Of a DNA stretch of 57,216 bases, positions 1 through 57,216 are shown one piece after another; within the stretch, counting starts at the first letter, position 1; every line of letters begins with the position of its first letter. This DNA comes from a virus (Duplodnaviria; Caudoviricetes). The notes beneath the pieces were generated by a model, which saw only the letters and a program-made list of their open reading frames with translations, searched no databases and was not told the origin of the DNA. The stretch spans positions 1 through 57,216 of the IMG/VR virus record IMGVR_UViG_3300035182_001074. The stretch is one strand, 5' to 3'. The translations under genes and the position numbers were made by a program.

Positions 1-127
1 ACACAGAGCGTGGTCATGGTGGGCTGGTGTTCCCTCGCTTCCCCATGGAACCATATGTGCCGCCCAAAGGTGTTGTTCCTTCAGAGCAGATCCAGCATGT
101 GCTGGCCATGGATGCTTCGTGGAAGAA
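1..127. repeat. Terminal direct repeat (assembly overlap), copy 1
   Basis: Identical to 57090-57216. The 127-bp length equals a common assembler k-mer, and the repeat lies inside the portal ORF. Confidence 0.95.
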
Positions 128-1811
128 TCTAGCAGAGGACGCCAACTTCAGCTCGATGCTGTCTACGATGAATGGTATCACTGCCAATGTCCTTGATGGC
201 ATGGGGTTCCCAGGCTTCCCATTCCTCACTGAGCTGACGCAGCTGACTGAGTATCGAGACATGTCGGAGCGCACCGCTGCTGAGATGACGCGCAAGTGGA
301 TCAAGCTGCGTAGCACTGGTGATGACGACAAGCAGGACATCATCGACATCATTGATCGCGAGCTCAAGCGACACCGAATCAGGGATCTGTTCCGCACTGC
401 TGCGGTGCTGGATGGCTTCATGGGCCGCTGTATGCTGTTTGCGAACTTTGGCGACGTGGTTGGACAGGAGCTGGAAACTCCGTTGCTGCTGAACCCATAC
501 AAGATCAAGAAGCGATCATTGCGTGGGTTCAAGATCGTGGAGCCAATCACGACCTACCCAGCAAGCTACAGCGCGAGCAATCCTCTGGCCTCTGACTACT
601 ATGTGCCCAGTGCGTGGTTTGTCTATGGGCAGAAGGTTGATGCTACTCGCTTGCTCACATTCTGTTCCCGGCCAGTCCCAGATCTTCTCAAACCAGTTTA
701 CAACTTTAGCGGCATGTCGTTAAGCCAGCTTGCACAGCCCTACGTTGATTACTGGTTTGGGACGCGTGATAGCGTTGGCAAGCTGCTGCGCAACTTCAGC
801 ACTCTGGCCCTTGCGACTGATCTTGATGTGCTGCTTTCGCCGAGTGGTGATGAGCTGATTCGACGGTCGCAGTTGTTCACTAAGCTGCGCGACAATCAGA
901 GCATCCTGCTTATCAATAAGGACAGTGAGGCATTGACGCAGCTCAATGTTCCAATAACTGGTCTTGATAAGCTACAGGCGCAGGCACAGGAGCACATGGC
1001 TGCTGTGGCCAAGACTCCGCTCGTCATTCTGCTCGGCATCACACCAACAGGTTTGAACACCACCGCAGAAGGCGACATCAGGATCTACTACGATTACATT
1101 GCTGATCAGCAGGAGCGTCTGTTTCGCAACAATCTTGAAATAGTGATCAAGATGATCATGCTCGATCAGCTTGGCTATGTGGATGACGACATCACCTTTG
1201 ACTTCGTGTCGCTGTTTGCTCTGACTGGCAAGGAGCTAGCCATGGTGCATAAGAGCGACGGGGATCTTGCGGTGGAGCTGATTCAACAGGGTGTTATCAG
1301 CCCGAAGGAAGTTCGCTCTAAGCTGGCAAGCGATCCTGAATCTGGGTTCAACAACCTTGATGTCGATGCTATGCCGACTCCTCTTGCTGCTACCCAGCCT
1401 ACGATGCAGACTGGTGGTGAGCAGGACTCTGTTACTGCTGAAGAGCGCAGTTCAACTGGCGATGCTGCTGCTCAGTCAGCCTTGCGCATCATGCGCGACG
1501 CGAATGCTTTCGCTCGCGATGGTGGTTTCCGAGGAAACCAGTTCCTAGGTGGTTTCAAGGACGATGATGGTCCGTTGTCCTCTGCCATGCGCCTCAGTGG
1601 TGCAGCGACAGCAGCATCACGAACCGCAAGAAAGCTGGGGACTGGGCGAGCGCATGCGGCAGCTCGTTCTGCGCACAGTCGGGCTCTGGAAGCTCATAAG
1701 CGTGCCCTTTCCTCAGCCCCATCTCACCTGCGCCCAGTGCATGAGTCCTATGTGGATGCGCACACTGCTGCTCGTGATGCTCACAACTCTGTTCTAGGAG
1801 TTGAGCGATGA
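1..1811 (+). CDS. Portal protein (DUF1073 family), 3' part; the gene starts at 56942 across the circular join
   Basis: Follows terL. Has the motifs PLVILLGITPTGLN and GDIRIYYD typical of DUF1073 portals, plus an extra His/Ala-rich C-terminal module. Confidence 0.9.
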   Translation, partial: TERGHGGLVFPRFPMEPYVPPKGVVPSEQIQHVLAMDASWKNLAEDANFSSMLSTMNGITANVLDGMGFPGFPFLTELTQLTEYRDMSERTAAEMTRKWIKLRSTGDDDKQDIIDIIDRELKRHRIRDLFRTAAVLDGFMGRCMLFANFGDVVGQELETPLLLNPYKIKKRSLRGFKIVEPITTYPASYSASNPLASDYYVPSAWFVYGQKVDATRLLTFCSRPVPDLLKPVYNFSGMSLSQLAQPYVDYWFGTRDSVGKLLRNFSTLALATDLDVLLSPSGDELIRRSQLFTKLRDNQSILLINKDSEALTQLNVPITGLDKLQAQAQEHMAAVAKTPLVILLGITPTGLNTTAEGDIRIYYDYIADQQERLFRNNLEIVIKMIMLDQLGYVDDDITFDFVSLFALTGKELAMVHKSDGDLAVELIQQGVISPKEVRSKLASDPESGFNNLDVDAMPTPLAATQPTMQTGGEQDSVTAEERSSTGDAAAQSALRIMRDANAFARDGGFRGNQFLGGFKDDDGPLSSAMRLSGAATAASRTARKLGTGRAHAAARSAHSRALEAHKRALSSAPSHLRPVHESYVDAHTAARDAHNSVLGVER

Positions 1812-2721
1812 TCACCAGACTACTCGTCGTTGGCGACGAACTGTTCCGCTGCTACCAGAAGGAGAAGAAGCAACCATGAAGCTGCGCGCTCCTGGTAAGA
1901 AGCCAATCTTCGTCTCTCCTGTGTATCCAAACGCAGGAGAGGAGCTGGAGTATCGGCATCACCTGGAGAGGATGATCACTGCCATGCACAGCGGCACGAT
2001 GTATTGGCTCAAGGTTGCGTGGCGCAAGGAGGGACTGCCAGAGGACAAGCAGCTCGCAGAGGATCTCAATCCCCAGGCACGCATGACCAAGGCCATGAAG
2101 GATTATGCCAAGCAGTGGCTCCAGCAGTTCGATTCCGGCTCAGAGACCATCGCGAAGCAGTTTGCGAAGAAGGCTATGAAGAGCCATGACATCTCATTTG
2201 TTGCTGCTCTGCGCAAGGCTGGGTTCTCTGTGAAGTTCCAGACAACAGGCGCCATTGAGTCTGTGCTCGACGATGTGATAGCGGAGAATGTGAAGCTAAT
2301 TAAGAGCATCCCTCGCGAATACTTTGATGCCATCATTGATCGGGTTCGTGATAGCGTCGAGAAGGGCCGATCCATGAAGGAGCTGACTCATTACCTGGAA
2401 GATCGCTATGGTGTCACCCAGCGTCGTGCAGCTCTGATTGCTCGTGATCAGAACAACAAAGCTACCGCAGCCATCCATAGGACGAGGCAGAAGGAGTCTG
2501 GCATCAGCAAGGCACGATGGGTCCACACCATGGCTTCTGCCCAGCCTCGCGAAGAGCACATGGGCTGGGATGGCGAAGTTTACGACATTGACAAGGGAAT
2601 GTATTCTGATGTTGATGGCGAATACGTTTGGCCAGGCACCCCAATCAACTGTGGTTGCACTTGCATGTCTATTATTCCTGGGCTCGATGAAGAGGACGAT
2701 GAATCAGAAGGAGAAGAGTGA
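1801..2721 (+). CDS. Head morphogenesis protein (MuF / SPP1 gp7 family); alternative start at 1876
   Basis: Motifs [27 protein letters not shown] and PGTPINCGC; located between portal and protease. Confidence 0.9.
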
Positions 2722-4208
2722 TGGCTGCTCGTCGTAACCTACCAGGAGGGGCAATCGCCTTTGATCGCGGCAGTGCTCGTTCCGTCGATGCTCAAGGTTT
2801 CCTTCATGTGGAAGGATGCAACATCAGCAAAGCTGGTGTGAATCCATATTGGGGTGCTGAGATCCCGGACTACGAGAAGCTTGGACTGCAGCCGGACCGA
2901 GTCTATTACCTCTTCCGCGATCCTAAGGAGCTGGAGAAGGCTGCTGCCACATTCAACAATTTGCCACTCATGGACAACCACATTGAGGTGAGTGCTGATG
3001 ACATGGACGACAAGGAAGTCCACGACCGTGTCGTTGGGTCCACAGGCACGAATGCGAGATTTGAAGATCCTTATCTCATCAATGACCTGGTTGTGTGGAC
3101 GACGAGTGCGATTGATGGAGTGATGTCGAAGACTCAGACGCAGCTGTCATGTGCGTATCGCTACGAGCTTGACATGACGCCAGGAACATACATGGGGCAG
3201 AAGTATGATGGGCGCATGCATGATCTTCAAGGCAACCATGTTGCGCTGGTTGATGAGGGTCGCGCAGGTCCGGACGTCACTGTGAAAGATCGCAAGCCAG
3301 CGGGTGTGTCGAAGCTGAATGTCAAGGTCAATATGAAGGGCATTGCCAAGCTGGTGTCTGATGCTCTTGCTCCTGCAAAGCAGAAGCTTGGCATGAAGCC
3401 TGGTGCTGGCACCATTGATTCAATCACCGACGATCTCACGAGCACCAAGGCTTGTGCCATAAAGATGAAGGGTGGCGTCACCTCAGATGAGAATCCTGAA
3501 GGCCACAACCAGTATAGTGGTGCTGCATCGTACGCTGGTCGTAGCTCTGCGAAGGCAATCAAGTCCAAGGACGCTGGCTCGCACGAAGAGGCAAGTGCAG
3601 CCCACGCCCACGCTGCTCGTCTGGCCACGTCTGCTGGCCCCAAGGCTTGGCACGAGAATATGGCCGCAGCTCATGAGGCTGCCGCACGCGGGGTGCCGGT
3701 GAAGTTTGGTCGCAACTTTGGTGATCAACCGAAGATTGGTGCCCATGACTCGATGGTGGCGTCTGATGTCGTCGCCCACATGAAGGGCCACAAGGATGCG
3801 AGCGGCAAGCTGGCTCCTTGGGTCATCAAGAGTGAGTCAACTGGCCGAATCATCTGGAGCGGCCCAACTAAGGAGGAAGCAGTGGCACAACTCAAGAATG
3901 TGGAAGGGCACAAGGCGCACGACTCTGTGACGGTGGAGGACGACAATCCCGAAGGCATCAACCAGTACTCGGGTGGAGGCGGCAGCAAGGCATCCGCAGC
4001 AAAAGCATCTGTCGCTGCGCAGAAAGCCAGTGCGGCAGTCAGAAATGGGACTGGGTCTAGCAAGGCTGCTGCCGCAGCCCACAGAGCTGCGGCGAAGGCT
4101 CACTGGGAGGCGTCGCAGAAAGCACCGACACAGGCAGAAAGATCGTTACATGAGAAGCTCGCTGCTGGCCATGAAAGAGCAGAGAATAATCTGCTCCGTC
4201 GCAGCTGA
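2721..4208 (+). CDS. Prohead protease (DUF2213 family) with long modular C-terminal extension
   Basis: [17 protein letters not shown] and [13 protein letters not shown] in the first ~190 aa; the C-terminal ~300 aa contain repeated NPEG(H/I)NQY modules. Confidence 0.88.
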
Positions 4209-4319
4209 TTCATATTGTTGAAAGGAGGATCAGACGACAACGACGACCATTACCACGAGGAAGTTCAAGATCGGTGGACTCACCGAGAGCAAGTAAACCC
4301 TTTTCAAAGGAGGCCCATC

Positions 4320-5204
4320 ATGGCCCGAAAGATCACCAAGCTGGGGCACACCGTCAAGGGTGCTCTCGCTGCGTTCATCGCTCCGCGTCTCGCGTCCGAT
4401 GCCGCGTTCAAAGTCGGTGAGCTTGACAAGCTCCTCAAGGACGTGAAGCCTGCGCCCTTCAAGCAGCAGATCAAGCCCATCACCGATTCCGTCAAGGCGC
4501 TGTTCAAAGATCGTCTTGCCAAGGACGCTGATGTCGAAGACCTCGCTGAGCTGCTTGAAGCCCTTGGCAGTGGCGACGAGGACGATGACGACGAGGCTGG
4601 CGAAGACGCTGCTCGTCCCAAGAAGGACGATGTCGCCGAAGATGACGTCGCCGAAGATGGCGACTCTGCGGGCGAGAAGCTCATGCAGATGCTCAGCCAT
4701 TATGACATCCCGGCTTCGGATCTTGAGGCCATCAACTCGCTCATCACCGAGCTCAGCAAGCCTGCTGCTCGGGATGCGGTCCTGCCTAAGAAGGGAGCTC
4801 CCGTGGCCAAGCCTGTAGCTGCAGCTTCTGAGAAGGATGACAATGCTGCTCCCATGAAGGATGTGCCTGTGACCAAGCCTGCGATGGATGCTGCCATCCG
4901 AACCGCCACCGACGCCGCAATCAAGGAGACCAAGGCGCACATGTCTGCTCTCTACGAGGCCAGCAATGACGTCAGGCCTTTCGTTGGCGAGATCAACACT
5001 CTCGCTTTCGACTCTGCTGATGCCATCTTCAAGTTCGCTCTCGATGCTCATCAGATTGAGACGAAGGGAGTTCACCCCAGCGCCTACAAGTCTCTGCTTC
5101 CTCTGATCCACGCCAAGGCTCAGCCCAGCCAGAACATGGCCACGGACTCTGCTGACGTTGTTGACTTCGAGAAGCGTTACACCCACATTCCTGCTCGCGC
5201 TTAG
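4320..5204 (+). CDS. Capsid scaffolding protein
   Basis: AGGAGG RBS before ATG 4320; acidic/Ala-rich with PAMDAA and VRPFVGE..AFDSA motifs; lies between protease and capsid genes. Confidence 0.75.
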   Translation: MARKITKLGHTVKGALAAFIAPRLASDAAFKVGELDKLLKDVKPAPFKQQIKPITDSVKALFKDRLAKDADVEDLAELLEALGSGDEDDDDEAGEDAARPKKDDVAEDDVAEDGDSAGEKLMQMLSHYDIPASDLEAINSLITELSKPAARDAVLPKKGAPVAKPVAAASEKDDNAAPMKDVPVTKPAMDAAIRTATDAAIKETKAHMSALYEASNDVRPFVGEINTLAFDSADAIFKFALDAHQIETKGVHPSAYKSLLPLIHAKAQPSQNMATDSADVVDFEKRYTHIPARA

Positions 5205-5219
5205 AAGGAGGAAGCAACC

Positions 5220-6185
5220 ATGTTTCAGAATCAGGTCAACTACAAGCAGGCCCCTGGGATCGTCGGCGGCATCGCCTCGATGAACCCGATTGCTACTGTG
5301 GATGCCGGGCCTGGCGGACTCACTGCTGGTCCCAATGGCGTCCTCGTCGGTCGCTTCGCGTGGAACAGCTACCCTGTCGCGGGTGGTCCTGGTCGCGCAA
5401 ACAATGCCTGTCCGGCTGGGCAGCCGCGTAAGCCCGATGGCTTCATCTCCAATCTCCAGCAGGGGTTGATCACTGCGTGGCTTACCAATAGCACTCTTGC
5501 TATTCCCTCTGGCAAGGGTGTCACCGAGCATCTGCGCGGTGACTTCTGGGCCTTCAGCACCATGTCTGAGGCGCTCATCAACAGCAAGGTATTCGCCAAT
5601 CTGCTCGATGGTCAGGTCCTCGCTGCTGCTGCTGGGTCGTTCCCCACGAATGCTGCTGGCACCGTATCCAGTGTCACTGCAAGCCTGGTGGTCGGCACCA
5701 ACACGATGACCATCAGCGCTACTGGATCTGGCATTCCTGCGATCGGTCAGCTCGTCACTGGTCCTGGTGTTGCTCCTAACACCTACATTGAGTCGATCGG
5801 GACCTACAACGGAACTTCCGGCACGGTGTTCCTGTCTCAGAATGCGCTTGCCACTGAGACTGCCCAGGCCTATACCACCGCGCTGCCGGAAGCCTACGGT
5901 GGGTTCGTTGGCACTGCCAGTTTCGCCACCAATGTGATGACGGTCACTGCCATTACCTCTGGTGCTCTGGCCGTTGGCCAGCTTGTGCAGTCTGCGAATG
6001 TCGCTGCTGGGACCTACATCGCTAGCCTCGGCACCGGCACTGGCGGACTCGGCACCTACAACCTTTCGACTGCTCCTGGCACCATCTCTGCTCAGGCTGC
6101 TTCCACCTCTGCGTGGATCGAGACTGACTGGTATGTGAACAGCCCTGGGAATGTCATGGATCTCATCAAAATCGGTGTTCGGTAG
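5220..6185 (+). CDS. Capsid decoration/cement protein with two inserted beta-rich repeats
   Basis: FQNQVN..QAPG N-terminus, GDFW motif and ETDWYV C-terminus; immediately precedes the major capsid gene. Confidence 0.7.
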   Translation: MFQNQVNYKQAPGIVGGIASMNPIATVDAGPGGLTAGPNGVLVGRFAWNSYPVAGGPGRANNACPAGQPRKPDGFISNLQQGLITAWLTNSTLAIPSGKGVTEHLRGDFWAFSTMSEALINSKVFANLLDGQVLAAAAGSFPTNAAGTVSSVTASLVVGTNTMTISATGSGIPAIGQLVTGPGVAPNTYIESIGTYNGTSGTVFLSQNALATETAQAYTTALPEAYGGFVGTASFATNVMTVTAITSGALAVGQLVQSANVAAGTYIASLGTGTGGLGTYNLSTAPGTISAQAASTSAWIETDWYVNSPGNVMDLIKIGVR

Positions 6186-6196
6186 GAGCCAATCAC

Positions 6197-7240
6197 ATGC
6201 GACAGAATCCCCACATCCATCTCCTGGCTGATCGTTTCGGCATCATCTTTCCTGGTGCCATGGACTACCGCGACTCCCAGGCGGGTCGTATCGCCGCTGA
6301 TCGTCTTCTCATGGACGCAGCGCCGACCAATCTTCTTCAGAGCCAGCTCGTAACGACTCCCAGCTCGGGCGTTCCGTTCTATCTCACCAACTTCCTGGAT
6401 CCTGAGCTGACTCGTGTGGTCACTGCGCCCATGGAGGCAGCGGACATTTTCGGGGAGGCCAAGAAGGGCGACTGGACTACGGACACTGCGACCTTCCCGA
6501 TCGTCGAGTCCACTGGCGAGGTTTCCACCTACGGCGACCTGAACAACAATGGTCTGTCTGGCGCGAATGCCAACTTCGAACCGCGCCAGTCCTATCACTA
6601 CCAGACGTTCACCCGTTGGGGCGATCGCGAGCTTGACAAGATGGGCGCGGCCAAGATTGACTGGGCTGCTGAGCAGAATGTTGCCAGTGCTCTCACGCTC
6701 AACAAGTTCCAGAACTCCAGCTACTTCTTCGGAGTGCAAAACCTCGACAACTACGGCCTGCTCAATGATCCCACATTGACTGCGCCTATCACGCCCACCA
6801 CCGCCTGGTCTGGTGCCACTGGCCTCCAGATCTGGGGCGACATCCAGAACCTCTTCAAGCAGCTCGCTCGTCAGACCAATGGGCTGGTCAAGATGACGGA
6901 TCCGCTCACGCTGGTGATGGATCCTTTCACCGTCAGCTACCTCCTCACGCCGATGCAGAATGTCTATGGCAATGCCACTGTTCAGGCGATGATCAAGGAG
7001 AGCTTCCCGAAGATGGTGGTGAAGACCGCGCCGGAGCTGGCCACTACTGCTGGCAATCTGGTTCAGATGATCGCTCCTTCGGTCCAGGGCCAGAAGTCTG
7101 GGTTCTGTGCCTTTACGGAGAAGATGCGCGCTCACGCCATTGTGCGTGACACGTCCTCGACCTACCAGAAGAAGTCTGGTGGCACCTGGGGTGCGATCAT
7201 CAAGTTCCCGGCTGGCATCTCTCAGATGCTTGGCGTGTAG
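6197..7240 (+). CDS. Major capsid protein (DUF2184 family, HK97 fold)
   Basis: Motifs KKGDWT, GEVSTYGD, YGLLNDP and GGTWGAII; strong codon bias; expected position. Confidence 0.92.
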   Translation: MRQNPHIHLLADRFGIIFPGAMDYRDSQAGRIAADRLLMDAAPTNLLQSQLVTTPSSGVPFYLTNFLDPELTRVVTAPMEAADIFGEAKKGDWTTDTATFPIVESTGEVSTYGDLNNNGLSGANANFEPRQSYHYQTFTRWGDRELDKMGAAKIDWAAEQNVASALTLNKFQNSSYFFGVQNLDNYGLLNDPTLTAPITPTTAWSGATGLQIWGDIQNLFKQLARQTNGLVKMTDPLTLVMDPFTVSYLLTPMQNVYGNATVQAMIKESFPKMVVKTAPELATTAGNLVQMIAPSVQGQKSGFCAFTEKMRAHAIVRDTSSTYQKKSGGTWGAIIKFPAGISQMLGV

Positions 7241-7250
7241 CACTGAATAC

Positions 7251-7281
7251 GGAGGACCGATCTGTCGTGGATCGGTCCTCC
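7251..7281 (+). promoter_or_regulatory. Perfect 12-bp hairpin after the capsid gene (stability element or atypical terminator)
   Basis: GGAGGACCGATC-7 nt-GATCGGTCCTCC, with no U-tract after it. Confidence 0.6.
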
Positions 7282-7309
7282 ACTCCTCATTCCAAGACCA
7301 TACACTACG

Positions 7310-7738
7310 GTGAAAAACATGGCTGAAGTCAAGACCGAACCCAAGCTCGTTTCTGAATCTGTTCTCGTCGCCTGCAAGCTGCCGCACGGCCTCAATCTTG
7401 ATCTGTATGATGGCAACGTCCTGCGATCAAGGGTGAAGCTGTCTGGCATCATGGGGTTCCGCATTCCCAATCCAGATCGCAAGTTTGTGAATCCGGAGAC
7501 TTATGCCGGACACAGCATCACATCAGTTCCTCGTGCGCATTGGGAGGAATGGTATGCAACGCACAAGTCTCACCCTGCAGTGGTTAATGGCTTCGTCTAT
7601 GTTTCAAAGACGAGGGATGACGCTCAGGCGCAGGCGAAAGAACGTGAGAAAGAGCGGACGGGGTTCGAACAGCTTGATCCTACCAAGCAGGCAGTTCGTC
7701 CGCTCGACCGCGATCCTCGCCCGATGGAATTTCGCTAA
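7310..7738 (+). CDS. Conserved virion-module protein
   Basis: VACKLPHGL and TGFEQLDP motifs, typical of the gene after the capsid gene in this phage type. Confidence 0.7.
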   Translation: MKNMAEVKTEPKLVSESVLVACKLPHGLNLDLYDGNVLRSRVKLSGIMGFRIPNPDRKFVNPETYAGHSITSVPRAHWEEWYATHKSHPAVVNGFVYVSKTRDDAQAQAKEREKERTGFEQLDPTKQAVRPLDRDPRPMEFR

Positions 7739-7749
7739 GGAGCTGACCA

Positions 7750-8190
7750 ATGGCTGTGGTTGTGTTTGACAAGGTAGCCTTCCTTGCTCGCTACCCTGAG
7801 TTCGTGGCCACAGATGCTTTGTATCCTTCTCCTGCTGACATTATCACAGCGAGCTTCAATGAGGCTTGTGTGATCCTGGACAATCGTGACTGCAGTCGTG
7901 TTCCTGTTCCTCCTCGTGACACGCTGCTCAATATGCTCACTGCGCACATTGTGGCGATCTACTTTGGCATCGATGGCAAGCCACCCTCTCGTGCAGTTGG
8001 GAGGGTGGCTTCTGCTGGCCAAGGCTCTGTGAATGTCTCGCTGGCCATGGGGCCTGCTACCGACCAGAAGGCTTGGTATGAGCAGACTATCTATGGTGCG
8101 TCTTACTGGCGAGCATCAATGGGCTATCGTTCCATGCTCATCGTCCCTCCCTGTCCAGCACCAGAGCAGATCTATCTGCAGGAAGGCTGA
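7750..8190 (+). CDS. Head-tail adaptor (DUF4054)
   Basis: FLARYPEF, LLNMLTAHI, GRVASAGQGSV and WYEQTIYGASYW. Confidence 0.88.
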   Translation: MAVVVFDKVAFLARYPEFVATDALYPSPADIITASFNEACVILDNRDCSRVPVPPRDTLLNMLTAHIVAIYFGIDGKPPSRAVGRVASAGQGSVNVSLAMGPATDQKAWYEQTIYGASYWRASMGYRSMLIVPPCPAPEQIYLQEG

Positions 8191-8191
8191 A

Positions 8192-8674
8192 ATGGCAGCA
8201 TTTAGTGGCGGCATCAAGATGGCATCAGTGCTCAACCACATTGAGCAGTCACTTGGTGACGGAGTCAAGCTGGTGCGTGTTGGGTTTCTTGAGGGAAGCC
8301 ACGCAGGCATCAACAATGACCAGCCTGCTCCTGAGATTGCATTGATCTTAGAGAATGGCGCACCTGCTGCGAATATCCCACCTCGTCCATTCTTCCGTGG
8401 GATGATCACCAAGAGGAACGCAACCTGGGGCAAAGTTCTTTTCCAGTTCCTCAAGAACCACAACTACGATGTGCGCAAGGCTCTGCTAAGCACTGGGCTG
8501 GTTATGGGTGAGCAGCTCCAGCTTGCCATTACAGAGTTCAATGATCCGCCTGATAAGGATTGGGCCATCAAGGCGAAAGGACATACCAAGCCACTGGAGT
8601 GGAGCAAGAACATGAAGCGTTCAATCTCTGCAGAAGTAGATGGAACGCGTGAGGCCTGCAATGGATCTATTTGA
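8192..8674 (+). CDS. Neck / tail-completion protein
   Basis: VRVGFLEG, GAPAANIPPRPFFR and KGHTKPL motifs; ATG directly after the upstream stop. Confidence 0.75.
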   Translation: MAAFSGGIKMASVLNHIEQSLGDGVKLVRVGFLEGSHAGINNDQPAPEIALILENGAPAANIPPRPFFRGMITKRNATWGKVLFQFLKNHNYDVRKALLSTGLVMGEQLQLAITEFNDPPDKDWAIKAKGHTKPLEWSKNMKRSISAEVDGTREACNGSI

Positions 8675-9047
8675 TCTGACATCACCAGCGATCTCTGCTA
8701 TCAATGATCAGACTTCTGCTCAGCTCTACAAGAGCACAGGCTATGTCACTGGTGCCAATGGCAAGCAGGTTCCGTCATACGCTGATGCTATCTCTGGCGA
8801 CATTCAGGTTCAAGCACTCAGCGGAAAAGAACTCCAGCACCTTAACAACCTGAACATTGGTGGCGTCACCCACAAGATCTATCTCGCAGGGGATTGGGAG
8901 AGTGTTGTTCGCTCTGCTATTCGTGGTGGTGACAAGTTTGTCTTTTCTTATGGCGATATCGTTTCTGGGACCTGGTTAGTTGCCACAGTCCTTGAGACGT
9001 GGCCAGGATGGTGCTGCGTCGCAGTTCAACTTCAGGTGACGCCATGA
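8661..9047 (+). CDS. Head closure/stopper protein
   Basis: QVQAL..ELQH..LNI.G, GGD and WLV..VLETWPGW motifs; position in the neck module. Confidence 0.7.
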   Translation: MDLFDLTSPAISAINDQTSAQLYKSTGYVTGANGKQVPSYADAISGDIQVQALSGKELQHLNNLNIGGVTHKIYLAGDWESVVRSAIRGGDKFVFSYGDIVSGTWLVATVLETWPGWCCVAVQLQVTP

Positions 9048-9562
9048 GCTACACCATCTCAATCACTGAGGACCAGGTATTCACTGCTCTGCGCAACTGG
9101 CTTCTTTACGCAGTCTCTGGGGAGGTTGTTCAAGGGATCGTCAATCGTGTGGCGATGCCTGCTGGTGGTTTCGTTGAGATGACACCCCTGGTGAAGACTC
9201 GGCTGAGCACCAACGTCACCAGTTATCCTGATATCAATACTGAGACCAACCAGCAGTTCATTGATTTCACAATTCAGCTCGATATTTATGGAGCTAACGC
9301 TGGGGATTGGTCTACCATCATCACAACTGCGTTCCGTAGCGATCAGGCTTGCGCATTCCTGGCCGCTCAACTTCCTGGCATCGCACCACTCTACAGCGAG
9401 GCTGCTCGTCAGCTTCCTTTGATCAATGGAGAGGAGCAGTATGAGTCTCACTGGTCTATTGCCATCCACCTTCAGTTCAATCCTTCGGTGAATGACACGC
9501 AGCAATCCGCGAACGTCATCACTCCTGCCATTATTAACGTTGACGCCACCTACCCACTCTAA
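9044..9562 (+). CDS. Tail terminator / neck protein
   Basis: NRVAMP, QLDIYG and INGEEQYE motifs; immediately before the sheath. Confidence 0.7.
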   Translation: MSYTISITEDQVFTALRNWLLYAVSGEVVQGIVNRVAMPAGGFVEMTPLVKTRLSTNVTSYPDINTETNQQFIDFTIQLDIYGANAGDWSTIITTAFRSDQACAFLAAQLPGIAPLYSEAARQLPLINGEEQYESHWSIAIHLQFNPSVNDTQQSANVITPAIINVDATYPL

Positions 9563-9574
9563 AGGAGAGCGAGC

Positions 9575-11263
9575 ATGTCCATTCCTGCTTCCACCCTTGT
9601 CTCGGTAACTCCGAGCGTCCTGAGCGCAGGCGGGAATCCGCTGGCTCTCAATGGCCTTCTGCTTAGCCAGGCTTCCAGGCTTCCGTTCGGAACTCCTCTG
9701 AGCTTCCCCACTGCTGCCTCTGTGGCAGACTACTTCGGCCCGCAGAGCCAAGAAGCTGCCATGGCCGAAACCTACTTCCTCGGTTTTGATGGCAGCAATA
9801 CCAAGCCTGGAGCTCTTCTGTTCTCGCGCTATGCTGCCACCGCCATCCCTGCCTTCCTGCGCAGTGGTATTCCCACGCTGTCGCTGGCACAGGTCAACGC
9901 CATCGCTCCTGCGTCCGTCACTGCTTCCATCGCCCTTACCGTCATGACGGTCACTGCAGTCAGCTCTGGGGTGCTTGCTCCTGGCATGCTATTGACTGGC
10001 TCTGGCGTCACTGCCAATACCAGGATCGTCAACCAGCTAACTGGCACACCTGGCGGAACTGGAACCTATACGGTGGACACGAGCCAGACCACTGCCAGCA
10101 CAACCATTACTGGAGCTTATGATCTGGTGGTCGTGGTTGATGGCGTTACCAAAACTGCTTCGTCGCTTAATCTGTCTTCTGCACTGAGTCTGTCTGCTGC
10201 TGCTTCACTCATCACCACTGCGCTCGGTGCTGGCCAGACCACGACTTTCGACTCCACACTCCATGAATTCGTCATCACGAGCTCAACCACTGGCGCGTCG
10301 TCCACTCTAGCCTACGCTACTGGTCTCGGCGCGACCACGCTTGGCTTCACTGCTGCTACTGGTGCGGTGCTCAGCCAGGGCAGTGCGATCCAGACTCCGG
10401 CTTCTGCCATGGCTGCTGTCATCGCATCTACGCAGAACTGGGTGTCCTTCTCTAGCACCTTTGAACCCAGCCTCGCAGACAAGGAAGCCTTCTCCTCCTG
10501 GACGAACAGCACAAATGGCCGCTATCTCTATGTCCCCTACGACACAGACGCGACTGCTGCATCCAGCCAGCCAGCGACCTTCACTGGTTTGGGGAGCTGG
10601 CTGAAGGCGAACACCATCAGTGGCGTTGCTCCTGTGTGGAACAACTACCTCCACGCAGCTTTTGTGCTTGGCGCCATCGCGAGCATCGACTTCACCCAGC
10701 ACAATGGACGGATCACCCTGGCCTTTAAGGTGCAGAGTGGCCTCGTTGCCACTGTCACCGACCCTGCGTCTGCTGCCAACCTGATCGCGAATGGATACAA
10801 CTTCGTCGGCGCTTATGCGACTGCGAACCAGCTCTTCACCCAGTTCCAGCCCGGGCAGGTGAGCGGACCCTACGCTTGGATTGATAGCTACATCAATGCC
10901 ATCTGGCTCAACAACCAGTTCCAGCTTGCGCTGATGACGCTGCTCCAGAACATCAAGTCTGACCCATACAATCCGCAAGGCTACGGCCTCATCCGCAGCG
11001 CTCTGCAGGATCCTATCAATCAGGCTGTCAACTTTGGTGCCATTCGCTCCAATGTTCCGCTCTCTGCTGCTCAGGCTGCAGAGGTCAATGCTGCAGCTGG
11101 CATGGCCATTGATGGGATCCTTTCTAGTCGTGGGTGGTATCTTCAGATCCTCCCAGCTTCTGCTCAGGTTCGCGCAGCTCGTCAGTCTCCGCCTTGCACC
11201 TTCTGGTTCATGGATGGACAGAGCATCCAGCAGGTTAATCTCGCCTCCATTGACGTTCAGTAA
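9575..11263 (+). CDS. Tail sheath protein (DUF3383)
   Basis: MSIPAS, YFLGFD, QNWVSF, WIDSY.N.IWL and RAARQSP motifs; contains an inserted beta-rich repeat. Confidence 0.92.
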   Translation: MSIPASTLVSVTPSVLSAGGNPLALNGLLLSQASRLPFGTPLSFPTAASVADYFGPQSQEAAMAETYFLGFDGSNTKPGALLFSRYAATAIPAFLRSGIPTLSLAQVNAIAPASVTASIALTVMTVTAVSSGVLAPGMLLTGSGVTANTRIVNQLTGTPGGTGTYTVDTSQTTASTTITGAYDLVVVVDGVTKTASSLNLSSALSLSAAASLITTALGAGQTTTFDSTLHEFVITSSTTGASSTLAYATGLGATTLGFTAATGAVLSQGSAIQTPASAMAAVIASTQNWVSFSSTFEPSLADKEAFSSWTNSTNGRYLYVPYDTDATAASSQPATFTGLGSWLKANTISGVAPVWNNYLHAAFVLGAIASIDFTQHNGRITLAFKVQSGLVATVTDPASAANLIANGYNFVGAYATANQLFTQFQPGQVSGPYAWIDSYINAIWLNNQFQLALMTLLQNIKSDPYNPQGYGLIRSALQDPINQAVNFGAIRSNVPLSAAQAAEVNAAAGMAIDGILSSRGWYLQILPASAQVRAARQSPPCTFWFMDGQSIQQVNLASIDVQ

Positions 11264-11275
11264 AAGGAGCCCATC

Positions 11276-11710
11276 ATGGCCAAGACTATCACTGCCGCAA
11301 ACAGCGTCTTCACGCTGGTTGTCCCCGGTCTTTTCGACTCCCCCGTCCAGCTGGAAGGGTATGGCGCTGATGAAGCTGTCAGCACTGACTCCATCGCTAG
11401 TGCTGAGGCTATCATTGGTGTGGATGGACACAAGAGCGCAGGGTTCGTGTTCGCTCTCGTGAAGCAGAAGATCACCATCGAGCCGACAAGCCCTTCTCTC
11501 GATTTCTTCTACGAGTGGATCCGGGCAATGCAGAGTCAGCGGGAGGACCTCCCTTGCGATGGTGTGATCGATCTTCCTGCCATTGGCCAGACTTACAACT
11601 GCGTCAATGGCTCGCTCACACTGTATCCGCCACTTCCTGGCATCAAGAAGGTTCTTCAGCCTTTGCAGTTTGAAATCACATGGGAACGCGTGGAAGCAGC
11701 TGGGGTGTAG
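11276..11710 (+). CDS. Tail tube protein
   Basis: TITAAN, GVDGHKSAG and KKVLQP..F.ITW; follows the sheath. Confidence 0.85.
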   Translation: MAKTITAANSVFTLVVPGLFDSPVQLEGYGADEAVSTDSIASAEAIIGVDGHKSAGFVFALVKQKITIEPTSPSLDFFYEWIRAMQSQREDLPCDGVIDLPAIGQTYNCVNGSLTLYPPLPGIKKVLQPLQFEITWERVEAAGV

Positions 11711-11711
11711 C

Positions 11712-12179
11712 ATGCGCAAGACTGAAGTATTCATCGGTGACAGCGGACGAGATACTGGCAAGGTATTTCTGCTGAAGGAGATGTCTGCTGATCGAGCAGA
11801 GAAGTGGGCAGCTCGTGCTCTCAATGCTCTTGCTGCTTCTGGCGTTCAGGTTCCAGACGGAGCTGGGCTGTCTCACATTGCAGCCATTGGCTTTGATTCC
11901 TTCAGAGGTCTTCCGTGGGAACAGGTGGAGCCTCTACTGGATGAGATGTTCTCCTGCGTTCAGAGAATCCCAGATCCAGAGAAGAAATCAGCACAGTTCC
12001 CTCTGGGGTATTCACGACCGCTCATGGAAGATGACATTGAGGAGGTGCTCACTCGTTTGAAGATACGAGGCAAGATCCTGGAGCTGCACCTCGGTTTTTC
12101 TATCGCCGACGCCCTCTCAACCTTGAGAGGCCCCAACGTCGGCAAGCCCCAAACGAATACCGGAACGTCCCTGGAATAA
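11712..12179 (+). CDS. Tail assembly chaperone (gpG-like)
   Basis: GRD.GK.F...EM.A..AEKWA and DIEEV.T motifs; lies between tube and tape measure. Confidence 0.8.
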   Translation: MRKTEVFIGDSGRDTGKVFLLKEMSADRAEKWAARALNALAASGVQVPDGAGLSHIAAIGFDSFRGLPWEQVEPLLDEMFSCVQRIPDPEKKSAQFPLGYSRPLMEDDIEEVLTRLKIRGKILELHLGFSIADALSTLRGPNVGKPQTNTGTSLE

Positions 12180-12316
12180 TTGGCATCATTGTCTCGCGCA
12201 AGCTTGCAACGCTCTATGAACTCCAAACGATCTACGGTGCTGAGGATGCCTACGACATGCTCGAAATCATCCTGGTAGATAATGCGAATGTCGCATCAAT
12301 GCACGAGGAGGCTTAG
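12098..12316 (+). CDS. Tail chaperone -1 frameshift extension (gpGT-like); not in the ORF track
   Basis: Open -1 frame after GGTTTTT (12093-12099) reading FYRRR...LATLYELQTIYGAEDAYDMLEII...EEA-TAG, with no start codon of its own at the 5' end. Confidence 0.75.
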   Translation, partial: FYRRRPLNLERPQRRQAPNEYRNVPGIIGIIVSRKLATLYELQTIYGAEDAYDMLEIILVDNANVASMHEEA

Positions 12317-12318
12317 CG

Positions 12319-13950
12319 ATGGCAACCATCATTGACGCATTCCTCGTCACCCTTGGGCTCGACACTTCCAATTTCAAGAAGGGAGTGTCAGAGTCCGAGG
12401 AAGGGCAGAAGGCAGTTCGTGATAGTGCAACGAAGACTGCCGAGCACATGAAGGAGCAGGGACGCAATGCTGGCGAGTTCTTCACAGAGCTGATCACCAA
12501 GGCAGGCGAGTTCCTCGGCATCATGATGACTGCTGAGGGATTGAAGATGTTTGCAGAGAAGGAGCTCGAAGCAGAAGACGCAGGCGTGAAGCTAGCGCGC
12601 ATGATGGACCTGAATGTGGAAACGCTCCAAGGATGGCAGCGAGCAGTGAAACTTGAGGGCGGCACTGCGGAGGACTTCAATGCCAGCTTGCGGCACGTGA
12701 CAAGCAGCTTGGCATTGATCGCCATCCATGGTCCACGAGCGAAGATGGCTCTGCGTATTTTCGCTGGCCTTGGAATCAAAGAAGAGGCGCTCAAAGGCAA
12801 GAATGCCATCCAAGTCTTCGAGATGCTCTCAGAGAAGATGAAGGGCATGAGCGGAGGAACAGCGCTCGGCCTTGGCATGCGCCTCGGCCTGAGCGAAGGA
12901 ACCATCCGGCTGCTCATGAAGGGCAAGGAAGGTGTCCAGGAACTGGTTGAGGAGGAAAAGAACCTCGGAACATATACAACAGATGATGCGGAAAAGGCTG
13001 AGCGGTTCAATGAAAGCATGGAGAACGTCAAGACACAGTTCTCGATGGTTGGCCAGAAGATACTTGTCCTGCTCATGCCTGCTCTACAGAAGATGGCCAA
13101 TGCGCTCCTAGCAATTGGCGCATGGGCTAAGGAGCATCCGCAGATCATCCAGGCTGGCATCGCCGGGATCACTGCTGCTGTCATTACCCTTTCGGCGGCG
13201 ATGGTTCCGCTGGTCATTGAGCTCCTGCCAGTCGAGCTTATCACTTTGGCTATCGCTGCTGCGGTCGGGCTGGTGACTGCAGCAGTGGTGTATCTCGCAG
13301 CTGAATGGAATAAGTGGATTCACGGTGGCATGTCGCCACTCGCTAAGTTCTTCCAGTTCTTCTTTGATGTCTGGTCGAAAATACGCGATCACGTTATGAC
13401 TGTGATCAATGCTCTCAAAGGGATTTTCATGGCCTACATCCAAACGCTCAAGGATGAGTTCATGTTCTTCTACTATCTGTTCACTGGGCAGTGGGGCAAG
13501 GCTGGCGACAAGCTCAAGGACATTTTACATGACTTTTCCAATTTGTTCGTCTATGTCTTCAAGTATCTTGAATACAACTTCTGGGTATTCATCTATACCA
13601 TGGTAGACGCATGGTCAAGTGCTTGGAAGACAATGGCAGAAAAAGCAGTGGCGACAGTCAACCAAATCAGCAAATTCTTGACCAGCCACCCAATCCTCGC
13701 GAATATCATTTCGCCAGTAGGCTATCAGGTTGCGAAGGCGTATGAACTGCGAGCACAAGGAGCTAGCGCAGGAGAGTCAATTCTGGGCAGCAATGGCGCC
13801 ACATCATCTGCCGTATCCCATCACAAGACTATCAGCGTTGGCACAGTGGAGATCCATACTGCTGCGACAGACGCTCATGGCATTGCTGCAACTATCGGCC
13901 CTGCTATCTACTCACAGTCACTTGTTGCCCAGGCTGATGGGGGATTCTGA
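12319..13950 (+). CDS. Tape measure protein
   Basis: MATIIDAFLVTLGLD start; helical with aromatic-periodic repeats and a hydrophobic segment; expected position. Confidence 0.88.
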   Translation: MATIIDAFLVTLGLDTSNFKKGVSESEEGQKAVRDSATKTAEHMKEQGRNAGEFFTELITKAGEFLGIMMTAEGLKMFAEKELEAEDAGVKLARMMDLNVETLQGWQRAVKLEGGTAEDFNASLRHVTSSLALIAIHGPRAKMALRIFAGLGIKEEALKGKNAIQVFEMLSEKMKGMSGGTALGLGMRLGLSEGTIRLLMKGKEGVQELVEEEKNLGTYTTDDAEKAERFNESMENVKTQFSMVGQKILVLLMPALQKMANALLAIGAWAKEHPQIIQAGIAGITAAVITLSAAMVPLVIELLPVELITLAIAAAVGLVTAAVVYLAAEWNKWIHGGMSPLAKFFQFFFDVWSKIRDHVMTVINALKGIFMAYIQTLKDEFMFFYYLFTGQWGKAGDKLKDILHDFSNLFVYVFKYLEYNFWVFIYTMVDAWSSAWKTMAEKAVATVNQISKFLTSHPILANIISPVGYQVAKAYELRAQGASAGESILGSNGATSSAVSHHKTISVGTVEIHTAATDAHGIAATIGPAIYSQSLVAQADGGF

Positions 13951-14528
13951 TGGCTGTGCAGCCTGGGCTCTCACAAAACATTTGGGGCGTCTTCGATGTC
14001 AATGGCAACCTAGTCGTCGATGTTGACACTATCGCCAGCGTTGATTATTCAAATGAGTCTAGGGTGAGCAGCTTTCCTGTGGAGGAAGGTGCCTTTGCAA
14101 GCTACAACAAGGTGACCACTCCTTACAGCGTTCACCTTGAGATGGTAGTCGGAGGTGATCGTCTCAGGTTATCAAACTTTCTAGACAAGCTCGAACAGCT
14201 TCTTAATGACACGCAAAACCTATACAGCGTGGTCACTCCAGAAAGAACATACCTTAACTCGACCGTGAAGAGGTTCAGCTACAAGCGCAAGGCTAGCCAC
14301 GGCCAGGACATGATCGCTGCTCTGGTTGAGCTTTATGAAGTCCGCGTGGTGTCGCCTCAATACTCATCAGTGGCTATTGCTCTGCCTCCAACCAAGGTGA
14401 AGGTCGTGGATGTGGCCATGATGAGCTGCCATGGCAAGCAGCAGCTTCAGCCTCCGCCAACACCAGACATTCTCCACATGAGCAGTGCTGAGATTAAAGC
14501 TCTGGCTCGTAAGAATGCGAGGTGGTGA
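13950..14528 (+). CDS. Baseplate/tube initiator (Dit-like) protein
   Basis: FPVEEGAFASYNKV.TP and YSVVTPE motifs; follows the tape measure. Confidence 0.75.
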   Translation: MAVQPGLSQNIWGVFDVNGNLVVDVDTIASVDYSNESRVSSFPVEEGAFASYNKVTTPYSVHLEMVVGGDRLRLSNFLDKLEQLLNDTQNLYSVVTPERTYLNSTVKRFSYKRKASHGQDMIAALVELYEVRVVSPQYSSVAIALPPTKVKVVDVAMMSCHGKQQLQPPPTPDILHMSSAEIKALARKNARW

Positions 14529-14698
14529 TGATTTGTTGCGACCTCATCCTTAATGGATCCCAAGTGTGGGCAGGCGTTCCACCTCTTGTGGGCGTCCCCA
14601 ACAGCTCACAGTTTAACATTGTCCTTGGGCAGCAGAGCTGTGTCTTAGTGCTCTACAATCGTAACATGAGCAAGGTGGTGCAGCATGCTTTATTGTGA
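14528..14698 (+). CDS. 56-aa ORF, partial duplicate of the baseplate plug-like domain; not in the ORF track
   Basis: MICCDLILNGSQVWAGVPPLVGVP...FNIVLGQQSCVLVLY resembles two segments of the next protein's N-terminus; its start overlaps the upstream stop (TGATG). Confidence 0.55.
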   Translation: MICCDLILNGSQVWAGVPPLVGVPNSSQFNIVLGQQSCVLVLYNRNMSKVVQHALL

Positions 14699-16802
14699 TT
14701 TGGCCATCGACGAAACGAACATTTGGGTTGGTGTCCCATGTCTTACTGGCGTCCCAATAAACTCGCGACCTTACCTTGGGTTCGTCGGTAGCCTACTCTT
14801 CATTGATATGGAGGGGCCTGCTGATCCGACCTATGATGGTCTGGGTATTCGCTACTTTCTCCTGTATGTGCCGGATGATGGAAGTGAAACTCAGGCCATA
14901 CCACTCCAAGCACTCCCGGCTCAGACTCTACGCATAAATCTAGGGGCTCAAAACTGCACACTGTCATTCTATGATCGTGACGCAACGTCTGCGTCTTCTG
15001 ATCGAGCTTTCTCTCAGCAGGATGGTGCCCAAAGCAGAGCTTTCCAGTCGTCATCTATTGTCGTCGGGCCACGTGGTCCTGCTGGGCCTCCAGGAGTTCC
15101 AGGAGCTCCTGGTCCTCTAAAGGGACGGATCACAGTCCCAGTATCTACACCTTCGCTTGCATTCTACGAGACTGCAAACATTGATGTGTCCTTGGCAACC
15201 TCGTGTGATTTTATTAAGACAACTGCAGATCATGAATGCTGGATCAGAGTATATGGGAGTGATGCTGCTAGGACAGAGGATGCAGCTCGAACCCCATTGC
15301 AGCCAGTACCACTAGGCAAAGGCATTTTCGGCCAAACGTGGCCATTCCCTCCTGATGACCTTACTACTGACTGGAGTCCTGTTCCGTTCTTCAACAACTT
15401 GGATGAAACGCTCGGAACCACTGCTTATCTGGCAGTGACGAATATGGAGGTTGGCTACACTGGGACGATTAATCTGCAGTTTGAGGTCCTACCACAAGAG
15501 CAGAGTGCTGTCGGCGGACCACAAGGCCCTCAGGGACCAGCTGGGCGAACTATCCTCGTAGGCAGTATTCCACCGCAGCAGTCTAGCGGTCAGGATGGTG
15601 ACTGCTACATTGACAAAACTGCCATGCTCTTCTATGGACCGAAGAGTGGTGGAGCCTGGCCTGCTGGCGTGTCGCTGGTGGGACCTCAAGGTGCCACAGG
15701 CCCAATAGGTCCTACAGGTCCAATAGGACCTGTAGGCCCAATAGGTCCTACAGGTCCTCCTTATACAGACATACCTCTGGCTGACATGACCTTTGATTCT
15801 GCCAATGACTGGGTGTTGGGCGCAGGTTGGTCGTTGACTGGCGGGTCTCTTGTTTATTCTGGTAACTCAATCACTGTCGCATCGCTGCCTTTGTCTGTTC
15901 TGCCCGTTGCAGCGGGTCAGAGTTTCCAAATTGAAATCAGATTGTCGAGTCTTAGCGGAGATACTATTTATGTCGGCATTGGCAATGCCTACTGTCAGCT
16001 GACCACATATAGTTCAACTTTTTCAATCACTGCTATCGCTGCAAAGGCTCTTGAGATCCAGGGTGGTCCTGGGTCAACGGTTAGTGTTGACTATATCCGA
16101 GTAGTTGCCGGAGGGAGGGATGGGAAATCCGTCCGCTACGGCACAAATGATCCTGTGGCGACAGATGGAACGGATGGCGACTTCTGGATCAACACGACAA
16201 CACACTTCATCTTCGGGCCGAAGGCATCAGGCGCGTGGCCTGCGGGGACTTCGCTGGTAGGGCCTGCGGGGAGTGGGGGTGGTGGGCTTGTTCTGCTTGA
16301 GCAGCACACAGCGTCGAACTCTGCGACACTTGACTTCAAATCATTCATCAGCAGCACCTATGACGAGTACGCCATAGAGGTCCTATCTCTCAGACCTGGC
16401 ACCAACAATGTGAATCTGTTTATACAGATGTCCACAGACCACGGAGCGACGTGGGATACTGCATCAAATTATTCAAATAAACTCTTCGTCTATGGCGGAG
16501 GCACGACCGGCTACGGCAGCACCCTGTCCGGCATCGTTCTCAACTATCCTCCTTCAGCCATCCGCGACACTGCGCCTGTTGGCGTGAAGGCTTCATTGCA
16601 CCTATTCCTGGCCCAACAAACTACGGATGTAGTGACGATCATTGGTAATGGAATATCAAGTGCCCAGGATAATAATCAACTATTGTTTAACTTGGCCTCC
16701 TACTACAACACCGCCGGAGCATCAGTCAATGCCATTCGGTTTCTATTTTCCACAGGCAACATCGCCTCTGGCACCATCCGCATCTATGGAATAGCTAAAT
16801 AG
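14685..16802 (+). CDS. Baseplate plug-like domain fused to collagen-like tail fibre/spike
   Basis: LYCDL..YLGFVG.L.FID..G..DP.Y.GLG.RY N-terminus; Gly-X-Y runs; two G.DGD.(Y/W)I..T....(Y/F)GPK..GAWPAG.SLVGP repeats. Confidence 0.75.
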   Translation: MLYCDLAIDETNIWVGVPCLTGVPINSRPYLGFVGSLLFIDMEGPADPTYDGLGIRYFLLYVPDDGSETQAIPLQALPAQTLRINLGAQNCTLSFYDRDATSASSDRAFSQQDGAQSRAFQSSSIVVGPRGPAGPPGVPGAPGPLKGRITVPVSTPSLAFYETANIDVSLATSCDFIKTTADHECWIRVYGSDAARTEDAARTPLQPVPLGKGIFGQTWPFPPDDLTTDWSPVPFFNNLDETLGTTAYLAVTNMEVGYTGTINLQFEVLPQEQSAVGGPQGPQGPAGRTILVGSIPPQQSSGQDGDCYIDKTAMLFYGPKSGGAWPAGVSLVGPQGATGPIGPTGPIGPVGPIGPTGPPYTDIPLADMTFDSANDWVLGAGWSLTGGSLVYSGNSITVASLPLSVLPVAAGQSFQIEIRLSSLSGDTIYVGIGNAYCQLTTYSSTFSITAIAAKALEIQGGPGSTVSVDYIRVVAGGRDGKSVRYGTNDPVATDGTDGDFWINTTTHFIFGPKASGAWPAGTSLVGPAGSGGGGLVLLEQHTASNSATLDFKSFISSTYDEYAIEVLSLRPGTNNVNLFIQMSTDHGATWDTASNYSNKLFVYGGGTTGYGSTLSGIVLNYPPSAIRDTAPVGVKASLHLFLAQQTTDVVTIIGNGISSAQDNNQLLFNLASYYNTAGASVNAIRFLFSTGNIASGTIRIYGIAK
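15689..15761 (+). repeat. Collagen-coding 9/18-bp tandem repeat
   Basis: (GGNCCAATAGGNCCTACA)-type units encoding GPIGPTGPIGPVGPIGPTGPP. Confidence 0.8.
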
Positions 16803-16816
16803 CAGACGGAGCTCCC

Positions 16817-18769
16817 ATGTCCACTCTTCGCGCCTACAACTTCACCCCTCTCGCCCTGGGGCTCTCACCTGCTGACATGCAAAATACAGTGGACGGCCTG
16901 CTCACTGCGGCAGGTTGGCAACGGATCCATAAGACCATCGTTCCGGTGGGATATGTGAACAACACCCTAGCGAATGCTCCGGCCTCGCAAATCTTTGATG
17001 GCTACGACATTGACACATCAGGCACTGCGCCCACTCTCGCCTATAACGGCTATGTGGGGGTGCAACTCTCGAGTGCAGCAGCCATTACTCATTGCACCAT
17101 TTTCCGAGCTGGCAACTCCCAGGCCAAACTCACAGGCTTTGTCATCGAGAGCAGCAATGATGGTGCAGCCTGGACGGTCTGTGGCACCTACACCCCGTCG
17201 TGGTGGACGTGGAACGCCACCGAGGGCCGAGATTTTGCCGTTGTGGGAGCTGCTGCGGCCACTTACTGGAGGGTCCGAGCTACCTCTACCATCGGGCCTA
17301 CGGGGGTTGGAAACCAGAATTGGGACGTGGGAGAGATCCGGTTCTCCACTGCGACTGGCGACTTTGTGTGTGGCCAGCAGCGGAGCTACTTCATTCCTCC
17401 CAGCACCGAGCTGGTTGGCAACAGCGCAGGCCGGGGAGTGCTGGCGATTGTTTACACAGGCACCTCTATCCAGTTCATCCCTGAGCTGGAAACCCTGGCT
17501 ACGCTCCCACCCATCATCTTCCTCGCCAACGTCTCAGCTGGCGCAGGAGCGGTGACGTGCTCGGTGACTGTGGATGGCGCCACCATCAGCATCACAGGCG
17601 CAGCGGGGAACTCTAGCCAAACCAATCTCCGGCTGCTGTTCGAAGCCATCCGGGCCAGTGCCAACGCCACCTTTACAGCCTACACCTGGACTTGGCAACG
17701 ACCTGCTGCCCAAAACGCAGACGACACGCAATACCTCATTTTCGGCGTGAAGACTGTGGCTGATACGTGGCCAGGTGTGAGCGGCACCAACATAACCGCC
17801 TTCGTATCTGGTGGCGCACCACCCATGATTCGGATTGGGACAGCCTATCAGCCCTACCCTGTGACCATCACGCCAGACCTTATCAACGGGTGTGTGCTGT
17901 TCTACCAGATTTCCAACCGAGCTGTATCTTTTGCCATTCGCACCAACACAGCCTACACAGGTCCCATTCATGCTGCCTGGGCTGATCACGCGAAGGCGCT
18001 GGCCTGCATGCCAACCTCCTTGGATCCACGCCTAATTACGCCCATTGAGCTGGTGGTGGGCACAGATGATGTGGCTGGTAATTCTGGTGCATTTGCTTAT
18101 CCGTCGCATTGCTGGGGATTGTCCAATGCACAATCTTTTGTGCCTGGGTTCTGGGGACAATTGAGCTATGGAGGCCACCCGATGCTGGGTCTGCCCCTCC
18201 GGGGATATTTCACAGACGGGACACCACTCGGCCACTTCGCTAGCACCTGGGCGATCCAACTTAATCCCTATGGATCTGCCCTGTTTACTGGTGCGGATTC
18301 CATGGGCAACGACTTCCAGATCCATGCTGAGAAGATGATCGGGACCTACCGAAATAACACAGGTTTTTCGACAGGCGGTGCTGGCGAGGTAGTCGTCCCT
18401 GCCCTCGATATTCCCGACTGGTATAAGTTCGTCGGTTCGGCCACCAATGAGTCGCTATCGCTCGTATCCGACATCGTGCCCATCACCACACTGAATCAGG
18501 CTATGGATAACACTACCGCCTATACCTCTCTGACACTGCTGGATGCGACGACCGCTGCCGCCCAGGGCGTGGTCATCATCGAGGATGAGGCCATCCCCTA
18601 CGGTGCAAAGTCTGGCAACACGCTCACGTCCACAACTCGCACAGGGTCTGTGAACCAGTTCGGAACACCCTTGCAAGCCCATGCAGTGGGGGATCCGGTC
18701 TACCAGGGGCTGTTCTTCACGATCATCAACGGAGGTGCGCTTTACGCAGGCACCACCAAACCAGTCTAG
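16817..18769 (+). CDS. Putative receptor-binding/virion protein with discoidin (F5/8 type C)-like domain
   Basis: FVIESSNDGAAWT...YWRVR...EIRF motif; Thr/Gly/Ala-rich; inside the baseplate module. Confidence 0.6.
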   Translation: MSTLRAYNFTPLALGLSPADMQNTVDGLLTAAGWQRIHKTIVPVGYVNNTLANAPASQIFDGYDIDTSGTAPTLAYNGYVGVQLSSAAAITHCTIFRAGNSQAKLTGFVIESSNDGAAWTVCGTYTPSWWTWNATEGRDFAVVGAAAATYWRVRATSTIGPTGVGNQNWDVGEIRFSTATGDFVCGQQRSYFIPPSTELVGNSAGRGVLAIVYTGTSIQFIPELETLATLPPIIFLANVSAGAGAVTCSVTVDGATISITGAAGNSSQTNLRLLFEAIRASANATFTAYTWTWQRPAAQNADDTQYLIFGVKTVADTWPGVSGTNITAFVSGGAPPMIRIGTAYQPYPVTITPDLINGCVLFYQISNRAVSFAIRTNTAYTGPIHAAWADHAKALACMPTSLDPRLITPIELVVGTDDVAGNSGAFAYPSHCWGLSNAQSFVPGFWGQLSYGGHPMLGLPLRGYFTDGTPLGHFASTWAIQLNPYGSALFTGADSMGNDFQIHAEKMIGTYRNNTGFSTGGAGEVVVPALDIPDWYKFVGSATNESLSLVSDIVPITTLNQAMDNTTAYTSLTLLDATTAAAQGVVIIEDEAIPYGAKSGNTLTSTTRTGSVNQFGTPLQAHAVGDPVYQGLFFTIINGGALYAGTTKPV

Positions 18770-18778
18770 GGGTGTGCC

Positions 18779-19105
18779 ATGGCCTACACCGGTCCCACCT
18801 TCCTCAGTCGCCAGGGGCCCACAGATCTCATCAACGCTGTATCGGCTGCGCCAATCGTCATCCCTGGCAGGGTCATCGGCCTGTGGGCCTGCCTGCCTCC
18901 TGGTTGCGCCCCTGTCATACCAGGACAGACCGCTTGTCCTCGGCCTATCCTGGTAGCTATGCAGGCCCACAATCAGGTCCACACCCTCTACGGTGAGCGC
19001 ATCCCGTCTCCACCAATGGGCCAACAGGTGGTGCTGATGCTGCCTGCCGTTTATAGCCGAGGAGGCATACCACTCAAGGGCCAGCAATTCCCGATATCGA
19101 GGTAG
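18779..19105 (+). CDS. Hypothetical Pro-rich tail-module protein
   Basis: ORF fills the gap between flanking genes; no recognisable motif. Confidence 0.5.
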   Translation: MAYTGPTFLSRQGPTDLINAVSAAPIVIPGRVIGLWACLPPGCAPVIPGQTACPRPILVAMQAHNQVHTLYGERIPSPPMGQQVVLMLPAVYSRGGIPLKGQQFPISR

Positions 19106-19108
19106 TGC

Positions 19109-19978
19109 ATGGCAATCCAGACATCATTCTCTAAGAAGACCATCACAGTGGTGTTTACGCTATCCACTGGAACCTTCGATACAGTGAATAACCAGACCAC
19201 AGTCACTGGGCTGCGGATGGCAGTTGAGATTGATAAAGGAGGCCATCCCAGCAAGAATACCGCTCATCTCAAAATATATGGCATGCTGGATAGAGATATG
19301 AACGCACTCTCATCTCTTGCCTTCCGTCCGCTGTCGGTGAAGAAGAATCTTGTTCAGGTGCTGGCTGGTGATCTCAACAGCTCGTCTGTCGTATTCCAAG
19401 GCGAGATAAGCGAAGCATTCGCCAGCTTCCAGTCGCCTCCTGACCTATTCTTTGATGTGAAGGCTGTGGCAGGATACTATCCTGCTATTGTGCCAGTGCC
19501 TCCTAAGAGCTATCGTGGTGCTACTTCAGTAGATACTATCATGGCTACTCTCGCATCCCAGATGGGCTACTCATTTCAGAATAATGGGGTGAATGTTACC
19601 CTGGACAGTCCTTATTTGTATGGGACTGCTTGGCAACAAGCTGCCTCTGTTGCTGATGCAGCTAACATTGAATTTGGCATAGACGATGATCAATTATTCA
19701 TCGCCCCAAGAAATAAGCCTCGCGCTGGCCGCGCAGTGCTCATCAATGCAGATTCAGGTATGAAGGATTACCCAATTTTCGACAAGAATGGTTTGAAAGT
19801 CATCACACTCTTCAATCCTTCAGTGCAGCTTGGTGGGCTTATCCAGGTTCGGTCAGCAGTGAAGCCAGCAAACGGAGTGTGGAGAGTCCACAGCCTGAAG
19901 CACAGCCTTGAAGCAGAGTATCCGAACGGAAAGTGGCTTTCAACGATCAGTGCTTCGTATGTAGGAGGCGGCCAATGA
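19109..19978 (+). CDS. Baseplate hub protein
   Basis: A.LKIYG, VFQGEI..A, F.NNGV and G.W.V....H.LE..PNG.W motifs. Confidence 0.8.
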   Translation: MAIQTSFSKKTITVVFTLSTGTFDTVNNQTTVTGLRMAVEIDKGGHPSKNTAHLKIYGMLDRDMNALSSLAFRPLSVKKNLVQVLAGDLNSSSVVFQGEISEAFASFQSPPDLFFDVKAVAGYYPAIVPVPPKSYRGATSVDTIMATLASQMGYSFQNNGVNVTLDSPYLYGTAWQQAASVADAANIEFGIDDDQLFIAPRNKPRAGRAVLINADSGMKDYPIFDKNGLKVITLFNPSVQLGGLIQVRSAVKPANGVWRVHSLKHSLEAEYPNGKWLSTISASYVGGGQ

Positions 19979-20628
19979 GTTCTACAGCAGATGGCTATCT
20001 CCCCCAGCGACAGTTAAACTCTGGCAATACACTTTTCAATGAAGTGAGCTTCGTTATCAAACAAGCACTTGGTCGCACGAATGTGGCGATGCCCGTCAGG
20101 GTCGTTGCGGTGTATGGTGGCGGAACTAACGCAGTTGGGACAGTGGATGTGCTGCCTCTCGTCAATCAGCTCGATGGGTCTGGTTCCTCAATGCAGCATT
20201 CCGTTATCTACGGCATTCCATATCTGCGTCTCCAGGGCGGAGTCAATGCTGTCATCTGTGATCCGAAGAAAGGAGATATTGGTTTTTGCATCATCTGTGA
20301 CCGAGATACCAGCGCAGTAAGAGCTTCTGGATCGCAAGCCAATCCTGGCAGCCACAGGCGCTTTGACCCGGCTGATGCGGTCTATGTCGGCGGATGGAAC
20401 AATTCTAAAACAGCCCCGACTCGATACCTTATCATTGATGACTCTGGGATTAAGATTGTCGCCCCAGAGGTGGTCGAGGTCTCTGCTCCGCTGAAGATCA
20501 TAGGGAATGTTGAGATTGATGGGAATCTGACGGTCACTGGTGCTGTTACCGGACAGGGAACTGATCTCCACACTCACACCCACAGTGGTGTCACTGCTGG
20601 CACTGGAACATCAGGAGCTCCGATATGA
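19975..20628 (+). CDS. Baseplate puncturing spike (Gp138/gpV family)
   Basis: VDVLPLV, DP..GDIG...CDRD.S and C-terminal HTHTHSGV metal-binding tip. Confidence 0.9.
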   Translation: MSSTADGYLPQRQLNSGNTLFNEVSFVIKQALGRTNVAMPVRVVAVYGGGTNAVGTVDVLPLVNQLDGSGSSMQHSVIYGIPYLRLQGGVNAVICDPKKGDIGFCIICDRDTSAVRASGSQANPGSHRRFDPADAVYVGGWNNSKTAPTRYLIIDDSGIKIVAPEVVEVSAPLKIIGNVEIDGNLTVTGAVTGQGTDLHTHTHSGVTAGTGTSGAPI

Positions 20629-20990
20629 AAAGTCTTGCCTTGAGCACAGAACAGAATAACTGGGACCTGATGCTGGATGCCGAAGGAAACATTGCGACGG
20701 TGTCGGGTTCGTTAAGCGTAGCTCAGGATGTAGCCTGTGCCATCAAGGTCTTCCTCGGGGAGGTATACTTTGATACAACCATCGGAGTCCCATACTTCGA
20801 GGCTGTCCTGGGCCAGAGTCCATCTGTCCAGCTTCTACAATCCCTGATCCTCGCTCAGGTGCTGAGCGTTGCAGGAGTCGTCTCAACACCAGCTCCGAAA
20901 GTTACGGTGACGAGCTACTCCGATCGAAAGATTGCTGGTCGGGTTAGCTTCACAGACACCACAGGCAAACTTCATAACATATCCTTCTGA
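20625..20990 (+). CDS. Baseplate wedge / sheath initiator (gp25/gpW-like)
   Basis: WDL.LD..GNIA, AQDVACAI..FLGE.YFD...GVPY. Confidence 0.8.
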   Translation: MKSLALSTEQNNWDLMLDAEGNIATVSGSLSVAQDVACAIKVFLGEVYFDTTIGVPYFEAVLGQSPSVQLLQSLILAQVLSVAGVVSTPAPKVTVTSYSDRKIAGRVSFTDTTGKLHNISF

Positions 20991-21001
20991 CAGGAGCGAC
21001 C

Positions 21002-22228
21002 ATGTCAACTGTCCCACAGCCAGTTTTCGGAGTTAATGGCTACTCCATTCCAGATGCCGGGTCGATCCTTGCTGCAGTTCAGAATGATCTCAATACTGCT
21101 TTTGGTGGCGGTGTCAATCCTAGCCTGTCAACTCCACAGGGTCAGTGGTGCTCGAGCCAGGCCGCAATCATCAACAACAAAAACATTCAGTTCCTCTATT
21201 ACGTCTCTCAGGTAGATCCTCTCTACGCTCAGGGCCGCATGCAGGACGCCATCGGCTACATCTACTTCATGACACGTAATCCTGCCATGAGTACGAGTGT
21301 CGTCTGCACTTGCACAGGATTGGCAGGAACAGTCATCCCAGCTGGGGCACAGGCAAAGGACACCAATGGAAACATCTACTATGCCCAGACTGGTGGGACC
21401 ATCCCTGCCAGCGGTAGCATCTCGCTCACATTTTTGAATACAGTCACAGGACCAATCCCGTGTGGCGCTGGGACTCTGAACCAGATCTATGTCGCAATCC
21501 CTGGCTGGGACACGATCACGAATCCTGCTGTTGGCTCCATTGGCACGAATGTGGAGACATCGCAGCAGTTTGAATTCCGTCGTCAGAACAGTGTGGCGAT
21601 GAATTCAAAAGGCAGCATGTCATCAATCTACGCAGCGGTGTTCGCCAGTGGCGCAAGCTTGCCTGTCCCTTCCGTTCCAACGGATGTCTATGTGACGGAA
21701 AACACGACCAGTTCTCCGCTCACGATTGGCGGTGTCACTCTGGTGCCGCATTCTGTCTATGTCGCTGTGGTCGGTGGAGACGATAACTCCATCGCACAGG
21801 CCATCTGGTCCAAGAAAGATCTCGGCTGCGATTACAACGGCAACACGACTGTCGTTGTGCAGGACACGAGCGGATACAATCCGCCTTACCCAACCTACAA
21901 CGTCACCTTCGAGCGACCTGCCGCAGTGCCCATCTACTTTGCAGTGTCCATCGTTAACGATCCGAGTCTCCCGGCTGGTGTTACTTCTTTAATCCAGGCA
22001 GCCATTATCAGTGCCTTCTCTGGCGGTGATGGCGGAACTGCTCAGCGTATCGGTGGTCACGTCTATGCCAGCAGATACTATGCACCAGTTCTTGGAATTG
22101 ATCCACACATCCATGTTCTCAGCCTGTATGTCGGAACTGCTCCTTCTCCTGTCGGCGTCAGTGCTGTCATTAACATCAATCAGTATCCGACAGTGGCTGC
22201 TGCGAATATCTCTGTGAGCCTTGTATGA
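21002..22228 (+). CDS. Baseplate J / gp47 family protein
   Basis: TPQGQ, A.GRMQDAIG.IYF..R and PHSVYVAV.GG motifs. Confidence 0.9.
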   Translation: MSTVPQPVFGVNGYSIPDAGSILAAVQNDLNTAFGGGVNPSLSTPQGQWCSSQAAIINNKNIQFLYYVSQVDPLYAQGRMQDAIGYIYFMTRNPAMSTSVVCTCTGLAGTVIPAGAQAKDTNGNIYYAQTGGTIPASGSISLTFLNTVTGPIPCGAGTLNQIYVAIPGWDTITNPAVGSIGTNVETSQQFEFRRQNSVAMNSKGSMSSIYAAVFASGASLPVPSVPTDVYVTENTTSSPLTIGGVTLVPHSVYVAVVGGDDNSIAQAIWSKKDLGCDYNGNTTVVVQDTSGYNPPYPTYNVTFERPAAVPIYFAVSIVNDPSLPAGVTSLIQAAIISAFSGGDGGTAQRIGGHVYASRYYAPVLGIDPHIHVLSLYVGTAPSPVGVSAVININQYPTVAAANISVSLV

Positions 22229-22797
22229 ACCAAGCTGATCTTGAATCCACCATCATCTCTCAGTATGCCAACAGCCCCAGGCTGATGGCCATCATACAGA
22301 ACATGAATGCGGACATTGACCCGTCTGTAAACTTCGATGACTTCTACGCGAATATCTGGAATATCAATACTGCGGTAGGGTATGGTCTGGATATCTGGGG
22401 ACGAATCATCGGTGTCACAAGAAATCTCTCTATCAATGGTGCTCTCACCACACTATCAGATGCCGACTTCCGCACACTGCTCTTTGTAAAGGCTCTCGCG
22501 AATATCACAGATTGTAGCGCCCATAGCCTCAACCAGCTTCTGTCGAAGCTGTTCGCAGCCCAGGGAAAATGTTACGCAACAGACGTCGGCCATATGCAGA
22601 TGCTGTTCATGTTCGAGTTCAATCTGACAGCAATTGATCTCGCCATCCTTACTCAAGCTGCAGTCCTCCCGCATCCCGCTGGCGTTGGCGCTGGTGTGAT
22701 GAGCTTTGACGCCTCCACAATCTTCGGTTTCTCTGGCAGTGGTCTCCAGCCATTCAACCAGGGAACCTTCTTCAGCGGAGTCACACATGTCGCTTAG
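22225..22797 (+). CDS. Baseplate wedge protein (DUF2612)
   Basis: TIISQYANSP, TA.GYGLDIWGRIIGV.R and LP.PAGV. Confidence 0.9.
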   Translation: MNQADLESTIISQYANSPRLMAIIQNMNADIDPSVNFDDFYANIWNINTAVGYGLDIWGRIIGVTRNLSINGALTTLSDADFRTLLFVKALANITDCSAHSLNQLLSKLFAAQGKCYATDVGHMQMLFMFEFNLTAIDLAILTQAAVLPHPAGVGAGVMSFDASTIFGFSGSGLQPFNQGTFFSGVTHVA

Positions 22798-23944
22798 TCA
22801 ACCAGATCTTCTTCTTCACTCGGTCGGGCAAACTACGCCGGACTACGTCAATGCCATCCCGGATGCTCCGAGCACTGCCTATAATTTCAGCTGGGAGACT
22901 GGGTTCCAGGTCGCCAACATGACACCCATCTCGTCTGGTGGCGTGCCACCAGATATGAAGGACATGAATGGCGTGCTTGCTGCACTAAGCAAATATGCTC
23001 AGTGGCAGATTGTCGGAAGTCCGTTCGCTTTCAGTTCCACCTTTTCCGCTGCCGTTGGCGGATACCCACAAGGAGCAGTCGTCCGAGATCCTGGGTTCAA
23101 CATGCATTCGTTCGTCAGCATGGCTTTTGGAACGAGCACTGATCCTGGCGTAGAAACGAATGTTACTGGCGCCCAGCCGGGAGTGCCCGGCTGGGATTTC
23201 TGGACCACTCGCGGACCTGGCACCGCGTTTGGGTTTGTGATGCATTTAACAGATCACAGCTCGGTAGCGAATGCGATCATTCTCCATCATGATGTTTATA
23301 CTGCCTATGCCAATGGAGGCAGCACTGTTGGCGCGGTTGTGATCTGGAAGCAGGCTATCACAAACACAGGAGCCTGCACTATCACAGTCAATGGCACCAC
23401 AGGAAACCTTGTTCGGCGAGATGGTTCTGCGGTCGTCGGCGGCGATCTAGTCGCTGGGACAGTCTATGTGGCAGAGCTTGACAGCCTCAGCCTTGATTGG
23501 CATCTCCTCTCCTTCTTGCCATCCTATTTACCAGCTGCTGCACCTAAGACCTACGGCACAGACACAGCTGCTGGTCCGATAGCGATCACTTCTGCGACAG
23601 GGCAGATGGCAGGTCTCTATTTCTTTGTCCAGCCATCGAGTACAGGTAGGATATTCTTAAGCCTCTCCTTCCGTCTTAGGAACAATGGCGCAAGTGTTGG
23701 CAGCACAACGATGCAGCTTAACTACGGGACAGGGACTCCTCCGAGCAATGGCGCAGCTCCAACAGGAACTATCATTGGATTGCCGCTTACTGATTCGATT
23801 GCATCTGGCGACTCAGTCCATCGCTCGCTGGCTGCCACCGTCACACTAGATGTGGGGACTGAATACTGGATTGATCTCCAAATCAGCACCAGTGCGACGA
23901 ACTCCTCCCTTTACGAGACTGTGCTCTCCATTATGGAGTTCTGA
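22787..23944 (+). CDS. Tail fibre protein
   Basis: GF...NMTP...GGVPP...DMNG.L and GGYP.GA N-terminal attachment domain; variable beta-rich C-terminus. Confidence 0.85.
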   Translation: MSLSQPDLLLHSVGQTTPDYVNAIPDAPSTAYNFSWETGFQVANMTPISSGGVPPDMKDMNGVLAALSKYAQWQIVGSPFAFSSTFSAAVGGYPQGAVVRDPGFNMHSFVSMAFGTSTDPGVETNVTGAQPGVPGWDFWTTRGPGTAFGFVMHLTDHSSVANAIILHHDVYTAYANGGSTVGAVVIWKQAITNTGACTITVNGTTGNLVRRDGSAVVGGDLVAGTVYVAELDSLSLDWHLLSFLPSYLPAAAPKTYGTDTAAGPIAITSATGQMAGLYFFVQPSSTGRIFLSLSFRLRNNGASVGSTTMQLNYGTGTPPSNGAAPTGTIIGLPLTDSIASGDSVHRSLAATVTLDVGTEYWIDLQISTSATNSSLYETVLSIMEF

Positions 23945-24336
23945 TGGCTACTAAGATAAAGCCTCGTCCTTGGTGGCTGTTCTGGCTCGGCAGTGGCAGA
24001 TGGATCACAATTTCACCGAACATCTACCATCCGCGCAATATATCGCCGGGGGATTTCCCCGCACTGATTGCCCATGAGCAGACTCACCTAGTCCAGCAAG
24101 GATCTCACCGAGTCTCCTGGATTATTCGCTACTTGCTGAGTCCTTCCTTTCGTTTATCCCAGGAGGCAAAGGCAATAGCAGTCGAGCTTGCGTGCTACGA
24201 CCCGAGCTTTTCTGAAGGAGTCCTTTCCTACTACGCCAAAGACCTAGCATCTTCAGCCTACCTCTGGGCTGCGAAATCTGAGGCGTCTGCCAGAACTGCC
24301 ATCAATGAGGCTCGTGCCTCTCTTCTCGGAGCCTGA
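23944..24336 (+). CDS. Small HExxH zinc-metallopeptidase-like protein
   Basis: LIAHEQTHLVQQ followed by R...EA.A. Confidence 0.6.
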   Translation: MATKIKPRPWWLFWLGSGRWITISPNIYHPRNISPGDFPALIAHEQTHLVQQGSHRVSWIIRYLLSPSFRLSQEAKAIAVELACYDPSFSEGVLSYYAKDLASSAYLWAAKSEASARTAINEARASLLGA

Positions 24337-24337
24337 T

Positions 24338-24754
24338 GTGAACTTCCAGTGCCCTCGCAATGTCACAGCTAAAAAAGAGCACGAGAATCAGCGCAACGGA
24401 GTAGGAAGGCGTGACAGCGACGATAAGAAGATCGAGGTCCATCCTATTGCTCTCAGCATCGTTGGCGGGCTCCTCTCAGTAGTGCTAATGGTGCTCGGCT
24501 ACTTCTTCAAGAGCTGGGGCGACAACGTCACCTATGAGATCCACCAGCTCCGTATCGTTGTTCAGGAACAGGTGAAGGAGTCTGCTGCGAACAACGAATG
24601 GAAGTCTGACATGGGGAGGTGGCGTGACAACGTTGATGAGCACTTTCACAGCATCGATGATCAGCTCTCAGCCAATAAGCGTGCCAGGCGTTATCAGCAG
24701 AAAGCAGCCAAGCTCCTCCCATCGACCACGACAGATACAAAGTCCAAACCTTGA
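24338..24754 (+). CDS. Single-TM coiled-coil lysis-module protein (holin/antiholin-like)
   Basis: One hydrophobic helix followed by a coiled coil; directly before the endolysin; start uncertain (24305 or 24338). Confidence 0.5.
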   Translation: MNFQCPRNVTAKKEHENQRNGVGRRDSDDKKIEVHPIALSIVGGLLSVVLMVLGYFFKSWGDNVTYEIHQLRIVVQEQVKESAANNEWKSDMGRWRDNVDEHFHSIDDQLSANKRARRYQQKAAKLLPSTTTDTKSKP

Positions 24755-24764
24755 AAGGTAGCTC

Positions 24765-25316
24765 ATGGGCAATTTCAAGATGGCCTTCAACTTCGCTGCT
24801 CCGCACGAATGGAACCTTCGCCAGAACTACACCAATCTTCCGAATGATCCTGGCGGACCAACAAAGTTCGGCGTCACACTGAAGACGTGGCGCGATCGTA
24901 TGGGAAGCCTTGGCGACATCAACCACGATGGCATCGTGGATGCACAGGACATCAAGCTGCTCACAGAGGATATGATCGAGCCATTCTACAAGAAAAACTA
25001 CTGGGATGATTACTGGCAGGACATAGCAGATGATCGCCTCGCAGCTAAGCTGTACGACATCGGCGTGAACCTCGGACCGCGCACTGCGGTAGAGTATCTT
25101 CAGACGGTTTTGACTGGGCTCGTCGTAGATGGGCGCATCGGTCCGAAGACCATACTCGCCGCCAATGCAGCCGACCCCGAGGAGACCATCAAGGGCCTCT
25201 GCGAAATGCAGCGTTCTCACTATGAACACTGGATCGCTGCTGATCCACGAAGAGAGAGCATGCGCAGCGGACTCATTGCTCGCGCAGAAGACAAGCCCAC
25301 AATGGAGGCAGCATGA
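24765..25316 (+). CDS. Endolysin, glycoside hydrolase family 108 with C-terminal peptidoglycan-binding domain
   Basis: NDPGGPTKFGVT, FYKKNYW, D.GVN.G and VDG.IGPKT. Confidence 0.9.
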   Translation: MGNFKMAFNFAAPHEWNLRQNYTNLPNDPGGPTKFGVTLKTWRDRMGSLGDINHDGIVDAQDIKLLTEDMIEPFYKKNYWDDYWQDIADDRLAAKLYDIGVNLGPRTAVEYLQTVLTGLVVDGRIGPKTILAANAADPEETIKGLCEMQRSHYEHWIAADPRRESMRSGLIARAEDKPTMEAA

Positions 25317-25591
25317 CGGACGCACCGAAGAAAGAAAGTATCATCGCCCGGTTCCTCAATCCTCAGGACAAGGAGCGTGACGTCAAGCTCCTTGTGTTTG
25401 TGGTGGGAACTACTGCGACCATTTACTGGCTCACGAAGGAGCAGATTCGTGGTGCGATCACCCAACAGTGGGTTGATGCGCTCAAATGGTTCCTGGCATC
25501 CATCAGTCTAGGTGGTGCTGGCTGGGCATTCGTGGACAAGTGGAAACCCAAGCCGGATTCTGATCGTCCGCAAGACGGAGGTAGCCAATGA
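25313..25591 (+). CDS. Holin (two TM helices)
   Basis: 92 aa, two hydrophobic segments, charged C-terminus; overlaps the endolysin stop. Confidence 0.6.
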   Translation: MTDAPKKESIIARFLNPQDKERDVKLLVFVVGTTATIYWLTKEQIRGAITQQWVDALKWFLASISLGGAGWAFVDKWKPKPDSDRPQDGGSQ

Positions 25592-26250
25592 GCCTCTCAA
25601 TCACAGACGTCAAATCCTCTGTCATTCGCTTCTTCGCAGTCCTGCTCCTTGGCTGGCTGCTTGGAATGGGCACTGGTTGGAAGCTCTGGCAGACTACCCA
25701 GCCGAACATCCATGTCATGCCCAAGCCCGCAATCCATAACTCTGATGGTAGTGTGGCTCTGGAAGTCCAGCCAGCGCACAACCCAAAGCCAGTTCAACAG
25801 ATTCCCGCAGGCTCGCACGTGGAGTCTGTGGTGTCTGTGACTGTCCAGCCAAACGCCACACAGACGCCCCAGGCGCTACCAGTGCAACCATCGGCCCATG
25901 GCTCGCTTCCTGGGCCCATCGAGCGTCCGCCATGCCCACCTGTTACGGTGGATCTGACAGTCTATAGGGATGCTGACGGATCACGTCGGGTGGTGGTGTC
26001 GAGTCCAGATGGCACCATACTCAAGGGCATTCATCTTGAGAATGAGGTCGGCCCTCCAGCTCCGAAGCTGCTGAAGAACTCAGCTGGTTTGGTCGCAGGT
26101 TCTACCGCCTGGGGTGACAAAGCACTCGGTGTCTATTATGACCATGATTGGAAGTTCCTGCGCTTTGGTGGAGAACTCACCAAGAACACCTATGCCATCG
26201 CTGGTCGGCAAGGGTGGGAAGTTCGTCTAAAGACTGGCATCATCTTCTAG
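25588..26250 (+). CDS. Spanin-position protein: N-terminal TM, Pro-rich linker, C-terminal beta-strands
   Basis: Position after endolysin/holin; ends WEVRLKTGIIF. Confidence 0.5.
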   Translation: MSLSITDVKSSVIRFFAVLLLGWLLGMGTGWKLWQTTQPNIHVMPKPAIHNSDGSVALEVQPAHNPKPVQQIPAGSHVESVVSVTVQPNATQTPQALPVQPSAHGSLPGPIERPPCPPVTVDLTVYRDADGSRRVVVSSPDGTILKGIHLENEVGPPAPKLLKNSAGLVAGSTAWGDKALGVYYDHDWKFLRFGGELTKNTYAIAGRQGWEVRLKTGIIF

Positions 26251-26258
26251 GAGGCAAC

Positions 26259-26423
26259 ATGCTCACTTCCTTTCTTACCAATGCTGTCGTCCTCATCATT
26301 GGCATTCTGCTCGGTGGTTTTATCTTCCGCCGCGACCCTGTGAGCAGAGCCAAGACGTTGGATGCGCTTGAGAAAGCCTACGCTGATGCAAAATCAAAGC
26401 TGACTGCCAAGGCTCACAAGTAG
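26259..26423 (+). CDS. Small membrane protein (54 aa)
   Basis: AGGAGG RBS, one TM helix and a basic amphipathic tail. Confidence 0.65.
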   Translation: MLTSFLTNAVVLIIGILLGGFIFRRDPVSRAKTLDALEKAYADAKSKLTAKAHK

Positions 26424-26437
26424 TTCAAGCAGGCACA

Positions 26438-26474
26438 AAAATAGGCCACAGGCATAAGCTCTGTGGCCTATTTT
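26438..26474. terminator. Bidirectional intrinsic terminator between the convergent arms
   Basis: AAAATAGGCCACAG-9 nt-CTGTGGCCTATTTT. Confidence 0.88.
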
Positions 26475-26496
26475 CTATCTGGATGTGGGAAAGAAC

Positions 26497-26700
26497 TCAG
26501 CGCACAAGATCAGGAGAAGGCGATCCCTCTGTGCTGAGGAACGCGGCGATTTTGGCCTCAAGATCTGCGATTCCGACCTCCAACTCTGCAACTTTGGCTT
26601 CCATCGTTCGCCATGCCTCGGTTGGCGAGCAGGTATGGATGGCACCGTCTTCTTGGCTCTCGGTGAGGGTCAGGCACCGAGGGCAACATTTTGCCTTCAT
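26497..26700 (-). CDS. Small Cys/His protein with coiled coil
   Basis: AAGGAG RBS; CPRC...HTC motif. Confidence 0.6.
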   Translation of the reverse strand: MKAKCCPRCLTLTESQEDGAIHTCSPTEAWRTMEAKVAELEVGIADLEAKIAAFLSTEGSPSPDLVR

Positions 26701-26925
26701 GGCTGCTCCTTCTGGTTCATGTCTCGCGACAGGCGGACTAGCTGCTCGCCCAAATTAAAGTTAGGGTTCTCGCTTCTCGCTCGGTTCGGTGCGATCGGTG
26801 GCGATGATCTGGTGATAGCAGTCGGGCCTGTAGATCGTCAACCCATATGGGCCCGGGAACGGGACCCAAGGCTTCCGACAGATTGGGCAATAGGTAATTT
26901 CGTAGACTTCCTTCATGCTGGTTCC

Positions 26926-27729
26926 TCACTTCATCTCACTAACTGCTCGCTCAACCCACTCCGCCTGACGATAACAGGTGGCTGGGAATCCGTATTCGGC
27001 ACAGCTACAGTATTCACAGCAGGGCTCAGAGACTTCGTGAGCTACAAGAATTCCCAGTTCAGTGGCCTTGTCTTGAAGTTCCCCTCCGTCCACGTCTCCG
27101 ATGGAATCACCACCGCGGGATGCGTCGAGGCACCAGAGGGCGAAATGTGCCAGTCTCAAAAGCTGGTCGTCGCGGCCTAACTCTGCGCTCAGCTCAGGCT
27201 CTGCCTCATGTGTGTTCTGGCTCGCCAGGTCTATTCCTTTCTCTGGGAGAGCCGAGGGGCTTGGGTGCTGTGCTGCTCGCTCCTTATCCCAGCGTTCCCA
27301 GCAGGCGGCCTTATTCTCGAAGTGAGGGCATCGGCTGAATGAAGACCCAAGGCAGGCGTCGCATTCCTTCCATCCTGGGTTCGGTCCGGGTGTGCATTGC
27401 TCCCACCAGCGCGGACAGGTGAATGCGCGATTCTCCATGCCAGGCTTGAATGGTTCACCGGCAAGCCAATTGGCCAACGGCATCCCTCCGAAGTCCTCCA
27501 GCCTGTAGCCGTTCCCTTTCCCGATCCTGATGCCAGGGTTTGCCTGGTAAACGCGCTTGATCCCAGGTAGTTCTTTGCGCCCAGTGAAGGGCTGGAAAAC
27601 CGATTCGCACCACCCCGTCCCCTTGCAGGAGTGGCAGACCACCGCTGCGCCCTTGCCCTCGCCCATGCCAGAATAGAGCCCTGTCCCGTGGCAAGAACCG
27701 CACTCGTGCTTTACCTTGATTTCTTTCAT
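26926..27729 (-). CDS. DnaJ-type zinc-finger protein fused to a second Cys-rich domain
   Basis: Two CxxCxGxG motifs; AAGGAG RBS; the domain junction coincides with an attC-like half site at 27175. Confidence 0.75.
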   Translation of the reverse strand: MKEIKVKHECGSCHGTGLYSGMGEGKGAAVVCHSCKGTGWCESVFQPFTGRKELPGIKRVYQANPGIRIGKGNGYRLEDFGGMPLANWLAGEPFKPGMENRAFTCPRWWEQCTPGPNPGWKECDACLGSSFSRCPHFENKAACWERWDKERAAQHPSPSALPEKGIDLASQNTHEAEPELSAELGRDDQLLRLAHFALWCLDASRGGDSIGDVDGGELQDKATELGILVAHEVSEPCCEYCSCAEYGFPATCYRQAEWVERAVSEMK

Positions 27730-27814
27730 TTCTTCTCCTTCAACTTGTTCGTTGTTCGCAGTCTAACCATTCGTCCCAGCGACCTGCCGAGCTGCTGAAC
27801 TCAGGCAGTAGGCA

Positions 27815-27979
27815 TCATTGCTCCATTAGCAGGTTGTATTCGATGTTCCTCTTGGCTCGATCTGAGCTGGCGCATTCCGAGCACAGGTAGGCATTCGGCG
27901 GGATACTGCGGTCATGCCCATTGTCGGCAGGTCCACCGCACCATGGGCACTTGCTCAAATCAGTCTGTTTGTCTTCCAT
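27815..27979 (-). CDS. Small zinc-ribbon protein
   Basis: CPWC...CSEC; GAGGA RBS. Confidence 0.6.
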   Translation of the reverse strand: MEDKQTDLSKCPWCGGPADNGHDRSIPPNAYLCSECASSDRAKRNIEYNLLMEQ

Positions 27980-28291
27980 CGGTTCCTCAGGCTGGCACAA
28001 TGGCCAGTGAACTTCTCGTTAGGTGCTAAATGGCCATTTCGATTTTCCGAGCTAGGCTGCGCACATGTTTGATGTTGTGGAGGGTTCGGAGAGAGGGCTT
28101 TACCCTGTGCTTGATTCTCTGCCGCATAAATGCTGCGCCGATGAAACAACCAGCCCCAAATGCTATTAACACTGCTCCAATCATCTGTCGCTCCCACGCC
28201 TAACCTGGCGCTGCACTCGGACCCTGCTGCCTGGGTGAATTGTAAAGGATTTCTTGACAGCTCCCGGGGCAGAGCTGGGGAGCTTGGGTTG

Positions 28292-28594
28292 TTAGGCGTC
28301 ATTCGTTGCGGAAAAAACACACTTGAACTCTGAAACATTGGCATCAATCCACCATGCCTCACCAAATTTGTTGTGGTGATCTGGCAGCTTGTGAGCTTCT
28401 CCCTCGACCTCATATATGACCGTCCGGCCAACCTTCATCGCCCATGCCATCGCAGCTTGAAGGGTTGTGAATCCTCGCACAGGCTTACGAATGTAGCCAG
28501 TTTCCCTATAGAGGCGAGCCTTCCGTTCTGTGGTCGCGTGGTATAGCCTAACTGTGCGCTTAACTAGGGCCTCTCCTTCATTGCTCTGGTTCAT
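28292..28594 (-). CDS. Hypothetical protein, possible ADP-ribosyltransferase-like fold
   Basis: GGAG RBS; LYHAT motif near the N-terminus; bounded by attC-like sites. Confidence 0.6.
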   Translation of the reverse strand: MNQSNEGEALVKRTVRLYHATTERKARLYRETGYIRKPVRGFTTLQAAMAWAMKVGRTVIYEVEGEAHKLPDHHNKFGEAWWIDANVSEFKCVFSATNDA

Positions 28595-28667
28595 GTTGTT
28601 TCTCCTTGGCTCACGACAGATCAGGCTAGCTGGTCGCGAATGACGAAGTCGTCATCAATGGCATTTA

Positions 28668-28970
28668 TCATGTCCGCTCCTGCCAGTGCGTCGGCAGTTG
28701 AAATCCCTTCAGCTTTTCTTGGCCCACACCGTCGCTGGCATAGGACCACCAGCCCTCCCACTCTTCCAGGCGGTCCCAGCCAAAAAAGTATTGCCCGAAG
28801 TCTTCCCATTCCTCGCGGCTCCTATACCATGCGGGACGCACGACCGCCACGCCTGCGCAGTCCAGCAGCACCAGCACTTCTGTTCCGTTTCGTGGAGCTG
28901 TCTCAATCGGCAGCCACACGCCCAACCGAGTGCTGCACTCGGATCCTTCCTCGGGTGTGTTCTGATTCAT
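28668..28970 (-). CDS. DUF551-like protein
   Basis: WLPIETAPRNGTEVLV...PTHW; GGAGG RBS before MNQNT. Confidence 0.75.
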   Translation of the reverse strand: MNQNTPEEGSECSTRLGVWLPIETAPRNGTEVLVLLDCAGVAVVRPAWYRSREEWEDFGQYFFGWDRLEEWEGWWSYASDGVGQEKLKGFQLPTHWQERT

Positions 28971-29036
28971 GTTGTTCCTCCATGGCCCATAGCAGAGCTG
29001 GTTAGCTGGTTCTGTGATGTGAAGATCGGTGGACAC

Positions 29037-29366
29037 TTAACACGGCATATGGGGGAGCGACATCAGTCGGTTCGCAACCCTTGAATGGGTGATGAGAAAT
29101 GCTGAGGCTTCAGCTTCATAGGTTGGAGCCACGATGCGCTTCTGTCCTGCAATCCCACGGAGAACGCAGGTCGCATCGCGAGCGTATGCTCGCAGCTCGT
29201 TGAGTTCAGCCTGCATCGCGAGCTGAGTTGTAGTGAAGGATGGTAGCTCGTTGGGCATGCCGAGCAGATCGTTGAGTGCTTCACGAGCAGCATCGCACAC
29301 GCCAGTAGGAGCATAGGCGATGGCTGTACGAACTTGGGAGAGTAGCTCGGCTCGGTCACTTGGCAT
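29037..29366 (-). CDS. Hypothetical protein
   Basis: ORF tiles with its neighbours; helical composition. Confidence 0.5.
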   Translation of the reverse strand: MPSDRAELLSQVRTAIAYAPTGVCDAAREALNDLLGMPNELPSFTTTQLAMQAELNELRAYARDATCVLRGIAGQKRIVAPTYEAEASAFLITHSRVANRLMSLPHMPC

Positions 29367-29562
29367 CGGAGGAATCCAGCATTGTGGCACCCGAGAATGC
29401 GGGCGGAATCTGCGAAGCCACAGAGGCATCAGACATCAGCTTTGCGAGCTCGTCTCGAAGTTTGCGGTAGCGTTCCTCGTGTGCCTTGATGATGGCATCG
29501 CGAAAAGTCTCCTCAATCTGGAGAATGTTGCTCTGGATTGCATACTTGCGGAGAGGATCCAT
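29356..29562 (-). CDS. Hypothetical coiled-coil protein
   Basis: GAGG RBS before ATG 29562. Confidence 0.5.
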   Translation of the reverse strand: MDPLRKYAIQSNILQIEETFRDAIIKAHEERYRKLRDELAKLMSDASVASQIPPAFSGATMLDSSDAK

Positions 29563-29570
29563 GGTGTGCC

Positions 29571-29840
29571 TCAGAAGGAGAAATAAAGAGTTAAGAGATA
29601 GAACAGAAGGCCGATGACAGATACCAGCATAAGGATAAATCCTTTGCTCGCTGGCTTCCAGAACTGCCACCACTGCGGAGTCGCATTGCGGGGCTGCCAA
29701 TGTGCTCGTGTGATGCTCTTGCACCTATTACCAATGCCAAGTCGTTTGCGCCTGATGGTCGTTCTGATGCTCGGCATCAATGACCATCCAGCTGTGAAGA
29801 CGAAAATTAAAACTAAGAGGTATAAAACTGCTAGCGACAT
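29571..29840 (-). CDS. Small two-TM membrane protein
   Basis: AGGAGG RBS; hydrophobic N- and C-termini. Confidence 0.6.
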   Translation of the reverse strand: MSLAVLYLLVLIFVFTAGWSLMPSIRTTIRRKRLGIGNRCKSITRAHWQPRNATPQWWQFWKPASKGFILMLVSVIGLLFYLLTLYFSF

Positions 29841-29848
29841 ATCTCCTC

Positions 29849-30271
29849 CTAGCTGAACGACGACAGAAGGACAGCAGAGACTCTCGGCCATCCAAGAACG
29901 AGTGGGATGTGATACAATTGCACCCTTCGCATGAGACCAGGAAGGTCAGTTTCTGCTTCAACTGAGCATTCCCCAGGAATGAACAGGATGCTGTCTGTGC
30001 TCTTTATGTGGATGATCGTAACAGCATTGCCGCCACTAGCCACGTGGTGTTCTAGCCAGTATGATTGCCGAGGCCGATATTTGACCCGACGTGGAATGGT
30101 CTGCTCCTCCTTCACTTCTACCCAGCCTGCTATTCGAGTTGCTTTGTGAACGCAAGCATCATCAGGGATGCCAGGAGCTGTTGTGTGGCTCTCGATGCGA
30201 TCAAACTTCCATCCAAGTAGAGTTAGCTCTGTCCTGAATGTTTTGTTGAACGCAGATTCTTTGATGGCCAT
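29849..30271 (-). CDS. PD-(D/E)xK nuclease (VRR-NUC / Holliday junction resolvase-like)
   Basis: RIE...PGIPD...WVEVK...RPRQ..W; adjacent to the SNF2 helicase. Confidence 0.8.
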   Translation of the reverse strand: MAIKESAFNKTFRTELTLLGWKFDRIESHTTAPGIPDDACVHKATRIAGWVEVKEEQTIPRRVKYRPRQSYWLEHHVASGGNAVTIIHIKSTDSILFIPGECSVEAETDLPGLMRRVQLYHIPLVLGWPRVSAVLLSSFS

Positions 30272-30274
30272 TGC

Positions 30275-32074
30275 CTACTCCATGAACAATGATATTGGGT
30301 CGCGAGTGATCTGATCTGCAATCTCTTTTTTCTCCCTAAGATCAGTCACGATCTTCTTGTCGATGCCTGTGGTGTAGATGTCTGTGTAAAGGACGCTGTC
30401 GTGGATCTCAGACCCAATGCGATGGTTGCGGTCTTCACTCTGCATACGAATGCGCAGCGAGAAGCTGTTTGTGTAATAAAAGGATTGCTCCGCAGCAGTC
30501 AATGTCAGGCCCACTGCTGCTGCCTTGGACGCAAGGAACCATCTAGGCTTGTCGCTGTCCTGGAATCGTTTGATCGCAGCGGAGCGAGCAGCATCACTCA
30601 CCCCACCGTGATATTCCACGAACTCACCCATCTGCTCCTTACGCAGCAACGCTGCAATTGCCGCGATGTCCTCTCGGCTATTGGTTGCGTTCACCCAGAT
30701 AATTGCCTTACCTCGCGCATACCCAAGCAGCGTAAGCAGCGCCTCTTGTCGGCGATTCTTGGCCTCTAAGGGTATGGCAGCCTCGCCGGATGAGAAGGGC
30801 TGCCAGCCACAAGTGATCTGCTGCAGCCGGATCAGCTTGGTCAGTGCAATTTCTTGGGCGAGCTTGGCCCCGTTCTCCTTCCCGAATACTTCTTGCAATT
30901 CTCTGATCGCCTGACGCCGAACAGCGTCATAGGCTTGCTGCTGGAACTCAGACATCTCAAAGAAGTGACGTTTGTATAGTTTGGGTGGTAGGGATGGCAG
31001 AACATCTTTCTTAAGCACACGATGAGAGTTGCCATCAAGGATGTCAGCTAGAACCTCAATGTGCTTGTATCCTACCACGCTGTGCTGTTGGAACCCACCC
31101 ATGATACAGAACTGGGCTTTGAAGCTCGTGAAGGTGTCATAGCCAAGGATCAGAGGATCAAGGAATCTGAATTGTGAGAACAGATTCTCAACACCCTCTG
31201 TGATTGGCGTCCCATTGAGGATGCGTTTGTATTTTGCTAGCTTGCCAACCCTGGTGATGAACTCTGTCCTCTTGGTTCCTGGGTTCTGGATGGTGTTTGA
31301 TTCATCCACTACGAGCAAGCAGCGATGGTTTGTTAGGAACTCAGTGATGAGATCCTTCGCTGCCTGAGCAGTGAATCCTTCAACATTGAAGGCTACCACG
31401 GTGCATGGCCTTCGTTTGCGCAGCTTGTATGGCTGTGATTCTCCCTCAAGCATCTTGCGTTCGTTTTTATTTGCACCAGTGTGATAGGTGAGCAGCTTGG
31501 CAGGAATCCGATCAGGGAGGTGGGCAGGAAGCTCCTCAACGATCCAATTTGTATGGACACCATTTGGTGCAATCACCACCATGACATCCACCTCGTCTTT
31601 CTCCCAGAGGTAAGCGAATGTGTCAATTGCAACCTTGGTCTTCCCACATCCCTGCTCATACAGTATTGCAAAGTTGCGCAGGTCACGGCTGATGATAAAT
31701 CCGTGGCGCTGGTGTGGGAATGGGACTGTTTTGAACTCATAGCCTGAGTCGTCTATCAGCTGCTCCTTCTTCAGACCGCGCATGGTCTGCTCTTGCATCT
31801 TCACCGAGACGTAATCATTCATGTATGATGCTGCCTCGCTGCTCCACTCTGCAGATGGCCAGTTGTCCAGGATGAACTGGATGTTGGCACCCGTTGGCCT
31901 GAAGACCAGCGTGCGTTCAACCCAACGTTTGTGGCCAGGAAGAGACCCAAGCAGAGCAAAGCAGCGAGGCACATCACAATCAATAGCAAGGCATTCGATC
32001 TGCGGTTTGTAATCGCCAGTTGATGGATCATATTTGGTGATCCTCATTGGCTTGCGCATCTCAGATGCTTCCAT
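30275..32074 (-). CDS. SNF2-family (SF2) DNA helicase
   Basis: EQGCGKT, VVDES, LNGTP, GLTLTAA and QSEDRNHRIG. Confidence 0.92.
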   Translation of the reverse strand: MEASEMRKPMRITKYDPSTGDYKPQIECLAIDCDVPRCFALLGSLPGHKRWVERTLVFRPTGANIQFILDNWPSAEWSSEAASYMNDYVSVKMQEQTMRGLKKEQLIDDSGYEFKTVPFPHQRHGFIISRDLRNFAILYEQGCGKTKVAIDTFAYLWEKDEVDVMVVIAPNGVHTNWIVEELPAHLPDRIPAKLLTYHTGANKNERKMLEGESQPYKLRKRRPCTVVAFNVEGFTAQAAKDLITEFLTNHRCLLVVDESNTIQNPGTKRTEFITRVGKLAKYKRILNGTPITEGVENLFSQFRFLDPLILGYDTFTSFKAQFCIMGGFQQHSVVGYKHIEVLADILDGNSHRVLKKDVLPSLPPKLYKRHFFEMSEFQQQAYDAVRRQAIRELQEVFGKENGAKLAQEIALTKLIRLQQITCGWQPFSSGEAAIPLEAKNRRQEALLTLLGYARGKAIIWVNATNSREDIAAIAALLRKEQMGEFVEYHGGVSDAARSAAIKRFQDSDKPRWFLASKAAAVGLTLTAAEQSFYYTNSFSLRIRMQSEDRNHRIGSEIHDSVLYTDIYTTGIDKKIVTDLREKKEIADQITRDPISLFME

Positions 32075-32090
32075 ATTCGCTCCTCAAGGA

Positions 32091-32119
32091 TGCTGCCCCA
32101 GGACCATCCTGGGGCAGCA
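32091..32119 (-). promoter_or_regulatory. 13-bp perfect hairpin upstream of the helicase RBS
   Basis: TGCTGCCCCAGGA-CCA-TCCTGGGGCAGCA; no U-tract. Confidence 0.55.
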
Positions 32120-32131
32120 CATTGGACAATG

Positions 32132-33181
32132 CTAGCGCAGCTCAATGAATCCGTGCTCAGCGTCCCATTTCGCGTCGGTTGCACGCCCACCAGCCTTAAT
32201 GTAATCCTCGTAGGTCATGCCATCCACAATCAGGTTGAAGCTGGCATAGCCAATGCTTCCTTCCCGGCGAGGATTGTCCTTGACGAGCTTGTAGATGCAC
32301 TTGCCAGCAAAATTGCTACGTGGCGACCGAGGTGCTCCAGGGACGCGAGGCTCGCGGGGTGCCTTTGGCTCTCGTTTTGACTTCACATCTTTGATGTTCT
32401 TGAGGTCTGGCTTTGCCTCGCCAAGAGGGAATTCTCTGCCCTTGTCAGTTAGGGTGACGTAGTAGAACGGATCAGTTGCTGTCACCGTGTCATCTTCAAT
32501 ATCAACGCAACCAAGACGCTTGAGAGTGTCCAGCTCTTTGATTGCAATGTCCACAGCCACTTTGGCTGCGAGGGACACTTCGTGGCTCGTTGCAACCTCT
32601 TCCTCGTTAGCAACCTTGCGCTGCTTTATGATGGACCGAACAAACCAGAGCACTGCAGCAGCTCGGCTCTGAGACGTCAGCTCAGCCGGAAGGCCACGCT
32701 GTGGTTTGCGTTCACAAGCACGAGTCTTTCCGGCAGCTTCCAGCTCACTGCCCTTCATTTTCGATTGAGCCTCCAGGAGGAGCTTAGCTGCATTGGCGAA
32801 GTCTGGATCATCAGACCGCACTCCTGCTGCTTCAAGAGAGCCCATTTTAGCGTCGCTCGCCTCCTGCTTAGCAGCCTGCGCAGCAGCCTTGGCCTTCTCT
32901 CGGTCAGCTGCCTTGGCTTGCTCACGGTCCGTCTTCTCCTGTAGCTTCTTAGCTTCTGCAGCAAGAGCAGCTTCGTATTTGGCGATGATGCTCGGATCAA
33001 CCTTTACTGATTTCATTGCCTGGATAAACTTGCTCGTATTGGCAATAGCAAGACCATGCAGCCTCAGCTCAGCAGTCTTGCGATCCTTGAATTTCTTGAC
33101 TTCAGTCTTGCTGAGCTTGTTGTAGCACCCAACGATTTCTGCAGTGCTAAGCTCGAGGATGATGCTGTCAGGCCCTGGCAT
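32132..33181 (-). CDS. Putative DNA-binding protein: coiled coil, winged-HTH-like segment and C-terminal NPRREG domain
   Basis: LDTLKRLGCV..YYVTLTDKG (MarR-like wing); C-terminal domain paralogous to 33273-33512 and 46522-46710. Confidence 0.65.
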   Translation of the reverse strand: MPGPDSIILELSTAEIVGCYNKLSKTEVKKFKDRKTAELRLHGLAIANTSKFIQAMKSVKVDPSIIAKYEAALAAEAKKLQEKTDREQAKAADREKAKAAAQAAKQEASDAKMGSLEAAGVRSDDPDFANAAKLLLEAQSKMKGSELEAAGKTRACERKPQRGLPAELTSQSRAAAVLWFVRSIIKQRKVANEEEVATSHEVSLAAKVAVDIAIKELDTLKRLGCVDIEDDTVTATDPFYYVTLTDKGREFPLGEAKPDLKNIKDVKSKREPKAPREPRVPGAPRSPRSNFAGKCIYKLVKDNPRREGSIGYASFNLIVDGMTYEDYIKAGGRATDAKWDAEHGFIELR

Positions 33182-33272
33182 TGATTTCTCCCTTTGAGTT
33201 TGCGGCTACTGCCGCGACTTGGACGCTGTTGCTTGTTGACTTGGATTCGTTTGTGCTTCTTGTGGATGAGTG

Positions 33273-33512
33273 CTACTTCGGCTTCCTGCTTGTGAGATGG
33301 ATGTTGTTGTGGGCGATGTCCCAGCGCAGATCCGTTGTTCTTCCTCCGAGCTCAATGAACTTGGCCACAGTCATACCATTCTTGATCAGCGCGAAGGAGG
33401 CATGACCAAGGGTGCCCTCCTTGCGCGGATTGGTCTTCACGTCCTTGATGATGATGAGGTCGGGGCGAGTGATTGTGCCACGAGTGTTCTTGGTGGTGGA
33501 CTTCTTAGCCAT
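33273..33512 (-). CDS. Stand-alone NPR(R/K)EG-domain basic protein
   Basis: [19 protein letters not shown]...F...GG...DL.WD. Confidence 0.75.
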   Translation of the reverse strand: MAKKSTTKNTRGTITRPDLIIIKDVKTNPRKEGTLGHASFALIKNGMTVAKFIELGGRTTDLRWDIAHNNIHLTSRKPK

Positions 33513-33559
33513 GATAGGTTCCTTTGCTTTGGTTGATGGGAAGGGAACTGCTGATTGAA

Positions 33560-33781
33560 CTACTTGTTGGCACGCCTGCGGTCCTTCTTGCGCTCACTGC
33601 GTGACGGCCTGCTTGTGCTGGTAGGTGCTTCGGCCACAGAAGGAGCAGGCTTCAGGCTGTCCTTCCACTCCTTCTTACAGCAGTAGGCCCAGATGTCTGG
33701 ATGGCTAGCCATCTTTGCGGCTGCTAGCTGGTCAGCGACTCGGTAGATGTCACCCGTCGGTTTATACTTGATGCACTTCAT
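33560..33781 (-). CDS. Small basic hypothetical protein
   Basis: GGAGG RBS; MKCIK...RV.D..A...W.Y..K.EWK. Confidence 0.65.
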   Translation of the reverse strand: MKCIKYKPTGDIYRVADQLAAAKMASHPDIWAYCCKKEWKDSLKPAPSVAEAPTSTSRPSRSERKKDRRRANK

Positions 33782-33822
33782 AGGTATTTCCTCCATGCAG
33801 GCCGTTAGGCCAAGGAACAAAT

Positions 33823-33851
33823 GCCCCACCACACACGATGCGTGGTGGGGC
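33823..33851 (-). terminator. Probable terminator after the DUF932-like gene
   Basis: GCCCCACCAC/GTGGTGGGGC stem followed on the - strand by ATTTGTT. Confidence 0.55.
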
Positions 33852-33872
33852 TGGTCAAACTATTTCAGAAGG

Positions 33873-34955
33873 CTACACTCCAACCAGTTCATCTTCATCA
33901 ATTTCATTCTTTTTGGGCATACGCGCAAGGTCGCTGTAGTCCTTGGCGCCCATCTGCATGATGCGCCCACCCAGAGCTTGCAAGTCCATGGCACGATCAT
34001 AGCTGTCTGTTACATTTGCAAGAACCGTCACCGCATTCGCCAGCCCCCAGCGGCTGTAATCCTTAGACTCAGCCAAAGAGATCAGCGCAGATTCAGCCTC
34101 CGGCTTCAGCAGGTTGTAACGTGCTGCCAGAGACTCAACCACCATTGTCGGTTCAGCCGGAAGCTCCTGATCTGCTACGTCGCGCAGCGTGTTCAGTGTC
34201 TTCTCGAACATTTCTCTGCTGGCCATCGTCTCAAGATATTCAGCCAGTTCGGCGATCATTGCTCGTGTCTTCAGCATCTGCGTTGCGCTGCTCAAGGCGA
34301 TCCATCCGTCTTCTGCTTCCAAGTAGCTGCCTCCAATGTGGGCTCGTCGTCGCACTTGATCAGCAATGGTCATGCCATTCGTGCAGGCCAGGCGATAGAT
34401 GAGAGGAGATACGCTCAAGGCACCCTTGCCGACTTCAGAGTTGCGGATGACAACTCCATAGCGCACCACATCACCCTTGCGGATTTCGCCTTCAATTTCC
34501 ATCGTGGCCTGAAGATGCATGTAGTCATCACTGACATTGGATGACTCGATCTTGGCACCAAGTCGTTCCAGCACAGGATACATTCCATCAAACACAAGCT
34601 CATTGTCAATGCGCCGATAGCTATCAGACAGGAACGCACGAGCAGCGCCATTTAGCGTGCGCACCATTCGCCGCCCTTCTGCTTTCTGGATCAGAGTATT
34701 GAAGTTGTGGACCAGCAGATCAGGGAACTGCTGTTCCAGGCGCTGGGCAAATTTCCTTGGCATGCCAAGGTAACCAGTCACCTGTGAGCTAGTGTGGTGG
34801 CTCATGGTTAGGTCGTGGTCTCCAACTTCAAGATGGATGACCTTGTTCTCGTTACGGAACTTGATGGTGTTGCTTGGCGCAACCAGATCTTCTTTGCCGC
34901 TGGCGTGTGCCACGATGGTAGTTACGAACTCAGATGGGGTCATGCCCTTGATCAT
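33873..34955 (-). CDS. DUF932-like phage/plasmid early protein
   Basis: RAFLSDSYRRIDN, NSEVG.G and RLACTNGM motifs; AAGGAG RBS. Confidence 0.8.
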   Translation of the reverse strand: MIKGMTPSEFVTTIVAHASGKEDLVAPSNTIKFRNENKVIHLEVGDHDLTMSHHTSSQVTGYLGMPRKFAQRLEQQFPDLLVHNFNTLIQKAEGRRMVRTLNGAARAFLSDSYRRIDNELVFDGMYPVLERLGAKIESSNVSDDYMHLQATMEIEGEIRKGDVVRYGVVIRNSEVGKGALSVSPLIYRLACTNGMTIADQVRRRAHIGGSYLEAEDGWIALSSATQMLKTRAMIAELAEYLETMASREMFEKTLNTLRDVADQELPAEPTMVVESLAARYNLLKPEAESALISLAESKDYSRWGLANAVTVLANVTDSYDRAMDLQALGGRIMQMGAKDYSDLARMPKKNEIDEDELVGV

Positions 34956-35001
34956 TGCGTCTCCTTTATTGGCGCACATGCGCCACTAGGGTTGTGGTTG
35001 A

Positions 35002-35214
35002 CTACATCCCTCTCTTGGCCAGCATGCGATTGAGGCAGGCAGTTAGGCCAGATAGGTAATCACGCTGTTCGTTGATAGCAGTTTGGATATCAGAGGCACC
35101 TAGAGGATCAGCAAGTTCCAGCTGATCCTCTAGATCGCACAGCCTGTCTTCTTCTTGCCGGATTCGTTTGCGTGCTTGTTCGATGGCAGGGTCAGATCGA
35201 GTCGTCTGGTTCAT
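35002..35214 (-). CDS. Small coiled-coil protein
   Basis: ATGA overlap with the upstream gene. Confidence 0.6.
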   Translation of the reverse strand: MNQTTRSDPAIEQARKRIRQEEDRLCDLEDQLELADPLGASDIQTAINEQRDYLSGLTACLNRMLAKRGM

Positions 35215-36110
35215 CTCGCTGCCCCAGCCAGTCGCTCGCCAAGGCTGATCTCCTCGCCAACTTCACGACCAGCATTGTATGCTTTGATGTCTTTGCGCGC
35301 AAGTTCACGCTGCTGCTGGCGCTGATATTTTTCCCACCATCGCTTGCTTGCCTTGGCTTCCTTCTCCTTCTCAGCAGCACTCTTCTCCGGCGCTGGCTCG
35401 GCTGCTCGCTGCTCCTTCCAGCGATCGCGCGCAGCCATTGCGCGAGCAAATGCACCTTCGCCATACCACGCGTCGTAGTTGGCCTCGTATTCTGTCTTAA
35501 CCAGCGACCGAATCATCAGGCCAGTTTCCTTCACCTCTGTATTAGCAGAAGGTGCAGGGTTCTGCATGGCATAAGCCTTTTGCCGGATTCGCTCTCCCAG
35601 GCGCTCGGCACACCCTTCTTTCCAGCTCACGCCTGACTTTGAGTTGCGTTCCTTGTTGCGGTATGGGCACAGATCCTCAATGAGCTCCGCCAGCCAGCCA
35701 TACATGCACATGACTGCGGCAACATTGGATTCCTTTCCAAGGATCATGTGTCGCTTGACTTTGTGGCGGTAGCTCTTTCCTGCACTCACCCGTTCTTCAT
35801 CCTCCAGCATCTCAGCTACCCAATACCAGCAGTAGTTAGCTTCAGCAATGGAACGGCACAGGTCACGCTGCCACTTATACATGGCGCTACGATCGATCTT
35901 GGTCTGCTCCCTCTTCTCCTTCTGTGGAGCTGTTCCGCCTTCAACCTCAGCTGCTTTGATTGTGGCCATGTCAAGGTTGTATTTCGCCAGCAGTTCTTGG
36001 GCACGACCCATCGCTAGCGCAGCCTCATTCTCGTTTGTGGCCTTGTTGCCCAGATTCAGTAGCAGCTGAATCTTTCGAACAATCTTGTCATTGATTGCTT
36101 CAGCCATCAC
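35211..36110 (-). CDS. DUF2786-domain protein
   Basis: KIQLLLNLG...NENEAALAMGRAQELLAKYNL and C-terminal AY.AG...G..I.L. Confidence 0.85.
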   Translation of the reverse strand: MMAEAINDKIVRKIQLLLNLGNKATNENEAALAMGRAQELLAKYNLDMATIKAAEVEGGTAPQKEKREQTKIDRSAMYKWQRDLCRSIAEANYCWYWVAEMLEDEERVSAGKSYRHKVKRHMILGKESNVAAVMCMYGWLAELIEDLCPYRNKERNSKSGVSWKEGCAERLGERIRQKAYAMQNPAPSANTEVKETGLMIRSLVKTEYEANYDAWYGEGAFARAMAARDRWKEQRAAEPAPEKSAAEKEKEAKASKRWWEKYQRQQQRELARKDIKAYNAGREVGEEISLGERLAGAAR

Positions 36111-36448
36111 CAGACTCCTTGAGCAGCTTCAGCCTGATTGCTGTGTTCTTCTTCTTTCAGGTAGACGACGTAAAGTCGCTTGCCAGATTCACAGGCAACA
36201 TAGCTGCCACCATCGTCAATCTTGTCGCCAGCCGCAATTGCTGCATTGAGTTTCCTCATCACAAAGGCAACGTCGCAATCACTGATGCTCTTAGGATCCA
36301 ACGCATGCCCGTTAGCCTTCTTGTATGCCTCGCGATCTGTGGTAGAGGGAACGAAATGCTTCCCGGAACAGCCGCAGCAGCATTTTCCGGCTCGGCCACT
36401 GTAAACACTGAGCACTTCGTCTAACGTAACTAGCTTTGTGCGCGTCAT
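36107..36448 (-). CDS. Hypothetical early protein (CCCGC motif)
   Basis: AAGGAG RBS; YSGRAGKCCCGCSGK; downstream of hammerhead 1. Confidence 0.75.
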   Translation of the reverse strand: MTRTKLVTLDEVLSVYSGRAGKCCCGCSGKHFVPSTTDREAYKKANGHALDPKSISDCDVAFVMRKLNAAIAAGDKIDDGGSYVACESGKRLYVVYLKEEEHSNQAEAAQGVW

Positions 36449-36473
36449 GGCACACTCCTTTGTTTTAGTTGAG

Positions 36474-36546
36474 CGATCTGGCTCATCAGCGACTGGGGAT
36501 CATTCCAGCCGGACGCCTGCTGCCTCACACAGCAGGCGTTTCGCCA
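36474..36546 (-). ncRNA. Type II hammerhead ribozyme 1
   Basis: UGGC-GAAAC-GCCUGCUG/CAGCAGGC-GUC-CGGCUGG/CCAGUCG-CUGAUGA-GCCA; complete catalytic core. Confidence 0.93.
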
Positions 36547-36560
36547 TCTCAAACGCGGTT

Positions 36561-37355
36561 CTAGCTGAGCAGGCCAAGCAGTGAGTGGCGCAGCTTGACG
36601 CTCAGGTCCATATTGTTCACGATCGTCTCAACTTTATTGCTATCCAGTTCTGTCTCAGTGTCATGGATAATGGACTTGACTGCCTCAGTAAAGTTCACCC
36701 CAGTAGTCAGATCAAGGTTATTCAGCGCATCAGCTACTAAGTCAGTGAAGTCGTAGTCATCCAGTCTATTTTCAACTACCTCGTGGATCGCCTCCTGGAT
36801 CTCCTCCTGGCCGTCCTCTATCTGATTTTTAACCTCGTTGTGGATCAACTTCTGAATTGAATCCTGGTTGTCCTCTATCTGACTTTCAATCTCGTCGTGG
36901 ATCCATTCCCTGATTGATCCCTTGCCGACCATGTCACTGAGAACAACGTCAGAACGGATGCCATCCATCTGTTCAACAAGAGTTTCGATTCGCGCAGTGG
37001 TGTCCATCTCAAGCTGGGCAACTCGCTTGCGAAGAGTGTCAATGCTTTGAATCAGCTCAGCCACCACTTCATTCGTCAGCAGAGTGCCTTCTTGTTCAGG
37101 CTCTTCACTGAAGGGAGCCTCTGCGGCGATGGCCCGCAGCGCAGCATTGGGAGCAGAGATGATAGGCGCATCAAGTTTGCGCTGCTGGACGTTCGCCAAT
37201 TCATCGAACGTCAGCGAGCACATGCGCTCAGCCAGCTTAATCCCATTGTGGTAAATTGCACCAGAGTTGTCAACTGTGGCTCCTAGCAGCAAAGCCACAG
37301 CTTCCATGTTCAGGCTGAACAGGTCGATGGTGCTGTTATTGTTTGTGCGCGTCAT
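36561..37355 (-). CDS. Acidic helical-repeat hypothetical early protein
   Basis: AAGGAG RBS; three I..IH.EV..QIED-type repeats; lies between hammerheads 2 and 1. Confidence 0.75.
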   Translation of the reverse strand: MTRTNNNSTIDLFSLNMEAVALLLGATVDNSGAIYHNGIKLAERMCSLTFDELANVQQRKLDAPIISAPNAALRAIAAEAPFSEEPEQEGTLLTNEVVAELIQSIDTLRKRVAQLEMDTTARIETLVEQMDGIRSDVVLSDMVGKGSIREWIHDEIESQIEDNQDSIQKLIHNEVKNQIEDGQEEIQEAIHEVVENRLDDYDFTDLVADALNNLDLTTGVNFTEAVKSIIHDTETELDSNKVETIVNNMDLSVKLRHSLLGLLS

Positions 37356-37380
37356 GGCACACTCCTTTTCTTCAATTGAG

Positions 37381-37451
37381 CGATCTGGCTCATCAGCAGT
37401 AGCGGATCATTGCTACTGGACGGTGCGGCAAGCTCGCCGCACCGTTTCGCC
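37381..37451 (-). ncRNA. Type II hammerhead ribozyme 2
   Basis: GGC-GAAAC-GGUGCGGC/GCCGCACC-GUC-CAGUAGC/GCUACUG-CUGAUGA-GCC. Confidence 0.93.
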
Positions 37452-37481
37452 TCATGCAGTGATCTTCGGAACAGCTTGCAA

Positions 37482-37718
37482 TTATTTCCCCACTGTCGTA
37501 GGCCGCATTGCCATGCTCATGCGGTCGAATGCCTGGTCAATGTGTTCAACAGCAGAAGTGATGTGGTGCTTTTCGCCGCGCAGCTTCACGCTGGCCAGTT
37601 CAATTTTCAACCGCAGCAGCGTTGCTTGAACCTTCTTTAGCTTCTCAATTGTGCGTTCACGCTCAGTCATTTGGTCCCCTGAAGTGGGAAGGGCTGTGGG
37701 CTGGATCGTTGCGCTCAT
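37482..37718 (-). CDS. Small helical hypothetical early protein
   Basis: AAGGAG RBS; lies between hammerheads 3 and 2. Confidence 0.7.
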   Translation of the reverse strand: MSATIQPTALPTSGDQMTERERTIEKLKKVQATLLRLKIELASVKLRGEKHHITSAVEHIDQAFDRMSMAMRPTTVGK

Positions 37719-37739
37719 GGCGCGTCTCCTTTTGTTGAG

Positions 37740-37809
37740 CAACCTGGCTCATCAGCAGCGTGAGGTCATCCACGCTGGACTGCTCGCGAAGATGCGAGCA
37801 GTTTCGCCA
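37740..37809 (-). ncRNA. Type II hammerhead ribozyme 3
   Basis: UGGC-GAAAC-UGCUCGC/GCGAGCA-GUC-CAGCGUG/CACGCUG-CUGAUGA-GCCA. Confidence 0.93.
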
Positions 37810-37811
37810 TC

Positions 37812-38195
37812 CAATGAGAACGAAGAGAGTCTCAGGCTTCCTGCGTCGGTCTCCAGTTTGGGTCTCTTTCGTCTGTGCTTTCCGCTAGGTGTCATCACGA
37901 CAAGGGATTTAAGCAGCCTCACACAGCATCCAGTTCTACAAAACTGTTCTCGTTCTCATCCGTTATCTGTGTGATCAGGAACACCAGTCACAACAGGAGA
38001 GAGCTGCAACGCCACACCAGGACCATCAGCGCCAGCTCATCTCGCATTTTCAAATCACAGGTTCATCATCTCTCTGCTCAGCAGCACCCGTTGGGATGAA
38101 CAACACCCACTCAAGTCCTAGCTATCAGATCAACTTCCGCCTGCTCACTTCGGCTCCCCCAACCAGCCGCACGCCCTCAGCCTCAACTGAGTGAC
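37812..38195 (-). ncRNA. Candidate structured non-coding leader RNA
   Basis: No credible - strand ORF; many hairpins and a long-range stem AUGAGAACGA/UCGUUCUCAU. Confidence 0.4.
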
Positions 38196-38202
38196 CATCG
38201 TA

Positions 38203-38240
38203 ATTATCTCGCCATTTAGGCCACTTTGGTTAATTTTTTT
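38203..38240 (-). promoter_or_regulatory. Putative promoter (A-tract, TTAACC-N19-GATAAT)
   Basis: Same architecture at 47109-47148 and 53867-53906; sits at the head of the ribozyme operon. Confidence 0.55.
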
Positions 38241-38263
38241 CCGCACAGAAAACTGCTGAAAAT

Positions 38264-38423
38264 AAACGACTTATTGATTCAACAGCTGCCCACAATATAA
38301 GCACTTTTATGGGCATTTGCTTCTAACTGCCTAGATACAAACGACTTACTGATCCAGCAGATGCCCATAATATAAGCACATTTATGGGCATCTGCTTCTA
38401 GCTACCTGGATACAAACGACTTA
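38264..38423. repeat. 75-bp tandem duplication (two copies plus a 10-bp third) with internal inverted repeat
   Basis: AAACGACTTA at 38264, 38339 and 38414; GCAGATGCCCATAA/TTATGGGCATCTGC at 38357-38395. Confidence 0.85.
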
Positions 38424-41282
38424 CGCATCACGCTTGGAATACTGCTCCAAAGCCCCGACCCCGCTGAGCTTTCGCCAGGCAGTTATGCGCACCTGCCTGA
38501 AGCCAGCTTTCACTTTGCCCTTGAAGATGAACCAATCGTTCATGCGCCCATGCTCAATCAGCGGCAAACCAAGCTTGTTGTAGTCGTGCCGATCAACCAT
38601 GCACGCAATCTGATCTGTGTCGTCTTCTGCTGTGAACAGCACCATCAGGCTCGGTCCCTTGATGATGCTGCCATTGCGCTTCTTCACGTGCGTTGGATCA
38701 TTGAGATCGCGAAGATCCTTCTCGATGATCTTAGCAATGAAACAGCATTCTACTTCTCCATCCTCACTCTGCACATCCTCAACATTTTTCAGCTTTGATC
38801 TGATGCCATAGCGCCCCGGCTCTCGCTTTAGGTGGCCCCATCTCTCTTCACACTCAAAGATGTGGTCGTATGGGGTTGAGCCATTGGCGAGTTTGTTCTG
38901 CTGGCCTGCTGTCAATTCAATGCCTCGTGACCTGCGTAAGAGGATCTCGCTGGCCATCTTCTCGCCAATGCCCTTGATGTTTGTCAGTCCGCCAATCAGT
39001 TGCCCTTCTTGCACTGACCAGGTCTTCTGGGAAAGAAAAGGATCGTATGGCTTGAAGACATAGCCTTCCTTATGAAGCTCCCGCAGGAGCCGGATGGACT
39101 GCTCCTCGTCTTTGGCATTGCGAAGGCAAGCAGCACCAAACTCCAAGGGGAACTTCGCCTTCATTACCATGCACCAATAGCTGACCATTGCGTATGCAAC
39201 TGCGTGGCTTCGGTTGAATGACCACGAACCCATGGTGTTGATCTGGTTCCAGACTCGCAGAGCATCATCCTCATTGATTCCCTGCTCAATTGCGCCAGTG
39301 CGAAAACGGAACCAATACTGATCAAAGAATTCTTTCCCCAAGGATTTTGACATTGCTTTGCGCAGACTTGTCACATCTGCCCAGCTCAACTTACCCATGT
39401 CACGCGCAATCTGGATCACCTGCTCCTGGTAGATCACGATGCCATAGGTAACCCTGGTGATGTGAGCGATCATCGGATGCAATGGGGTCGCTGGGTGTTC
39501 CCCGGTTCTCCTTCTGATATACTCTGTGGTGCCTCCTGAATGCAACGGACCAGGCCGTGCTAGGGCTGTCATTGCTGCGATATCTTCAAAGTTCTCCACT
39601 GCGAACTGGTTGACCAAGGACTGAAGTGCATGGCCTTCAAACTGGAAAATGCCTGCGAACTTCCTGTCGTTTAGGATGTTGAACGCAGACGCATCATCAG
39701 TTCTGTAATCAATCAGCTGCTCGCGAGTCCATCCAACCTGGTCAAGACAATCCTGAAGAACAGATAGTGTCCGCAGGCCAAGCGCATCAATCTTCAGAAG
39801 GTTCAATCGTTCTGCATCAACCTTGTCAATCTGAGCAGCACCCTTCTGGTTGTCAACTGAACAGTAATAGCTGATTGGCTCTGCAGTCACGATGATGCCA
39901 GCAGCATGCTGACCATGCCCTGATGCGTGCCCTTCAATGTCGCTTGCTGTGATCATCTGCGGATATTTTCGCAGCACTGCTCGGCCAATCTCAAGCTCAC
40001 TGAAGGTGTCAGCAATGCAAAAGCCTGCGCGAGAATCTCCACCACTTCGTTCAATGATTGAGTTTTTCAAGTCTGTGACTTCCCACAAGGGAACGTTCAA
40101 TGCCTTAGCGATGGTGTCGATGGCGCTCTTGGCTTTGTAACGCATAACAGTTCCCAGCCGGGCGACCTTCTCCTGACCATATTTCCTGTATAAATATTCG
40201 AACACCAGGTCGCGACGATCGTCGGGGAAGTCAATGTCAATATCAGGATAGTCAAAACGATTGACGTCAATGAATCGTTCAAAGAGCAGTCCGTAAGGAA
40301 TCGGGTCAATCTCTGTGATGCGCAGCAGGTAGCACACAAGCGAGCCACAGGACGAGCCACGCGCAGGACCAACCAGCATTTCACTTTTTGCATATTGAAC
40401 CAGATCCCACACGAGGTAGAAGTAGTCCTCAAATCCTTTGTCGTGGATCAGTTCCAGTTCCCGATCTAGCCTCGCTGCATAAACTGGATCTTTCAAGTCA
40501 ACCTTGCGCTGTGGAGCGGCCTGCTCACACAGCGCACGCAGAGTCGGTAATGATGGATCTGCCTTGACCATCGTGCCGATTGGCAGGTCTGCGTTGCACA
40601 TTTCCGCAATCTCAGCTGCGGTGCGCAATGCTTCCTCCTGTCCAGGCCAACACAGTTTCCATTCGGTGCTGCTCAGCAGATGCATAGGCGAAGTTCTCAT
40701 CAGCTTTTCATGGCCAGTCAGAGCTTCATACACTGCCTTATCGGTGATGCGCGGATAATAATTATCTGAGGTTGCAACTGTCTTGAACCCACGCATGCTG
40801 GCGAATTCTGGTGCCTTCATCTGCGAAGCTGGGCTTAGCTCAACGTATATATTTTTTCGCTTTGGTAAATTGCCCCACACAGGATGCGAGCCAGACAGAA
40901 CAATGACGCTGTCGCTGATATCAAGAAGTGTCGTGTAGTCAATGCGAGGGGTGTAGTAGAAGTTCTCTTTCTTGGTGCTGAGCCCAACAAGCTCATAGAT
41001 CTCACGCAGCCCTTTGTTGTCTTTGGCCAAGAACACCATCATGTTCATGCCCTGTTTGGTGCGAGCAGTCATGTCATTGACTACTGCTAGCTCAACCCCG
41101 AAAATCGGCTTGCGCTTGGCTGCTTTGCATTTGTCATTCCACTCAACATGGCCAAATGTATTGTAGCGATCTGTTATGGCGACAGGCCCTTCTGTTGCTG
41201 CCAGCACCTTGTCAACAGGACCGAATGCCTCTCTAAACGAATACTCAGTCCTACATCGAAGGTGGATCATCGCAATCTCCAT
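38421..41282 (-). CDS. dnaE: DNA polymerase III alpha subunit-like (family C)
   Basis: PHP-like N-terminus, GPARGSS.GSLV.YLL.IT, PDIDIDF, HAAG, KID.LGL, YQEQ and FN.SHA.AY. Confidence 0.95.
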   Translation of the reverse strand: MEIAMIHLRCRTEYSFREAFGPVDKVLAATEGPVAITDRYNTFGHVEWNDKCKAAKRKPIFGVELAVVNDMTARTKQGMNMMVFLAKDNKGLREIYELVGLSTKKENFYYTPRIDYTTLLDISDSVIVLSGSHPVWGNLPKRKNIYVELSPASQMKAPEFASMRGFKTVATSDNYYPRITDKAVYEALTGHEKLMRTSPMHLLSSTEWKLCWPGQEEALRTAAEIAEMCNADLPIGTMVKADPSLPTLRALCEQAAPQRKVDLKDPVYAARLDRELELIHDKGFEDYFYLVWDLVQYAKSEMLVGPARGSSCGSLVCYLLRITEIDPIPYGLLFERFIDVNRFDYPDIDIDFPDDRRDLVFEYLYRKYGQEKVARLGTVMRYKAKSAIDTIAKALNVPLWEVTDLKNSIIERSGGDSRAGFCIADTFSELEIGRAVLRKYPQMITASDIEGHASGHGQHAAGIIVTAEPISYYCSVDNQKGAAQIDKVDAERLNLLKIDALGLRTLSVLQDCLDQVGWTREQLIDYRTDDASAFNILNDRKFAGIFQFEGHALQSLVNQFAVENFEDIAAMTALARPGPLHSGGTTEYIRRRTGEHPATPLHPMIAHITRVTYGIVIYQEQVIQIARDMGKLSWADVTSLRKAMSKSLGKEFFDQYWFRFRTGAIEQGINEDDALRVWNQINTMGSWSFNRSHAVAYAMVSYWCMVMKAKFPLEFGAACLRNAKDEEQSIRLLRELHKEGYVFKPYDPFLSQKTWSVQEGQLIGGLTNIKGIGEKMASEILLRRSRGIELTAGQQNKLANGSTPYDHIFECEERWGHLKREPGRYGIRSKLKNVEDVQSEDGEVECCFIAKIIEKDLRDLNDPTHVKKRNGSIIKGPSLMVLFTAEDDTDQIACMVDRHDYNKLGLPLIEHGRMNDWFIFKGKVKAGFRQVRITAWRKLSGVGALEQYSKRDA

Positions 41283-41423
41283 TCCACAGTTTCAATCTTA
41301 TCACACAGATGGATTCGGATGATGTATTTCGCCCACAGATAATACCAGCTTGGTGTGCGTCCTTCAAACATGCGCCCTGAAGCTACCTCCTGAACGAAAT
41401 CATACAGCTGAGAAGGCATCATT
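41267..41423 (-). CDS. Small hypothetical protein
   Basis: Short ORF bridging the exonuclease and dnaE; start uncertain. Confidence 0.35.
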
Positions 41424-41556
41424 GGCACACCATCCTCTTTGTGAGCAGAGGACAATCCTCCACCAGAGGACAGCCGGGGCCACCCTCTGCAGAGATGCCA
41501 TCATGGCGATCTGCGATCAAGGAAACGGTCCTCATTTCTTGCTCCTTTGTCGTTAG

Positions 41557-42105
41557 TTACATCATAGATTCTGCGCGTAGCCATCTAACACAGCGCACCA
41601 GAGCCTCTGTGTCAGCCATCGCCCGATGCGCATCCTTGAAGTCTTCTCCTGTGCAATGCAGATGCAAGTCGCTAAGTCGCATGCGCTTGTTGTTGATCCC
41701 AAAACTTGCCTCAACGGTGCACACCTGCTTTGGTGGCCAAGGAAAGGCAAACTCCTTACCGATGCGAATCAGTTCAAGCTTGAGCAGCGTCTTATCAAAG
41801 TCCAGATTGTGCGCAACCATCATCTGCTCCCCGAGGAAGAAGTCACACAGATCATGATAGTGCGAGGCGAAAGGCTCCTGATCCTTCAGCATTTCATCCG
41901 TAATGCTCGTGATCTTGATGATCTCTTCTGGGAGAGCACAGCCGGGATTGCACATGAAGGTAAGGCGCTCAATTTCCTCCAGCGTGATGTCATCCAGCTT
42001 CACTCCGGCGAATTCAATGATCTGTGGCTGCTCTTCAATGCGGACTAGGCTTGGCAGGATCAGGCCTGTTGTCTCAGTATCGAAGATGATCATAGGTTCG
42101 ACCAC
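41557..42105 (-). CDS. DEDDh 3'-5' exonuclease (Pol III epsilon-like)
   Basis: FDTETTG, AHN..FD and HRA.AD. Confidence 0.92.
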   Translation of the reverse strand: MVEPMIIFDTETTGLILPSLVRIEEQPQIIEFAGVKLDDITLEEIERLTFMCNPGCALPEEIIKITSITDEMLKDQEPFASHYHDLCDFFLGEQMMVAHNLDFDKTLLKLELIRIGKEFAFPWPPKQVCTVEASFGINNKRMRLSDLHLHCTGEDFKDAHRAMADTEALVRCVRWLRAESMM

Positions 42106-42449
42106 ATGTCGTCTGCTTGTTTCTGACGCTGTAGCTGTGCCTCTCGGTCAAGAGACTCCAGCATAGATGCATAGACAATGAGGTCGTGCTGGCTGTCAAT
42201 GTGTCCGACCTCAAAGTTTGCTGCATAGCGCGCAATTTTGACTACCTCCATGTGGAAACAGCCATATCGGTTCCAGTCCTCGGGGCTGTTGATGGTTAGG
42301 CCATTCGGGAACAAGGCCATCATGATGTGGCCAAATCGCTTGTATGCCTCTCCGCTGTTTCCACCATACTGCTTGCCGCGCTGCGCGAAGGTTTGCATTG
42401 CATCCTGCAAGCAGATCTGCGGTCCAGAGATTGTGCTGCGATCATCCAT
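42090..42449 (-). CDS. All-alpha nucleotide-modification-associated protein (DUF6378/Nmad-like)
   Basis: RGKQYG...K.ARY...H.DS..DL.VY..ML pattern; AGGAG RBS. Confidence 0.6.
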   Translation of the reverse strand: MDDRSTISGPQICLQDAMQTFAQRGKQYGGNSGEAYKRFGHIMMALFPNGLTINSPEDWNRYGCFHMEVVKIARYAANFEVGHIDSQHDLIVYASMLESLDREAQLQRQKQADDMWSNL

Positions 42450-42910
42450 CAGTAGTCTCCTTTCTGAACTTGAAAGCAAGTCAAGCCTTCTTTGCGCCAC
42501 ATGTCAACCACAGCATCCCGATCCTCGAACACCCCAACGACATCAAACAGTGGGTAGATCTGCTCGTGATAGATCTCACGTTTGATGATGTGATCAGATC
42601 GATAATCGCCATCCTTGCGCATCAAAAGGCGACGGAATGGGACTCTGTGCTTGATCAACCATTGGATGGTGGCTTCCTGGTAGCGAGAGGACCTCCCAGT
42701 CACCAGGATAATTGGATACCCATCCGCGTTTAAGGCATCGACCACACGAAGAACGTCTGTCTTTGGCTCATCAAGGTTCAGCATTGAATTGAACACTTCC
42801 CAGTTCTTTGTGCCGTGTGGATTGCTGATGTGTATGATGCGATGTCCGCAGTCGGCTATGGTCCCATCAATATCAACGATGTAACACTTAGTCTTGCCGA
42901 CCGCATTCAT
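42449..42910 (-). CDS. HAD-family phosphatase (PNKP 3'-phosphatase-like)
   Basis: DIDGT, VTGR, MR..GD.RSD...K and FEDR. Confidence 0.9.
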   Translation of the reverse strand: MNAVGKTKCYIVDIDGTIADCGHRIIHISNPHGTKNWEVFNSMLNLDEPKTDVLRVVDALNADGYPIILVTGRSSRYQEATIQWLIKHRVPFRRLLMRKDGDYRSDHIIKREIYHEQIYPLFDVVGVFEDRDAVVDMWRKEGLTCFQVQKGDY

Positions 42911-43758
42911 TTGGCCTCCTTGGGAGCATCCATCCCGGTTGGCTGGGCTTCTGCGCGAGTGACTTCCCACAGCTTCTGAATTTCTTCTTTGGTCAGGATG
43001 GCATCGGGGATCTCAAATGGTTCGCCACCCCGACCTTCAACCTTGTGGCATCTGTTGTCATAACGCCGACCAGTGTCAGGGTTGAACACCCCACCCTTGA
43101 TCGGGCAGTCCATGTAGTTGGGAAAGCAGCATGTGCCATTTGTTGCGCAGAACACTCGCAGCATCGGCTCAGTCCACGGCAGCTCCTGGACCACAACACG
43201 GCGAATCTCACGCATCACATTCTGGAACTCTCCTTGTGCTTTCACACACAGACGTTCCCCACACATGTGATGTAGTGTTCGCAGATTTGCTTTGAAGACG
43301 ATATTGGTGCACACATTAGTCGGCAGAACACCACGTGCATCTTGAGCATTGGCACCAGCTTCAATGAGTGCGGAATAGCCGGAGTTGATCTCATGCATCG
43401 TGTTGTCGTAGATCTCTTTGAGCTCCTCGTCTGCGAGGATGCCACCTGTGGTTACGTATTCAAAATCAGCCATGTTCACAGCTCGTTGGGTCTGCTGTGC
43501 GAAGGCAGTCCCAACGCGATGCCTTACTAACTGGTGAGTGAAGGCTCGTGTGACTCCTTCGATGTAGAAGATGAAGTCAATCATCTCCCACGAGGACTTG
43601 ATCGTCCCTAGCATGTAGCGGAGCTCGTCCTTTTTCTTGTCGTCGGTCCAGCTTTCCACGACATCAAGACCATTTGCGCTCATCATGAGCCTGGTCCCTT
43701 TCGTGAATAGCAGCGTCTCAAGGGCACGTGGTGTGTGGTTGATAAGGGTGATTTTCAT
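42907..43758 (-). CDS. thyX: Flavin-dependent thymidylate synthase-like protein (atypical ThyX)
   Basis: RAFTHQLVRHR, DARGVLP and R.C..AQ.E; Thr at the position of the usual motif Ser. Confidence 0.8.
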   Translation of the reverse strand: MKITLINHTPRALETLLFTKGTRLMMSANGLDVVESWTDDKKKDELRYMLGTIKSSWEMIDFIFYIEGVTRAFTHQLVRHRVGTAFAQQTQRAVNMADFEYVTTGGILADEELKEIYDNTMHEINSGYSALIEAGANAQDARGVLPTNVCTNIVFKANLRTLHHMCGERLCVKAQGEFQNVMREIRRVVVQELPWTEPMLRVFCATNGTCCFPNYMDCPIKGGVFNPDTGRRYDNRCHKVEGRGGEPFEIPDAILTKEEIQKLWEVTRAEAQPTGMDAPKEAK

Positions 43759-43892
43759 TTTGTGATCTCCTTTGTGATGACATATAGGGACACTGCCACC
43801 CCAAGAATTATTATGGACCACGAGACAATGACATCAATGATGTCATCACCCGTCATATCTTTGTCCAGGAAGAGCATGTGTCGCAGAGAAGA
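43755..43892 (-). CDS. Small membrane peptide
   Basis: GGAGG RBS; one TM helix; overlaps the thyX start. Confidence 0.5.
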   Translation of the reverse strand, partial: SSLRHMLFLDKDMTGDDIIDVIVSWSIIILGVAVSLYVITKEITK

Positions 43893-43894
43893 CA

Positions 43895-45559
43895 TCACAG
43901 CACCTCCTCGCCTCTGGTATAGAGAACGTTGTTGTGCCAGATGCAGTGGCTGTGTGGCCAACGCATGGCACTCTCTACATCAGGGAAGAATCCGCTGCCA
44001 TTGAGATTGGCGCTGGTATTGCACAGCAGAGGGATGCCCGTTATCTCATAGTAGCGAGTGAGCAGATCGCACACGACGAAGTTCTCTGTAGCATTGACAG
44101 TCTGCAGTCGCGCAGTGCCATCAAGGTGCACAATCGCCGGCACCTTCGCCACCCATTCATCCTTCACACGATGATCGAAGAGCATGAATGGATCAGGAGT
44201 CCCGGGAGTGAAAACTTCTGGAGCATGCTGCTCCAAGCATATCGGCGCCACAGGACGGAACGACTCTCTGAGCTTCATCTCATTGAGTAGTCCTTTTGTT
44301 TCTGCATGGATGGCAGAGCACAAGATACTCCGGTTGCCCAGCGCACGAGGCCCAGCTTCACACCGACCATTCAGGAACACAACCGGAGTATCAGGGTGGG
44401 TCGCAAAGAACTGAGCCAGCTCACTGATTGAACATTCCTTCTGCACCCAACCTTCCGGAATCGTTCCGATCTGTGCTTCCATGCCGCAATATACGCTCCA
44501 GTCGAGCTCAAGAATGCCATCCTCGGTGAACATCGCACAGGCAGCAGCACCAATTGCGCTACCAGAGTCATTGGGGAATGGAGGGACATAGACTGCTTTG
44601 AAGTGCCCACTGTTGCGCAATGCGCTATTCCATTTGATGTTGAGTGCGCTGCCGCCTGTGAAGCACAAATTCGCACCCTTGGGAATAATTGCGCAGGCAT
44701 TCTCCACCAGCATGATCTTCAACCATTCATGGATTGAAGCGAGCACATCAGCATCACTCAGATTGCCAATTGACTCCACTTCTGCCTTCACCCCACGCAT
44801 GAACTCATGCTCCATGATTCCTGTCTGGTTGTAGCCAAGAGGGCAGTCGTCGTTGATGTTGCTCACACGGAAATAGATGCCCATCATTCGCTGAACTAGA
44901 TCAGGGCTGGCAGTTCCTTGCGCGATGTAGCTCATCAATTTTCCTGGGACATCATATCCGCGTCCATACCGCGTCACCTGCTTGATGTCTTCACCCCACA
45001 CATGCGGTTCTTTGTATGGGCCATAGTAGTAGCCCATCACCGCATAGATGATGCCGTAGAGTTCAAACAGTGACGAAATGAATTGGAACTTGCCGAGGCC
45101 AGGATCGAAATAATGGACACGCGGATTCTGCCCGCCATCCCAGCTGATGAAGTAGCAGCACTCTCGGTTCTTGGCGAATGGGCTAGTAACGTAAGCACTC
45201 ATCAGGTGTCCGCTCATGTGTGGGAAGCTGATGTAGTTGCCAAAGATTTTGTCTTCTGGGTAGAACACCGACGGATCGAGTGGATGCTGATTGCTGCTAT
45301 CAAATTCTGAATAGCCAGCAACCTCAAAGGTGCCAGCCGGGGAGATGGCGCTGCTGTACTTCCAGCCATCTAGAACGAACAGGTCTGGGACAAAGTTGAA
45401 ATGCTCCAGAATGTCATCCACATCATCGGTGGTCGTCATTTTTGAGTAGCGAGGATTGTTGCGCAGCTTCTCTATCTCCACACAGAAGAGCAGCTTGCCA
45501 TCCTCAATCCCTGCCACTGCTGCGTCATGGGTCAGCTTGATGCCGCAGATCTTTGTCAT
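43895..45559 (-). CDS. O-carbamoyltransferase (NodU/CmcH/TobZ family)
   Basis: THDAAVA, HMSGH, GKLM, GG.ALN, PPFPND.G.AIG, E.GPRALG.RS, K.RE.FRP.AP, H.DGTAR.QTV and NTS.N. Confidence 0.93.
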   Translation of the reverse strand: MTKICGIKLTHDAAVAGIEDGKLLFCVEIEKLRNNPRYSKMTTTDDVDDILEHFNFVPDLFVLDGWKYSSAISPAGTFEVAGYSEFDSSNQHPLDPSVFYPEDKIFGNYISFPHMSGHLMSAYVTSPFAKNRECCYFISWDGGQNPRVHYFDPGLGKFQFISSLFELYGIIYAVMGYYYGPYKEPHVWGEDIKQVTRYGRGYDVPGKLMSYIAQGTASPDLVQRMMGIYFRVSNINDDCPLGYNQTGIMEHEFMRGVKAEVESIGNLSDADVLASIHEWLKIMLVENACAIIPKGANLCFTGGSALNIKWNSALRNSGHFKAVYVPPFPNDSGSAIGAAACAMFTEDGILELDWSVYCGMEAQIGTIPEGWVQKECSISELAQFFATHPDTPVVFLNGRCEAGPRALGNRSILCSAIHAETKGLLNEMKLRESFRPVAPICLEQHAPEVFTPGTPDPFMLFDHRVKDEWVAKVPAIVHLDGTARLQTVNATENFVVCDLLTRYYEITGIPLLCNTSANLNGSGFFPDVESAMRWPHSHCIWHNNVLYTRGEEVL

Positions 45560-45570
45560 GGTTTATTCCT

Positions 45571-46503
45571 TTATGAATTCAAGACGATTGACTTCTGTGC
45601 GTGATAGAGGTCGCGTTGTGTAATGAAGGATTCAATGAACTGGATATCGTTTACCAGATCATCGAGTAGGATCTGCCTCCACGTGGCAAACCTTCCTAGG
45701 GAATAGATGTGATGCTGCTGGCTAGCAGTGAAGATGAAGTTCTTGCGCAGCAGGTCGTTGATTGGGCTGATCTTGCCGTAACGCTGGACTGAGATTTTCT
45801 CGTTTGCAAGAACTCTTGGCTGGATTCCGAACGCAGTAAGCCATTCATCCGCCAGAGACCCACAGCTTGTCCCTTCTGGGTCCTTCATGAATTCGAGAAT
45901 CACTTTGTTGCCTGTGATGCTTGCTCGATAAAGAGGAAGGTCTGGATCTGGGAAATACAGCGTCTGGTAAACATCGACGATCGGATCAAGTATCTCCGCA
46001 GTCACCACCCAGATCGGACTGGATCCAAAGACTGGCATGCTATCCCAGCCAAGCTGAGTCATCAGCACAGGCATCGGCATGGTGCTGATGACTGGCTCTG
46101 AGCTGTTTTCTTCTTGTGATAGATCTATCGCAGAATTGAAAACAATGTCCACACATTGAGCCATCTGCTGGATGAAATCCTGAGGAGCAATAAATCGCTC
46201 CTCAGGATCAAGATTGATGATGCTCCTAGTCACGACACGACCAATCACTTTCTGCGCATACATGTTGCTCAGGCGGAGATTCGTCGTTGTGTGGATGGCA
46301 CCCCTCTCATCAATGATTGCTTTTTGGACTTTGACTTTCTTGAATGGGATGCCCGTCGCTCGACTGACGCCCTCATTGCGGAAGCGCAGCACTGCTGCAT
46401 GATTGTCGGGCAGCGTCTCTCTCTGCTCATAGACAACAGGATTGTGTCTACGCAACATATTTGCAGCGAGTAGCCCTGCCATTCCCGCACCAATGATTTT
46501 CAT
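45571..46503 (-). CDS. FAD/NAD(P)-binding oxidoreductase
   Basis: [12 protein letters not shown] Rossmann motif; C-terminal SLGRFATWR. Confidence 0.85.
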
Positions 46504-46521
46504 GCTGGCCTCCGCAGGGAA

Positions 46522-47052
46522 TCAATCAACCTTGACAAATCCGTGCTTGACACAGTAGGCAAGCTGGGCAGTGCTGCCGCCGAGCTCCGCATACTTCTCA
46601 AACTTCATGCCGCTGGTGATCAGCGCGAAGCTGGCATGACCGATGGTGCCCTCCCGACGAGGATTGTCCTTGACGAGCTTGGTGATCTTCTTGCCAGCGA
46701 ACTTGCTGATCCTGCCGGGCTGACCCGCTCCTTCTGCTTTCTCCTTCTTGGGCGCAGCCTTCTTGGGCGCAGCCTTCTTGGGCGCAGCCTTCTTGGGCGC
46801 AACCTTCTTGGGCGCAACCTTCTTGGGCGCAGCCTTCTTGGGCGCAGCCTTCTTGGGCGCAGCCTTCTTGGGCGCAGCCTTCTTGGGCGCAGCCTTCTTG
46901 GGCGCATCCTTCTTAGGCGCATCCTCCCAGGGCGCATCCTTCTTGGGCGCATCCTTCTTGGGCGCAGCAGCTTCCGCAGCAGGCGCTTCCACAGCAGCTT
47001 CCGCAGCAGGCGCTTCCACAGCGCCCTGGGTCGTGGTTTCGACTTCAGACAT
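46522..47052 (-). CDS. Histone H1-like protein with C-terminal NPRREG domain
   Basis: 14 KKxAP-type pentapeptides; AAGGAGG RBS. Confidence 0.85.
46743..46966. repeat. 15-bp tandem repeat (about 14-15 units)
   Basis: (CCTTCTTGGGCGCAG)n with A/T variants. Confidence 0.95.
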
Positions 47053-47108
47053 GATGTCCTCCTTGTGGTGGGTGAATACGGGGCGACACACCCCGTGATG
47101 AAGAATTT

Positions 47109-47148
47109 ATTATCCCTTATTTTCAGCAGAATGGGTGAAACTGTTTTT
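47109..47148 (-). promoter_or_regulatory. Putative promoter (A-tract, TTCACC-N19-GATAAT)
   Basis: AT-rich intergenic segment upstream of the H1-like / modification / dnaE operon. Confidence 0.55.
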
Positions 47149-47150
47149 GA

Positions 47151-48599
47151 TCACAATCTGTAGCTAGACAGAGATTGTGCATCAATTATTGTCAGAGTCT
47201 CCTTCGCTCTCGTAAGTGCGACATAGAGAACTCGCAGCTCGCTATCAGTATCCTGCTGCTCCCACTGCTCTCGCGTCAGATCCGTAATTAAGATGACATG
47301 GTCTGCTTCTCCTCCTTTCGCTCTGTGGATGGTGCTGATGGTAATTCTTGGATCTGCAAATAGATTCTCTCCATTTGCAAGACATGAACGCAGATACTCT
47401 TTCTTCAAAAGTGGAACGGAAAGGGCCTGCATCCAGTTGTACTCGGCCAGATGATGCGCAGGGGAATCTTCAATTGCAATTACCGTCTTGCCAGGATTCC
47501 ACTCCTCCAGGCAATCTACGTAGTTCTTCAGGGTCTTCAGATTCTTGATGTCCACCTGCTTGCCCTTGCGCCACTGCTCCCATGTAACAATTGCACGAGA
47601 TAGGCTACCGCTAGTAGAATGATTCCCCTCCTTCAAGTAGGAGTAGCCTTGCTGCTGGACCATGGACTCAAAACGAGATAGTTGCCTATGGTTGCGCGCA
47701 AGAAGAAGCCACGACCCTTCTTTCAAGGAGACTGCATCTTCAAAGCCAATGCGATAGATCTTCCCTTCTGCTTCGCGTGGATACCATTGCTTTTCCTGTC
47801 GCACCCGAATGCGAGCCGAGACTCCCTGTGCGATTGACTGAATTGCACGAGGAATTCGGAAGCTCTGCGGTAGCACCAGGCTTTTACCCGGATGGTTGAT
47901 GAATGCCTCGGGAGTGGCTCCGGCCCAATCATAAATGCTCTGGTCATCATCCCCAGCGAGGTAGAAGTTCTTGGCGTTAGCCGAGGCACGATGGACTACT
48001 TGCCATTGGAGTGGTGAAAGATCTTGTGCTTCATCAAGAATGAAAAGATCAACGTCCAGCACAGTGTTGAACTGCTCAAGCATGTCTGTGTAATCAACCA
48101 GCCCATGCGTTGCTTTGTAACGCTGAAGCCCAAAGTGCCATTGCTTTGCCACCTCAAGCAAGCAATCGTGGAAGTTACATTCTTCCCACTGCTGTTCAAT
48201 AGTCACACCACGCAAGCGACTCAATGACTGGATGATCGCCACCTTATCGCCAAGAGTTTTACCAGTCCTAACCATCGCAATGTCGTGCGCAGGACTGAAT
48301 TGGAAGCCCATCTCGTAGCACAGCTCTTTCTCGTGATGCTCTTGCATCACGTCATCACGCGACATGCCAAGAGTCTTAAAGGCCATAGAGTGAAGTGTTC
48401 GGAACCACAGAAGCTGCTCTTTTGTTAGGCCAAATCGAGACATTGCTCGTGATGCAGCTTCTTCCGCAGCTCTCTTTGTGAAAGCAACATAGGCTATACG
48501 CTCTGGTGGTGTGCCAGTGCGAATGGCCTGGTCAACCACATCAAGAAGAAATGTTGTCTTGCCTGTGCCTGGTGGACCAAAGACTTTTGTTATGTTCAT
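47151..48599 (-). CDS. UvrD/Rep-family SF1 helicase
   Basis: [32 protein letters not shown] and YVALTRA. Confidence 0.93.
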
Positions 48600-48725
48600 T
48601 TCTCTGCCTTAATGTTCCTTTGTGAATCAGATTTCAAGTGAGCTGCCTGCGCCTGTGAAGTCGTGACTTCATCGTCCTTCCATTGACGTAGGTCCTATGG
48701 CTCCTTGCTGTGCGATGCCAGAAGA

Positions 48726-50282
48726 TCAGATTTCCGTGGCAAGCGGAGGAGGAAGGGGAAACTCTCCACCATTGCTTCGCTCTGGTTCAGGAACATACCA
48801 CACACGATAATTTTTACCATCGATGCGCATCGTATCAGAATTGCCATCCATCCCACGCACCCACTTCCACACCTGCGCAGGCTTGCTGTCGAACCTTCTC
48901 TGCATCAGGAACGTAAGTAGGTCACGACTGCGGAAGTAGCAGTGGCCATTCTCGGTATAGACATTGCCCTTGAGCAGTTCATTCTTGCTGTGCGTTGGGC
49001 GCTGACTAAGAAACACATCCATGAGGGAGTAGAACTGACCGCTCTCACACGCATCATCAGGAAGCTGCTGTATAGTTGCCGTCAGCATCAGTTCTGCGAG
49101 CTTGTTCAACCAGTCAACTTTCTTAAATGGCATGAGGACGATATGCGCTTGTTCCAAGAATGCAAATGCCACTTCCTCCGGACTACGGATTGCTCGTGGG
49201 TCCATAGTGATTGTGTGACCAAGGACATTGAGCGTCATGTATTGGATGCTCGTTCCTTGCTGATGGATGACTAACCCATCTGCGCGGAAGAGGATGTTTT
49301 CATCATTGCCTCCACCATCATTGCCTCCGACAACGCCAAACTCCCTCTTCAAACACTCCTTCTTGTCACAGTGATTACAGAGTGGTGGTTGTTTGCACTG
49401 ATAGTAGTAGGTCTTGCGCTGCTGGTTCTTTCTGATCTGCGACAGCTCAGCTGCGGGCAGTGGAGGATGAACGTGCTCAAAGTTGAACTCCTGAAGTTTG
49501 TCCTGCCACTCTTCAGGATACTTTTTTTTGAGGTAGATAACCACATTTGTCAATGTTACGTTTCTACCACCTTCTGTCAGGCCATTGGAGGCAATCTGCT
49601 GAAGGCAAGGAGGACCATCCGCAAACAGATCGGACAGCTTCGGCGTTGCAGTTTCAAGCAATCTTGGCGTCAGCTGCATTGACTTTGCATAGCGAACAAA
49701 ATCATCCAGTGCCTGGATGTGTTCTCCATTACGTATGGCAAAGCGAGTCGTGCCTTCTGCACTCAGTGCCCCATACATGGCAATGTTGATCCAGTTGCCC
49801 AGATCCTTTTCACTTACTCGCAGCGTCTGCTTGGGGAATACCTCACAGCCACCATACCCCAATGCGATGGAGAACTCCGTTAGCTTTGATTGCATCAGAG
49901 TCGCAGAGCACGGCTTGCTCATGAAGGCATAGAGATGTGCCCCACCAGACTTGCTGCGGCAGACGACCAGCGGAAGCTCTTTTTCCCTTACTCGTCGCTC
50001 AAGTTCTTCGATGGTCTCATTTAGCTTGACCTCGCCTTGGATATCAATATCAATAGCGCCAAAAAAGCAAGTGTTGTCCTCAAGCAGAGGGATCAGGCCA
50101 AGGCTCGTTCCTGTGCCAAGCAGGTGCTCTGAATAATGTTCGAACGTAGCGCCAGTTGGCACTGTTCGTGCATCGCCCTTCACCTTCCCATTGGCCTGAA
50201 CCTTGTTGAGCACGTGTTCGCCGTGACCATGTTCAAAGCCAACCAGGATCTGCATGAATTGCTTGATGAGGTCGTGAGACAT
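48726..50282 (-). CDS. AEP-family primase-polymerase with primase C-terminal domain
   Basis: GAIDID, RSKSGGAHLY, EVFPKQ, GPPCL, GGRN and a Cys cluster. Confidence 0.85.
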   Translation of the reverse strand: MSHDLIKQFMQILVGFEHGHGEHVLNKVQANGKVKGDARTVPTGATFEHYSEHLLGTGTSLGLIPLLEDNTCFFGAIDIDIQGEVKLNETIEELERRVREKELPLVVCRSKSGGAHLYAFMSKPCSATLMQSKLTEFSIALGYGGCEVFPKQTLRVSEKDLGNWINIAMYGALSAEGTTRFAIRNGEHIQALDDFVRYAKSMQLTPRLLETATPKLSDLFADGPPCLQQIASNGLTEGGRNVTLTNVVIYLKKKYPEEWQDKLQEFNFEHVHPPLPAAELSQIRKNQQRKTYYYQCKQPPLCNHCDKKECLKREFGVVGGNDGGGNDENILFRADGLVIHQQGTSIQYMTLNVLGHTITMDPRAIRSPEEVAFAFLEQAHIVLMPFKKVDWLNKLAELMLTATIQQLPDDACESGQFYSLMDVFLSQRPTHSKNELLKGNVYTENGHCYFRSRDLLTFLMQRRFDSKPAQVWKWVRGMDGNSDTMRIDGKNYRVWYVPEPERSNGGEFPLPPPLATEI

Positions 50283-50300
50283 GCTTCACCAGATGAATGT

Positions 50301-50326
50301 GTGTGAGCCCATTGCTGAGCTCACAC
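50301..50326 (-). promoter_or_regulatory. Intergenic hairpin
   Basis: GTGTGAGC-10 nt-GCTCACAC between the SSB-like and primase genes. Confidence 0.4.
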
Positions 50327-50341
50327 CCTTGGTTGCTGAAG

Positions 50342-51208
50342 CTAAATCTCACCTTCGATAGAACCAGCAGGATCAATGATCGCTGCCGCGTCGTGATCGG
50401 CAACCTTCACAGAGCCAGACACCACCGCCTTGCGGAAGCTGCGCGAGCCCAGATAGAGGTCGTGGCCGCCAACCAGCTCCAGCGTGGGCTTGTAGGGATT
50501 CACCTTCCACACATACCAGGTTCCGTCGTCGTTGGACTTGGGGATGGTGGTGAGCTTGTAGCTGTGGTAGAAGATAGCCGGATTGAAGACGCCTTCGCCA
50601 TCAGGACGAGGAACCATGAGATTGCTCATGAGGCTGTTCCATCGCTTGGCCTCACTGAACATCGTCCTGCTCATGCTGATGACAACCTGGCGAGGCAGCC
50701 CAGTCTCCGGCTCAAGCATGACGCAATAGTATTCAGCAGTTTCCACCATGGTGTGACCATTGGGAAGCTGCATCTGCTTCTTCTCATTCTTCACACACTG
50801 GTTATACAGGGTGTCATCCGTTCCGTGATCTGCCACGAACTTGCGATTGTCCCACTCAATGTAGGCACGACGATAGCTGACAGGAATGACGATGATGCCT
50901 TCCTCACCAGCCCATCGCTTGCCGCTGATGTTGTCAATGATCTCGCCAACCTCCGCTTCCTTGATGTAGGCAGGATCACCCTTGGTGCAGGTCGGGCTGA
51001 GCGCCTGGAGAATGGCCAGCCGAGGGATTGCCAGATCTTTGGCGCTCATTGTCTCCCGACCAGCACCTTCATCTTCCAGCAGCAGGCTGGCGATGTCAGA
51101 GGTGACAAGGCCAGTGTTCGTATTCGGCGTTGCCAGCTCCTGCTTCTTCTCTTCGTGCTTCTTCACTTCCTTCTTCGCTTCCTCGTGGTGGGGCTGCTGC
51201 TTGGCCAT
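50342..51208 (-). CDS. Putative single-stranded DNA-binding protein
   Basis: G.E.....DLAIPRL.ILQ.LSP motif, N..G.W..W, acidic tail; lies in the replication module. Confidence 0.65.
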   Translation of the reverse strand: MAKQQPHHEEAKKEVKKHEEKKQELATPNTNTGLVTSDIASLLLEDEGAGRETMSAKDLAIPRLAILQALSPTCTKGDPAYIKEAEVGEIIDNISGKRWAGEEGIIVIPVSYRRAYIEWDNRKFVADHGTDDTLYNQCVKNEKKQMQLPNGHTMVETAEYYCVMLEPETGLPRQVVISMSRTMFSEAKRWNSLMSNLMVPRPDGEGVFNPAIFYHSYKLTTIPKSNDDGTWYVWKVNPYKPTLELVGGHDLYLGSRSFRKAVVSGSVKVADHDAAAIIDPAGSIEGEI

Positions 51209-51272
51209 GACTTAATCCTTTGAGATTGGGCGCACATGCGCCACTGGGTTAGAACTGCTTGCTGTTGAGATC

Positions 51273-51488
51273 CTAGTCAACACTTCCTGCGTCGGCACTC
51301 TCTTCGCCTTCCTCGCCAGTGCCTTCAGCCTCTTCGCAAAGACCATCAAAGTGATTCTGAAGAAGCTGCCGAACCAGTTTTGCAGCTGCACTCGGAGCTC
51401 TGTTAGGCTTCTCGAAAACATGGCATTCATCAGAGGTGTCTTGCTTAATGAAGACACCATTGGCGGCTGCTTGGATGATGATGATCAT
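51273..51488 (-). CDS. Small acidic hypothetical protein
   Basis: GGAG RBS; I...ANG.FI pattern. Confidence 0.55.
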   Translation of the reverse strand: MIIIIQAAANGVFIKQDTSDECHVFEKPNRAPSAAAKLVRQLLQNHFDGLCEEAEGTGEEGEESADAGSVD

Positions 51489-51507
51489 ATTTGCTCCAGT
51501 AGTTGGG

Positions 51508-51843
51508 TTAGATGAGCCGAGACTCGACTGCGGCCAGTCGCTCGCTAAAGGCGGATAAAAGAGATTCGAGATTCGCAATGCGGACATCAGTTGGAAGGGC
51601 ATCCTGTGCCACGACAGGCTTCAGACGAGCAGCCACTGCCAGACGCTTCGTGGTGACGCGCACGAGCAGATTGGAAGAAACAAGATCTTTGATGAGGCCA
51701 GTCATGGATGCTGCGGACAGGCACACATTCTCACGAGCCAGCATCAGCGCCAGATCAGCAGTGCGCAGCTCCTTTCCAACTGGAAGTCTATTGATCTCTT
51801 CTACCAGGATGCCATGTGCTCTGAGAATGCTGGCCGCGCTCAC
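51508..51843 (-). CDS. Small winged-HTH-like protein with coiled coil
   Basis: GTGA overlap with the upstream gene; helical pattern. Confidence 0.5.
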   Translation of the reverse strand: MSAASILRAHGILVEEINRLPVGKELRTADLALMLARENVCLSAASMTGLIKDLVSSNLLVRVTTKRLAVAARLKPVVAQDALPTDVRIANLESLLSAFSERLAAVESRLI

Positions 51844-52526
51844 TGGGCTGATCCTTTCTTGGTGCCCTTGGCTTTGGCGGGGAGCTTGATAGTAGCCTTG
51901 CGACCACTGAACAAGGCGAATGCATCTGCGGGAATGGATTTGCCTCCTTTGAGTGCCTCCTTGAGATAAGCATTCAGAGTTTGGAAGTTGATCTCTTCTT
52001 CACACTTCGCAGGGAAGCCTTCGTTCTTGATCTTCTCAAAGAATTTCTTGGCATCCTCGTCCTGTCCCTTGCCGAACAGCACGACCACCTGGTTCTTAAT
52101 CAGACTTTCAGCACCCTGCTCACGCAGCCAGGTCAGTGCCTTCATGCGACGATCCATCAGCATGCCACGATCGAATTCATCAGCACCTTCAATCTGGTTA
52201 GTCGTTGGGATTGTGCCACGCACGAAATCGCCGACCTCAACCACATACCCAGATGACAGCGTGAACTTCTTCATCCCAATGGCCAGCATGACGTCTGGAA
52301 GCAGGTCCAGCTGGATCTTGGCGTAGCGAGCAGTCTTCTTCTTCATCTCCTCCGACAGCTGCTCCATCTCCTGCTCGAGAGCCAGCATCTCATCAGCGTA
52401 AGCAACCAGTTGCTGGAGATCATTTGCACCAGCAGGTGGGGCCGCGTCCTCCAGCAGATCGATGCTCGGCTGCATCTCAGGCGGTTGACCCTGATCTGCT
52501 GCGACTGTGTGGGTTCTGTTTTCCAT
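51840..52526 (-). CDS. Conserved replication-module protein
   Basis: LPD.M..IG...F.L..G, WLR..G...LIK..V...FG.G.D and QTL.A; AAGGAG RBS. Confidence 0.7.
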   Translation of the reverse strand: MENRTHTVAADQGQPPEMQPSIDLLEDAAPPAGANDLQQLVAYADEMLALEQEMEQLSEEMKKKTARYAKIQLDLLPDVMLAIGMKKFTLSSGYVVEVGDFVRGTIPTTNQIEGADEFDRGMLMDRRMKALTWLREQGAESLIKNQVVVLFGKGQDEDAKKFFEKIKNEGFPAKCEEEINFQTLNAYLKEALKGGKSIPADAFALFSGRKATIKLPAKAKGTKKGSAQ

Positions 52527-52616
52527 ATGTTGCTCCTTTATGTGTTGCGCCCTATGGCGCTGGTTGAAGAACTACTTAGACGACACACAGCTCACCACGC
52601 TCCAGCAGCCGGGGAC

Positions 52617-53030
52617 TCATTTCTGCCACCCTGGCTGAAGCTGGTAGCCAAGATCAACGACCTTCCAGATGCGCAATGCAGAACCACTCAATGACAGCTG
52701 GTTCAGTTCCTTGACGATGGTGTGTGCCTCAGGCGCAGGCAGAGGATGAATGTCCAGGAATCGTTCGTCTGGGAACACTGAGCCATCGTTGCTGGTCTCT
52801 ACGATGCGCTTCAATCCCACAACGAGATCTCCCTCTGCTTTTGGTGGATCAGGGATTTCAGTATGGCAGTAAAGACGATGGCAGGTCTTCTTTCCGGTGA
52901 TCTGGTTCGTCCACACCTGCCGATTATCACCACACTTCGGGCAGTTTGGTTCGACAGCTCGCGGCTCCTGCTGGATGCTGGCTGGCCTGCTGCTGTTTGG
53001 TTCATTGGGTTCTTTCTTGACAGGCGGCAT
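52617..53030 (-). CDS. Hypothetical protein with zinc ribbon
   Basis: GGAGGAG RBS; CPKC...CH...CH. Confidence 0.6.
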   Translation of the reverse strand: MPPVKKEPNEPNSSRPASIQQEPRAVEPNCPKCGDNRQVWTNQITGKKTCHRLYCHTEIPDPPKAEGDLVVGLKRIVETSNDGSVFPDERFLDIHPLPAPEAHTIVKELNQLSLSGSALRIWKVVDLGYQLQPGWQK

Positions 53031-53039
53031 AACTCCTCC

Positions 53040-53396
53040 TCAGATGCTCTTGCGCATATATGGAAGGCCATCACGCAATGCCCTACGCACGCGGATGGCC
53101 TCATTCTTGTCGCAGATGATCAGATGGCTTGGGTTGATACAGCCCCACCACCCACAAGTTGGCAGGACGATATCCTGGTCTTCCATTCCGCCAGTGGTGA
53201 TGTCCAGCATCACCCACGCAGCACCACGCTCCCGACCCTGCCAGATAATTAATGGTGGAGGAACTGCAAGACCGAATGTGGTCCAATACCAGTGTCCGCC
53301 TAGAGTTGGATCCTTTATGATGTGCGCATGAACATGCTCAGCCTTCGTCGTCTTGAAGGAAGCAGTCAGATCGAAGCAATCGCTCAGCCGGATCAT
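53040..53396 (-). CDS. Degenerate HNH / His-Cys-box-like protein
   Basis: HWYWT and PTCGWWGCINPSHL; lacks the usual His before the first Cys. Confidence 0.55.
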   Translation of the reverse strand: MIRLSDCFDLTASFKTTKAEHVHAHIIKDPTLGGHWYWTTFGLAVPPPLIIWQGRERGAAWVMLDITTGGMEDQDIVLPTCGWWGCINPSHLIICDKNEAIRVRRALRDGLPYMRKSI

Positions 53397-53413
53397 GTCC
53401 TCCTCCTCCTGGG

Positions 53414-53782
53414 CTAGAAGAGCGGCAGTTTGATTGTTACGGGTGAGTAGAATCCGTCCCTGCGAGAACGCTCGCCATCTACGAGCTTGCGCTCCCAGTA
53501 GAGAACTCGGAGCTTGTTGATGTTGAACCTCGCCAGCACCAGGAGGATGATCCACATCGCTGCTGGGTCGCCAGAGTTTGGATAGAGAATATAATCTTCA
53601 TCCGGGTCAAAGTCGGCCAGTGCTGCTGTGGCGATCTCAACAGCTTCATCTGGATTTGTCCAGGGAGCTGCGTCGCTGCTGAACACATAGACAAACCGGC
53701 CGTATGGCGCGGCTGGGCTAAGATTGGGCATCCACCCAGTGTGGTTGGGCTTTGGCTGCTGAGTGATGAATACACGACCCAT
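53414..53782 (-). CDS. Conserved hypothetical phage protein, first gene of the - arm
   Basis: AAGGA RBS; LSPA..YG, DYIL...GDP and L.W.R. Confidence 0.7.
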   Translation of the reverse strand: MGRVFITQQPKPNHTGWMPNLSPAAPYGRFVYVFSSDAAPWTNPDEAVEIATAALADFDPDEDYILYPNSGDPAAMWIILLVLARFNINKLRVLYWERKLVDGERSRRDGFYSPVTIKLPLF

Positions 53783-53866
53783 TGCTCTGTCCTTTTCTTT
53801 AAGTGCGCCCCAGGAGTTCACCCAGGATACCGCTCTTGGAATGATCCCAGGGCGCGGTGGACCCTA

Positions 53867-53906
53867 AGTTTCCCGCGAAAAAAATTGCAGCGGGGAAATT
53901 TTTTTT
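53867..53906 (-). promoter_or_regulatory. Putative promoter (A-tract, TTCCCC-N19-GAAACT)
   Basis: Head of the - arm; same spacing as the other two putative promoters. Confidence 0.5.
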
Positions 53907-53988
53907 GATTGCTGGCGACCTGGTAGCTTTGGAAAATGAACCTGTGGCGCAGGGTGGATGGTAATTGCAAGTGGACCTGTTCGCATGG

Positions 53989-54480
53989 GGTATGTTTTTC
54001 AGAGCAACCCCCCGTTTACGAGTTTTTTGGGACCCGTCCTCTGGGAACGCACCCCTCTATATAGGGGGGTAAAACACAAACAGGAATCCGCACTACAGCC
54101 TTTTCTGGAAAATGACGTTCTGCCGTTCTGGAACCTTGAAGAATGTGTGATAGACAGCATCTTGCGCAGAACGACAAAAGAACGACGAGAGATAAGCAGC
54201 GTTCTGTGGAAGAGGAAGTGTGAATGTTTTCAAATGGAAAGGACAGAACGTCAAGGATGAACTGTCTGTGAGATGCTCTGATGGACTGAAACATTATGAC
54301 AGATGAAGTGAGCCGAAGTGGAAGGAAACAAAAGACATAAGTGAGCTCCTAATCCGGCGCGCGCGAGAAAGTGCAAACAAGAATTCGTGTTTCACATTTA
54401 CCCCCCTATTAAGGGGAAGCGAAGTTTCCACTACGGGTCGCGAAAAACTCGTAAACTGGGGTTGCTGGAAAAAAGCTACC
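53989..54480. repeat. Long imperfect inverted repeat enclosing AGAACG hexamers; candidate origin or packaging site
   Basis: Arms at about 53989-54077 and 54388-54480, including ATAGGGGGGTAAA/TTTACCCCCCTAT and a 22/24 match. Confidence 0.75.
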
Positions 54481-54770
54481 CTCTGTGGAATGATGGGAAT
54501 GGGAATTGCAGTTTGTTGGGTGTGCGGAACTGTGGCGAAAAATTGGTGATTTGTTGATGAAATTGTGGTGCGGAAGCATCGAATCGTGCGGACGCAGGCA
54601 GGGCGCACATCCGCAAGTTCCCGGCTATGCTCAATTGAGCACTTTACAAAAAGATGTTTATTTTTCAAGGGTGATCCTTTCCAGGGCTGGAAAAAGGCGT
54701 AAACTTAAAGGTGTGCCAGCCACATTCGTTCGCAGGGCCTTGTGATTTTTCTCCTGACAGAGATTTATTT

Positions 54771-55394
54771 ATGGCAAAGAAAGTGAAACCACTCCCTCCG
54801 ATCAAACCTAAGAACGATAAGACAGATCAGCCTCTGTCTCCTTCTGGTGGAACACGTCGTGCGCCCAGGACAGCTTTCAAGAAGGGCCATGCGCCTCTGC
54901 CTGGTGCTGGTCGAAAGAAGGGAGTCCAGAACAAGGTCACTGTCTCTGTGAAGCAAGCACTCATTGATGCCTTTGATGGCCTTGGTGGTGTGCCTTCACT
55001 CATCAGGTGGGGAAGAGCGCATCCTGGCGACTTCTACAAGCTATGGTCTCGGCTGCTGCCAATTCAGGTCACAGGCGAAGGTGGTGGGCCTGTGGTAGTT
55101 GAGAACAAGCACGACCTGAGCAAATTGAGCATCGATGAGCTGACTACGCTTGCTGCGCTCGTTGACAAGGCAACCATTGCGCGAGCGGCTGCTGGGGAAA
55201 CGATCGCAGGAGGCGTTTCTATCCGGCTGCGCAGGTCTGATGTGCAGCGAGCTGCTGCCTCTGCTGCTGCCTCTGCTGCTGCCTCTGCTGCTGCTTCTGG
55301 CGATAGCGATGCCGATAGCGATAGCGATAGCGATGCTGCTGGTGTGCCACGAGAGTCTCCCCATACCTGTTCTTGTGAATGTGGAGATGATTGA
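54771..55394 (+). CDS. terS: Terminase small subunit with low-complexity tail
   Basis: FKKG....GAGRKKG..NK.T, FYKL..RLLP and .G..GGP motifs; precedes terL. Confidence 0.8.
   Translation: MAKKVKPLPPIKPKNDKTDQPLSPSGGTRRAPRTAFKKGHAPLPGAGRKKGVQNKVTVSVKQALIDAFDGLGGVPSLIRWGRAHPGDFYKLWSRLLPIQVTGEGGGPVVVENKHDLSKLSIDELTTLAALVDKATIARAAAGETIAGGVSIRLRRSDVQRAAASAAASAAASAAASGDSDADSDSDSDAAGVPRESPHTCSCECGDD
55251..55334. repeat. In-frame micro-repeats: (GCTGCTGCCTCT)x4, then (GATAGC)-type units
   Basis: Encode (AAAS)4 and GDSDADSDSDSD. Confidence 0.9.
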
Positions 55395-56938
55395 TGTCCT
55401 TGTCTGCGACGCTGGCTAGTCTGCCTTCGCTTGCTGAGATCAAGCAGGAGATAGCACGTCGCACACTTCTGGACTTCACTCGCTATACAAAGCCAGACTA
55501 TATCGTTGGATGGTTCAATGAGGAGCTGGCTGCGATCCTCGATCAGTTCCTTCAAGATGTGATTGATCAGAAGTCGCCACGCCTGATCATTATGGCGCCT
55601 CCTCGCCATGGCAAAACAGAGATCGCTTCTCGTCGTTTCCCTGCGTATGCTCTTGGTCGCTATCCTGATCTGACGTTCATCGCGACGAGCTATGCGAGTG
55701 ATCTTGCTAGCTCAATCAATCGTGATGTGCAGCGCATCATTGACTCTGAAGAGTATAGGGATCTGTTCCCTGGAACAAATCTGTGGGGCAAGAACATTCG
55801 CACAGTTGCTGATGGCAGCTACTTGCGCAACTCTGACATCTTTGAAGTTGTTGGGCGTCGTGGCGTATATAAGAGTGCTGGTGTTGGCGCAGGAATCGGC
55901 GGTCGTGGTGGCGAGGTTCTGATCGTTGATGATCCGATCAAGGATGCAGCTGAGGCTGCCAGCGCAGTTGTTCGCCAGAGCGTCTGGGACTGGTTCGCAT
56001 CTACGCTCTATACTCGCGCAATGCCTGGTGGTGGCATCGTTGTGATCATGACGCGCTGGCATGAAGCTGATCTTGCTGGTCGTCTGATTGAGAATGCGCA
56101 CAAGGGTGGTGAGCAATGGCAGATTGTTCGCTTCCCTGCAATCGCAGAGGAAGATGAATACAGCGCCATTGATGGGCGTCTGCTTCGGCGTGCTGGGGAG
56201 GCTCTGCACCCTGAGCGATACCCAATTGAGGCACTCAATCGCATTCGGACTGGCACTGCTGACTCTGTGGGCGTTGGGTCACGTGTGTTCGCATCACTCT
56301 ACCAGCAGCGACCGTCTGCTGCTGAGGGTGAGATCTTCAAGCGTGAGAACTGGGCATATCTGAAGCCACCCAAGCCACTGGCGCTGATGACGCATGGCGA
56401 GCGCAGCAGCTACTTCCACAGCCTGGGAATTCGTTCAGTCATTCAGGCATGGGACACTGCGCTTGGTGGGAAGAAGGAGCACGACTACACCGCATGCACT
56501 ACGCTGGGTGTTGCTGACTATCGCTACTATGTCCTGGATGTGTGGCGTGATCGTTTGGAGTTCCCTGATGCGCTGAAGCAGGTTGAACTGCTCTATGACA
56601 TGTGGCGACCGCATCGGGTCGTTGTTGAAGGTGGTGGATCTGCGAGCGGCAAGGCGACCATCCAGACGCTTCAGCGTTCAACACGCATCCCATTCAAGGA
56701 GGTGCCCACAGTCACTGACAAGGTGTTCCGTGCTCACCGCATCAGCCCAACGCACGAGTCTAAACTGATCACAATCATTGAGGACGGTGGTTGGCAGGCG
56801 TCGTTCGTTGATCAGTGCGCGAACTTCCCCAACATCAAGGTTGATGATGATGTGGACTCCTTCATGATCTCGATGGAAGCTGCTATGGCCTCTAGCAAGA
56901 TGCACATCTCCGACGAACTCCTTAGTCGGCTGGGGTGA
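55394..56938 (+). CDS. terL: Terminase large subunit
   Basis: PPRHGKT Walker A, IVDDP.KD, MTRWH..DL.G, LYQQ.P, WDTA and FP....DD.VDS. Confidence 0.95.
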   Translation: MSLSATLASLPSLAEIKQEIARRTLLDFTRYTKPDYIVGWFNEELAAILDQFLQDVIDQKSPRLIIMAPPRHGKTEIASRRFPAYALGRYPDLTFIATSYASDLASSINRDVQRIIDSEEYRDLFPGTNLWGKNIRTVADGSYLRNSDIFEVVGRRGVYKSAGVGAGIGGRGGEVLIVDDPIKDAAEAASAVVRQSVWDWFASTLYTRAMPGGGIVVIMTRWHEADLAGRLIENAHKGGEQWQIVRFPAIAEEDEYSAIDGRLLRRAGEALHPERYPIEALNRIRTGTADSVGVGSRVFASLYQQRPSAAEGEIFKRENWAYLKPPKPLALMTHGERSSYFHSLGIRSVIQAWDTALGGKKEHDYTACTTLGVADYRYYVLDVWRDRLEFPDALKQVELLYDMWRPHRVVVEGGGSASGKATIQTLQRSTRIPFKEVPTVTDKVFRAHRISPTHESKLITIIEDGGWQASFVDQCANFPNIKVDDDVDSFMISMEAAMASSKMHISDELLSRLG

Positions 56939-56941
56939 TCT

Positions 56942-57216
56942 GTGAATCATTTCTTCAGCAAACTCTTCCGCAGGCCCAAGGTGGTGCAGGATCTCCCGGC
57001 TGTCCTTGGGCCCAAGACGCCAGAAGAGCAGCTCGCTGAGCGTCGCGAAAAGTTCCAGGAGGGTGTGCGTCGCGCTGTTGAGATTTACAACACAGAGCGT
57101 GGTCATGGTGGGCTGGTGTTCCCTCGCTTCCCCATGGAACCATATGTGCCGCCCAAAGGTGTTGTTCCTTCAGAGCAGATCCAGCATGTGCTGGCCATGG
57201 ATGCTTCGTGGAAGAA
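56942..57216 (+). CDS. Portal protein, 5' part (continues at position 128)
   Basis: GTG start 3 nt after the terL stop; open frame MNHFFSKLF...GLVFPRFPMEPY, in frame with the ORF at 27-1811. Confidence 0.85.
   Translation, partial: MNHFFSKLFRRPKVVQDLPAVLGPKTPEEQLAERREKFQEGVRRAVEIYNTERGHGGLVFPRFPMEPYVPPKGVVPSEQIQHVLAMDASWK
57090..57216. repeat. Terminal direct repeat (assembly overlap), copy 2
   Basis: Identical to 1-127. Confidence 0.95.

Follow-up and report, generated by a model that had tools for sequence, protein, structure and literature searches.

The accessory region and its genes

The DNA analysed here (the window) is the complete 57-kb genome of a myovirus-like phage, from a record that is 100% complete with terminal repeats. 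It encodes portal, protease, major head, sheath, tape measure, baseplate and endolysin proteins, as well as DNA polymerase, helicase, primase and TerL, and the phage is probably a virulent myovirus. Our analysis concerns a variable accessory region at approximately 26.7-29.0 kb, at the end of a leftward operon (Table 1). The whole of this region is absent from viral contig L001, a relative of the genome backbone (SNF2 helicase 73% at the amino acid level). No relatives of the SNF2 helicase were found among metagenome contigs, the DNA polymerase had no match in five viral records (an uninformative result), and GenBank phages searched with megablast and 'distant' blastn showed similarity at the level of single genes only, with no match to the attC family described below.

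Table 1. Genes, sites and repeats of the array region (positions in the window)
Feature	Position	Strand	Description	Basis or remark
Inverted repeat	26438..26474		Perfect 14-bp inverted repeat with A/T runs, between convergent arms	Repeat search (I6)
p67	26497..26700	-	Last gene of leftward operon	Common to G013 and G016 (79-83% nt)
Right-half relic	26701..26766	+	Right half of an attC site	Repeat of s5/s6 right halves
p51	26761..26916	-	Small Cys-containing protein	ORF, coding call
p267	26926..27729	-	Fused two-domain protein	Domains joined in frame by translated relic s2
s2	27175..27274	+	Full-length attC relic within p267 CDS	nhmmer E 2.2; s4 repeat
s3	27761..27813	+	Short-type attC relic, 53 nt	Homology to intact short attCs
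p61	27815..27979	-	Zinc-ribbon protein, 54 aa from ATG	Weakly Lar-like
L'-R' end	28006..28024	+	AGTGAAC-TTCTC-GTTAGGT, putative truncated short-type site	Sequence resemblance
p52	28026..28184	-	52-aa hydrophobic small protein	Follows s4
s4	28198..28297	+	Sole recognisable attC, 100 nt	R1 E 1.2e-8; nhmmer E 0.004
p100	28292..28594	-	100 aa	Starts inside s5; stop in s4 R' box
s5	28546..28644	+	Full-length attC relic	nhmmer E 0.13; 79% repeat of s6
p101	28668..28970	-	100 aa	Starts inside s6
s6	28920..29020	+	Full-length attC relic	R1 10.7 bits, E 0.64 (noise level)

The inverted repeat downstream of p67 is probably a two-way terminator that marks the end of the array region. Between 26300 and 30400, the single match to a sigma-70-like promoter lies at 30037 on the + strand, where chance alone would give 2.3 in the interval, and thus nothing was found to drive the minus-strand genes. 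Promoter and terminator predictions did not rise above those for shuffled sequences, and the same interval, 26300-30400, is without an Rfam match at E <= 1.

Searches of Pfam and PHROGs gave no match for p51, p52, p67, p100 or p101; for p267 the one match, to a zinc finger, was weak. The codon model makes no clear coding call for p52. Pseudomonas phages PPAY and PPAT have hypothetical genes with 69% nucleotide similarity to p100. The matches of p61 to Pfam Lar_restr_allev (E 2.7e-4, below the cut-off) and to a Lar-like PHROG (E 0.004) weakly suggest a Lar-like protein of restriction alleviation. In viral contig G007, a 110-aa protein matches p61 with its C-terminal part (87% amino acid identity, 46 residues), a similarity that begins inside the ORF. 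A further frame of 158 aa at 27955-28431, which is probably not a gene because it overlaps three better genes, is the source of both ECSARLG and PNEKFTG, which had been taken in the first-pass annotation for peptides of genes read through the sites.

Repeated sites of an integron attC family

Six attC-like motifs and three possible right ends had previously been noted on the + strand, and all are present. The pattern RYYYAAC-N5-GYY is enriched as predicted, occurring 17 times in the window versus 5.17 +/- 2.32 times in shuffled sequence, with none of 100 shuffles reaching 17. Five + strand matches fall within 27175-28934, against an expectation of about 0.08 (Poisson P 2.5e-8); the motif at 26937 begins with C, is not RYYYAAC and was therefore left out of the count. 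The motifs sit in longer repeats, for which the repeat search paired 28195-28225 with 28917-28947 (84%), 28582-28634 with 28958-29010 (79%) and 27175-27266 with 28198-28289.

We built a covariance model, R1, solely from 30 attC sites of a Geothrix chromosomal integron with a true IntI next to the array. It derives from one genome, has an effective number of sequences of 1.29 and differs from the IntegronFinder model, and its structure is backed by compensatory changes at pairs 17-109 and 19-107. R1 matches s4 from end to end (model 1-124), on the + strand only, with 36.9 bits, in keeping with the expectation that an attC model would find this site. The second-best match, s6, ties with an unrelated one at 18792, and significance (E <= 0.01) is reached by 1 of about 7 sites in the window. 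With a sequence HMM (nhmmer) of the same Geothrix sites, the four best matches in the window are those at 28198, 28546, 28920 and 27175, all on the + strand and all from model position 1, with 28198 alone significant. Half-site HMMs were too short for significance except at 28198.

Site s4 comprises the R'' box GCCTAAC, a 5-nt spacer, L'' GCT-G-CAC-T-CGG-A-CCC and a loop, followed by L' ..CTGGGGAGC, a 7-nt spacer and the R' box GTTAGGC. The core boxes are perfectly complementary, as in attC sites. The Geothrix sites have the same R'' box, 5-nt spacer, L'' (GCT-N-NAC-T-CGG-A-CCC), L' (CCG-GTN-AGC), 7-nt spacer and R' box, and in alignment with their consensus s4 shows the 5/7-nt spacer and extra bases at 16, 20 and 24. 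Those are the positions, on the R''-L'' arm, given for the extrahelical bases of a three-EHB attC (Nivina 2016). The R boxes of s4 pair in the DNA fold and, by reading, about 7 of 9 L-box pairs are left; the site as a whole does not fold better than its shuffles (z only -0.94; 36/200 shuffles as good). On the - strand, the R' box of s4 contains the stop codon of p100, TAA, and the ATG of p52 lies 14 nt past the R'' box.

The motif at 26937..26956 (CACTAAC-TGCTC-GCTCAACC), proposed as one of the six sites, has no covariance-model or HMM match. The EWVE.. that it encodes lies at the C-terminal end of a domain conserved in free-standing homologues, and the supposed read-through peptide WVERAVS is the C terminus of that domain.

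A 21-nt box from the sites was found 16 times in bacterial genomes, where about 17 are expected by chance; by eye, three of the matches (L008, L014 and L015) are clear attCs of this family, L020 is a doubtful case, and the remainder appear to be unrelated. Viral contigs searched with the leader pattern GGAGRAACAACATGAAYCAGA gave 0 matches. We had also considered the box as a conserved functional N-terminal peptide or a phage-polymerase promoter, and dropped both readings because it recurs in bacterial cassette arrays and in copies that are not coding (s4, and one in G006/G007 that contains a stop).

Decay of the sites and a gene fusion

The R' boxes at 27175, 27761, 28546 and 28920 have eroded and no longer form a core-box pair. 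Site s6 retains R'' GCCCAAC and its L'', has L' GGTTAGC and ends in GTGATGT in place of R'; it is homologous over 76 nt, including the loop, to an intact attC of G007 (21322-21421, 44.4 bits). Site s5 consists of R'' GCCTAAC, L'' GCTTAACTAGG, L' CAGGCTAGC and an R' eroded to GAATGAC. Site s2 repeats s4 at a constant offset of 1023, with R'' GCCTAAC retained and R' eroded to CTGTGCT. In s3, R'' is GTCTAAC and R' has become AGTAGGC; this site is without an R1 match in the window and aligns base for base with short attCs of contigs G013 (L056 2229-2282, 28.9 bits) and G007 (19814-19870, 31.9 bits). The segment at 28006..28024, between the p52 stop codon and the p61 Shine-Dalgarno (SD) sequence, resembles the L'-R' half of a short-type site, has no model match and may be a half relic. 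In the right-half relic at 26701..26766, the R' box GTTAGGG holds the p51 stop codon on the - strand, and next to an L'-like GGACTAGC the start codon of the loop now opens a 7-codon mini-ORF (MNQKEQP*) that overlaps the ATG of p67 as ATGA. Homology with G013 and G016 starts exactly at this R' box.

Judged against shuffles, the relics form no hairpin (z -0.59 to +1.86, the extremes being s6 and s5), and the site folds of G004 and G013 have z -2.6 to -4.5, with -1.09 for one short site. The array had been described as partly decayed; the decay is real and was understated, with 1 of about 7 sites still scoring and that one folding no better than shuffles. The bottom-strand fold of this best site, together with the relics that lack hairpins, makes present recombination doubtful. 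Throughout the window it is the translated half, L''-R'', that survives and the untranslated R' end that decays.

One such loss altered a gene. The start codon in the loop of s2 and the stop codon in its R' box have both gone, and thus the flanking cassette genes were fused; the earlier claim of translation through the site at 27175 (as ELSAELG) is borne out. The resulting p267 joins a Cys-rich domain of ~150 aa (27729-27275) to one of ~85 aa (27174-26926). Among the best 150 of 1433 homologues, 143 align only within residues 1-169 and 7 only within residues 171-264. In G013, the N-terminal domain is a separate 153-aa ORF between two intact attCs, and the one at the position orthologous to s2 has a stop codon in its GTCTAAC box. 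Two cassette genes have thus been fused into p267 across a site that is now dead.

Genes antisense to the sites and starts within them

As first observed, the credible genes all lie on the - strand and the sites on the +. Cassette ORFs of Geothrix are sense to GCCTAAC-N5-GCT[C/G][A/C]AC-T-CGG, the strand equivalent to the window + strand (19 sense, 2 antisense and 7 unclear among 28 cassettes). The inner intervals of 11 other viral contigs with the same attC family show the converse (19 antisense, 1 sense and 9 unclear among 29; Fisher P 1.7e-8 for Geothrix versus viral orientation), with strand calls taken from a codon model for which this phage supplied the training set, and with contigs that are non-independent (L050, L054 and L056 share segments). 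PHROG matches were obtained for 9/28 antisense ORFs versus 0/24 sense ORFs. The attC stands at the 5' end of the gene, in place of the 3' end of a co-oriented ORF as in a canonical cassette, and the purine-rich bottom strand, the gene being antisense to the top strand, is the mRNA strand.

An attC of the window may also hold the start codon of its gene. In p100 and p101, SD and ATG lie within the site loop and translation reads out through L''-R'' (GGAGAA-N6-ATG at 28594 in s5 and GGAGGA-N6-ATG at 28970 in s6, both on the - strand). The leader of p100 is MNQSNEGEALVKRTVRL; that of p101, MNQNTPEEGSECSTRLG, is encoded by the loop, L'' and R'' of s6, and its conserved domain starts directly after LG, where the R'' box is read as TTG-GGC. 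A search for p101 homologues returned 14 proteins at E <= 0.001, including the window's own; a variable leader ending in ..LG is found in 9/13 of the others, and 4/13 start at a conserved W. Other frames had likewise been said to begin inside sites, which holds for p100 and p101 only. Across the family, 22/39 phage sites contain a start (15 with ATG and SD) versus 6/30 in Geothrix (1 with SD).

Cassette exchange among viruses

We count at least 12 uncultivated viral genomes with this attC family (the window and 11 contigs), of which 4 are complete. At R1 E <= 0.01, G004 has 6 sites, G007 has 4 and G013/L056 has 3, which makes these arrays, among others, clusters of attC sites lacking integrases (CALINs); 2 of 13 pattern loci (L054 and L060) have no R1 match at this threshold. 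The other phage arrays contain up to 6-7 well-folded sites of 57-129 nt, of differing subfamilies and with canonical bulges. One G004 cassette shows similarity to Mom-like/acetyltransferase genes in GenBank.

A 545-nt block of the window (27275-27816) is 88.6% identical to G013 11600-12142. It is bounded by R' boxes on both sides and is thus exactly one cassette. The TerL proteins of the two phages are about 50% identical (42-76% in protein segments). Homology with G013 therefore breaks at R' boxes, where breakpoints between relatives had been predicted to fall. The p67 block starts at an R' box in three phages and ends inside the gene; with this end and the start of the p61-G007 similarity inside genes, modes of exchange other than R' to R' also operate.

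Integrase and comparison with known systems

The phage encodes no IntI, as first reported: PF00589 (Phage_integrase) has no match across the 57-kb record. An integron integrase above the cut-off was found in 0/10 viral records. One Geothrix array (L032) adjoins a true IntI (461 bits versus a cut-off of 265), and there is a second array, L034. With no tyrosine recombinase in the record, the window does not contain a complete integron; it resembles a CALIN in lacking an integrase and has one site at E <= 0.01 (28198-28297, by R1), the others not being significant, so that a cluster appears only if relics are counted.

The Geothrix chromosomal integron, of the same attC family, has nearly uniform 124-nt sites, sense ORFs and an IntI, whereas the window sites are 53-101 nt long and heterogeneous, with antisense genes and no IntI; the Geothrix loop is pyrimidine-rich on the coding strand, unlike that of the phage. 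In the sense arrays of chromosomal integrons there is also a minority of reverse-oriented cassettes (toxin-antitoxin and defence), which carry promoters of their own. As in the window, the gene of such a cassette runs against the top strand of its attC in a co-oriented array, but in the window the whole array is antisense and is read by the phage operon, and the attC loop is the translation start. The boundary sequences of lambdoid phage mosaics are short, conserved and used by homologous recombination, and have no hairpin architecture. They too are short conserved junctions at which modules are exchanged; the junctions in the window differ in being attC sites with defined crossover boxes.

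The closest parallel is with the phage CALINs, reported only in 2023 and for 21 phages, whose attC sites were recombined by IntI1 in vitro (Qi 2023, Front Microbiol, PMC9892861). They resemble the window in having attCs between small accessory genes, in including virulent phages and in lacking IntI; it is proposed there that such sites open the cassette pool to phages, and the cargo includes anti-restriction functions. The window array differs in being mostly dead, its one scoring site falling short of the two required there. In the available text of that paper, cassettes 'oriented in the same direction' are typical of bacterial arrays, and antisense genes or starts within sites, unlike in the window, do not come up ('antisense', 'opposite' and 'reverse': 0 occurrences). 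In full-text searches of the literature, neither antisense cassettes in phages nor start codons borne on attC sites turned up; gene orientations may be listed in the supplementary tables of Qi 2023. What may be new here is the inverted polarity with starts inside the sites, phage attC clusters themselves having already been published.

Origin of the array

We consider it likely that 26.7-29.0 kb is a fossil integron-type cassette array, with sites and no integrase, that was moved by attC x attC recombination. The sites are of the attC family that is found in chromosomal integrons of environmental bacteria, Geothrix among them. In this family the R box has 7 bp and the unpaired spacer 5/7 nt, and the L box has single bases left unpaired at 16 and 20, with another unpaired spot at 24. 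Together with its 5' attC, each phage gene makes up one canonical cassette (R' to R') in which the gene runs against the attC top strand, and in many sites the loop supplies the SD, the ATG and a short leader ending in Leu-Gly, from the R'' box. Such cassettes have moved as whole units between distantly related phages, and we infer that the recombination was most likely carried out by the integron integrase of the infected host. In the window, R' boxes and stems have since eroded in all sites but one, and one such erosion fused two genes. The data show what the sites are, their polarity and decay, the starts embedded in them and the shared block of cassette size; catalysis by IntI, the host and any present activity are inferred.

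The repeats could instead be mere patches of homology, an improbable history in which a single ancient attC was acquired and its copies were then dispersed among phages, together with genes, through homologous or illegitimate recombination, never with any integrase. The loss of R' and stem from most window sites, the homology boundaries inside genes and the lack of IntI in the 10 viral records and the window are consistent with this account; however, the 6-7 well-folded sites of other arrays (57-129 nt, z -2.6 to -4.5) would be hard to keep without selection on structure, and the 545-nt block ends at crossover boxes, not anywhere within repeats of ~100 nt. At the other extreme, the probability is negligible that a short degenerate motif has clustered by chance in GC-rich coding DNA. 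RYYYAAC alone is common, and the 26937 motif is probably such a case, but motif enrichment, the long repeats, the R1 match at E 1.2e-8 and homology to intact attCs elsewhere speak against chance, which is already refuted for 28198-28297, 28920, 28546, 27175 and 27761.

We find it unlikely, slightly more so than the spread of homology patches, that the elements are kept for expression, either as portable 5' modules of hairpin, SD, ATG and leader or as hairpins that act in mRNA stability or translation, with attC as ancestry only. An SD-ATG in the loop of 15/39 phage versus 1/30 bacterial sites argues for such a role, as does the survival in the window of the translated L''-R'' half while the R' end decays. 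A role in expression nevertheless gives no account of R'-to-R' block exchange or of sites without an internal start (s4 and the short sites), there is no Rfam family match, and it is compatible with an integron origin rather than opposed to it.

Returning to a fossil array of exchanged cassettes, we tentatively propose that host IntIs shuffle a distinct pool of phage-type inverted cassettes among unrelated phages. The loop, with its ribosome-binding site, start codon and Leu-Gly leader, could perhaps make each cassette a self-contained translation unit anywhere in a phage operon. The bottom strand would be the non-template strand, so that transcription of the phage operon would expose the recombinogenic strand. 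It is conceivable, too, that there is traffic with the host array, in which the cassettes would be silent against Pc, and that many of them are anti-restriction genes (Mom-like, Lar-like).

Integrons are known as bacterial devices. One attC family is common to environmental chromosomal integrons and at least 12 viral genomes, in which the genes are nearly always antisense and many start inside the sites. For annotation, attC relics explain the odd common N-terminal leaders, the mini-ORFs and one gene fusion in this phage, and the inverted design suggests an explanation, open to test, of why attC bottom strands are skewed towards purines. Our findings suggest that phages trade genes through bacterial integron machinery. 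If host integrases carry out the exchange, integrons would serve phages and bacteria as a shared gene market, through which anti-defence genes would also spread from phage to phage.

Setting of the array in the phage genome

The window has direct terminal repeats and is rated 100% complete in its IMG/VR record. PHROG matches identify structural and lysis proteins (portal, head protease, major head protein, tail sheath, tape measure, baseplate wedge and endolysin) and replication and packaging proteins (family-A-like DNA polymerase, helicase, primase and large terminase). Structural and lysis genes lie on the + strand up to about 26.4 kb and - strand genes occupy 26.5 to 54.7 kb. The attC-like array closes this leftward block on its 3' side and stops at an inverted repeat that is likely to be a bidirectional terminator. 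A domain search of the 57,216-bp record found no Phage_integrase domain, and the phage is therefore probably virulent. The replication block also contains a Nol-like carbamoyltransferase gene of the auxiliary-metabolism type (43895-45559, -; PHROG 1601, E 4.5e-62).

The only backbone relative found (L001), whose SNF2 protein is 73% identical to that of the window, carries unrelated small genes, about 0.9 kb in all, where the window has 3.3 kb. The array region is therefore a variable accessory slot.

Features of the array region and its surroundings
Feature	Position	Strand	Remark
Perfect 14-bp inverted repeat, flanking A and T runs	26438-26474		between convergent arms; array region ends here
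Half site	26701-26766	+	
p267, in-frame fusion of two genes separate in other phages	26926-27729	-	joined by translated dead attC (s2)
s2, full-length site, dead R' box	27175-27274	+	
s3, short-type site	27761-27813	+	aligns to intact 54-57-nt sites of viral records G013 and G007
Half site	28006-28024	+	
s5, full-length site, dead R' box	28546-28644	+	
s6, full-length site, dead R' box	28920-29020	+	
VRR-NUC-like gene	29849-30271	-	upstream of array region
SNF2 helicase	30275-32074	-	upstream of array region

One recognisable attC site among relics

All of the motifs named in the first-pass annotation are present in the window. RYYYAAC-N5-GYY occurs 17 times against 5.17 expected, a count reached in none of 100 shuffles, and five + strand copies fall inside 1.76 kb (Poisson P 2.5e-8). 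By repeat search, the motifs form the termini of longer repeats. A 23-nt box taken from two window copies is present in four other viral contigs. In bacterial genomes its 21-nt version has 16 matches, roughly as many as expected by chance; three of them (one each in Marinobacter, a Myxococcales MAG and Candidatus Geothrix odensensis) are clearly attC sites belonging to the same family.

The Geothrix genome encodes an integron integrase (461 bits; cut-off 265) adjoined by 15 near-uniform 124-nt attC sites, and a second array has 15 more. In both arrays, the strand with GCCTAAC-N5-GCT[C/G][A/C]AC-T-CGG-A-CCCC is the sense strand of the cassette-filling ORFs. Folding the 30-site alignment yields an R box, a spacer of 5/7 unpaired nt and an L box in which columns 16 and 20 are unpaired and 24-27 form a 4x3 loop; compensatory changes occur at pairs 17-109 and 19-107. 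This fold agrees with the three-EHB layout (16, 20, 24) known for VCR2 and attCoxa2 (Nivina 2016). A partial IntI match (G001:C1:305844-306362, 85.6 bits, model positions 6-181) is located a few kb away from the second array (L034, G001:C1 304000-322000, at least 15 sites), which is possibly an integron whose integrase is broken.

A covariance model made from these 30 Geothrix sites alone, run over the window with filters off, gave one strong full-length match at 28198-28297 (+; 36.9 bits, E 1.2e-8). The runner-up, s6 (10.7 bits, E 0.64), scored no better than an unrelated match at 18792. In a sequence HMM search with the same alignment, the top four matches (28198, 28546, 28920 and 27175) were all on the + strand and started from model position 1, with only that at 28198 significant alone. 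On the bottom strand of the 28198 site the R boxes pair in the DNA fold, with a stability no better than that of shuffles (z -0.94), and folding of the other window sites against shuffles revealed no hairpin (z +1.86 to -0.25). Canonical folding is seen in attC sites of viral records G004 and G013 (z -2.6 to -4.5, with -1.09 for one short site). Only one attC in the window is thus still recognisable, accompanied by several relics. The motif at 26937, which had also been proposed as attC-like, is without support and codes for the conserved end of a protein domain.

Genes run antisense to the sites

In the window the attC top strand is the + strand; every credible gene lies on the opposite one, as had been noted from the sequence. 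Antisense polarity is general for viral contigs with this attC family. The covariance model identified arrays in viral records G004 (6 sites), G007 (4), G006 (2) and G005 (1). A second pattern scan gave 13 viral loci, 10 from contigs new to the analysis, with no covariance model match in two of the 13 (L054 and L060); 40 sites in all passed the model at E <= 0.01. Cassette strand was called using a codon model trained on long genes of the window phage. Inner cassettes of Geothrix were 19 sense, 2 antisense and 7 unclear (n=28), whereas inner intervals of 11 viral contigs were 1 sense, 19 antisense and 9 unclear (n=29; Fisher P 1.7e-8, although intervals within one array are not independent and three contigs have segments in common). 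Flanks of the viral arrays were 12 antisense, 4 sense and 5 unclear. As an independent check, PHROG matches at E <= 1e-4 were found for 9 of the 28 antisense ORFs and for none of the 24 sense ORFs; among them are a Mom-like DNA modification protein, a PAPS reductase and two Lar-like proteins.

The Mom-like protein is encoded by a cassette of the G004 array (L049, 4922-5380, +; E 5e-37), the Lar-like proteins lie within cassettes of L055 and L059, and the PAPS reductase within an L063 cassette. The cassette cargo looks anti-restriction.

Sense flanks are seen only in contig G005, which has one attC site and, 0.8 kb from it, a broken N-terminal integron integrase fragment (L065, 37365-37565; 50.9 bits, one TAG inside). 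G005 may be host DNA, or a viral contig with a piece of host integron. L055 (G012 38889-41738), located at the extreme end of a viral contig of 41.7 kb, has seven attC sites spaced by about 300 bp. The near-identity of one of them to the Geothrix consensus (135 bits) hints at a Geothrix-like host.

Genes start inside the sites

The first-pass reading that genes start inside sites and are translated through them is borne out for the - strand genes p101 and p100, which begin in the loops of s6 (GGAGGAACAACATG, - strand) and s5 (GGAGAAACAACATG, - strand) and run out through L'' and R''. An internal start with an ORF of at least 30 codons past R'' is present in 22 of 39 viral-contig sites, 15 of these 22 having ATG plus an SD-like motif; in Geothrix, 6 of 30 sites have an internal start, one with an SD-like motif (viral versus Geothrix, P 4.7e-4). 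Nine of the 13 p101-family homologues have a variable leader ending ..LG directly before a conserved W.PIETAP core, and the remaining four begin at the conserved W. The LG is the R'' box GTTRGGC translated as TTR-GGC. All that remains of the loop start at 26701-26766 is a mini-ORF of 7 codons that overlaps the ATG of gene p67.

In site s2, neither the start codon of the loop nor the stop of the R' box remains, which makes p267 a fusion. Of the 150 best homologues of p267, the match is confined to residues 1-169 in 143 and to 171-264 in seven. The N-domain family (CxxCxGxG, zinc-finger-like, about 150 aa, over 1400 homologues) has no Pfam name, and free-standing homologues of the C-domain carry their own leaders, for example ..GSELNAGL. 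At 27955-28431 (-), a 158-aa ORF overlaps p61, p52 and p100 and runs through the intact attC, which it translates as ..AGSECSARLG..; this ORF is probably no gene but a shadow frame.

A cassette shared by distant phages

Window positions 27275-27816 match G013 11600-12142 at 88.6% over 545 nt, with unrelated flanks on both sides. As the recombination reading had predicted for breakpoints in another phage, the similarity starts and ends at R' boxes: that of a short site at the start (GCCTACT in the window, GCCTAAC in G013) and that of the next site at the end (AGCACAG in the window; GTCTAAC, holding a stop codon, in G013). Judged by these boundaries, the block is exactly one integron cassette. 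Elsewhere the two have in common only the p67 block and the terminase (42-76% protein identity, in segments). The p67 block begins at an R' box in the window, G013 and G016, and one gene in G013 and two in the window separate the two shared cassettes. Exceptions to R'-box boundaries are the p67 block, which ends within a gene, and the p61 similarity to G007, which begins within an ORF.

Origin and present role of the array

The kind of element is already known, because integrase-free phage attC clusters have been published (17 in 21 integron-bearing phages; Qi 2023, PMC9892861); the rule used there is at least two sites, and the window falls short of it. Full-text literature searches and the main text of Qi 2023 (PMC9892861) yielded no mention of systematic antisense polarity, start codons inside attC or cassette-sized transfer between distant phages.

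Assembly of the array by attC x attC recombination is suggested by the sites, by their polarity and by the R'-to-R' block. In agreement with the earlier reading that no integrase is encoded, none of 10 viral records has an integron integrase over the cut-off, and the window lacks a Phage_integrase domain, so the enzyme would have to come from the host. This step is plausible because IntI1 recombined five of six phage attC sites experimentally (Qi 2023, PMC9892861). The attC bottom strand is purine-rich (Nivina 2016); as the sense strand it would supply SD-like loop sequences, which would explain how the antisense orientation fits a phage operon. In the window the recombination system is a fossil, and the remaining roles of its sites are probably those of translation starts and homology patches.

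Follow-up and report, generated by a model that had tools for sequence, protein, structure and literature searches.

The 57,216-base window analysed here, which is the complete 57-kb genome of a virus with terminal repeats present, carries three hammerhead ribozymes of type II. The array is compact, the three elements lying within 1.34 kb of this phage genome, all on the minus strand and all intergenic, and comparison with the type II family confirms them as bona fide type II hammerheads, one ahead of each of three genes. On the basis of their motif, structure, covariation, positions and conservation, we consider it probable that they are active and would cut the minus-strand polycistronic RNA, without the help of protein, into hairpin-ended units, thereby insulating the genes. 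Self-processing of this kind, which the initial annotation had also put forward, appears to be the best reading of the locus, and it agrees with the role proposed for published clusters of such hammerheads, namely the conversion of long phage transcripts into gene-length mRNAs (PMC3088659). The three elements are the following:

37735..37809, - strand: hammerhead 1, type II, with its 3' tail; Rfam RF02276 match at 37743-37809, 36.2 bits
37376..37452, - strand: hammerhead 2, type II, with its tail; Rfam RF02276 match at 37379-37452, 38.9 bits
36469..36546, - strand: hammerhead 3, type II, with its tail; Rfam RF02276 match at 36472-36546, 39.2 bits

Identity and fold of the three hammerheads

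Read along the minus strand, all three copies have the order GGC-GAAA-C[stem III]G-UC-[stem I hairpin]-CUGAUGA-GCC, and the required core (CUGANGA, GAAA and an (N)UH triplet) is complete in 3/3 of them, as CUGAUGA, GAAA and GUC. Each copy aligns over the full length of the Rfam type II covariance model, RF02276 (Hammerhead_II, model positions 1-66), with every core nucleotide present. A check by this model had been proposed earlier, and it matches all three elements; copies 2 and 3 are above the gathering score of 37 bits, but copy 1 lies 0.8 bit under it. A fast-filter Rfam scan of the whole window listed copy 3 alone. Our own covariance model, R1, gives 86 bits for copy 1, which is itself a training sequence of R1. 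A descriptor of the core, CGAAAC..GTC..CTGATGAG, has 3 matches against 0.02 expected, and 3 or more matches were obtained in 0 of 100 shuffles. No further Rfam family at E<=1 and no tRNA was found in the 57,216 bases.

In the cmscan alignments the elements form a three-way junction, in which loops close stems I and III while stem II is open and holds the 5' and 3' ends; the complete core and the open stem II described in the initial annotation are thus both borne out. Stem I is 8, 7 and 7 bp long in copies 1, 2 and 3, respectively, stem III is 9, 11 and 11 bp long, and stem II has the same 3 bp, GGC/GCC, in all copies. The core-adjoining pairs 10.1-11.1, 1.1-2.1 and 15.1-16.1 are G-C, C-G and A-U in 3/3 copies, canonical pairs at these places being the acceptance rule of Perreault et al. 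(PMC3088659). Although the matches to RF02276 are full-length, with two of the three above the gathering score, the window copies have a stem II of 3 bp and a conserved tail end, GCUCA, which is found in the sub-lineage of the window and falls outside the Rfam consensus.

In every copy, loop I forms a 5-bp pseudoknot with the 3' tail, UGACC:GGUUG in copy 1 and UGAUC:GAUCG in copies 2 and 3. The tail segment involved is located just 3' of stem II, and the contact is a tertiary interaction typical of type II hammerheads. Mutation and rescue experiments have shown that fast cleavage needs such a pseudoknot (PMC3088659).

The fold was further examined by covariation in a set of seven related hammerheads from four contigs (the three window copies and four from three other contigs), with the structure set by hand. 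Across these seven sequences, 98.7% of 153 cells are paired and 14 of the 23 pairs have changed on both sides, values that were reached by 0 of 500 shuffles, and in controls with a slid register the pairing drops to 25-44%. In the seven relatives all cells of the pseudoknot helix (100%) are paired, with one compensatory swap, from U-A to C-G, and two one-sided changes. It had been claimed that stems I and III differ between the copies and yet pair, and this is what the set shows. Because compensatory change keeps these stems paired, selection acts on the RNA fold, beyond mere DNA identity.

Minimum-free-energy folding of copies 2 and 3, calculated without the pseudoknot, pairs GGCGA with the UCGCU of the tail in preference to stem II, so that an inactive conformer is possible. 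This competition with stem II can be taken to favour conditional cleavage, in which the hammerheads would be switches governing the relative amounts of the proteins that they flank, through ribosome traffic, the GGCGA:UCGCU pairing, ions or a factor, and regulated cutting by phage hammerheads has indeed been proposed earlier (PMC3088659). We consider such switching unlikely, however, because the elements have no extra aptamer-like domain and their stems and pseudoknot are like those of type II ribozymes that cleave fast and constitutively. The letters that would form the competing pairing are, moreover, invariant ones of the core, where covariation is uninformative.

Placement of the ribozymes and predicted products

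The GUC triplets end at positions 37778, 37419 and 36512 of the minus strand, so that the cuts are predicted at 37778/37777, 37419/37418 and 36512/36511; this direct reading of the strand agrees with the sites proposed in the initial annotation. The genes that follow the cuts are:

37482..37718, - strand: 78-aa gene after hammerhead 1; basic, pI 9.9; no Pfam, PHROG or NCBIfam family
36561..37355, - strand: 264-aa gene after hammerhead 2; acidic, pI 4.3; no Pfam, PHROG or NCBIfam family
36107..36448, - strand: 113-aa gene after hammerhead 3; belongs to a small family in which a CCCG motif is invariant
32132..36110, - strand: remainder of the third unit, with no more ribozymes; DUF2786/DUF7168 protein, 70-aa ORF, DUF932 protein, and 90-, 79- and 349-aa ORFs

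The ATGs of the first three genes, at 37718, 37355 and 36448, are 59, 63 and 63 nt past the cuts, with AAGGAG before each, and the internal units between the cuts amount to 359 nt (78-aa gene) and 907 nt (264-aa gene), all of which is as previously claimed. The description of the array as one ribozyme per gene is correct for these first two units but not for the third cut, which heads a remainder of about nine genes. The intergenic gaps of this remainder are at most 91 nt and contain no Rfam match.

A similar placement is found well beyond the window. The distance from the cut to a start codon preceded by a Shine-Dalgarno (SD) sequence is 50-66 nt in 19/19 hammerheads (14 non-redundant). Bacterial genomes from many phyla also supplied 47 hammerheads whose stem II is the same. 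A crude criterion places such a start 45-75 nt past the cut in 28 of the 47, and in 29 of the 47, counted by hand, the stop codon of the upstream ORF lies no more than 5 nt from the first G of the ribozyme. The stop-codon and start-codon spacings together indicate that the ribozyme usually occupies the entire gap from a stop codon to the next RBS. The 50-66-nt spacing may reflect mere tight gene packing. The position of the ribozymes, squeezed in between a stop codon and the RBS that follows, supports the view of these elements as insulators or punctuation. Since hammerheads of this subtype are found in many phyla, the host of the phage cannot be inferred from genome matches.

In the predicted folds of the products, stem I starts from nucleotide +1 and is followed by a UGAGC/GCUCA hairpin, with the SD and the AUG left unpaired. 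The predicted 3' ends of the products are the stem III hairpins, with energies of -16 to -21 kcal/mol and z-scores of -3.7 to -4.3. The 5' UTR folds of the whole products are no more stable than those of shuffles (z -0.8 to -1.1).

Hammerhead cleavage leaves 5'-OH and 2',3'-cyclic phosphate ends. In the mechanism that we propose, each copy would fold during transcription, forming stems I and III, the 3-bp stem II and the pseudoknot between loop I and the tail, and would then cleave itself 3' of the GUC. The products would be the 359-nt unit, the 907-nt unit and a multigene remainder headed by the CCCG-motif gene. Each new 5' end would be a 5'-OH located directly on the stem I hairpin, and each new 3' end a strong stem III hairpin with a 2',3'-cyclic phosphate. 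In E. coli, a 5'-terminal hairpin and a missing 5' monophosphate slow RNase E-type decay, and a 3' hairpin slows exonucleases. The likely effect of the cleavage would be to uncouple the stability and the translation start of a gene from the sequence upstream of it, and the hammerhead could be regarded as a natural ribozyme insulator fused to an RBS, in an exchangeable block of accessory genes. The stabilising effect of the 5'-OH and the terminal hairpin is an extrapolation from the RNase E biology of E. coli to the host of this phage.

The initial annotation had gone one step further and suggested that the internal 359-nt and 907-nt units could become circular mRNAs. The joining would be done by a host ligase of the RtcB type or by reversal of the hammerhead reaction. 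The ends of the units would carry the right chemistry for this, and stem II and the core are common to all copies, so that the two ends of a unit could rebuild a chimeric hammerhead, as the ends of viroid and retrozyme monomers are held (PMC6765202). In the window, however, the ends would be joined by 3 bp only, across a loop of 250-800 nt, and each unit has an ordinary stop codon, which leaves no obvious coding gain. No RNA-ligase or RtcB family of Pfam was found among the 71 ORFs of the phage, and Perreault et al. state that neither circular nor spliced products were detected from such arrays, the data not being shown there (PMC3088659). Circular mRNAs are accordingly unsupported here, and we judge them very improbable.

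The accessory island and its relatives

The phage is Pam3-like, with structural genes like those of cyanophage Pam3 and E217-type myoviruses. Its replication block, on the minus strand, encodes a primase, a UvrD-type helicase, ThyX, a polynucleotide-kinase-type phosphatase, an exonuclease, DNA polymerase III alpha and an SNF2 helicase. A blastn search found no close relatives among GenBank phages, the polymerase identity being at most 42%. Relatives were located with the polymerase gene as the anchor, and two features upstream of the array are needed for the comparison:

38421..41282, - strand: DNA polymerase III alpha gene, adjacent on the upstream side; used as anchor in the search for relatives
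37810..38420, - strand: non-coding spacer of 610 nt between the DNA polymerase III alpha stop codon and hammerhead 1

Eight IMG/VR relatives (L007-L014), with polymerase identities of 55-58%, have the SNF2 gene directly after the polymerase, which identifies the approximately 6.3 kb between these two genes in the window (32075-38420) as an accessory island that the eight relatives lack. The island has the ribozymes at its head and consists of the spacer, the three ribozymes, the three family-less genes, the DUF2786 and DUF932 genes and others. Its genes belong to the strand block of the replication genes, and the only sigma-70-like site found in a promoter search is inside the 264-aa gene and at chance level; the description of the operon as early is therefore unsupported. 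A search of the minus strand for terminators found no terminator-like site.

The possibility that a kinase/phosphatase ORF of the phage is linked to the hammerhead ends was considered and rejected as a specific association. The HAD phosphatase ORF (42449-42970) has homologues in 12 of the 15 polymerase-anchored loci compared, including the island-less L007-L014, and no hammerhead was found in those of the eight that were searched, which shows that the ORF is not linked to the ribozymes.

The cargo of the island offers few functional clues. Searches of Pfam, PHROGs and NCBIfam assigned no function to the three flanked genes or to 18 cargo ORFs from relatives, and the Atlas gave no usable match. 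The 264-aa gene contains internal tandem repeats of 57 nt (19 aa). The 113-aa gene belongs to a family with 16 homologues, all unnamed, and CCCGC is present in 16 of the 17 aligned sequences; the model of the protein (pLDDT 80.5) has no PDB fold match at E<=0.001. A tight link between the CCCG-motif gene and the ribozymes was also examined and rejected. Among the 16 viral loci with a homologue, hammerheads were found in L028 only, a twister-P5 is present in L031 at about 860 nt downstream, and the remaining 14 have nothing at E<=0.1. With 14 of the 16 loci having no ribozyme, the gene evidently does not require one.

The spacer contains two direct repeats of 75 nt (38264-38413), one of them with a perfect 15-bp hairpin (38356-38396), and its 3' part is a leader of about 430 nt with sequence blocks common to the two closest relatives, L004 and L005. 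It could be argued that hammerhead 1 mainly serves to free or mature an upstream non-coding RNA of about 430-600 nt with a hairpin-capped 3' end, because the spacer has no minus-strand ORF longer than 33 aa, except one 56-aa frame that overlaps the ribozyme, and because a hammerhead comes next after the leader in the window, L004 and L005 alike. As a structured RNA, however, the leader is not convincing: RNAalifold on the three sequences yields a weak consensus fold, -20 kcal/mol over 485 columns, and no Rfam family matches. In two other arrays, those of L096 and L028 described below, the first hammerhead is located behind a coding gene, with no leader there. We thus regard maturation of a leader RNA as very unlikely to be the main role of hammerhead 1, and retain the self-processing of the polycistronic RNA as the preferred reading.

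The hammerheads of L004 and L005 are syntenic with those of the window, downstream of DNA polymerase III alpha. L004, which with 76% polymerase identity is the nearest relative, carries two hammerheads in corresponding positions, one after the homologous leader and one before the homologue of the 113-aa gene. The cargo between these orthologous hammerheads differs, consisting of the 78- and 264-aa genes in the window and of unrelated 184- and 56-aa genes in L004, while the flanks are homologous. In L005 (60% polymerase identity) a single, divergent hammerhead comes behind the leader, and its pseudoknot has 8 bp. In the other polymerase-anchored relatives no hammerhead was found. The Rfam model was applied to the whole records of L006, L007, L008, L011, L013, L015, L016 and L017, with permissive-threshold runs for L007, L008, L011 and L013, and R1 was applied to L006-L018; R1 is a narrow model that missed the hammerhead of L005.

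Two further arrays come from outside this set. The metagenome contig L096 has three hammerheads in 2 kb, one of them ahead of a homologue of the 113-aa gene, and this arrangement, together with the start of a DUF932 gene at the contig end, indicates an island of the same type. In L028, a high-GC virus contig to which the 113-aa family led, five type II hammerheads lie within 1.9 kb. A scan of metagenomes with the tail motif returned 74 loci, of which five are real hammerhead loci (L068, L075, L079, L092 and L096); the others lie in coding DNA and were discarded as fortuitous matches.

In the window, copies 2 and 3 have 3' halves that are identical at 64 of 81 positions, over a stretch that spans the UTR and the first five codons, and this near-identity hints at duplication or exchange of a cassette. 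A role at the level of DNA can be envisaged on this basis, in which the ribozyme-plus-RBS modules would be portable, recombining boundaries of cassettes and cleavage would be tolerated or of minor importance. The wholly different cargo of the window and L004 between homologous flanks, the shared 3' halves, the occurrence of the window's tail sequence in unrelated high-GC phage contigs and the absence of the entire block from more distant relatives are all consistent with it. The compensatory changes in stems I and III are not expected from such a role, and the published arrays do cleave (PMC3088659), which makes a mainly DNA-level function quite unlikely in our view.

A combination of the two ideas is conceivable. 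The hammerhead-plus-RBS modules would then be self-insulating, portable cassette boundaries, at whose 3' halves recombination would swap the cargo, while cleavage would free the expression of each cassette from its surroundings and excised units might even reassemble in trans. This proposal is speculative and on balance rather unlikely. If it were true, the region from the polymerase to the SNF2 helicase would be a hypervariable accessory island in this phage group, and some circularisation or joining at the RNA level would be possible from the common stem II and core.

Comparison with known hammerhead systems

Natural type II hammerheads and their pseudoknot were discovered by Perreault et al. 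in 2011 (PLoS Comput Biol, PMC3088659), who also described clustered hammerheads flanking prophage genes, with triple arrays in Clostridium scindens, Azorhizobium caulinodans and Agrobacterium tumefaciens. In that report the three triple arrays were cleaved in vitro and one of them in E. coli (PMC3088659). The novelty implied in the initial annotation thus does not stand: arrays of this kind have been known since 2011, and the window is a well-verified further case and not a new phenomenon. [quoted passage not shown] The published cases, however, are prophages in cultured bacteria, whereas the window is a complete, uncultured Pam3-like virus known from its sequence alone. The flanked genes also differ, those of the window being family-less. 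The published prophage hammerheads are associated with ardA, an anti-restriction link (PMC3088659), and ardA is absent here.

The position of the hammerheads directly upstream of an RBS, the hairpin-led 5' UTR and the second predicted hairpin before an unpaired SD recall RiboJ, which derives from a plant satellite-RNA hammerhead. RiboJ combines a hammerhead with a hairpin and has a normalising effect on 5' UTRs, and mRNA that is not cleaved is reported to decay about twice as fast (PMC7536230). RiboJ is an engineered part, and the likeness may be taken as a functional analogy only. Viroids, satellite RNAs and retrozymes provide another parallel, because there, too, hammerheads of the same polarity bound a unit with ligatable ends (PMC6765202). 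Those units, however, are replicons or retroelements for which the circles are proven and the ligase is known, in contrast to the units of the window, which would be ordinary phage mRNAs from a genome in which no RNA-ligase family was found among the 71 ORFs scanned.

According to reviews of 2019 (PMC6765202) and 2023 (PMC10085705), the reason for the abundance of hammerhead and twister ribozymes in bacteria and phages is still open. Our literature search found no paper that settles the function of phage hammerhead arrays, nor one that ties them to DUF932 or DUF2786. To what has been described, the window makes modest additions, namely the context of an accessory island, a number of ribozymes that varies among relatives, the constant abutment on the RBS and the near-identity of copies 2 and 3 in their 3' halves. 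The relatives together constitute a clean comparative series, in which equivalent intergenic sites carry 0, 1, 2, 3 or 5 hammerheads and the cargo differs, and the locus lends itself to simple constructs with which it can be asked whether cleavage alters the half-life of the downstream mRNA and its translation.

Leader and repeats between the polymerase gene and hammerhead 1

On the - strand, the stop codon of the DNA polymerase III alpha gene is directly followed by two 75-nt tandem direct repeats (38264-38413) that are 87% identical, together with a third, partial copy comprising the first 18 nt of the repeat. One of the 75-nt repeats contains a perfect 15-bp hairpin (38356-38396), which lacks a U-tract. 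The repeats and the hairpin could constitute an operator, a promoter or a processing site. A long leader lies between these repeats and hammerhead 1, and it has counterparts in L004 and L005, the two closest relatives by DNA polymerase III alpha.

Window 37810-38250, - strand: non-coding leader of about 430 nt, preceding hammerhead 1
L004:10070-10477: counterpart of the leader, with common sequence blocks
L005:10120-10482: counterpart of the leader, with common sequence blocks

The blocks common to the window and these two relatives are found, e.g., around GAUUUGAAAA and ACGCAGGAAGCCUG. The three leader sequences give a weak consensus fold, and the leader at 37810-38250 has no match to any Rfam family.

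Proteins encoded downstream of the hammerheads

The 113-aa protein (36107-36448, - strand) is a member of a small family that has no name. The family shares an invariant V-Y-x-G...C-C-C-G motif, with CCCGC present in 16 of the 17 aligned sequences, and the C-terminus carries an RLYVVY-like strand. Its structure model is confident (pLDDT 80.5), and comparison with the PDB folds gave no match at E<=0.001. The 264-aa protein (36561-37355, - strand) is strongly acidic, with a pI of 4.3 and 50 Asp and Glu residues, and contains 19-aa tandem repeats that correspond to the 57-nt repeats at 36768-36881. A family search with this protein found none. A likewise repetitive and acidic ORF is located at 11214-11723 of L005.

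Ribozymes in other viral contigs

In the high-GC virus contig L028, found via the 113-aa protein family, five type II hammerheads are located within 1.9 kb (1711-3613). Each is 50-60 nt upstream of a start codon whose RBS is of the GGAGAGA type, and some overlap the end of the preceding ORF. At L031, another viral locus with a homologue of the 113-aa gene, a twister-P5 ribozyme scoring 50.9 bits is located at 3643-3699, downstream of that homologue at a distance of about 860 nt. The hammerhead tail seen in the window is also present in two unrelated high-GC phage contigs. There it is found downstream of short tandem repeats that resemble iterons and of a conserved, GC-rich leader preceding a small first gene.

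L026:1000-1200: hammerhead tail
L027, around 1930-2000, - strand: hammerhead tail

Polymerase neighborhood and the accessory island

Window 42090-42970, - strand: HAD-type polynucleotide-kinase phosphatase ORF, then a 136-aa ORF

The 136-aa ORF matches a phage polynucleotide kinase family, but only the C-terminal part of that family. A clear partner, either a P-loop kinase or an RNA ligase, was not found in the genome.

Among the more distant relatives, the polymerase III alpha match in L008-L012 and L014 (7001-10128) has a span about 300 nt longer than that of the window, and the match in L011 (7001-10970) is about 1.1 kb longer. The coverage of the match by tblastn is in pieces. This suggests an insertion in the relatives' gene, which may be an intein, an intron or an extra domain.

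The region between the DNA polymerase III alpha and SNF2 helicase genes of the window (32075-38420) is missing in eight relatives, where the two genes adjoin. It contains DUF2786/DUF7168 and DUF932 genes, families that are found on phages and plasmids, and it is an accessory island.
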